A DNA stretch of 63,522 bases, counting the filler, from Reclinomonas americana ATCC 50394 (lineage: Eukaryota): the NCBI GenBank assembly GCA_048213135.1. It is 11 parts of 11 records of this genome, joined end to end, with 100 filler letters (N's around TTAATTAATTAA, not from the genome) between each part and the next. Parts side by side here need not be neighbours in the genome. Positions count along the whole stretch, not along the records: positions 42,213 to 59,409 come from PS016073.1; 10 more parts are not named here. One strand, 5' to 3'. A program made the position numbers and the translations under genes. Numbering within the stretch: position 1 is the first letter of the stretch; the number at the start of each line of letters is the position of its first letter. Shown one piece after another: positions 1 through 63,522 of the stretch. Under the pieces are notes generated by a model. The model made no database searches. It was not told where the DNA came from and was given only the letters and a program-made list of their open reading frames with translations.

Positions 1-24599: not shown

Positions 24600-26409
24600 A
24601 TGCGCGCACCAGTGGCACTGCTGCACAGACATGTGCATGTTGCCTCTCTGCTTACCGCACTGCTGCTGCTTGCGCTCCTTGGCACTGCACATGCGACCGC
24701 GACAAGCGATCCATCCTCGCTGCAACGCATCATCGATCGCGTCGACAAGGTCGCACAACGAGTCGACGAGCTGCGAGAACGAGCCACCACTGTGCTCGTG
24801 GAAGCACAAGCTCGTCGTTCTTCTCACGAGCAGGTGTCAACACCATCACCGATCGATCGCGAGGTCTGTCATGCCTCTCTCTCGCTCTCTGTGCGTGTGT
24901 ATACTCAACAGCTGTGGTCAGTCAAAGGAATGCCCGCAGTGCCCCTCGTGCCCCTCCTCGCCAAGCTCACCTCCTTCACCACCTGCATCATGCGATTCAT
25001 TCGCCATTCAACCGCTGCTGGCGAAGCCGGGCAGTGCGCGCAAGTTCTGGTACTTTGTGCCGAGGTCTGTCTCCAAACACTGTGTGCATTCATGGTCCAT
25101 CCTCCGAGCGTTCCCTTGCTGATTGATCGATGATGGTGCACAGAGACGACGGGTTCAACAATCAGGTGTGTCTGTGTGCTTCTTCTCATCGTAGGAATTG
25201 CAGAAACTCGACGTGGTTCGCGCTATTGCCTTGGCGCGACTCACACGGCGCACACTCGTGCTCCCCGAGTTCTCCGAGGAGGTCATGTGGGGAGTGGATC
25301 GCACTCGATTGCAGCCGTGGCCGTTTGCGGACTACTACGATCTCGAGGCGTTGCGCGAGTATGTGGATGTGGTGACGGTGGAGGAGTTTCGCGACGAGTG
25401 CGGCGGGCAGTTGGAGTACTGGGGGTGTGCACCGACATTTGGGTGCGATGAGCCGCGGCTGGCCCGCGTGCAACGCATCAACCTCGGCAGCCACAAGTCG
25501 AAGCTGCCGAACACACTGCCGGCGGTGCTGAAAGCCGTCGTTGATGCACCGCGGTGCGCGGGCGGTCTGCCCGAGACGTCGTCTATGGTGTCGGTGTTGG
25601 GCGAGTATTCCAAGCACACTGTCGACACGCATCAGGGGTTCATGCTTGCTGCTCCTGGTTTCCGCGAAGTGTGGACTCTGTTGCGGCCGAGCGCGGTGGT
25701 GCAGCAGACGATTCAACGCTTCCGCGACGTCTTTGCTCTTCGCGAGGGTCAGTACGACTGCATCCACGTCCGTCGAGGCGACTACAAGGTGTCTCTGTCG
25801 TCGTTTTTGTGGCCGTGTTGACGAGTGATCCCTCATCGCATCCATGATCAGGCTGGCGCCAACTGCAAGTTCCTCTCACCCGCCGAGTGTGCCGTGGCTG
25901 GCCCCAATTCGACCTACCAGCCCGACGACTATCTGATGTCCACCGTGCGCCAGCGACTACTGGACGGTGGAGAGCAGGGCTCGGTGCCACTCCTGATCGC
26001 CTTGCACCACAAGGACGCGGACGATTTGCTGCGCTTGTTCTCCTCGTTGTATCCAAACAATAGGGTTTGTTTGTGCTTGTGTGCACCACTCACTGTGAGC
26101 CGTGAACTGATTCGATGCTTACTGCTGTGTGCAGTTGATCAGCCTGCACAAGCCGCCAAGTCCATACTCGGAACTCGGTGTGTTCGCACGTCCTTCTGCG
26201 CATCCTCGCGCAATGACACTCATTTGCTCACCCACCCACGCACAGACTTTCCGGAGCAGGCCTCACGGAATGACATTCGCGGCTTGGCCGAGCAGCAGTT
26301 GTGCGGCGACGCCCGTCGCTTCATCGGCAACAGGTTCTCCAGCTGGAGCGCACACGTGTTCCTATTACGCGAGGCCAAGTTGTTAGACGACAGCACTTCT
26401 CGCTGGTAG
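24600..26409 (+). CDS. GDP-fucose protein O-fucosyltransferase family protein
   Basis: Signal/anchor, GFNNQ..ALARLTRRTLVLP, YDCIHVRRGDY, EQQLCGDARRFIGNRFSSWS. Confidence 0.8.
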
Positions 26410-26609
26410 TTGGAGCGCACCGCCATGAAAATGTATTACTGTTTGCACATCCGCTGCTGTCTGTGTTGCCGCGTGCGCGACAGCACGTGGCGCCATCCAC
26501 TGGACTCCGCTGCCAGTTCCCACACGGTCCATCTGGCGACCGCGCGTGGTTGCCTTCGAGCGCCCCGCTGTCTCGTGATGCTCGCCCCACCCACCTCGAC
26601 GAATGCCTC

Positions 26610-27535
26610 TCAGCGACGGAGCACACGTCGAGGAGCTGCGGCCGCACCCGACGACGAAGCGCCACTTGCCACTGCCTGACTGGCGTCCTCGTCGCCACCG
26701 CCTGCCGAAATCTGCACAGTCGTACAGTGAGTCGGCGTGCACGCAAACAACTCGGAGGTGAGCTGACAACGCACATCGAGCAGCTTCTCCAACATTTGCG
26801 TCATGATTGGCCGAATCCAGTTCGTCTCCAGCGCCGACAAGTTGTTCACACGCACACTGGTCACTGGCCGATCGAGAGCCTTGAGACCGGTGAGGATCTT
26901 CTCCTGGCGCACATGCTCAATGTCGTGCAGCAGGCTGCGGATCAACGTGTGGTCCTCCAAGCACGAGGGCGCACTGACACACGACTGTTCGTCAGAGAAT
27001 GGGAGTGGAGGAAGAGAAGAGAAGTCGCACAGGCAGACGCACCCGTCGAGCAATGCACGCGCGACCTCTACATAGTGCGGCGGGAGAGCCTCGAACGAGC
27101 TCTCGGAAGTCTTCTCCATGTCGAGCACCTGTTGCATGGAGGCTGCCGCAACTCACAAGTCAACTCTCATTGCATACAGAGACACACAGTCTTGTGCGAA
27201 CGGGCACGCACCAACAGAGAGCCAATCAGGAGGACGAATGGTCGCCTGTGTGAACGAGTGAGCACATGCACAACAACAACAACAACAGCAGCTCGAGACA
27301 CTCTCTCACCTTGTTGACTTTCACCAAGTGCAGAGCCAGCCACAGTGGAACATGAGTGGATCGTGGCGGTTTGAAGGGTCCAAACGTGCCCTGTGTCACA
27401 GGTGTGAACGACAAGATTATGATTTTTCCTCCGCTCTCACTCTCACTCTCACAGACCCCTGTCAACTCCAGCACGCCCACAGGCACCAGAGGCACAATCT
27501 GCACCTCCTCCTCCCCAGCCAGGAACTCCATCTCT
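26610..27535 (-). CDS. GINS2: GINS complex subunit 2 (Psf2), 5' end cut by gap
   Basis: EFLAGEEEVQIVP, GTFGPFKP..VPLWLA, IRPPDWL, LPPHYVEV, IRSLLHDIEHVRQEKI, NNLSALETNWIRP. Confidence 0.93.
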
Positions 27536-27635
27536 NNNNNNNNNNNNNNNNNNNNNNNNNNNNNNNNNNNNNNNNNNNNTTAATTAATTAANNNNNNNNN
27601 NNNNNNNNNNNNNNNNNNNNNNNNNNNNNNNNNNN

Positions 27636-29668
27636 ACTGACAATGGCGCGATCCACGGGACACTCGTTCTTCTGCTGCAGCCACTGGGCGATGCACAGGC
27701 GGTGGAAGCTGTGCGAGCACTGCAGTACTTCCACGTCGTCCTCGTCGGTCAACTCAGTCAAACAGATCGGGCACATGGGTCGCGAGTTTTCTGCGCGGCG
27801 TGTGTGAGTGCAAAAGGTTGCGAATTCGTTGACTGTGCCAAAAGACAAACCCTCCTCAGCCACGGCCGCGTCAGCCTCCGCGGCGTCCACACTGCCTCCC
27901 ATCTCCAACGACAGCTGCAACTTCTCCAGTCGCAGCAGCAAATGATCGCGGTCAACACCCGCCGCACCTGGTCCCTCAACCAGCTGACACTCAATGGCCA
28001 TGACCTCATCTCGCAACCGCTGAAAGTCCATGCGCATGTCATGCTCATCCTGCTGCGCCTGCACCCGTCGTGCTGCGAATCACGCACGGAGCCGATGTCA
28101 GCCTCAGTACACATAATTCAAACACCGACTGTGAGAGGAGTTCTCACCGAAAACCTCGTCGGCCAGCGACGGCGACGGCGACGGTGATTTCGGCTGTGAG
28201 GAGATGAGCGCCTGGATGCGCGCCCTCAGCTCGGCCTGCTCTCGCTTCCTCCGTGGTCGGAACGGTGTGATGCTACGCGACATCGTCAGTGACTACAGTA
28301 CGCGGAGGCACCGTCGTGAAGCGACACGACGCAACTTCAACTGGTGATCGTGAACCCAGATGCTCCGCTGACTAATGGCGCGTTGGTAGCCCTCCACGGA
28401 CGAAAATCCCACCACCTGGGAGAGAGAGAGAGGGGAAGAGGTGAGTGGTGAGTGGCGACTGCGTTGTCGGGAACACGTGCTCCCACTGCAAGCGCACCAT
28501 GAACGGCGTGTCGACCATTTTCCTGGAGGCCGACACAATAGGCCCGAACCGCTTCAGTGCCTTCAGAATGTCGTCACTTCGGATCCCCGCGCAGTTGGCC
28601 ACGTAGATCTACAATGCAGGAGAATGCAGTCAGTGCGAACAGCTGACGATTCAACGGGGCAACAATCAACATACCACTGTCGCAGCTGTGTGTAGCGGAA
28701 GAGAGCAACACAAGTCAGGCATTGCTGTCACGCTTGTGTAGACGACACACACACACAGTAAAAACGCACGAGCTGGTGCATCAGCAGCCGATCCGGCCGC
28801 CGCCGATGCTGCCGCCGCCGATGATGATCCCCTGTCGGCAGCCGCCGACCCTGGACCTGACGATGAAGAGGGCGAGGTTCCGCTTCCAGAACCCGACGCA
28901 CCGCGACCACCACCCACAGCAATCGGCAACGGCAGCAGACCAGAGCCCGACGCCGCCGACCCGTCAACCACAGCCGCCGGAATGACATTGGGCAGGATCG
29001 CCGACGGGTAGACCATACCACTGCCTCCTCCTGACCCTGCTCCCCCTGCACCTGCCCCTGGCACAGCCGACCCCGCTGCTCCTGCTGCTGCACTGCTACC
29101 ACCACCACCACCACTGACAAGAGGCGCACGATGCTGGTCACGAATCACATCCGTCGACGGCTGAAACCGCACACTGCTCACACCGCCATGAGTGACGATC
29201 CCATACACAGACAACCAATGACCGCATTTACACACTTGCGCGACACCTTGCCCGCCGACACTGTCGTTGCGTTGCACGCAGCAATGCACTGCCGCGCTTG
29301 CTCCTCATCCTCAACTACGCGCGTGTGTGTGTGTCAAGGAAGGTCCAAGTCGACAAGTCAAACACTCACAAACGCAACACTCAATCATTGCCCATCGAGA
29401 GCGCCCGTCTCGCGAGGGCGCCAGCAACAGGTTCGTCACGTGACCATACTGCGCAGCAAACTGCACCAGAAGCGCTCTATCCGTCTATGTGTGCGAGAAA
29501 GAGAAGTGTCAGAGAAAGCACGAGAGAAACAGAGGACGACAGTGGCACCTCTCGATGCAACGGGACCACATGCACAGTGCGTCTTCTGCGCTCGTCATCA
29601 GAGGGAGATGCGGCAGAGGGATGCCGCGCTGGGCGACGAGGAGGGTGCCCTCCTCTCTCTCCACTCAT
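27636..29668 (-). CDS. RRM-RRM + C-terminal RING-H2 E3 ligase-like protein (3' end at gap)
   Basis: RRM1 TVHVVPL..FAAQYGHVTNL..RWAMIEFEDEEQARQCI; RRM2 IYVANC..LKRFGPI..VVGFSSVEGYQRA; RING CPIC..LQCSHSFHRLCIAQWLQQKNECPVDR. Confidence 0.75.
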
Positions 29669-29734
29669 TGCACACTGGTGAAATGGTCGGTGAAATCGCG
29701 CACTCTCTTTCTTTGTGGATCCGAGGAGCGCAGC

Positions 29735-32501
29735 ATGCAGGCCTTTGATGCACTGCATCCGAGTCTCGATTACTATGAGACACAGCAGCGACGGAAGCGG
29801 TTTGCATGCTCACTCCTGTGTCACTTTGTGCGTGTGCCTCTTGCCTCACTCTTGTGTGTGTGTGTGTGTGTGCGTGTGCGTGCAGGTCACCGCAAGTGTT
29901 CAACCCGCTGGTCGCGCTCACATGCACCGCCACTACCTTCTTTGCAGCGTTGCATTCCACCGGAGCCAGCAGGCGTGTTGTCTTTTTTTTTTTTTTGTCA
30001 AAGTGCTGCGCGTGCTCTCACTCTCACAGCTCCTGATGCAGCAGCAACAGTGCTGGTTCATTAGCGCATCGGCATGCACTGAGCGATGAGATGCTGAAGT
30101 GGTTGAGTGAGCGTCGATGGAATGCGCAGCGTGGCGAGTGGGAGACGCAGTTGCCGATGCCGATTGTGCATGGTCGGCGACACTTACCGCTTCTGTATGG
30201 GCGCTATGAGTTGCTCGGGGCACTGGGAGAGGTTCCGTGTCGTGCTGCGAGGAGGGAGGAAGGCGGGCGAGTTGTTCCGACCGTTTGCATGAATTTGACG
30301 ATGCAGGGTGCGTTCTCGTTCATCTTCAAGGCTCGCGACCTGGCGGCTGTTAATAAGATGCCGCGTTGTGTGGCCATCAAGGTGCGTGGTGTAAGTGGAG
30401 AACACCGAGCTTTGCGTTCTTGTTTTTGTTGAGCTGGGCACGGTGCAGATCATGAAGCCGGGCGACGATGCAATTGGTGTGGACGAAGCCGATGTGATTC
30501 GCAGGTTGCACCGCGATGCCGACGGCGCCGACATTAATGTGGTGCGTGTGCGGCGGACGTTTTGGGTCGATGGGAGATACTGCATCGGTGAGTGTGCAAG
30601 TGCAGGTGTGCGATCGCTGCAGTGCTCAGTCGTTGCTGATCGCGTGGCAGTGTTTGAGTTGCTGCAAGAAACGCTCTTGTCGTACTACCGCAGCATACCT
30701 GCACGATCCATTCCCATTGCCACGCTGAAAAAGATCGCTCTGCAAATGATGTGTGCGCTGGAGCTGTTGAGACAACACACGATGGTGCGTTGGATGTTCT
30801 GCTTTGTATGCCAGCAGCACACTGACGAGCCGCACTGTAGTTGCATGCCGACCTCAAGCCGGAGAACGTGCTGTTCAGTCGCAATGACAGTGCCGACGAT
30901 GGGGGCAGCGGCAGCGGCGACGGTTCGCAATCGGCTCGCATCAAGATTGCCGACTTTGGAAACAGCTTTCGCTTGGACACGCGGTCGTTGTACTATGAGG
31001 ATTTCCAGGTGCAGAGCCTCTTCTATCGAGCCCCCGAGGTGCAGTTGTAGTTGTTGTTGGAGAGATGTTGGTGGTCGTGTCGTTGTTTCTCACCTCTGCG
31101 ATCAGGTGCTGTTGGGGTGTGATTTCGGTTATCCGATTGACATGTGGAGCGTCGGCTGCATTCTGTGCGAGCTGTACTTGACGGAGCCACTGTTCCGGTG
31201 TGCCACACCCACGGCCATGTACTTGCAGCTGAGCAAGTATTATGGCCGCAACTTTGCACGGCGACACTTTGCCAGTGGCGTGTATTACCGTTCCTACGTG
31301 CCATCGATCATGGACGCTCAGGGACCGCCAAAGTTGCGTGCGCCGAGACTGGTTTGTTTTCCGAGCTGTGCACGACGGCACTTTGCTCACTTTTTGTGTG
31401 CGTGTGACAGGCCGCTGAGCCGTGCGGAGGAAGTGGGGCAGACCATTGCGACGTACAGTGAGATACTGGACTCGGGCGATCATCAGTTTGTCAGGTTTGT
31501 TTGCTGTGGAGGCGATGCGTCCATCCCCGTGCATGACCGTGCCCGACTGCTTGCGCGCAGTTTCATCGCTGGCCTGATGATGGTCAACCCGAATGCTCGT
31601 CTGACACCGTTGGAGGTTTTGTTTCTTCACCCCGGCCAGTCTCACAATATTCTGACCTCTCCTTGGTTTGCAGGCCCTGCGTCATCCTTTCCTGTCTTCC
31701 CTCTGCCCGTTCAGACTGCTTGTCCCATCACCCGGGCAGCCCAGTGTGCTCGAGCATGTCGGAAACCGACTGTCGGGTCCGTGCGCCGTGCTGGGCCGAG
31801 CGGCGTCATCGTCGTCGCAGGAGTCAGCGGCCGGAGGGTGAGCTCGCCACTGCCACTTGTGTTTCGTGCTTTGTCGATTGCACTCAGTTTATGTGTCCCG
31901 CAGTCCACACTTGTTGTCACCACTGTCACCACTCGGATTGTCATCCTCGTTATCGTCTGCGTCGTCTTCGTCGTCGTCGGGCGCATCGCTGCGCAGGTGC
32001 GTGAGTCCGTTTATTGTTCTTGACGAGTGCGACATCTTCTCACGCGCATTCGGCAGCGTCGTGGATTCGTTTCCTCCGGCACCAGCAATACCGAGACCTG
32101 GGCTACCGCATGTTGGCAACGGAATGGATGAGGATGGAGAGGAGGAAGACGAAGAAGTGGTGGAACTGCCCGTCAGTCGCCCAGCAGGAGCATCCGCCGC
32201 TGCAGCCGCTGCAGCAATGCTCAGCCGTTCACCGCAAGCTGGACCTTCGTCCTCGTCACCACCACCACCACCACCACCACCACCACCACCACCACCACCA
32301 CCACCACCACCACCACCACCACCGGCTGCACCACTAAGCGCCGCCGCCTCGGCTCACGAGCGTTTCGCCAAGAGCGCAGTCGCTCGCATGATCGCCACAA
32401 GTCAGCAGTCGCACCAGCGAACGGCGCACGAGGCGGGACTGCCTGACCCGATACCACACAAGCGACCTGCGCACGAGTCGCAAGTGAGGAGCTCCAGCTA
32501 A
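29735..32501 (+). CDS. DYRK/HIPK-related CMGC protein kinase with low-complexity poly-Pro tail
   Basis: YELLGALGEGAFS, VAIK, VFELL, HADLKPENVL, KIADFG, QSLFYRAPEVLLG..IDMWSVGCILCEL; start exons inferred. Confidence 0.85.
32258..32322 (+). repeat. (CCA)n coding microsatellite (poly-Pro)
   Basis: Perfect trinucleotide run in the kinase last exon. Confidence 0.9.
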
Positions 32502-32544
32502 CGACACACTCCAATGAAATCCTTGCCAATCAAGCAAGCGTTGC

Positions 32545-33570
32545 ATGTCCCGTCGTCGGTATTTATTCAACCAATCGCACTGATAGAGAAAATGAGAACA
32601 TCGCTCGTGCCCTCTGACAGTGACTCGCACGAGTGCTACGCATGCGGTCGCCCATTTCACTTGCCATGTGAGTGAGATGACAGTCGCTCCGCACCCCCTC
32701 CATCGCCTCATCACTGCACACAGGCGCATCGTGCGAGTTTGAGTCCAGCACAGGGCCCTGCGTGCTGGTCACTGGCGACTGTGGTCACTGGTACGACTTG
32801 TACACTACGCATGCGCTGTCTTTTTCTCTCACTCTCTCGTGCAGTTTCCACGCGCATTGCATCGAAAATCAGCAGTTGTCTGCATCACGATCGCATCACT
32901 TCATGTGCCCGCTGCACGACACCGGTACGCGACCGGCGCTCTGTGTGTGAGAGGGAGGAGACATGTCACTTGACTGTGCGTGTGTGTTTGTGCAGCGGTC
33001 GAGTGGCACGAGGTGGAGCGGTCTCCGTTGCGAGCGGCACCTCCGCGACTTGTCGGCGGCAGCAGATTCGAACAGAGGCCGACTTCCGCACCGCCCATGC
33101 GGACAGAGGGCATTCCCACCGTGTGCCTCATCTGCCACACTCATTTGCTGGATCACTGTGCGTGAGGAGGAGGAGGAGGCAGAGGGAGAAGAGATCTGGA
33201 TCTGTGTCTGTATCGTCTTCTGATTTCGTTGCCATGTGCAGGCACTATGTGCAAGCGCGATCCGGCATTGGCACACTTGTGTTCCGTGGCCAATGGCGAG
33301 TGTGGTCACTGGTTTCATGCACACTGTATCGAGTCGCACACCACATGTCCACTCGATGGTTCGTCGCCTCTCTGTGCCTTCACGGTGATGGTGGATTAGG
33401 ATCCTCACCAATCCTGTTGTGCAGGCCGTCAGTGGACTGAGTGCATTCAACCTCGCGACACGCTGCTGAATGATGACGACGACGACGACGATGATGATGA
33501 TGATATCTACTGTAGAGTACCAATGGCGCCACCGCCCCCCATCGACGATGACTTGATCGGCGACTTGTAA
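32545..33570 (+). CDS. Protein with two tandem RBX1/APC11-type RING-H2 domains and an acidic tail
   Basis: Spliced: CYACGRPFHLPCASC..PCVLVTGDCGHCFHAHCIE..CPLH..W and CLICHTHLLDHCTMC..LCSVANGECGHWFHAHCIESHTTCPLDGRQW. Confidence 0.75.
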
Positions 33571-33690
33571 ACCAGCAACGAAGAAAAAGCACAGTGCAAC
33601 CACACTCTATATTCGTCTGGCTGGACACCACATAACAAGCGGGGGGGTGAAGGGAAAAAACACAGATTGCTGGCTGATGGCAAAAGGGCA

Positions 33691-35589
33691 CTACTCGTCC
33701 TTGACGGCCTTCTTGCTGCCGCCAAACACGGCCGACTTGATGAGCCTGCCCACGGCACGCACACGCGACCAGAACGAGCGAGCATACACGGCAATAATGC
33801 CCTCCGACACAATCTCCGTCGCATTGCTGGGAGTTGGGTAGAGCATAATACCGGGCATGGGGATGCGAATGGGGAAGCGATCCGACACGCACGACTGTGC
33901 AGGCGAGCAGTGAGCGATCCATGAGCGTTGTGTGCTTCTNNNNNNNNNNNNNNNNNNNNNNNNNNNNNNNNNNNNNNNNNNNNTTAATTAATTAANNNNN
34001 NNNNNNNNNNNNNNNNNNNNNNNNNNNNNNNNNNNNNNNCTGTCGGTCCCTGGCGCATCTTCTTGGTCTTCTCGGCCACCTCCTCAATGAAGCGGTCGTA
34101 CACTGTGTCCTGCACGTAGATACTACCAAGGCCACTACCGCATTAGCCATGTGACCGCAGCGTGTGGAACCAGGGCACGATGCTCACCGTTCTGCCGCCA
34201 GACAGTTCTGACCGCAGTTGGTGAACACGCCGCGCATCACGTAGCCCATGACCTGCGTCCAGTCGCAGTCGTCGCACACAATGAAGGGGTCCTTGCCACC
34301 CAGCTCCAGCACCACGTCGGTGAGATTGTCGGCGGCGGCCTTCATCACGCGCTTGCCGTTCTCGGGGGAGCCAATGAACAGAATCTTCTCCACACCGGAG
34401 CGCACCAGTGCCTCGCCCGTCACACCGTCGCTGCACGCAACACAAAGAGTGAGAAGTTGGCAGAGGAAAGAAAGAAAGAGAGAGCACGTACGAACCCGAG
34501 CAGCAGCTGCACGAGTTCGGCGTCGTGGCCATTGCGATGCAGCGCATCTTGAATGAAGCTGAAGAAGACACGCGCCGACCATGCTGCGTACTCTGACGCC
34601 TGTGGATGCAAATGCACACGGGTGAGCCAGTGGTCTCTTGATAAGCATCCCAGCGTGGCGACACCAGACCTTGACGCACACGCCGTTGCCGGCGAACAGC
34701 GCCGACACCAGCGGTCCGTAGATGTTGTGGAAGGGATAGTTCCACGGAATAATGGTGCCAATCACACCCAGCGGGTGGTACTCGACCCACGCCTTCTTGG
34801 TGACCAGCATCAGCGGCACAGCGCGAGGCTCCGGCTGCAGCGCCTGCTCGCCATGCGCAATCGTGTGACGCAGCTTCTCGCACGTAGTGATGATCTCGCC
34901 CCACTGAGCCTCCAGCACTGCACCAATCGTCACCACACTGCGCGCAGTGCATTCACACGCAATGCGCACGCATGCACGCAACTCGTCTTGCCAGTGTCCC
35001 GACACGACATCTCACAGATTTCCTCCTGACGCTCGACAATCGCCTCCAGCAGATCCGACAGCACCGCACGACGCTGGTCGAACGTCGTCTGTGCCCACTC
35101 ACGCTGCGCGTGACGAGAGCGTGCCACTGCAGCTTCCACCTGTGCGCACACAGTGAGACATCGCACGCACACACACTGCTGCCCCCGCGTGTGCATCTCA
35201 CCTCCTCCTTGGTCATGCACTGCACCGGCGGCCCGAGGCTCTCACCAGTAGCCGGGTTGGTGCATGTCAGTGTCTGCGTGCGGGGGAGAGAGCGAGAGTG
35301 AGGTGCGGGCATGGTGACATGTGCAGAGTGTGAGAAGTCAGCGAAAAAAGAGCGCGACGCTGCAGCTGAGGAGAGAGAGAGAGAGTGTGTGCTGCGTGGA
35401 CGACAGAAGAGCGAGAGATGTGCAGGAGTGCGCGTGTGTGTGTGCGTGTGTGTGCAAGGCGACGATCATGCGTCTTTCGATCGCTGTCACGTGACTGCGC
35501 GATCGAGAAAGGAGTGTGCATCGAGCGCAAAAGTCGACGCCTACAGCTCTTCCACGTGCGCAACGGCCGTGGGAAACAGGGGGAACGCG
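33691..35589 (-). CDS. Aldehyde dehydrogenase, ALDH22A1/Msc7-like; spans a gap, partial
   Basis: NPATGESLG, DTGKTMLEAQWGEIITTCEK, PLGVIGTIIPWNYPFHN, FIGS, LELGGKDP, NCGQNCLAAER; last exon DRFPIRIPMPGIMLYP at 33691-33890. Confidence 0.88.
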
Positions 35590-35769
35590 NNNNNNNNNNN
35601 NNNNNNNNNNNNNNNNNNNNNNNNNNNNNNNNNTTAATTAATTAANNNNNNNNNNNNNNNNNNNNNNNNNNNNNNNNNNNNNNNNNNNNTTTCGATTTGA
35701 TCCGATGTCTAAACACGGCAAGTAGTGTGCGTCCAGTTGAGGTACTCGTCGATCGCTTGGACCAGTCAA

Positions 35770-35805
<36 letters not shown>

Positions 35806-35825
35806 ACACACACACACACGCCACT

Positions 35826-36536
35826 ATGAGCGAGGGATCATCATCTGCAGCGCCGATGGAGGTGGAGACGGTGGCCGACCGCATTCGTCAGCAGGTGAGT
35901 GTGTGGCGATGACGAGCGTGGCACGTGCACATGCAGATGTCGCGTCCGCGTGCCCTGTTTGTTTTTTTCCTTGTCTCTTCTCCGCGCGGTGTTGCATGTG
36001 TCCATGGGCACTCTTTTCGCATGTGCATTATGTGCGCGTGTTATTGTGTGATTTTGTGCGTGTGTTCCTGTTCATGTGAGCGACATCACCCACCCACTCT
36101 CTCTGTCTCTCGCCCAGATCGAGTTCTACTTTTCCGACTCCAACATCCTCACCGATCGCCACATGCGGCAAAAGATGAGCGAGGATCCGAATGGACGTTG
36201 CGTTTCCTTGGCTTGCCTTGTGTCATGCATGACAAGGCGACTGACTTGCTGTGATAGGCGTGGAGATTGCACACATTGCCTCGTTCAACCGTGTCAAGCA
36301 GATCTCGACCGACCTGGCGGAGGTTGTCGATGCGCTCCGTGCGAGCTCGGAGCTGGTCGTCGATGAGGAAGGTGAGGAGGATGAGAGAGAAAGACAGTTC
36401 CCTTCAGTCAGACAGAAGAGAGAAAGGGAAAGCAGATAACACTGTATGAGGCTCGACTCGGCGAGATTGAAACGCACTTCGTGCGGCACCACTCGAAGAA
36501 ACGCTGCAAGCATTCGAGCATCTGGTGTGCTGATCA

Positions 36537-36568
<32 letters not shown>

Positions 36569-37730
36569 GGCAAGATGGTCGGCCGTCGCAACCCGCTGCC
36601 GGAGAAGTCTGACTCGTTCGAGCGCACCGTATACGCCAAGGGATTGCCGGCGGAGACCACGATTGATTCGGTGCAGGGTGTGTTCAAGCCGCACGGCAAG
36701 GTGCTGTGCGTTCGGCTACGACGCGATCGCGCCAAGAAGTTCAAGGTGTGTGTCCATGTTTTTTTCCGCCCCGGTGCCGTGCGATGCACTGACGGCTGGC
36801 TGGTCGAGCAGGGATCAGTGTTTGTCGAGTTCGAGAGCAAGGAGGTGGCGGAGCGTGTGGCTGCCAGCGACATCGAGGTCGACGGCAAGAAGCTCACTCT
36901 GCACATGAAGTGCGTGCATGCGTAATTCTCTGTCCTCGATTTCGCCTGCTCATTGTTTTGTGGTTGCAGGCCCGCATACGTGGCCATGAAGAACGAGGAG
37001 CGGCAACAGCGCAAGGTCGCCAAGAAGGGCGGCGAGGCGTCGGGCAGCAATGGCGCCTCGGCGGCTTCGGGCTCGGGCGCGGGAGGCAGCAGCGAGGGAT
37101 ACGCCAAGGGCTCGCTGCTGAAGCTGTACGGCCTGGGTGGTGTCGATCGCACCGTTGTCAAGACCGCGTTGGCGCAATTCGGCACCGTGGCCTTTGTGGA
37201 GGAGGGCGAGGAGGGTGAGGGCGAGGAGAAGAAGGCGTTTGTGATTGCCCGCTTCCAGACACCCGACGAGTGCAGCTTTGCATTGTCGGTGTGTTGTCCC
37301 CCGAAATGCATGACCACTCGTTTCGCTCGCTCACTCACTCGTTCGTGGTGTCGCAGGAAATCGAGCGTGAGGGACCGGAAATCGGCGGCCACAAGCCCGT
37401 CAACATGTCGGTGGTGGAGGGCGCCGAGGAGGAGGAGTACTGGAACCGTGTGAAGGCCGCGCAGCAGGCCAAGCACGAGCGCGGTGGCAACCGTGGTGGT
37501 GAGTGAGCCCTATGTTGTAGTAGCACTGGCGGGGCAGTAGCTGAGCAAAAAGAGGCACAGGTCGCGGCGGTCGTGGTCGTGGAGGCCGCGGTGGTCGCGG
37601 TGGCCGTGGTGGCCGCGGCGGTGGCGCCGGACGTGGCAAGAAGCGCTCGCGCGACGAGGGCGCCACGGAGGACGAGCCACCACAAAAGGTGCAGAAGACA
37701 GCAGCAGCAGCCGCCGGCGGCGACGAGTAA
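35826..37730 (+). CDS. SSB: La autoantigen homolog (La motif, RRM1, RRM2, RGG-rich tail)
   Basis: IRQQIEFYFSDSNILTD, IASFNRVK, RTVYAKGLP, KFKGSVFVEF, EEEEYW. Confidence 0.9.
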
Positions 37731-37928
37731 TCTCGACAAAAGCGTCGGAAGGGGCAACTGCGGTACATTGGAATGAAACAACGATCGACGAACTAAGTCA
37801 CAGACGCACACACACGCGACTTGTTGCTTGTTCAGGCGCAGACACGAGCAGTGGGAGAGAGAGAGAGACAACAGAGCGCAGAGACAGAGCAGACAGACAC
37901 AGAGACAAAGGGGTTTCCCTCGCAACAA

Positions 37929-40680
37929 ATGAGCGGCGACCAGGCATCCTCCGCGGCAGTGCCCGCATCTCCCGTCAAGAGCGCTGTTCCGCAGCAGTTG
38001 ATGGTACGCCAAGAGAGACACACACACTCCCACTCACACACAGAGAGACAAGCTCGCATTCACCACTCTCCCCGCGAAAAAAATGCAGTCGCATTCATCG
38101 GCCTCCTCCCTCCCGCGCTCTCCTCTCCGCCACCGCACACACCCCGCCTCCGTCACCGACAGTGTCGGCTTCCTCACAAAAGCCGACACCGCCAACGACA
38201 CTGTGCCAGTGCCTGTGCGAGTGGACCGCGGAGACGAGGACGACGACGAAGAATCGTCCTCGGATGATGCCGCCGGGCAGTCGGATCCACTCACGCGCTC
38301 GCCCAAGCGCGGGATCGCCATTGCCTCGTCGCCTGCTCGCGGCTCACTGCGCAGCATGGCGGCCTCGGCTCCACTCGCCTTTGGCAGCGCCAATCCAGTG
38401 GGCGCGAGTGCCGACGAGGTCAAGATGCCGTCGTCGTCGGTGGCGGGAAGCAGCAGTCGCGTGACGTCGCGCAAGCCGCGCGGTGATGACTCGTATCGTT
38501 TGCTCGAGGGCACTGGCGGAGGCGATAAGCAGGGGCATAATAACAATGTCGTCGTTGGTGGTGCTGGGGACGATGAGGTGCGCGCGCGCGTGTCTCGGCA
38601 CACGTGACTTCGTAGTCTGACTCGGTGATGATAGGGCGATGAGACGTCAACTGCGGATCTGCAGTCGGCGACACCGCCGGCGGCACGAGGGTGGCGTCGG
38701 CGCTTCTGCTCGCCGGCCCCGCTGATGATCTTCTTGTCGATCATGAATATCATTGTGTACTACGATCGAGGTATGTCTCTTGCTTCGCTTGTACTACTGT
38801 GTTTTTTGTTTCCTCATGTTGATGTTGGCGCTGAACGCTGTAGGTGTCATGGCCGCCACGCTGACCAATGTCAAGGACGAGTTCATGCTGGACAACTTTT
38901 GGGGTGGTGCGCTGGGCTCGGGCTTCCTCCTCGGCTTCATGGTCTTTGCGCCGGTATTTGTGAGGTGCGCGCTGCAGTCACCGCGCCCGCTCCGTTTTGT
39001 GTTGTGGTCGCCTGAAATGATGACGTGCGCGGGTGCACAGTCTCACCTACTGCATGTCGATGCCGATCATTCTGTGCATCGGCATGTTGATTTGGGCGGC
39101 CTCGTGTATCGGCGCCGGCATTGCACCGGATTATTGGACGCTGCTGGCGTGCCGCTTGATTGTGGGTGCTGGTGAAGCTGTTGCGTTGTGCACTACCTCT
39201 TGAACGTGCATCGTGTACGGTGCTCATTTCAGTTGGGAGAACAGTCATTCGCCGGCCTCGCACCCACCTACATTGACGACAATGCCTCGCCAAAGACACG
39301 CACGCGATGGCTGGCTGTGTTCTACTCGGCCATTCCCGTGGGCGGCGCGCTCGGTTACCTCGGTGGTGGCTTCCTCGGCGAGAAGGTGGCATGGCGGAGT
39401 GCCTTTTGGACGGAAGGGTTTGTGTTTTGGCGATCAGCCCCTGCATTGCCAGTCACAGCACTCATTTTCTCTCCCTTCCTTTCCCTGTCGCAGAGTGGCC
39501 ATGATTCCTCTGGCCATCATGTGTCTCTTCCTGCCCGTGGACCAACGCCACCCCGATCGACACAAGGGAGAGGACTCGGACAAGAAGTACTCGGTGGGCC
39601 AGGCATTCCGCTATTTGTGGTGTTCGCCGTTGTACATGATGATCGCGTGGTGCGTTGGCAAGCCTTTTTCCTTCGTCCGTGCGTGATTGATTCACTCTTG
39701 CTGCACGCATCACAGGGCGTACGCGGCCTTCACATTCACACTGGGAGGCTTCGCATTCTGGGGTCCCAAGTACGTGCAAGACGAGCTCGGCTTCTCTCAG
39801 TCGACGGCCAACCTCGGATTCAGCGCATGTAGTGTGGTCACTGGCTTTATTGGCACAGGTGAATATCGAGGGTGGATGATCGGATGAGCAACGGTCACTT
39901 ACCACTGTGTGTGTGCAGCTCTCGGCGGCTGGATTGTCGACAAGGACACGGGAGAGGCCACGGGCATGCTTGGTTTGTCTGCCGCCCCCTCACTGTCTCT
40001 CTCTCGCTACCGTCATCTCACCCGGCGTCCACGTCGATGCGCAGCGGTGAAAAAATCACTCTTCTGGACAGTGTTATTCATGGTGGTGGCGTTCCCGTTT
40101 GGCGCCCTGTGCCTGGCCTGGACCAATCCGGTGTTCTTCTACATCTTTTTCGTCTTGTGCGAGCTGGCCATGCTCATGACCACGGCACCGGTGAATGCCG
40201 GCCTGCTGTCGTGTGTGCCGACACCTCTCCGTGCACACTCGATGTCCATGTCGATTTTCATTGTTGCGTCTTTGTGAGATGGGTGTGTGTGTGTGTGACT
40301 TTTAAATGTTCTGTTTAGCTCACCCTCTCCTTGCAGATCCACATTGGCGGTACGCAGAACACATCATGCATGCCACGCGACACTCACGCGCTCACTCTTC
40401 CCATTGCTCCATCGCAGGCGATTTCCCCTCGCCATTGTTGGTGGGCGCCATTGCGGATCACACCGGCTCGCTGCGCATCGGCATGTACATGCTCATCATG
40501 TGGTTAGTGTTTGCTCTGATCCTGTGGGTCGCGGCATGGCTGTACACGCGCCATCGGCTCAAGCTCGGCGATGTCGGCTTCACCATCAAGGAGCGGCTGT
40601 CGCCCGTGGCCTCCGCCGACGAAGGCGAGGCACGAAAGCGTCTGCGCGACAAGACCGTGCGAACATACGACTCGCTCTAA
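37929..40680 (+). CDS. Spinster-like MFS transporter
   Basis: NIIVYYDRG, GEQSFAGLAPTYIDD, WLAVFYSAIPVGGALGY, FWGPKY, IHIGGDFPSPLLVG. Confidence 0.88.
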
Positions 40681-40723
40681 TCGCTTTGTGTGTGTAAGGT
40701 TGTAATGTAGGACTCCCGATCTC

Positions 40724-41384
40724 TTACTTCATCAGCGACCCGCGGCGCGCACCAAGGTCACAGCTGCCGGTCTGGCACTGCGCATGCTTCTGCTCCAATC
40801 GCCGCACCGACTCCTCCAGCGGTGGCCGTCTGGCCATCCAGAAGCGCGACTTGGCCCACGTCGAGTATATCCACTGCACCACTGGCGCCGTCAGCGGCCA
40901 CTGTGATGCCGCCCACACCCATCCAAGTCCGAGTTCCGAATACAAGCGATAGAACACCTCGGGTCCGGAAATGACCTGCAGCTGCGGTGGAGGGCCATCG
41001 ACGCGCACAATCGCATGCATCGATCGCATGGCGGCGCCCACCGAAACCCCACAAAAGTGCTCCGGAACAAACTTTAGCGGATCGGTGATCTAATCGCCAC
41101 ATGATGAGACTCCGCGCACATAGGTGGGGACAACAGCATGATCGCAGTCTCACATCAACGTATGCCACATCGCGTTCTGCACTGAGTCCGCGACGCTTTC
41201 CACGTGCCTGCAACCACGCAACCTCGCGGACACACAGTGGACACTCGCCATCGCAGAGGATCGTCAGGCGAGGCCACTCGTGCGCATGAGCAGCGTCGCA
41301 GGGAGGCGGAGGAATGCGCACAGTGGTCAGAGAAGGTGTCGCGGAGGAGGAGAAGGTGCGGGCAAGTCGCGCGAGACGGAGCAT
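40724..41384 (-). CDS. DCC1-like thiol-disulfide oxidoreductase (DUF393) with likely mitochondrial presequence
   Basis: LCDGECPLCVREV (DxxCxxC), MHAI..SGPEVFYRLYSELGLGW; N-terminus MLRLARLARTFSSS. Confidence 0.85.
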
Positions 41385-41471
41385 GAGGTTGACTCCACAA
41401 AGACAACTCTCAGCGCGATGACAAGGACACAGCTTGCAGGACGTTTCGTTGTGTGCAGGCAGGCAGGGAGC

Positions 41472-42059
41472 ATGGCCTCCTCACTGCCACCACCTCCTCT
41501 CCTCTCTTCGTCAGTAAAGGACGAGGCCGGTCGCGTGACTGTCAAGGTCAGACGTGACACTCTGTGCATACACGAAGCGTCACACATGCGCTCATCCGTC
41601 TTTTCCACGTGCAGTCATACGCAGGCAAGAAACGCGCTGCAGTTGCAGAGGCAGCTGCAGGTGAGTCCCTTTGCCCCCACTTACTCATATGTGGAAGAGG
41701 GCACTCACAGGTGCGTCAACACAGACGGCGAGGCGCCACCTGTGATCAAGCGCAAGTTGTCTCCTCGTCCTCCTCCACCTGCTGCTGCTGCACCTGCGCC
41801 ACCCAAGAGAAAGCAGGAAAGAGCTCCGAGAAAGCGCAAGACCATGAGTGAGCTGCAGCTTCCCGGACCGCTTGTCACGCATTCCGTCTCCAGTGTGGCC
41901 ACAGTGTCGGCTGAGGCACTGCTGATGGGCGTGGCGGAGATGCCGGCACCGGCACCTCGTCCGCAACGAGCTGTCACTGCGTCTCTGCCGACCCGGTCGA
42001 CGAGGGAACCGAAGAAGGGATACGCTTGCAAGTTCTATCTGCAGGGCCGGTGCAAGGAG
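41472..42059 (+). CDS. 5' part of a CCCH zinc-finger protein
   Basis: Pro/Lys-rich exons ending YACKFYLQGRCKE followed by a GTAAGG donor; truncated by gap. Confidence 0.6.
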
Positions 42060-42214
42060 GTAAGGGCGTGTCGCGGGCAATGTCGTCGTTGATTCTGGCG
42101 TGCTGAGTGAGTNNNNNNNNNNNNNNNNNNNNNNNNNNNNNNNNNNNNNNNNNNNNTTAATTAATTAANNNNNNNNNNNNNNNNNNNNNNNNNNNNNNNN
42201 NNNNNNNNNNNNTT

Positions 42215-45200
42215 GTGCCTGCGCGTCCTCCGCCGCCTCCCGCCAAGATCTTCCTGCCGCGTGAGGAGAGCTTGCAGTACGGCGGTGCGGTGTTATGCAC
42301 GTTCCTCATTTTTCTTGCATCTCTCTCACCTCGTCGTGCAGATGTGATTTACTTGCACACGCAGCCGGCACGCCGTGCGGAGGGCAAGACTCGCAGTGGT
42401 GGCTACCTGTCTACTCATGGGTTGCGTCCATCTTGCACAGTCGGTGTGATCGTCGTCGTTGGTGCTCATTGTAGTTGTTGCGCGCAGAACTGGCGATCGG
42501 CGCATTGTGCTGTCGCGTGGCTCGGAAAAATCGCCGCCTGTCGACTTTCAAGGTACAAATCGTCTCTCTTTACCTCTCTCTCTCTCTGTCTCTGTCTCTC
42601 TCTCTTCTTCCTCTCCGTGCTTACATCTCTTTGGCCTGCAGATGCCATGTTCCGCGTGATGCCGCGACAGAGTCACTCGGCACGCTTGCGCTTCGAGAGC
42701 GAGTGCAAGAAGAGCCAGTTCTGGAACAAGAACAAGTATGCCGATGGCGACTTTGTGGACGTGGCACCCGACATGCTGTCGACGCTGGTGCGTGGCAAGA
42801 TTGGCGACGAACTGCTGGCGCACCCGCCGGCCCGTGTTGGCGTCGAGCCCGAGCTGGCGCCCGACCATATTCACGCGCAACCGGGCCACCTCTCTGCTCC
42901 GCTCTCGTGCATGCAACTGTCTGCTGACGGCAAATTGGTGGTGACTGGTCTTGATAACGGCACGTTTTGCTTTCACCGCCTTAATCCGGAGAGCGAAAAC
43001 GGAGTGGAGCCGTCATTTGTGGCGCAAGAGGATTTCAAGTTTAGCGAGACGCCGTTGACGGTGGCGGCCTTTAGCGCGGACAAGAAGTCGATCATTACCG
43101 GTCTCGACAACGGCTTTGTCTTTCTCTGGAATGTGGCGACCGGTACTGTCGAGCGGCGCCTGGAAGGCCCGACCAGCATTGTGGACAGTGTCGGATTGTC
43201 GATGGATCGCAAGATGGCCATCGCAAGTGACCGTGATTTCAAGGTGTATGTGTGGGACTTGACGGTCCACACGCAATCGCAGCCGAAGCATTACATGGCG
43301 GGCCACACCGACTGGGTGCGTTCCGTGTGCATCTCCGCGGATAACACTCGAGCCTTCAGTGGTAGCGACGATCGCCACATTCGCATGTGGTCCATGGAGA
43401 ACGGCCGATGCCTCAAGATCTTGCGAAACCACGTCGACTACGTGCGGTCTTTGGCCATCACTCCTGATGGCCGCTACTTGGCATCTGCCGGTGACGACAG
43501 AAGGATCTGTTTGTGGGAGGTGGACAAGTTGGACAAGCCGGAGCCGCGCATCATCTCTGTTGACGGCTGCTCGAACATCTGCACTATGGCTGCGAATGGC
43601 ACCCATGTCGCCATGGGTGACGACAGCGGTAGGGTACGCTTGTACAGCCACCTGGCGGGCGGTGATCAGTCGCCGGTGGCCGAGGAAGACGATGCGAGGC
43701 ATTCAAGCTCCGTGTCTGCTTTCACCTTCACTGCCGATGGCCGCACGGTCGTTATTGGCTACGAGGACGGTTATCTCCGGGCTTTGTCCGTTGAGGGCCG
43801 ACGACTTGTTGAGCGGCTTGCCGTGCAACCTGCCGGAGGTGCCGTACACAGCATCAGTGCCATTGATCGAGATCACATTGTCGCGGTCTGGCAGGACGCG
43901 AATGTTCGAGCGGTATCACTGCAGACGTGTCAGCTGGTCGATGTCACGACGCTTCCACCCAGCGTCTACGTCGTCCACCGCACGATGTACGATCACCTAG
44001 ACCAGGAGCGGTATCAACTGGACTGTGTGTCTGCCGTGTTCTGCACCACTCTCTCTGGCACCGAGTACAAGGTTGTCGCGTCCGATGACAACACCATAAA
44101 GGTGTTTACGGACCAGCTGGTTGCCGAGCGTTCGTCCGTGCACACTTCTCGCGTGTGCCGCATGCTCCCTGTACGTGTCGCTGGCAGCACCTGCACCTTT
44201 GTTACCGGCAGCCACGACGGCGATCTGGTGCTGTGGACACTGACGTTGGCCGCCGACGGCAGTGTTTCCATCGCCGAAGTTCGCCGCATGTCCGGTCACA
44301 CGGACTACATCCGGTCGGTGTCCGTCTCTCCCGACGGCCAGTACGCCTTCACGGCCTCCGACGACCGCTCTGTGTGTGTGTGGGACCTCACCACGGGCGA
44401 GACCGTGTGCCGCCGTGGTGATTTTGGTGGCTGGGTCTTTTCAGTCGCGTGCTCCTCCAACAACCGCTTCATTGTTGCCGGCGCGGACGGCAACCCAGCA
44501 CGCCTCTGGCGCTGGCAAGAGCGACGTGGAATCGCGCCAGCGCGGCGTCCGCGCGGAGAAGGCGACGGAGATGACGACGATGAGCCGTGGGATGGCATCA
44601 CTGACAGCTCGCCGGAGACTGTTTTCGACTTCAACGGCGATCCGGATGCTGGATGGATCGGTCGAGCCCGCGACATGGTGATTACCCCTGACTGCAACTA
44701 CGTCATCAGCGGTCACGAGGACAACAACATACGTGTGTGGTCCGTCGAGCGCTTGGAGGAGATCGCCATCCTCGGCGGTCACGAGGGCACAGTTGTCAAC
44801 CTCATGCTGCTAGCGCCGCCGGCGCCTGGTGTTCAAGTGCCGTACGACTTGCAGCTGCTGAGCTCTTCCGACGACTGCACTGTTCGCATGTGGAACTTGA
44901 GCTTGAGCTCGGTGGCGGACCCGCAGCATGCGTTTGGACGGCGCTCGGTGGCCACCGGCGAGGTGGTGAAGGAATTCCGTGGTCACTACAAATCCGTCAA
45001 CTCCTTTGCTCTGACGCGCGACGGACAGCGAATTGTTACTGCAAGTGACGATCGTTCTGTGCGCATCTGGGCGCTGGCCAACGCTGAAGTGGTCGACGTT
45101 ATCATGGGCACGAGTCACAGTGATGCCGTTGCTGGCGTCGCCTTGTCCCGCGATGGACGGTTCGTTTTTACGGCCGGCGCCGACAACACCGTGCGCAAGT

Positions 45201-48200
45201 GGGACATTGACACGCATGAACACTTGCATGTGTTCCTTGGCCACACCGACTCGGTGAACTGCGTGGTCTTGACGCAGGACGGTCGCTACATGATCAGTGG
45301 CAGCGACGACTGCGCTGTGCGTATCTGGTCGCTGGAGTCTCAACGCTGCGTTGCATCATTCTCTGACCGCCACTCACGCGCTGTTGTCTCGCTTGCGTTG
45401 TCTGCCGACGATCGTTACTTTGTGAGCTCTGGTCGCGACACTCAGACGATCGTTTGGGACCTCGCGGCTGCAGTGGCAAATGCTGATGGGTACCAACCCA
45501 CGGTGTTGCCCAGCTTCCACACCGACTGGGTCCGCTCAGCGTGCTTTGCGCCCGACGGCTCCTTTGCTGCCGGCTTCGACTTTGGCCACAATGACGAGCT
45601 GACGTTAGCATTCCGTGACGCTCTGTGCAGCGGCGACAGCGGTGCGGTGGTTGTCACTGGTTCCGATGATCGTGTCGTCGTCGTGTGGTTCCGACGACGG
45701 CCCGGAGATAGTTACATGAAGATGTACGAGCTCCGCGGCCACAGTCACTGGATTACATCGGTGTCGGTGACACCCAGTGGCTTTGTTATCAGCAGCGCCT
45801 TCGACAGCTCTGTTCATGTGTGGTCGCTTGGAACAGGCGAGTTGCTGCAGTCGCTGACAATCAAGGACAACAATGGCGAGCCTTCCATACCGAACGCCGT
45901 CACCCACCTCAGCTGGACGTGTACCGCTCAGTCGGCGATTTCTGCTCGTTCGACTCACCGCTTGCACCACGGCGGAGGGCTTGGTAGGAACTTCCGCTAC
46001 GGCTTGGCTGCTTGTGCTGACGGTCGCCTGCGCCTGTGGAACGTCGACAAGGTGGCAGATATGCTGCGGTGGCGAACAGTTGTGCGACGTCGCAGTGCGT
46101 GGCCGGCAGTCAGCAGCTCATCGGCTTCGTCGTTGGCCGACGGGGACAGCGGTGTTGACTTTGATGCGCTCTACGAGGAGACTGCTCAGGTCCTGGAGGC
46201 GCAGATGGTCGAGGAGTTCCGGCACTTGGTGCAGCTGCAGCGTGCTCGCTTGTCCGAGGATACCGAGAACAAATCGGTGACGGAGCGTCTTGGAGGCTTT
46301 GTGATCCGATTCGGTGACGCGGTGCAGTTCAAGCACGAGCGCTCGGGCATGTACTTGGCTGTCACTGCTGATCTCGCTTACACCGACCGCCGTGGTGCTG
46401 CGATGAAGGCCAGTGTCAGTGAGGACGCCGGCAACGCGTTCTACATTGAGTCTGCCACCAGCATTCGCGTGGAGGGCGATGCGGTACGTTGCACTTCGCA
46501 CACTGCTACACTTGAAATAGGGATATGCTGACTCGCATTTTGTAAATTTGTTGTCCTTCCCTCGCAGATCCGTATGGGTGACGGTATTCGTCTGTGCAGT
46601 ACGCAGTACCAGTTGTACGTCCACCCCAGCGACCATTACTTCAAGGACAACCGCAAGCACGAAATCATTGGCGCCAAGCACCACACTCGGTGGACCATCC
46701 ACCAGTACACTGACTTCTCGTGCCCGCGAGATGTCCTCAAAGCCGGTGTGTTGCTTGTCGTCACTGAATGTTCCCTGCCGTGTACGATTTTTCGACTTAC
46801 CACTCGAGAACAATGCAGGTGACGTGTTGTACTTGCATCACAAGCGGACGAATGGCTTCCTCAGTGCGCACGACAACAGCGACTTGTCCATGCCGGCAGA
46901 GCAAGGTCAGTAGGTGTTGTCGTAATTTTCGTCCCTGCTCCACTGTAAGAGTCAATTGACGTCTCTTGCTGCGCAGGCCATTTGCGTGTGTCGCCGGCGG
47001 GTGAGCACATTAGCCGCGAGCAACTGTTCTCTGCGAGCAGCATGTGGGAGGTGGAAACGGAGTCTATTACCACTGGTGCGTCTCGCTTGTACAACAACAT
47101 GGTTGATTGGTTGATTTGATCGCTGACGTGTCGTTGCTCAGGTGGTCCTCTGCGCTGGAAGTCGTGCATCCGACTGAAGCATGTTGCCACTGGGCGGTAT
47201 TTGACGCAGAAGCGTCAGCATGGTGTGTACATTCGGAGTAATGAGCTCTTGCACTCTTGTGGTTACTTGCTGACATGCAAAATGGTGACGTGCGTGGCAG
47301 ACGGAAGCCGTGTGCTGGCAACGTGTGACACGCGCCGTCCAAGCACTGTGTTTGTGGTGCTTCCGCTGCTGGAGGTATTGTTTGCACCTACGCTGTGTGC
47401 GCACGATCTATAGGCACTGATACATTGCGCGTGATTATCGTACAGAGCGAGGGACTGATTCAAGTCGACGATCATTTCTTGTTGTTCCACAAGAAAACGC
47501 GGTCGCTACTGCGTGCTGACCTCGGCAAGAAAGCCACAGACAAGCATGACGGTCGCTCCCGCAAGCTTCATCTCACTCTGTCGAGCAACGACGGAATCCC
47601 GCCGGATGAGGACGCGTTCTTGGCTCACGTCGCACCCCCCGACGATCTTGGCCGTCTCTACAAGGCGTGCTCACTGAAAGGAGCCTTTGTGCGCTTTGTC
47701 GAATCGGTACACTCGCAACTTTGCAGAATTGTCTCACCTTGTATCTCGTCTTACTCACTGGCTTGTTTGTTTCATCGTAGGTTGGATCGCAAGACCTGAG
47801 TGTTGCTTGCGGTGTGCCCAAGTTCCTCAAGGCCGAGGACGCACTGAACGAGCTGGTGAGCATGTGCACGGAACAGGCGACGCGACAACGAGATCGCTGG
47901 AACCAGCGTCTCTTGCGACAACTTGACGTGCGTACGATCATGGCCCGCTTGCCATGCGTGTGTGCGAACACCCCTTGCTGACTCAAGACGTTGTTGCCGT
48001 TGGCAGATTGTGCACGCAAGTTTCACCATTCTTCGCCGGCGGCTGCAACTGGACGCCGAAATCTCACCCGAGAGCGAGTCCGACGAGGAAGACGACGATG
48101 CGACGGCGTCCATGGCTGGCGAGGGTGGACTGGACACAGAAGCTGATGTCGTCGGTGCTGGTGAGGAGGAGTCCGACGAGGACTACGACGATGGATCAAT

Positions 48201-51200
48201 TGACGATGAAACGGAGGAGGAGGATCCCAGCAGCCGCGAGAAGCGTCTCGTAGTTCTGTGCTGCAAACTGTTGCGCGGCATTGTGACGGGGTCCACGACA
48301 GGCCAGGAAGAAGTCTTCTTCTCCCGACGCGGCTATCTACAAATGCTAGCAGACCTACTGAAGGACGACGACGACGACGTGGCTGACCAAGCGGCGTACG
48401 CCATTTCGGAGGTGTTCCGTGACAACTCGAAGCTGTTGCACAGTGAGGGCTGCCGACGATTCATCAACGACATGGTGGAATTGTTGATTTATCGCAACTG
48501 GTCGAATAGCTGGAAGATCATGGCGCGAATCTTCGACATTCTTCGCACGCTGTGCGTGTGCAACGGGCGCAGTGTCCCCGGCAACCAGCGTGTTGTGTTG
48601 GAGCATTTTGCCCGCTGCATTGACTTTAGCAACGAGCGAGAGCCGAAGCCGTTTCAGGGCCAGTTGGTTTATGGTCTTATCGGTGTCAGTCTCGAGGGGC
48701 AGGTGCGTTTGCTGTTTTTGAAGTAGCTTGGTGAAGGTCCATTGACGCGCGTTCCTCCTTGTACAGGTCATGAAGGTTGCCTATCGCTGGGACGGCTTCC
48801 AAGACGAGCCGACCAAGGTGAACCTGCAGGATGCGGTCACCAAAACGGACGAGGACGAGGAGGCCCTGGTGCATGCTCTCCGACTGCAGCTGGAACTGAT
48901 CGCAGCTTTGTGCTTGGTTTGTCATGTCAGTTTCCCGAGACTTCTAATCTCAAAGTTCACGTCTCGCGCGCTGTGCAGAATCGTCGAGTGCCGACTCGTG
49001 AGACTCTGCCACGCGCAGATCGAATTGATCAAGCACTGTTCACCATGATCGAGCACACTCTTTCGCGGGACGTGTTCGAGGTGGCCAAGATACTCGTTGA
49101 GACCGATCCTCGAGGCCGGACACAGGCCACTTTGGGAAAGGCAATTGATGAGCGGCTGCAGAAGGGGGCTGATAGTTTGCGCAAGGCCGCTGCTATCTTC
49201 ATCCAGTACCGATTCGTTGACGTGGATCCGTTCTTTGAGCGTCCCGTGCTGTACTCCACTGAGGCGACGGCGGAGCAAGAAGCAGCAGTGCCAATCAATT
49301 TCGACCAGGGAGCAGGTATCGAGATGCAACCCATGGGTGCATCCGGTGGAGACGATCGGAGAACGCGAGGTATGGCGCTTGGATCGAGCTTCATTCTTTC
49401 GTGTATCTTCTGCTCACTTCATCGCTGACTTTTTGTTTGTTTGTGCGGGGACAGGAAATGAAAAGCCACCCACGGCGGCGTTCCGCGATGTCATTATTGA
49501 GCTGCTCCAGGGCAAGACCAACCCGAGCTCTCTGCTTTCAACAGTTACGTTGCTTATGTCGTGCACTCGCAAGTGTCCCGTTGCTGACAACTCTTTTCTG
49601 CGCCAACGTGCGTGAACAGCTGCTTCAGTCGCTTTCTGTGCTTGTGCGTTGGGGTGAGGTGCCGCTGGACCATTTCGACCAGATCGTCGAGGGTGTCCGG
49701 AAAATGCTCGAGTACCACAATCCAGGTGTGTATGCTGTTGCTGGCTTTTCGTTTACTTCTCCAGAATGTGCCGCTGACCGTTTCACTTGCGTGTAGACAT
49801 CAAGGAGACCAAGCGATACGACTCCCTACCTGCCAATGACATGGTTGTGCGTTGCAAGATTGACTGCCTGGTGCTGCTCAATGACCTCTTCGATGTGCGC
49901 CTGCGGCATCGAGTGCGCCGCCTGCTGCGCGAGTACTTGGCGAACGGTGCGCCTGCCGCCAACTCGGTTGTGTCGAGAGAGCATCTGGAGACCTTGTTTT
50001 TGGTGTGTACGCTTGATTTGTGACGCAACGCTGTCCAGCAAGTCTGTTGCACGCTGAACATGGCTTCACGTTTTCCGCACTTGCAGGAGGAATGGAAGGA
50101 CTTTTGGAGTGCCAAGGAGGAGGATAAGATGGCGCATTTGCTGCTTGACTTGTGCAAGTATGACTATCCAAACATCCGTCTGCCTGCTCTGCAGCTCCTG
50201 TTCCGCATCCATCGGTAAGATCACGCCACCAATTCCACTGTGTGTCCTGTACCAGCAGGACGCTTGTCTGACCGTCTGCGACCTTGTGCCTACTCGCAGT
50301 GATGCAGAGGAAGTGTGCGATGAGCTACGCTCCGCAGTATTCAAGTCGGTGTACGATGCGGAGGTGGTGGATGTGGCAAGCAACATTGCAGCGCTCCAGG
50401 CCCGCGGTACTCGAGTGACTGATTCGGAGGGTGACCGACGCAGTTGCATCGACGGAATTACACGGATCCTCAACGGTTTGTGCCCGTGCATCAGCGTGTG
50501 TTGCATTCCGTGCACTTGCTCATCCCAGGCATGCGCACACAGCCCTTGTCGCTCGTGATGCGATTGTGAAGGAGTGGCGACAGGCTCTTGATGGACTGCG
50601 GTACGCGCCGAACCCAGTTGCGCGTCAAGCGTCGATTCGGATGCTAGAAACTCTTGCCATTGGTGAGCACGTGGAGTAGTCACTCATGATAGTAGTGATT
50701 TCAGCCACTGATGTGTTGGTGGCAGAGCTGGAAGACAGAATGCCCGAGTTCGAGTCGTCGCGACTGCGTGCAGTGTTGAAACGATTCCTCGATGCGCCGA
50801 CTGCGCGACAGCGTCAAGCGGACATGCACATGATTGAGGAGCTGACGCGAGGTGCGTGGAGTCACCATAGTGCATTGTATTCCGGGTCAGTCGGTCAAAT
50901 CTTCTTTTGTGCAACCAACAGAGGTGACCGAAAGCGAGCTGCCACTCCGTCGCACCCAGCAGTTGTTGCATCAACTCCACATGGATCGCTCCGCCATTGC
51001 ACTGCTCAAGCTGCCACTGGATTATGTGTACCAGGGCCGCCAAGCACAATCTCCAGGGGACACGTCGGACAGTGAGGCCTCTATGACATTCCTGTTCACC
51101 CAAATTTACCGCTTGCTTACTCTGGTACGGCAAAACCGCAAGTTTGTGCAGACATGTTGCCATCGTCATCTGATATTTTGTGGCATTCTCGCTGTAGATG

Positions 51201-54200
51201 GTGCGGCACAACCGTGCGAACCAGAAGTGGTGTGCGTCGCACCTCGAGTTGTTCATGAAGCATTTGCGGTGAGTCAAACGCTGAAGTTAGTTACATTTGC
51301 TCTGACAGCAAGTTGTCTCAATGCATGTGGTTCGGTAGGTTCTTTGATCCGGAAGAGCAGAGTCCGAAGCGCGCGGAGAAGGCGAAATTGCATCGTACCG
51401 TGGTGCGCTTCCTCACTGAGCTCCACGAGAACAATCACGCACTGTGCCATGGAGCCCCCAAGGAATACGTGGCCGATATTCTTGGTCTCATTATCAAGTA
51501 CGGTCGCCACGAGCGCTACTTGAAGATGCTCTCTGTGTTGCTGGAGCCCAGTGGACAAATCATGCCCGACAAGCAGCAGCAGGTCATGGATCTGTTGCTG
51601 GAGCACAACGCGTACGAATTGCTGCCGTTCATGTTGCGTCACTGCCGTGCCTCTGTTTGTTCAGCTGCCTGCCGATATCTTATTTCACTCGTTATTCTGG
51701 ACACAGTGTTCGATCTCGGCGAAATCTTGATGCCGGTGGAGAGGACGAGTATGATGACAGCGAGAGCGGTCCTGGGGCACAAGAGGAAGACGACGAAGAC
51801 AATGCCTTGGTGGAAGACAATGCCGACGACTTTGATGGCGACGACGGTCCGTTTGAGGACGACGAGTACCATTCATCGACGGAGCAACTGTACGACTACA
51901 GCCTCGCTGCTTTCAAGATGCTTACTCAGTGCGCCAAAGGAAAGCAGAGAACACACATGGTCTGTCCGTCCTTGAAGTGTTTCTTGCGGTGCGTTATTGT
52001 GCATCACCGATTCGTTTCGTGTCGCCACCGCAGGCCGAGACCATGTGTCAGAGTTTGCTCCCTTTCCAAAAGGCTTTCGAGTTGCGCCAATACTTTGGTG
52101 ACGGGCCAGTGTTTGATTTCGTGTACGAGGTCTACGTCAACACGGAGCTGCGAGCAAATGCCGTGAAGCCCAGCGATTATCACCAGTTTTTGGAACTGGT
52201 GGGGGACGACTTGTTGAGGGTGATGGTCAACAATTTGTCGTCGGATGCCGTCAATCCAGGAGACGTAGATGTCGACGGTTCGCTTCCTCCCGTGCTCGCA
52301 GTTACACGCACTTTCTCCTCATGTTTGTCTTTAATGCTCTGTAGTTGACCCTGATGAAGCCGGCGAGTCCTCTGTGCGTGAGGCGTTTGAGCAACACTGG
52401 GAAGCCTCGTGTAAGGATCGAAAGGAACATTTGGAAAGTATTTTCCTTCATTATGTACCTGTTCTCGTCGGTGGCCTCGAATCACCGTTGGCTACGTATC
52501 ACAACGATTTCCTGGATGGCAATCCGTTGCGTTCTATGACATGGCGACGTTAATCGTCTTTGCTCCTCTCTCTTATTTGCACATGCGTTCTCTCGTACAG
52601 GCAAGAAAGAAGTCGGCTGTCGAACTTGGCTGGCGATCTCCTGCGCGTGGTCAGAAACTGTTCCACTGACCGCTGGGTCAAGGAGGCCGAGGAGCTGCGG
52701 AAGGCTTACCAACTCGGCAGCGGAAATCCTGACGAGGGCTCCGCTCATGACACGGTGACAGCCTCGCAGCAAGGGTCCGGCGGGCATCGTGACCCAAGTC
52801 GGGCTTTGTCCTCACCGACCTCGCCGACGCGGGAGACGACGCTGGACTTTGAATTTGGCGTGGCAGTCGACGACATGACCACCGACGATTTCAGTGACGA
52901 AGAAGAGATGGAGGACGCGCTGCTGGACAAGACTAAGTCGCCATCGAGTCCGCAACATCGCCCGTCGTCGGCGACTCGTGGAGGCCCTCACAGTCGACGA
53001 GCCAAGAAGTCATGCTGCGGATGGCTGTGTTGTGGATGTACTCGATGCTGTGCTGCGGACGACGCCGACGACAATGGTCGCGCGGGTGCTCCATCGGCAC
53101 CCACCAAGGCAGCGGCGCTTGCCAAGCACGTCAAGCAGTTGCGTCTCTTTAGGTGCCCGTCGCTCAATTCGTCGACTGTATTTGACACTGGTCGTGCCTG
53201 TGAGCAGTGAGTACTTTGAGTTTGAGCGTGAGCAGCTATCGGCTTGCTTCCTTGAGCACGACGACGAGGCACGCCGCCGGCGCGCGGCGGTCAATCGCCC
53301 TTCGCTCTTCCGACGGATCTTTTGCTGTGGCCGTGCCAGAGGCAAGGCGGATTTCCATCACCAGTCGTTCGAGGCCCGCCGACTCAGCAACAAGCACGTT
53401 CGCTATTTGTACCTCGTCCTCGCGCCAGCGTTGCGTTCTTTCCTCGCTCGTGTTCGTGATTGAATCCATCTCTCAACCAATGCCCACTTACCACAGTACC
53501 ACGGAAGAAGGCCGCGATTCGAAGATCTACCATGAGCCGGTGATCAACAGCTTGCAGACGCTGACACGAGTGCTTGACGCCAATTACAAACTGGCCGTGC
53601 GTGAGCACAACCCGGACCCGAAGCCGCTGGTGGACAACCAAAACACCCTGTGTCAGCATGGATATGTGGGGCTGATGTTGCAGCTGCTGATCAGTTCCAC
53701 TGAGGAGGTCATGCAGCGTGCGCTCGAGTTTGCCATTGCCATGCTTCAGCGCGGCAATCGCCGAGTGCAGGAGGCTGTGCTAAACTTTTTCAGAACTCAT
53801 CACGATCACGGCTTTTTCCACTTTGTCCGGCAGCGCTTGCGTCGCACATCACTGGAACTGGCCGAGACGAGCCGGCACGAGGAGGCTGGCCAGGTCGGTC
53901 AGGAACAACGCCGTGAGATGCAGCGAGATCTTGTTACAACGGAGAAAATCCTGCGTCTGCTGCAATTGTTGTGCGAAGGCCACTTCCGACCGTTGCGTTT
54001 GCACCAGCAGAGATGTCGCGGGTGAGCAAGTGGCACTCACATTCTGCGGCGGTGCGCACAACAGGCTGCAGGATTATCTGCGCGAGCAGGCAGACTATTT
54101 GCACACTGTGGACCTCGTCAGTGAGACTGTGCAGTTTCTTGACGACACCGAGCGATTCATCAGATCTGGCAGTCTCACGTTGAGTATGGCTGACCAGACA

Positions 54201-56041
54201 TTCTGCACGCTGTCGGAGCTAGTGCAGGGCCCGTGCGTGGAGAATCAGGTGAGATGAGTGCTGCTGGAATGTGTGGCTAGAGTCGTTGTGAATGTCGACG
54301 ACTCATGTGCGTGTGCTTCAGAAACGACTTGCCACCTCAAAACTGTGCTTCGTCATCAACCGCATTCTTTTGCGTCACTTTGTGCCAGCGCTGGAGATTG
54401 AGCGCGACTTCCGCGCGATCGGTCGATTTGAAAGCGGCCGGGTTGAGCGGCAGCGTAACAACTACGAAGTGTTGATGCTTCTGGTGAGTGCGGCAGTACA
54501 TGGTGGTCATTGCAGTCCTGCACTTGTTTGTTCATGGTGTTGTGTTTGTGTGTCTGGCAGCGCAATGCACTGGTCTGCGTCAACAGTTTGATGGAGGGCG
54601 GACAGACGGTCGACGAGGATGTGTTGCACTCTGTGCTTGGCGGTTTCGATGTGCGTTACTGTCGATTTTACTTGCGGGGTATCGTTTGCTTCGGTCGTCG
54701 TAACCATCTCCCCCACGTCTGTTGTGTGCAGTTGCGCAATGTGCTCCGGTGCCATGACCTCATTGTGCAATATCTCGGCGGTCGTCTCAGTGACGGCGAC
54801 ACGTACGACCCAGTGCTGGACAAGCGCGTCACGTCGTTGACCACTGTGGTGTGTGTCACCTTTCAGCACTTGCGCGAGAAACGCTGTGTTGCTGAGGTTT
54901 CGTTGATATGTGTTCTGCGCAGCCGAACATGAGCAGCATCATGGCGGACGACATGGACTCGTCGATTGAGGAGAGCGATTCACCACACCATGCGCACCTC
55001 AAGATGCTCCGCACGCAGTTCGAGTTCGGCATGTTGTGCTACTTCCTGACGCGCCAACTCAAGACGCTGGACCCCAACTTCCTCTCGGACTCGGTGGTTC
55101 AGGTGCCGGATGATTTCGCGCTGTACCGACGGTACGCTGGTCACGTGGAAATTCTGCGTGACGATCAGCTGGAAGACGTGTACTATGTGATTCCCAACTC
55201 GGCCTTCTTCTTGCCCGAGTCGACCATGGAGAACTTCACGCTGTCTGTCAACCGTGACAGTGCGAGCGCGAAGATTGGTGGCCTGCTTTCCGAGTACCCC
55301 AAGTTCTTGCGCATCATGGATCACCAGGAGAAGCTGCAGCGCAGCTGGATCTTCCGACTCATTAACGGCTCAAAGAGCACGCTCAAGACGTTTACATTCA
55401 TGCTGGCCCTGGCCATCAATCTTATTCTTCTCCTGACGTCGGTGGTCACTGATCGCCCCACGGATGACACTGTGTTGCGTCTTCTGTCCATCGCTGCTGT
55501 TTCTCCGTTTCATGTCGCTCATCTAGAAGGTACAGCAACGTGGACTTCAATTCGGATGGTATCAGCGGACTGCTCCTCGCTCTCGGCATCTTGCAGCTCA
55601 TCACAGCATTTGCGATCTGTGAGTGACTTTTTGTGAGCCTGCCGCCGTTTGTGTGTCTGGTAGCTAATAGGCACTCTGCTTTACAGTATCGATCTACTCG
55701 ATCGGAGAAGCGTACACCACAATCTTAAATCGCTGGCCTACCAAGAAGCAGCGAAGGGTCTGTAATAGCTGTGTTCTTGTCTGTGAACGTTGTCGGACTA
55801 CTGACGCTTGTGGATGCACATTTGTAGGAATCGCGTTCGGAGCGTCTCTCGCAAGCCAAATGGCGGCGTCCCGATAATTCCACTGATTTTACGGCTGTCG
55901 ATGTGCATCCGTTCAGCCACCATCGATCCAAATGGTGGTTCAGCTTTGTGTTCCTCTGGTTCTTGTTCCGCGATAACACGTTTGTGTATCAGGTGCGTGT
56001 CTCTGTGTGTGCCGGCTGTCGCTGACGCAGTGTGTTAATAC

Positions 56042-56100
<59 letters not shown>

Positions 56101-57973
56101 ACGCGCAGTTGATGTATTTGATTGCCAGTATTCTTGGTCTCGCGGTGTCGCCGTTCTTCTACGCGTTGCGTTGTGATTACTGGACACTGCAGTGGGTGTG
56201 AGTGTTTGTGCCGGGCCTGACTGTCTCGATGCGCGATGCAGCTTCCACTTGTTCGACATTGTCACACGCTTCCCCGATTTGCGAAATGTGATTCGGTCGG
56301 TGACAAAGAACTGGGCTCCTCTGCTGCTGACGGTGCGGTGGCGTGCTTGTGTGCATTCCTGTTTTGCTCTCGCGACTTATCCTCGTTTGCTGTGTTTGTG
56401 CGTACGTGCAGTTTGGTGCGTGTGACACGGTTGTGTGTGCCTTCTCGTTCATACTCCCTAACATGCATGTGTACTTGTCTGCGTCTGGCGCACGTCGTGA
56501 TTGCAGCTCTCGGTGAGTGCATTTGTGATTCCTTGCCATCTTGTGCTGTTGTTGATCTCACTCGTCCTGTGTCACCTCACAGGTGTCTTTATCGTCTACG
56601 ACTTTTCGGTTTCGTCTCACTGTCCCCTGTGTATGTGTCGCTGTTGTGTTGTTCCAACGCCCTCTGTGCAGATTTTCGCCTACTTGTTCTACAACTACGA
56701 GTTCCAGCTGAATCCCGACAACGCAATCCCGAACAGTCCCACTTTCCTGTGCGACTCGTTCATCTCGTGCTTCTTCTACTATTTCAACTTTGGGTGCGTC
56801 GTGTTCCGTCCCGCTCTTCTGTTGTTTGTCACTCCCCTTCTCACGTCATCATTCATTGTTCGCACGATGCAGACTGCGAGGCGGGTCACAGTTCGAGGTA
56901 AATTGCACAGAGAGTCTGATGTGGGTACATGTCGTGAACTGATCCCTTTTTTGCGTGCACACAGTCGTTCTTCAAGACGGATGCCTCCGTTGGCCGCGTG
57001 TTCTTCGACCTGCTGTTCTTCTGTTCCGTCCATGTTTGTTTGCTTGTTTCTGCGACCTCGATCCCACACGTGCTGACACGCTTTTCGCTTGCCGCGCAGT
57101 CATCATCATCACGGTGACACTGAACCTCATCTTCGGTGCGTGCCTGTCGGCTGCAATCAGTGAATCCACGGTAGCGTACGCATGCTCACCGTTGCGACAG
57201 GTATCATTCTCGACACGTTTGGCGACTTGCGTAACGAGAAGGAGAAGCGCGAGGAGGATCACGGTAACAAGTGTTTCATTTGCAACCGTGGAAGGACAGA
57301 CTTTGAGCGATCCGGCAACGGTACGCCGTGTACTGCTGCTGCTGCTGCTGCTGCTGCTGGTTGTGTGACGTTGATGGCAATGACTTTTGTTGTCTCCTCC
57401 ACTCACAGGCTTCGAGAACCACATCTACGAGCAGCACAATATGTGGGCCTACGTATTCTTCCTGGTTCGTGCGCGTGCTTGCATCAAGTGTGGTATGCCT
57501 GCTGACTGCGTTCATGCACCGCAGGTGTATCTGACCAAGAAGGACTACACCGACCTCAGCGGCACCGAGCAGTACGTGCTGGAACTGGTGAGGACAACGC
57601 TGTCTCGCCTTGGGTTTGAAGCTGCCACTTCTGTGCTGCTAACACACAGTGAGACACGCAGGCGCGCACCAACGACCACTCGTTCTTCCCCATCGATAGA
57701 GCCATTGTGCTCGAGCGAGCGGCGAACGACGCCAAGCCGGACGCGTCCGGCACGGGTCTGCTGTCGGCACTGGGTCTGTCGGGCGTCGCCGGCTCGAGTG
57801 GCTCGGGCTCATCGTCGGACCCCAACGCTGACACGCAGCTGGTCGAGCAACTCAGTCGCTACAGTGCCCCGCAGCTTCTGCGCTCCGTCCGAGCCATTTC
57901 GCTCGCTCTCGACAAGAAGTACGAGGCTGCCGCAGCAGCCGCAGCGGCAGCGGCCAGCAGTGGTGGCGACTAA
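42215..57973 (+). CDS. Inositol 1,4,5-trisphosphate receptor / RyR-family Ca2+ release channel with an inserted WD40 block; ~50 introns, 5' end cut by gap
   Basis: Suppressor domain (LQYGDVIYL..GYLSTHG..AMFRVMP / IRFGDAVQFKH..FYIE..GDAIRMGD), MIR (GDVLYLHH, WEVE, IRLKHVATGRYL), RIH regions, RIH_assoc (RLLQLLCEGH..LQDYLREQ, LSELVQGPCVENQ), TM region ([43 protein letters not shown]), Zn finger CFIC..H..HNMW. Confidence 0.93.
42883..46042 (+). repeat. ~21 divergent WD40 repeats within a single 3.8-kb exon of the channel
   Basis: GH..WD/WS units such as GHTDWVRSVCISADNTRAFSGSDDRHIRMWS and GHTDSVNCVVLTQDGRYMISGSDDCAVRIWS; count made by eye. Confidence 0.85.
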
Positions 57974-58458
57974 ACGAGCCTTTGTAAAACTCATATCCAT
58001 CCAGTTTTGATTTGACTGCTGTGCAACCCACAACCGATCTTCACCACGCACCACACTCGCACACTTGAAGCCGGCATGCGTCACATGTTTACAATACTGT
58101 GTAGTGACCACCGAGAGACGGTCAGCTTCCCCCAGGGCATGGACGGGATTTTCTTCGACTCTGCAGCGATGCGTGAGGCGAACTACACGTTTCGGCGTTT
58201 TGGTCTCAGAGACCACGCTGTTTTTTTTTCTTTCTTTCTTTCACCATGGTGGTGTTCGTTGCCTTTGCTTTCTCACCGCGCGGTCTTTCTCCGCCTCCCG
58301 CACAGCTGCTTCATCTATCTTGTGAGAGCCGCAGACAATTGTTTGTCCTCATCCATTCTCCTTGTCACTCTCTCTTGCGAGCGCGTTCACACCCCGCCCG
58401 CCTTCTCTCTCTTGTTTGCTTGTGTATACGTGTGTGTGTCTGAGTGGTGATCAGCGGC

Positions 58459-59409
58459 ATGAGGACGTCAGTGACTGTGGCACTGACGGTGGTGAGCCTC
58501 GTTGTGGTGGCGACGGTGATGATGATGAGTGAGCAGGCAGAGGCCAAGGGTCAAGACTATTACACACTGTTGGGAGTCAAGCGCGGTGCAACGCCCGCGC
58601 AGATCAAGGTGAGCCGAGTGCAATTTGGTTTGCGTGCGAGTGACGCGTGTCACTTGCACGTCATCATCATCGTCATGTTCACTCCCACCTCATCACGATT
58701 GCACGGAGTAAGACGATGTGCATCACGTGTGTATGAGACAGAGAGTGTGCGTGAGAGGGAGAGAGGGAGAGAGAAGTTGGGAAAGGCAAGGCATGGCGGG
58801 CATGTCAAGTCACTGACTCTCTCTCCGTCACTGTCTCTCTTTTGCACGCAGCGATCATATCGTAAGATGGCGTCCAAGATGCACCCGGATCTGCATCCGG
58901 GCGACAAGAAGGCGGAGGAGGTGTGGATGGAGATCACTCGTGCGTACGAGGTGTTGTCGGACGCGCGACAGCGTGAGATTTACGATCAGCAGTTGCGCGA
59001 CGAGTGTGGCGACCATGAGCGACGACGAAAAAAAGCGACTCACACTCTCATGTGCGCGCCACACACAGTGGCGAGGAGGGCGTGAATCAGTCGGGTCACC
59101 AGCAGCAGCAGCAGGGCGCCACCATCAAGTTGCGTTCTCGGTTTCAGTTGTCACTGTCAGCGTCGTGCGTGTATTGACTTTGGCGCTTGTCGACGTGCAG
59201 TTTCGGTGGTCCCGGTGGCTTCACCATCAACTTTGGCGGCCCCAACGACGGCGAAGACAAGTACGAGGTGCCGAAGGGACCCGATCTGGTGATGGACTTG
59301 CCGATCAGCCTGCGCGATCTGTATCTGGGTCGTGAGTTGGAGGTGCGTCGCCAATGCCAGTGTGCGCGGAAAGAGTGTGTGAGAATGACGGCTTGTCGCT
59401 GCGTAGATT
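58459..59409 (+). CDS. DNAJB11: ER-luminal DnaJ protein (ERdj3/DNAJB11-like), 3' end cut by gap
   Basis: Signal peptide, DYYTLLGV, HPD, AYEVLSD..YDQHGEEG, G/F region, PKGPDLVMDLPISLRDLYLG. Confidence 0.82.
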
Positions 59410-59509
59410 NNNNNNNNNNNNNNNNNNNNNNNNNNNNNNNNNNNNNNNNNNNNTTAATTAATTAANNNNNNNNNNNNNNNNNNNNNNNNNNNNNNNNNNN
59501 NNNNNNNNN

Positions 59510-61054
59510 GCGCAGCAGCGCCAGTCGCTCCCACGGGCACTCACTGAGGAAGCGCAGAGCGACATCAAAAGTAGCACCGCCCCACATCTCCAAGCTGTAG
59601 CAGTTGTGCAGCGCTGGCGACACAAGAACGATGAGTTGTGAAATGAACTCTCAATCGAAAAGTTCACAACTCACCATGTGCTGTCCACGGTGCCACGGTC
59701 AGCAGGTCACGAGTGCGCACACGAGTGGCCAGCAGCGACTGGAGAGCACGGCTGGTGAGCAGTGCAAGAGGAGGAGAACAAGTTGCGTGTGCGTGCGAGA
59801 CCGCACCTGATGAGCATCGCGGAAGGTGGTGTCGGTGAGCAGCAGATGCGATGTCTTGCGTACGGCACGAGCGAATCCCTCCGGGCCCTCACGCTCCAGC
59901 ACCTGCTTGAGGCCGGTCGGCGGCTTGTTGGCAAACGGATCGACAAAGGACGGCAGCACAGGATCGCTCTTGGAGGGCTTCAGATCGGTGCCGAGTGGAG
60001 TGGTGACACCATTGACCACCACGTTGGCCAGGTAGGTCACCAGCTTGTGAGCGCGGTTCTGCGACGTCTTGACGTGCAGCAGCTCCGGCGTCTCGGCAAT
60101 GAAGCTCGTGTCCACGTGACCCTTGATGAACTGCGCGCATGAAAAACTTGTCAGATGCCGAGCAGATGGGAAAAGAAGGGGGAAGGACACAAAGGCGCAC
60201 AGTGGGGTGGCTGAGCACATTGAGCAGGAACGGAATGTTGGTCTTGACGCCACGGATGCGATACTGCACAACAGATGGGATCAGCTCACGCGCGTGACAT
60301 CACAAAAAAACAATGTGTCACGTCTTGTGGTCACCTCGACGAGTGCACGATGCAGCTTGGCGGCGGCCATCTCCAGTGTCGACGCATGACTAATGACCTT
60401 GCACAGCAGCGAATCGTAGTACGGTGAGATGATCGCACCGGCGTAGCCGTTGGAGTCGATGCGGATGCCCATGCCCTCTGCCAGTGCATCGTTAATTGTA
60501 ACAAGACAAGTATGCGTGAAAAACAGAGAGTGGGGGATGCGTACCAGCCGGACGGAATACCTCCAGGCGACCCGTGTCGGGACGGAAATTGGCCTCGGGA
60601 TCCTCGGTGGTGACGCGCACTTGGATGGCGTGCCCATGGAGCGTGACCTTGTCCTGCGTCACACCCAGCTCGGCCAGTGTGTAGCCCTCGGCGATGCGGA
60701 TCTGCGTCTGCACAATGTCGATTCCAGTGACTTCCTCGGTGACCTACACACACATGCTCCTCAGTGAGTACAGAGACTCGCGAGCGCAAGAGAGCACAAT
60801 CACAGTTAACACACCGTGTGCTCGACTTGGAGTCGGGGGTTCACCTGTGGTGCACAGATCAATACAAACGAGAGAGAGAGAGACTATTGTTGATCAAACG
60901 CACTTCCATAAAGTAGTGATTCCCGCTTTGGTCGACGAGGAACTCGACGGTGCCAGCATTGCGGTAGCCGACAAACTTGGCCAATTTCACCGCGTCGTTG
61001 GTGATGCTCTGGCGAATCTTGTCGGGCAGATCGGGGGCCGGGGCCAGCTCGACC

Positions 61055-61086
<32 letters not shown>

Positions 61087-62532
61087 GCGCTCGAACAGAT
61101 GTGCTGCGTGCCAGCCAAGTANNNNNNNNNNNNNNNNNNNNNNNNNNNNNNNNNNNNNNNNNNNNTTAATTAATTAANNNNNNNNNNNNNNNNNNNNNNN
61201 NNNNNNNNNNNNNNNNNNNNNCATCAGCATCGATCGCCACCACATGCATGTCAAACAGACTGACAGTGCAGGTGCACGCAACTCACAGCGCCGGTGCGAT
61301 CCGCGAGGATTTGCACCTCAATGTGGCGCGGGCGCTCAATGAACTTCTCCACAAACATGGAGCCGTCGCCGAATGCCTGCTTGGCCTCCGAGGATGCACG
61401 ATTGAATTGCTCCGGCAGCTCCTCCTTGTCGCGCACGACACGCATGCCGCGGCCGCCGCCACCCGCAAGCGCCTTGAGCATCACCGGGAAACCAATCTTC
61501 TCCGCCAGCGACACAGCCTCGTCTACCGAGGCCACTGCCTTGTTGCTGCCGGGCGACACTGGAATGCCAGCGGCCTTGGCGGTCTCCTTGGCCACGGTCT
61601 TGAAGCCCATCTTCTCGAGAATGTCCGGCGGCGGGCCGACAAACGTGACGCCACGACGGCGGCACTCCTCTGCCATGCGCGGGTTCTCCGACAGGAAGCC
61701 GTAGCCGGGATGGATCTGTGTCGAAGGTAAAGAGTCAGCTCACAGCGTGGCGCTCACGCACAGCTGTGTGACAAAGACGCACCGCCTGGCAGCCAGTGCG
61801 CACAGCCACATCGACGATCTGCGACAAGGGATCAGACACTGCGGATGATGCACTCTCAAGTGCAATGCCAGCGACACACCTCAGGAATGTTGAGGTAGGC
61901 ACCGATCGGCGTCTGACCCTTGCCAATCAGATACGACTCATCGGCCTGCGACGAGGGTGTGTCGATCAGCACCAGCTTTTCGGGACATCTCATGACGGAA
62001 TGATGAAGAAAGACAAGTGGAGATAGAGAGACAGAGGCGCACACTCATACAGAGACACACGGTGAGAGCAACGCGCACATAGCGCACGAGCAGAGAACAC
62101 AGAAAGCGACGCAAAACACAAAGATTCCCTCTCACTTTTCGAACAGCGCATGATAGTGTGCCTTTCTCTCTGTGCGTGCGTGTGTCTTGACTGACCTTGG
62201 TGCGGTGCATGGTGGTGCTGTCCTCCTGCGAGTACACGCCCACAGTGCGGATGCCGAGCTCTGCACACGCGCGGAAGATGCGAGTGGCAATCTCACCACT
62301 GTTCGTCACAATCGCATCTTAGTAACAGAAAGAGAGCGAGAGAGGCAGCAAGTGTGTGTGTGTGTGTGAGCGAGAGAGTGAGCGTGTGTGTGACTCACCG
62401 ATTGGCCACGAGCAGCTTGGTGATTGGGCGGATGACGGCGGGATCGGCGGCCTTGGGCGCGGTGATGAATCGGCGCTGCTCGCCACCGCGGAGGAGCACA
62501 TTGGTGCCCGCGCGACGTGCAAGGAGCAGCAT
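59510..62532 (-). CDS. PC: Pyruvate carboxylase with mitochondrial presequence; 5' half, spans a gap
   Basis: [78 protein letters not shown]. Confidence 0.95.
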
Positions 62533-62997
62533 GGAAGGCGGTTCTCCTTATATGTGTGTCTGTGTGCGCGCGCGCGAAACACGACGGACGGAGTTGAGAG
62601 AAGGCGATGATCACCGACCCAACCAACGCCGATGATTGAGTTGTCGGCGGGGAAATTGCAAAGCGCGTGCCTTTGTTATTCCGGTTTTCTTCTGTAAAGT
62701 GGCCATGATCGTCGCGTGTCTTGGGTGGACATGACATGAGCGATTGAATGCGCGCTGCTTCCTGGACTGAGTGTCGCTGCAGATTTCCGAGGCGAGAAGC
62801 GCGCGAAACGTGACCGTTGCCACGTTACATTGCATTGGTCGCGCACCGAAAAGAAAGTTGTCGCTGTCCGCGTGAGAGGAGAGAGAGACCTGACAAGGTG
62901 TGTGTGCGTGTGTGTGTGTGTGCGTTGCTCGACTTGCCCTTTCTCTCTTCCGTGAGCGCGCTCACTGTGTGTGGATGATGGGCAGGCGAGTGGACTG

Positions 62998-63522
62998 ATG
63001 AAGCGTGCGCTGATTGTTGTTTTCTTGTTGGTGTGTGTGGCGGTGCTGGTGGCTGCCGCGTCGCCGGGCCTGCGCGGCAACTTGGCGGCTAGTGATGAGG
63101 CAATCGACAGCATGCTAAGCGCGATGCAGGAGGAGTGCGCAGGTGATTTCTCTCTCTCTCATTGAATTTCCGACGCTGTTGCGCGCGAAAATGGTTGCGG
63201 AGGGCGCGAAAGTGTAAAACAGTAGACTTACGCTGTTTGTTGGTGTCGTCGTGCTCGTATGCAGACTGCGAGACAGGACCTGAGCCGAGCGACGAGGATT
63301 TTGAGAACGGCATCGTTGTGAGCGACGATCCACTGGATGAGGTGCTTGGCGAAGTGACACCACTGATCACCGCGCCTGGGCCTGTCATCTCTGGCCCTGG
63401 CATTCTGTCGGCTGGCACCGCCTCGGCCTCTGGCACCTGCAGCCCGGCTTGCGACTCGAACCAGTACTGCCTGAAGGGACAGTGCATCGACAACACCGTC
63501 GTCGAGCAGCTCCTGGCCACCG
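62998..63522 (+). CDS. Secreted protein, acidic N-terminus and Cys-rich module; truncated by window end
   Basis: Signal peptide MKRALIVVFLLVCVAVLVAAA; intron ~63143-63263; CSPACDSNQYCLKGQC. Confidence 0.6.

What the first reader, a model, noticed from the sequence alone, without database searches (positions are those of the whole stretch)
42642..46483. WD40 insert is one 3,842-nt intronless exon in a gene with ~50 introns
Seen: the rest of the channel is interrupted roughly every 100-300 nt, while this block has no intron. The NACHT-WD40 part of the gene at 838-4453 is also intronless although its caspase part has several introns. Inference: WD40 cassettes were acquired as processed (retro) or horizontally transferred DNA and shuffled into different effector proteins.
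Basis: partly seen in the sequence, partly recalled or inferred. Interest (0 to 1): 0.7.

Follow-up and report, generated by a model that had tools for sequence, protein, structure and literature searches.

The report
WD40 propellers inserted in calcium channel
A protist gene for an IP3-receptor-type calcium-release channel carries about twenty WD40 propeller blades in one uninterrupted 3.8-kb exon, placed inside its N-terminal regulatory domain and framed by strong splice signals, which shows one way a new domain can be grafted into an intron-packed gene.

Summary
Window 42642-46483 is one open 3,842-nt exon. My ab initio model of its gene has 48 other short introns (median 74 nt) and other exons of 25-696 nt (median 120). 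At that density about 23 introns would be expected in this exon.

The block is a true insert. The exon starts and ends with consecutive parts of the channel's N-terminal beta-trefoil "suppressor" domain. Its tail aligns to IP3R1 residues 91-174. Three splice-compatible mini-exons upstream supply the earlier part; that alignment rests on my recall.

New here: the WD40 array is bracketed in frame (3,417 nt, phase 0/0) by a consensus donor at 42788 and the best-scoring acceptor of the exon at 46204. Removing it would leave normal exons of 146 and 279 nt. I read this as intron-free WD40 DNA that landed in a short intron, which is now retained or perhaps optional.

A cassette shared with the NACHT-WD40 gene is not supported: 27-34% identity, no DNA similarity, different codon usage. 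Retro or horizontal origin stays open. Best database hits reach 22-30% identity, and codon usage is host-like.

No RNA data or whole genome were available. Earlier notes of this scan report intronless WD40 genes elsewhere in this genome.

The parts
42113..42212 (.). Scaffold linker (44 N, a 12-nt six-frame stop spacer, 44 N), 430 nt upstream of the exon. The 5' end of the gene, including the start codon, is lost here.
   Evidence: 10 such linkers in the window
42215..42284 (+). Mini-exon A (cut by the contig start): start of the first beta-trefoil repeat of the suppressor domain. No in-frame ATG.
   Evidence: donor at 42285; intron score at the 82nd percentile of the gene's introns. Homology to IP3R1 is by recall only.
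42342..42420 (+). Mini-exon B (79 nt), with a GTTGCG-type donor at 42421. The DP prefers an alternative donor at 42409 in the same phase.
   Evidence: its GDVIYLH... repeat aligns to the gene's own downstream trefoil repeat, E = 8e-4
42488..42552 (+). Mini-exon C (65 nt). It ends in phase 1, matching the phase of the giant exon.
42642..46483 (+). The finding: exon D, 3,842 nt, phase 1 at its start, open throughout.
42642..42787 (+). Host part on the N side (146 nt): suppressor-domain sequence up to the first arm helix, with F/V/H at the 1-8-14 spacing.
   Evidence: and reading; PMC3685217 passages for the motif positions. The alignment itself is recalled.
42788..46204 (+). In-frame 3,417-nt segment (1,139 codons, phase 0/0) that holds the whole WD40 array. 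It is bounded by a consensus donor and by the best-scoring acceptor of exon D.
   Evidence: donor 3rd of 285 GT, acceptor 1st of 172 AG; rough joint chance 0.001, post hoc
42872..46045 (+). WD40 blades, about 20 (19-21), enough for three propellers.
   Evidence: Pfam WD40 305 bits; 22 HMM stretches; AF2, 77 strands; Foldseek top hits: tandem propellers
44134..44187 (+). The only candidate hidden short intron (54 nt, 3n, intron-like codon use). It encodes a strand of blade 10, so it is probably coding.
46205..46483 (+). Host part on the C side (279 nt): second arm helix and second trefoil repeat. From 46214 it aligns to IP3R1 residues 91-174.
   Evidence: E = 1e-5; Ins145_P3_rec profile positions 80-158/161
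46568..57973 (+). The remaining 45 exons of the channel: MIR, RIH, RIH_assoc, transmembrane region, S6 and C-terminal zinc-finger-like motif, with the stop codon at 57971-57973.
56873..56897 (+). 25-nt microexon that completes the pore-loop motif.
841..4469 (-). NACHT-pentapeptide-WD40 gene used for comparison: two ORFs split by a 14-nt frame-breaking insertion at 2098-2111.

Best explanation
Exon D encodes about twenty WD40 blades, roughly three propellers. They are inserted in frame into the loop between the two 'arm' helices of the N-terminal beta-trefoil (suppressor) domain of an IP3R/RyR-superfamily calcium-release channel.

The array most likely arrived long ago as a single intron-free piece of WD40-coding DNA. 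It landed in a short phase-0 intron at this position. The old donor (42788) and acceptor (46204) survive. They now lie 3.4 kb apart in a gene whose other introns are at most 203 nt, so the interval is normally not removed and is read through as protein. That produces the giant exon.

Functionally, each subunit of the tetramer would carry a propeller platform on the domain that couples ligand binding to gating. This would be a built-in docking or sensing module.

Shown: the anatomy, the open frame, the domain homologies and the splice-signal bracket. Inferred: the insertion history, the retention and the function.
For: 1. Insert inside the domain.
- The exon tail aligns to IP3R1 residues 91-174 and to Pfam Ins145_P3_rec positions 80-158, so the first ~90 residues of the domain must lie upstream.
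- Three upstream mini-exons join exon D in phase, with splice scores at the 57th-82nd percentile of the gene's introns. An independent DP run recovers them.
- Exon B matches the gene's own trefoil repeat (E = 8e-4).

2. Channel identity.
- MIR 27.5 bits, RIH 43 bits, RIH_assoc 57.4 bits.
- The S6 exon matches IP3R1 2583-2617 (E = 3.8e-5), and 51 of 51 hits are IP3R or RyR.

3. WD40 array..

4. Bracket.
- The donor ranks 3rd of 285 GT and the acceptor 1st of 172 AG in exon D.
- Both lie in the two boundary zones that were fixed beforehand.
- The interval is 3n and phase 0/0, and the flanking pieces of 146 and 279 nt are normal exon sizes.

5. Translated and old.
- The frame is open over 1,139 codons.
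- The linker zones have coding-like codon use: +0.20 to +0.26 per codon, against a maximum of 0.09 for real introns.
- RSCU r = 0.864 against the channel, within the range of 0.82-0.92 between blocks of the channel itself.
- Blades are diverged (28% identity) with no DNA self-repeats.
Against: - No RNA evidence of any kind.
- The gene model is ab initio. Its codon model was first trained on exon D, so the codon-usage comparison is partly circular.
- The alignment of the N-side flank to IP3R1 residues ~8-84 rests on my recall. Unspliced pieces gave no Pfam or PDB hit, but a control exon of known identity also gave none.
- I noticed the bracket post hoc.
- The branch-site motif upstream of 46204 lies 44-50 nt away, against 11-37 nt in the 25 of 48 introns that have one.
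- The two linker zones sum to 243 nt, more than a typical intron.
- No relative of the gene was found with which to date the event.
Confidence: 0.6

Rival explanations
1. The WD40 DNA was inserted directly into a pre-existing coding exon of about 425 nt, by capture at a break or as a retro-copy. The donor- and acceptor-like motifs at its edges are chance.
For: The frame is open and the linkers have coding-like codon use. GTGCGTGG-type motifs are common in this genome: 5 in exon D and 18 on the non-coding strand of the contig. The branch motif is poorly placed.
Against: Both sites are among the very best in the exon, both sit in the boundary zones, and they are in frame (rough joint chance 0.001 before allowing for post hoc choice). 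No poly(A) relic or target-site duplication was found.
Confidence: 0.2
2. The module once had introns like the rest of the gene. It lost them all in one event, by recombination with a partial reverse-transcribed copy of the mRNA.
For: An intron-free span flanked by normal exons is what a single conversion tract would leave.
Against: The tract would have to coincide with the module. It would also have to leave splice-like sites at both of its edges. WD40 arrays are uninterrupted in a second gene of this window. Earlier unchecked notes report the same elsewhere in this genome.
Confidence: 0.08
3. The 3,417-nt interval is a real intron that is always spliced out. The channel protein then has no WD40 module, and the open frame is a relic or a nested coding unit.
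For: Strong donor and acceptor sites; removal gives an arm of near-canonical length.
Against: The interval has 1,139 stop-free codons in phase with both flanks, host-like codon usage and about 20 recognisable blades. There is no stop codon to end a nested gene. The interval is 17 times the longest other intron.
Confidence: 0.07
4. Artefact: a chimeric contig, or bacterial contaminant DNA joined to a eukaryotic gene.
For: The assembly is fragmentary, with 10 linkers in 63.5 kb. The named best hits of the array are bacterial.
Against: There is no N within 42213-59409. The two flanks are consecutive halves of one domain in one frame. Codon usage matches the channel. Best identities are only 22-30%.
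Confidence: 0.03

Closest known systems
IP3 receptor type 1, N-terminal suppressor domain (PDB 1xzz, 3uj0, 3t8s; full length 3jav, 6mu1)
   Same: The exon tail aligns to residues 91-174. The family's MIR, RIH and RIH_assoc domains and the S6/C-terminal region follow. The arm helices and a flexible arm loop of this domain are described in PMC6385359 (passages).
   Different: About 1,100 extra residues of WD40 blades sit in the arm loop. The rest of the channel is very divergent: the RIH exon finds no IP3R in the PDB or among 1.84 billion representatives. The pore-loop motif differs from the animal one, which I give from recall.
RACK1 and G-beta-gamma, WD40 propeller proteins that bind and regulate animal IP3Rs in trans
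   Same: These are WD40 propellers acting on an IP3R. Both are listed as partners that enhance or activate the channel in PMC4887697 (passages).
   Different: Here the propellers are part of the channel polypeptide. My memory that RACK1 binds near residues 90-110 could not be checked, because Patterson 2004 is not held. No sequence kinship with RACK1 was tested.
Exitrons (exon-like introns inside coding exons; Marquez et al. 2015, PMC4484396)
   Same: A coding, stop-free interval of 3n length, inside an exon, bounded by splice sites. Its removal would give an internally deleted protein (abstract and passages).
   Different: Splicing is not shown here. This interval has strong splice sites, whereas Arabidopsis exitrons have weaker ones than other introns. 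It encodes whole folded domains. That paper traced most exitrons to ancestral coding sequence, not to insertions.
Tandem WD40 propeller arrays (PDB 2ymu; UTP/Pwp2-type tandem propellers; Apaf-1)
   Same: Fold: Foldseek E = 2.5e-41 to 2ymu, with 500 or more matches at E <= 0.001.
   Different: Sequence identity is 11-18% in those alignments. None of those proteins is embedded in a channel.
NACHT-pentapeptide-WD40 NOD-like receptors, reported as transferred from Mycoavidus to Mortierellomycota (PMC11291939)
   Same: This applies to the comparison gene at 841-4469, which has NACHT, pentapeptide and WD40 domains. The paper reports that xenologs tend to have few introns (passages).
   Different: The channel's array is not a close relative of that gene's array. 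No transfer was tested for either gene.

Membership tests
IP3R/RyR calcium-release channel superfamily | N-terminal beta-trefoil domain (Pfam Ins145_P3_rec) | tested here: met
   28.7 and 24.1 bits against a cutoff of 23. PDB IP3R1 residues 91-174, E = 1e-5. Only the second part of the domain was matched by a tool.
IP3R/RyR calcium-release channel superfamily | MIR, RIH and RIH_assoc domains in order | tested here: met
   MIR 27.5 (cutoff 25.6); RIH 43.0 (cutoff 22.3); a second RIH at 18.9, below its cutoff; RIH_assoc 57.4 (cutoff 28.5).
IP3R/RyR calcium-release channel superfamily | C-terminal pore-lining helix S6 followed by the conserved cysteine/histidine region | tested here: met
   The 39-residue exon matches IP3R1 2583-2617, E = 3.8e-5. 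All 51 of 51 hits are IP3R or RyR.
IP3R/RyR calcium-release channel superfamily | Selectivity-filter motif of animal channels (glycine-rich, ending in D; recalled) | tested here: inconclusive
   The pore loop reads GLRGGSQFE after joining a 25-nt microexon. The comparison motif comes from memory.
IP3-gated receptor in the strict sense | Basic residues that coordinate IP3 in the binding core | not testable with these tools
   The binding-core exon found no IP3R in the PDB, and spliced sequence could not be submitted to the tools.
WD40 beta-propeller | Repeated four-stranded blades matching the WD40 profile | tested here: met
   Pfam WD40 305 bits, 8 stretches; 22 stretches with a repeat HMM; 77 strands in the AF2 model, mean pLDDT 66.4; Foldseek.
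Processed retro-copy insertion | Poly(A) relic and target-site duplication at the edges | tested here: not met
   No A-run of 4 or more in 46000-46260. The only shared 9-mer is the donor-like motif, and its two copies are in different frames. The event is old, so absence is weak evidence.
Recent horizontal transfer from bacteria | Foreign composition and a close bacterial relative | tested here: not met
   GC3 0.715 against 0.69; RSCU r = 0.864, inside the within-gene range. Best identities are 22-30%. An ancient transfer is not excluded.
Exitron | Both spliced and unspliced mRNA forms observed | not testable with these tools
   No RNA holder was listed.
HNWD/NWD-type hypervariable WD40 arrays with highly similar repeats | High identity between repeats, maintained by concerted evolution | tested here: not met
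   Channel blades average 28% identity (128 of 210 pairs had 20 or more aligned columns) and show no DNA self-hits. The NACHT gene's blades average 51% (28 pairs), with 24 off-diagonal DNA hits.

The most novel reading that the evidence does not exclude
The WD40 block is a 3.4-kb exitron: a complete three-propeller module that the cell can splice into or out of its IP3R-type channel. It was created when intron-free WD40 DNA landed in a short phase-0 intron that the short-intron splicing machinery could then no longer remove efficiently. If so, 'insert into a short intron, lose splicing, gain a domain' could be a general route of domain grafting in intron-dense, short-intron genomes. That would fit the other grafted modules that earlier notes report in this genome.
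Probability: 0.2. Interest if true: 0.85.

Novelty: new variant of a known kind. Interest (0 to 1): 0.62.

Why it matters
For calcium signalling, this would be an IP3R/RyR-type channel with a large protein-binding platform built into the domain that couples ligand binding to gating. WD40 proteins such as RACK1 and G-beta-gamma are known to act on animal IP3Rs only in trans.

My full-text searches listed no paper describing such an architecture, judged from titles and abstract openings. A 2020 comparative paper on the ER calcium system (PMC7016017) contains neither 'WD40' nor 'propeller'.

For gene evolution, the anatomy is unusually legible. Flanking exons are of normal size, strong splice sites sit at both edges of the module in the same phase, and there are no internal introns in a gene that otherwise has one every 170 nt. 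A single RT-PCR could show whether a whole folded module is constitutive, optional or a retained intron.

Tried and rejected
- RNA evidence: no RNA holder was listed for 42213-52212.
- Whole genome: none is held. Genome-wide exon sizes and paralogous channels without the insert could not be examined.
- Relatives of the gene:
  - The 'longer' search with the exon gave 41 generic WD40 hits at 20-35% identity.
  - The RIH ORF search was limited to 505-2000 aa and found nothing.
  - The representative search with the RIH exon gave 3 hits, all HEAT/ARM proteins.
  - The metagenome scan with the junction region found none confirmed among 136 pattern matches.
  - A look-up of earlier notes by sequence found nothing.
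- My first reading, a plain N-terminal fusion with the contigs unordered, was wrong. I dropped it.
- Tool confirmation of the N-side flank failed on unspliced pieces. A control exon of the same gene also failed, so these blanks say nothing either way.
- Splice-site scanning for hidden introns discriminates weakly: 672 candidates on the plus strand of the exon against 605 on its minus strand.
- Other 3n candidates in poorly modelled loops (42788-42991, 45541-45630, 46082-46204, 46052-46204) have coding-like codon use and were rejected.
- Period-7 similarity between propellers: none.
- BLASTP self-comparison printed no off-diagonal hits for either array and was replaced by blade-level alignment.
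- The first alignment, of 65 sequences, failed internally. A 17-sequence alignment was used instead.
- The Atlas search on the tail scored 0.85, a lead only.
- Patterson 2004 is not held.


Full report
**Setting.** The window is a scaffold of 11 contigs joined by 10 identical linkers (44 N, a 12-nt stop spacer, 44 N). The linkers appear to join true neighbours. A biotin-carboxylase gene on the minus strand runs Biotin_carb_N, CPSase_L_D2, then across the linker at 61122-61221 to Biotin_carb_C. The finding lies in the contig 42213-59409, which contains no N. The contig upstream (35690-42112) carries La/RRM, MFS, DCC1-like and other ORFs but no channel domain.

**The exon.** Frame 42161..46531 (+) is open for 1,456 codons. 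It is the longest real ORF in the window. The 910-codon ORF at 5921-8653 runs through an N gap. Pfam finds WD40 at 305 bits over most of the exon, and the IP3R/RyR N-terminal domain in its last 90 residues.

**The gene.**
- Downstream ORFs carry MIR, RIH, a weaker second RIH and RIH_assoc (71 ORFs scanned).
- A 39-residue exon matches the end of S6 of IP3R1 (2583-2617, E = 3.8e-5). All 51 of 51 hits are IP3R or RyR.
- A DnaJ gene follows after the stop at 57971-57973.
- I built the model with a home-made dynamic-programming splicer. I corrected it by hand at two places where conserved motifs showed the path.
- The result is 49 exons, 48 GT-AG introns and at least 4,001 codons.
- Introns are 52-203 nt (median 74). 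The other complete exons are 25-696 nt (median 120).
- With one intron per 170 nt of CDS, 22.6 introns are expected in exon D (P(0) = 1.5e-10).
- The model is ab initio and certainly imperfect. Other runs gave 44 and 52 introns downstream. The contrast with exon D does not depend on the details.

**It is an insert, not an N-terminal fusion.** I first read it as a fusion and was wrong.
- The exon tail aligns to IP3R1 from residue 91 onward and to Pfam profile positions 80-158 of 213. The first ~90 residues of the domain are therefore missing downstream.
- Exon D begins in phase 1. In the 430 nt before it, three mini-exons (to 42284, 42342-42420, 42488-42552) join it in frame through introns of 57, 67 and 89 nt.
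- The splice-site scores of these introns lie at the 82nd, 57th and 68th percentile of the gene's other introns. A DP run started at the contig edge recovers them, with an alternative same-phase donor for exon B.
- Exon B carries a trefoil-repeat motif that aligns to the gene's own downstream repeat (E = 8e-4).
- The exon C/D junction has F, V and H at the 1-8-14 spacing. PMC3685217 describes that spacing for residues 53-66 of rat IP3R1 (F53, L60, Y66; passages).
- By my recollection of the IP3R1 N-terminus, the spliced product aligns to residues ~8-84. No tool tested this. Unspliced pieces are too short to score, as is a control exon.
- The array therefore sits between the two arm helices of the suppressor domain. 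PMC6385359 describes that loop as the most mobile part of the domain (passages).
- No start codon lies in the contig, so the 5' end of the gene is in the gap.

**Hidden introns.**
- Strong donor motifs are at background density in exon D: 5, or 1.3/kb, against 3.9/kb downstream and 1.05/kb on the minus strand.
- Only 4 of the 48 introns would be invisible, meaning 3n in length and stop-free.
- Two patches have intron-like codon use (codons 491-520 and 894-921 of the exon's reading frame, counted from 42647). Both encode blade strands.
- An AlphaFold2 model of the insert was built from a 17-sequence alignment (mean pLDDT 66.4, pTM 0.41). It models the two patches as strands at pLDDT 60-84 and 90-96.
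- Other 3n GT-AG pairs in poorly modelled loops have coding-like codon use.
- One 54-nt candidate (44134-44187) cannot be excluded without RNA.

**The bracket.**
- Scoring every GT and AG of exon D with the gene's own splice-site matrices, the donor at 42788 ranks 3rd of 285. That is the 92nd percentile of the true donors.
- The acceptor at 46204 ranks 1st of 172, the 83rd percentile of the true acceptors.
- Each falls in one of the two zones between host sequence and the first or last blade. These zones were defined earlier.
- The interval is 3,417 nt, exactly 1,139 codons, with phase 0 at both ends.
- A rough joint chance is 0.001, but I noticed the pattern post hoc.
- Removing the interval would leave exons of 146 and 279 nt and an arm about seven residues longer than my recalled count for IP3R1.
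- The branch-site motif is inconclusive.
- The linker zones have coding-like codon use, so they have long been translated.

**Origin.**
- The channel array and the NACHT gene's array are not one cassette:
  - They share 27-34% identity, against 22-28% to unrelated database arrays.
  - They show no DNA similarity.
  - Mean inter-blade identity is 28% for the channel array against 51% for the NACHT array.
  - GC3 is 0.715 against 0.492, and RSCU r = 0.04.
- The channel array has no period-7 signal and no DNA self-repeats.
- Its codon usage matches the rest of the channel: r = 0.864, against 0.82-0.92 between contiguous blocks of the channel. This test is partly circular.
- In the 'near' search 1,077 proteins scored E <= 0.001. 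The best 120 reach 22-30% identity. The 13 that carry an organism name are all bacterial.
- No poly(A) relic or target-site duplication was found.
- The event is therefore old and the donor cannot be identified.

**Other long exons.** In this window the only other multi-kb uninterrupted coding stretch is the NACHT-pentapeptide-WD40 gene. It is broken by a 14-nt insertion. The next ORFs are 1.6 kb or less, and where Pfam matches at all it covers only part of them. Earlier notes of this scan report intronless WD40 genes and other grafted modules elsewhere in this genome. I did not test those notes.

**Function (inferred).** The suppressor domain couples ligand binding to gating (PMC4887697, PMC3685217; passages). 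A propeller platform in its arm could dock partners or sense a ligand. Whether the channel binds IP3 could not be tested.

**Literature.** Searches listed no paper on a WD40-bearing IP3R/RyR channel, judged from titles and abstract openings. PMC7016017 has no occurrence of 'WD40' or 'propeller'.

Noticed in passing
window 2098-2111 (- strand): A 14-nt insertion containing stop codons interrupts one WD40 repeat of the NACHT-pentapeptide-WD40 gene and shifts its frame. It may be a pseudogene or an assembly error.
   Followed up: partly
window 841-2850 (- strand): The WD40 part of the NACHT gene has GC3 0.49, against 0.63 in its own NACHT part and about 0.7 in the channel gene. Its repeats keep 65-68% DNA identity to each other.
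   Followed up: partly
window 42421, 51633, 52526, 53992, 55474, 56165: Six of the 48 modelled donors are of the GTTGCG type. Five of them follow an exon that does not end in G. This agrees with the shifted-donor class reported in earlier notes on this genome.
   Followed up: partly
window 56873-56897: A 25-nt microexon is needed to complete the pore loop. The loop then reads differently from the glycine-rich filter of animal IP3R/RyR, which I give from recall, so ion selectivity may differ.
   Followed up: partly
window 5869-5968 and nine further sites: Ten identical linkers (44 N, a 12-nt six-frame stop spacer, 44 N) join the contigs. A biotin-carboxylase gene continues across the one at 61122-61221, so the order seems real.
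   Followed up: partly
window 42020-42059: The contig upstream ends, at a GTAAGG donor, in an ORF whose last residues look like the start of a CCCH zinc finger. Its phase (0) does not fit exon A or exon D, so it is probably another gene.
   Followed up: partly
window 58444-59400: A DnaJ-domain gene starts a few hundred bases after the channel's stop codon, on the same strand. One gene model read through into it.
   Followed up: no
window 56469-56671: This is the longest modelled intron (203 nt), in the transmembrane region. It probably hides a missed small exon.
   Followed up: no
window 42788 and 46095: The same 9-mer, a consensus donor-like motif, occurs in both linker zones of the insert but in different reading frames. 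I took this as chance.
   Followed up: yes
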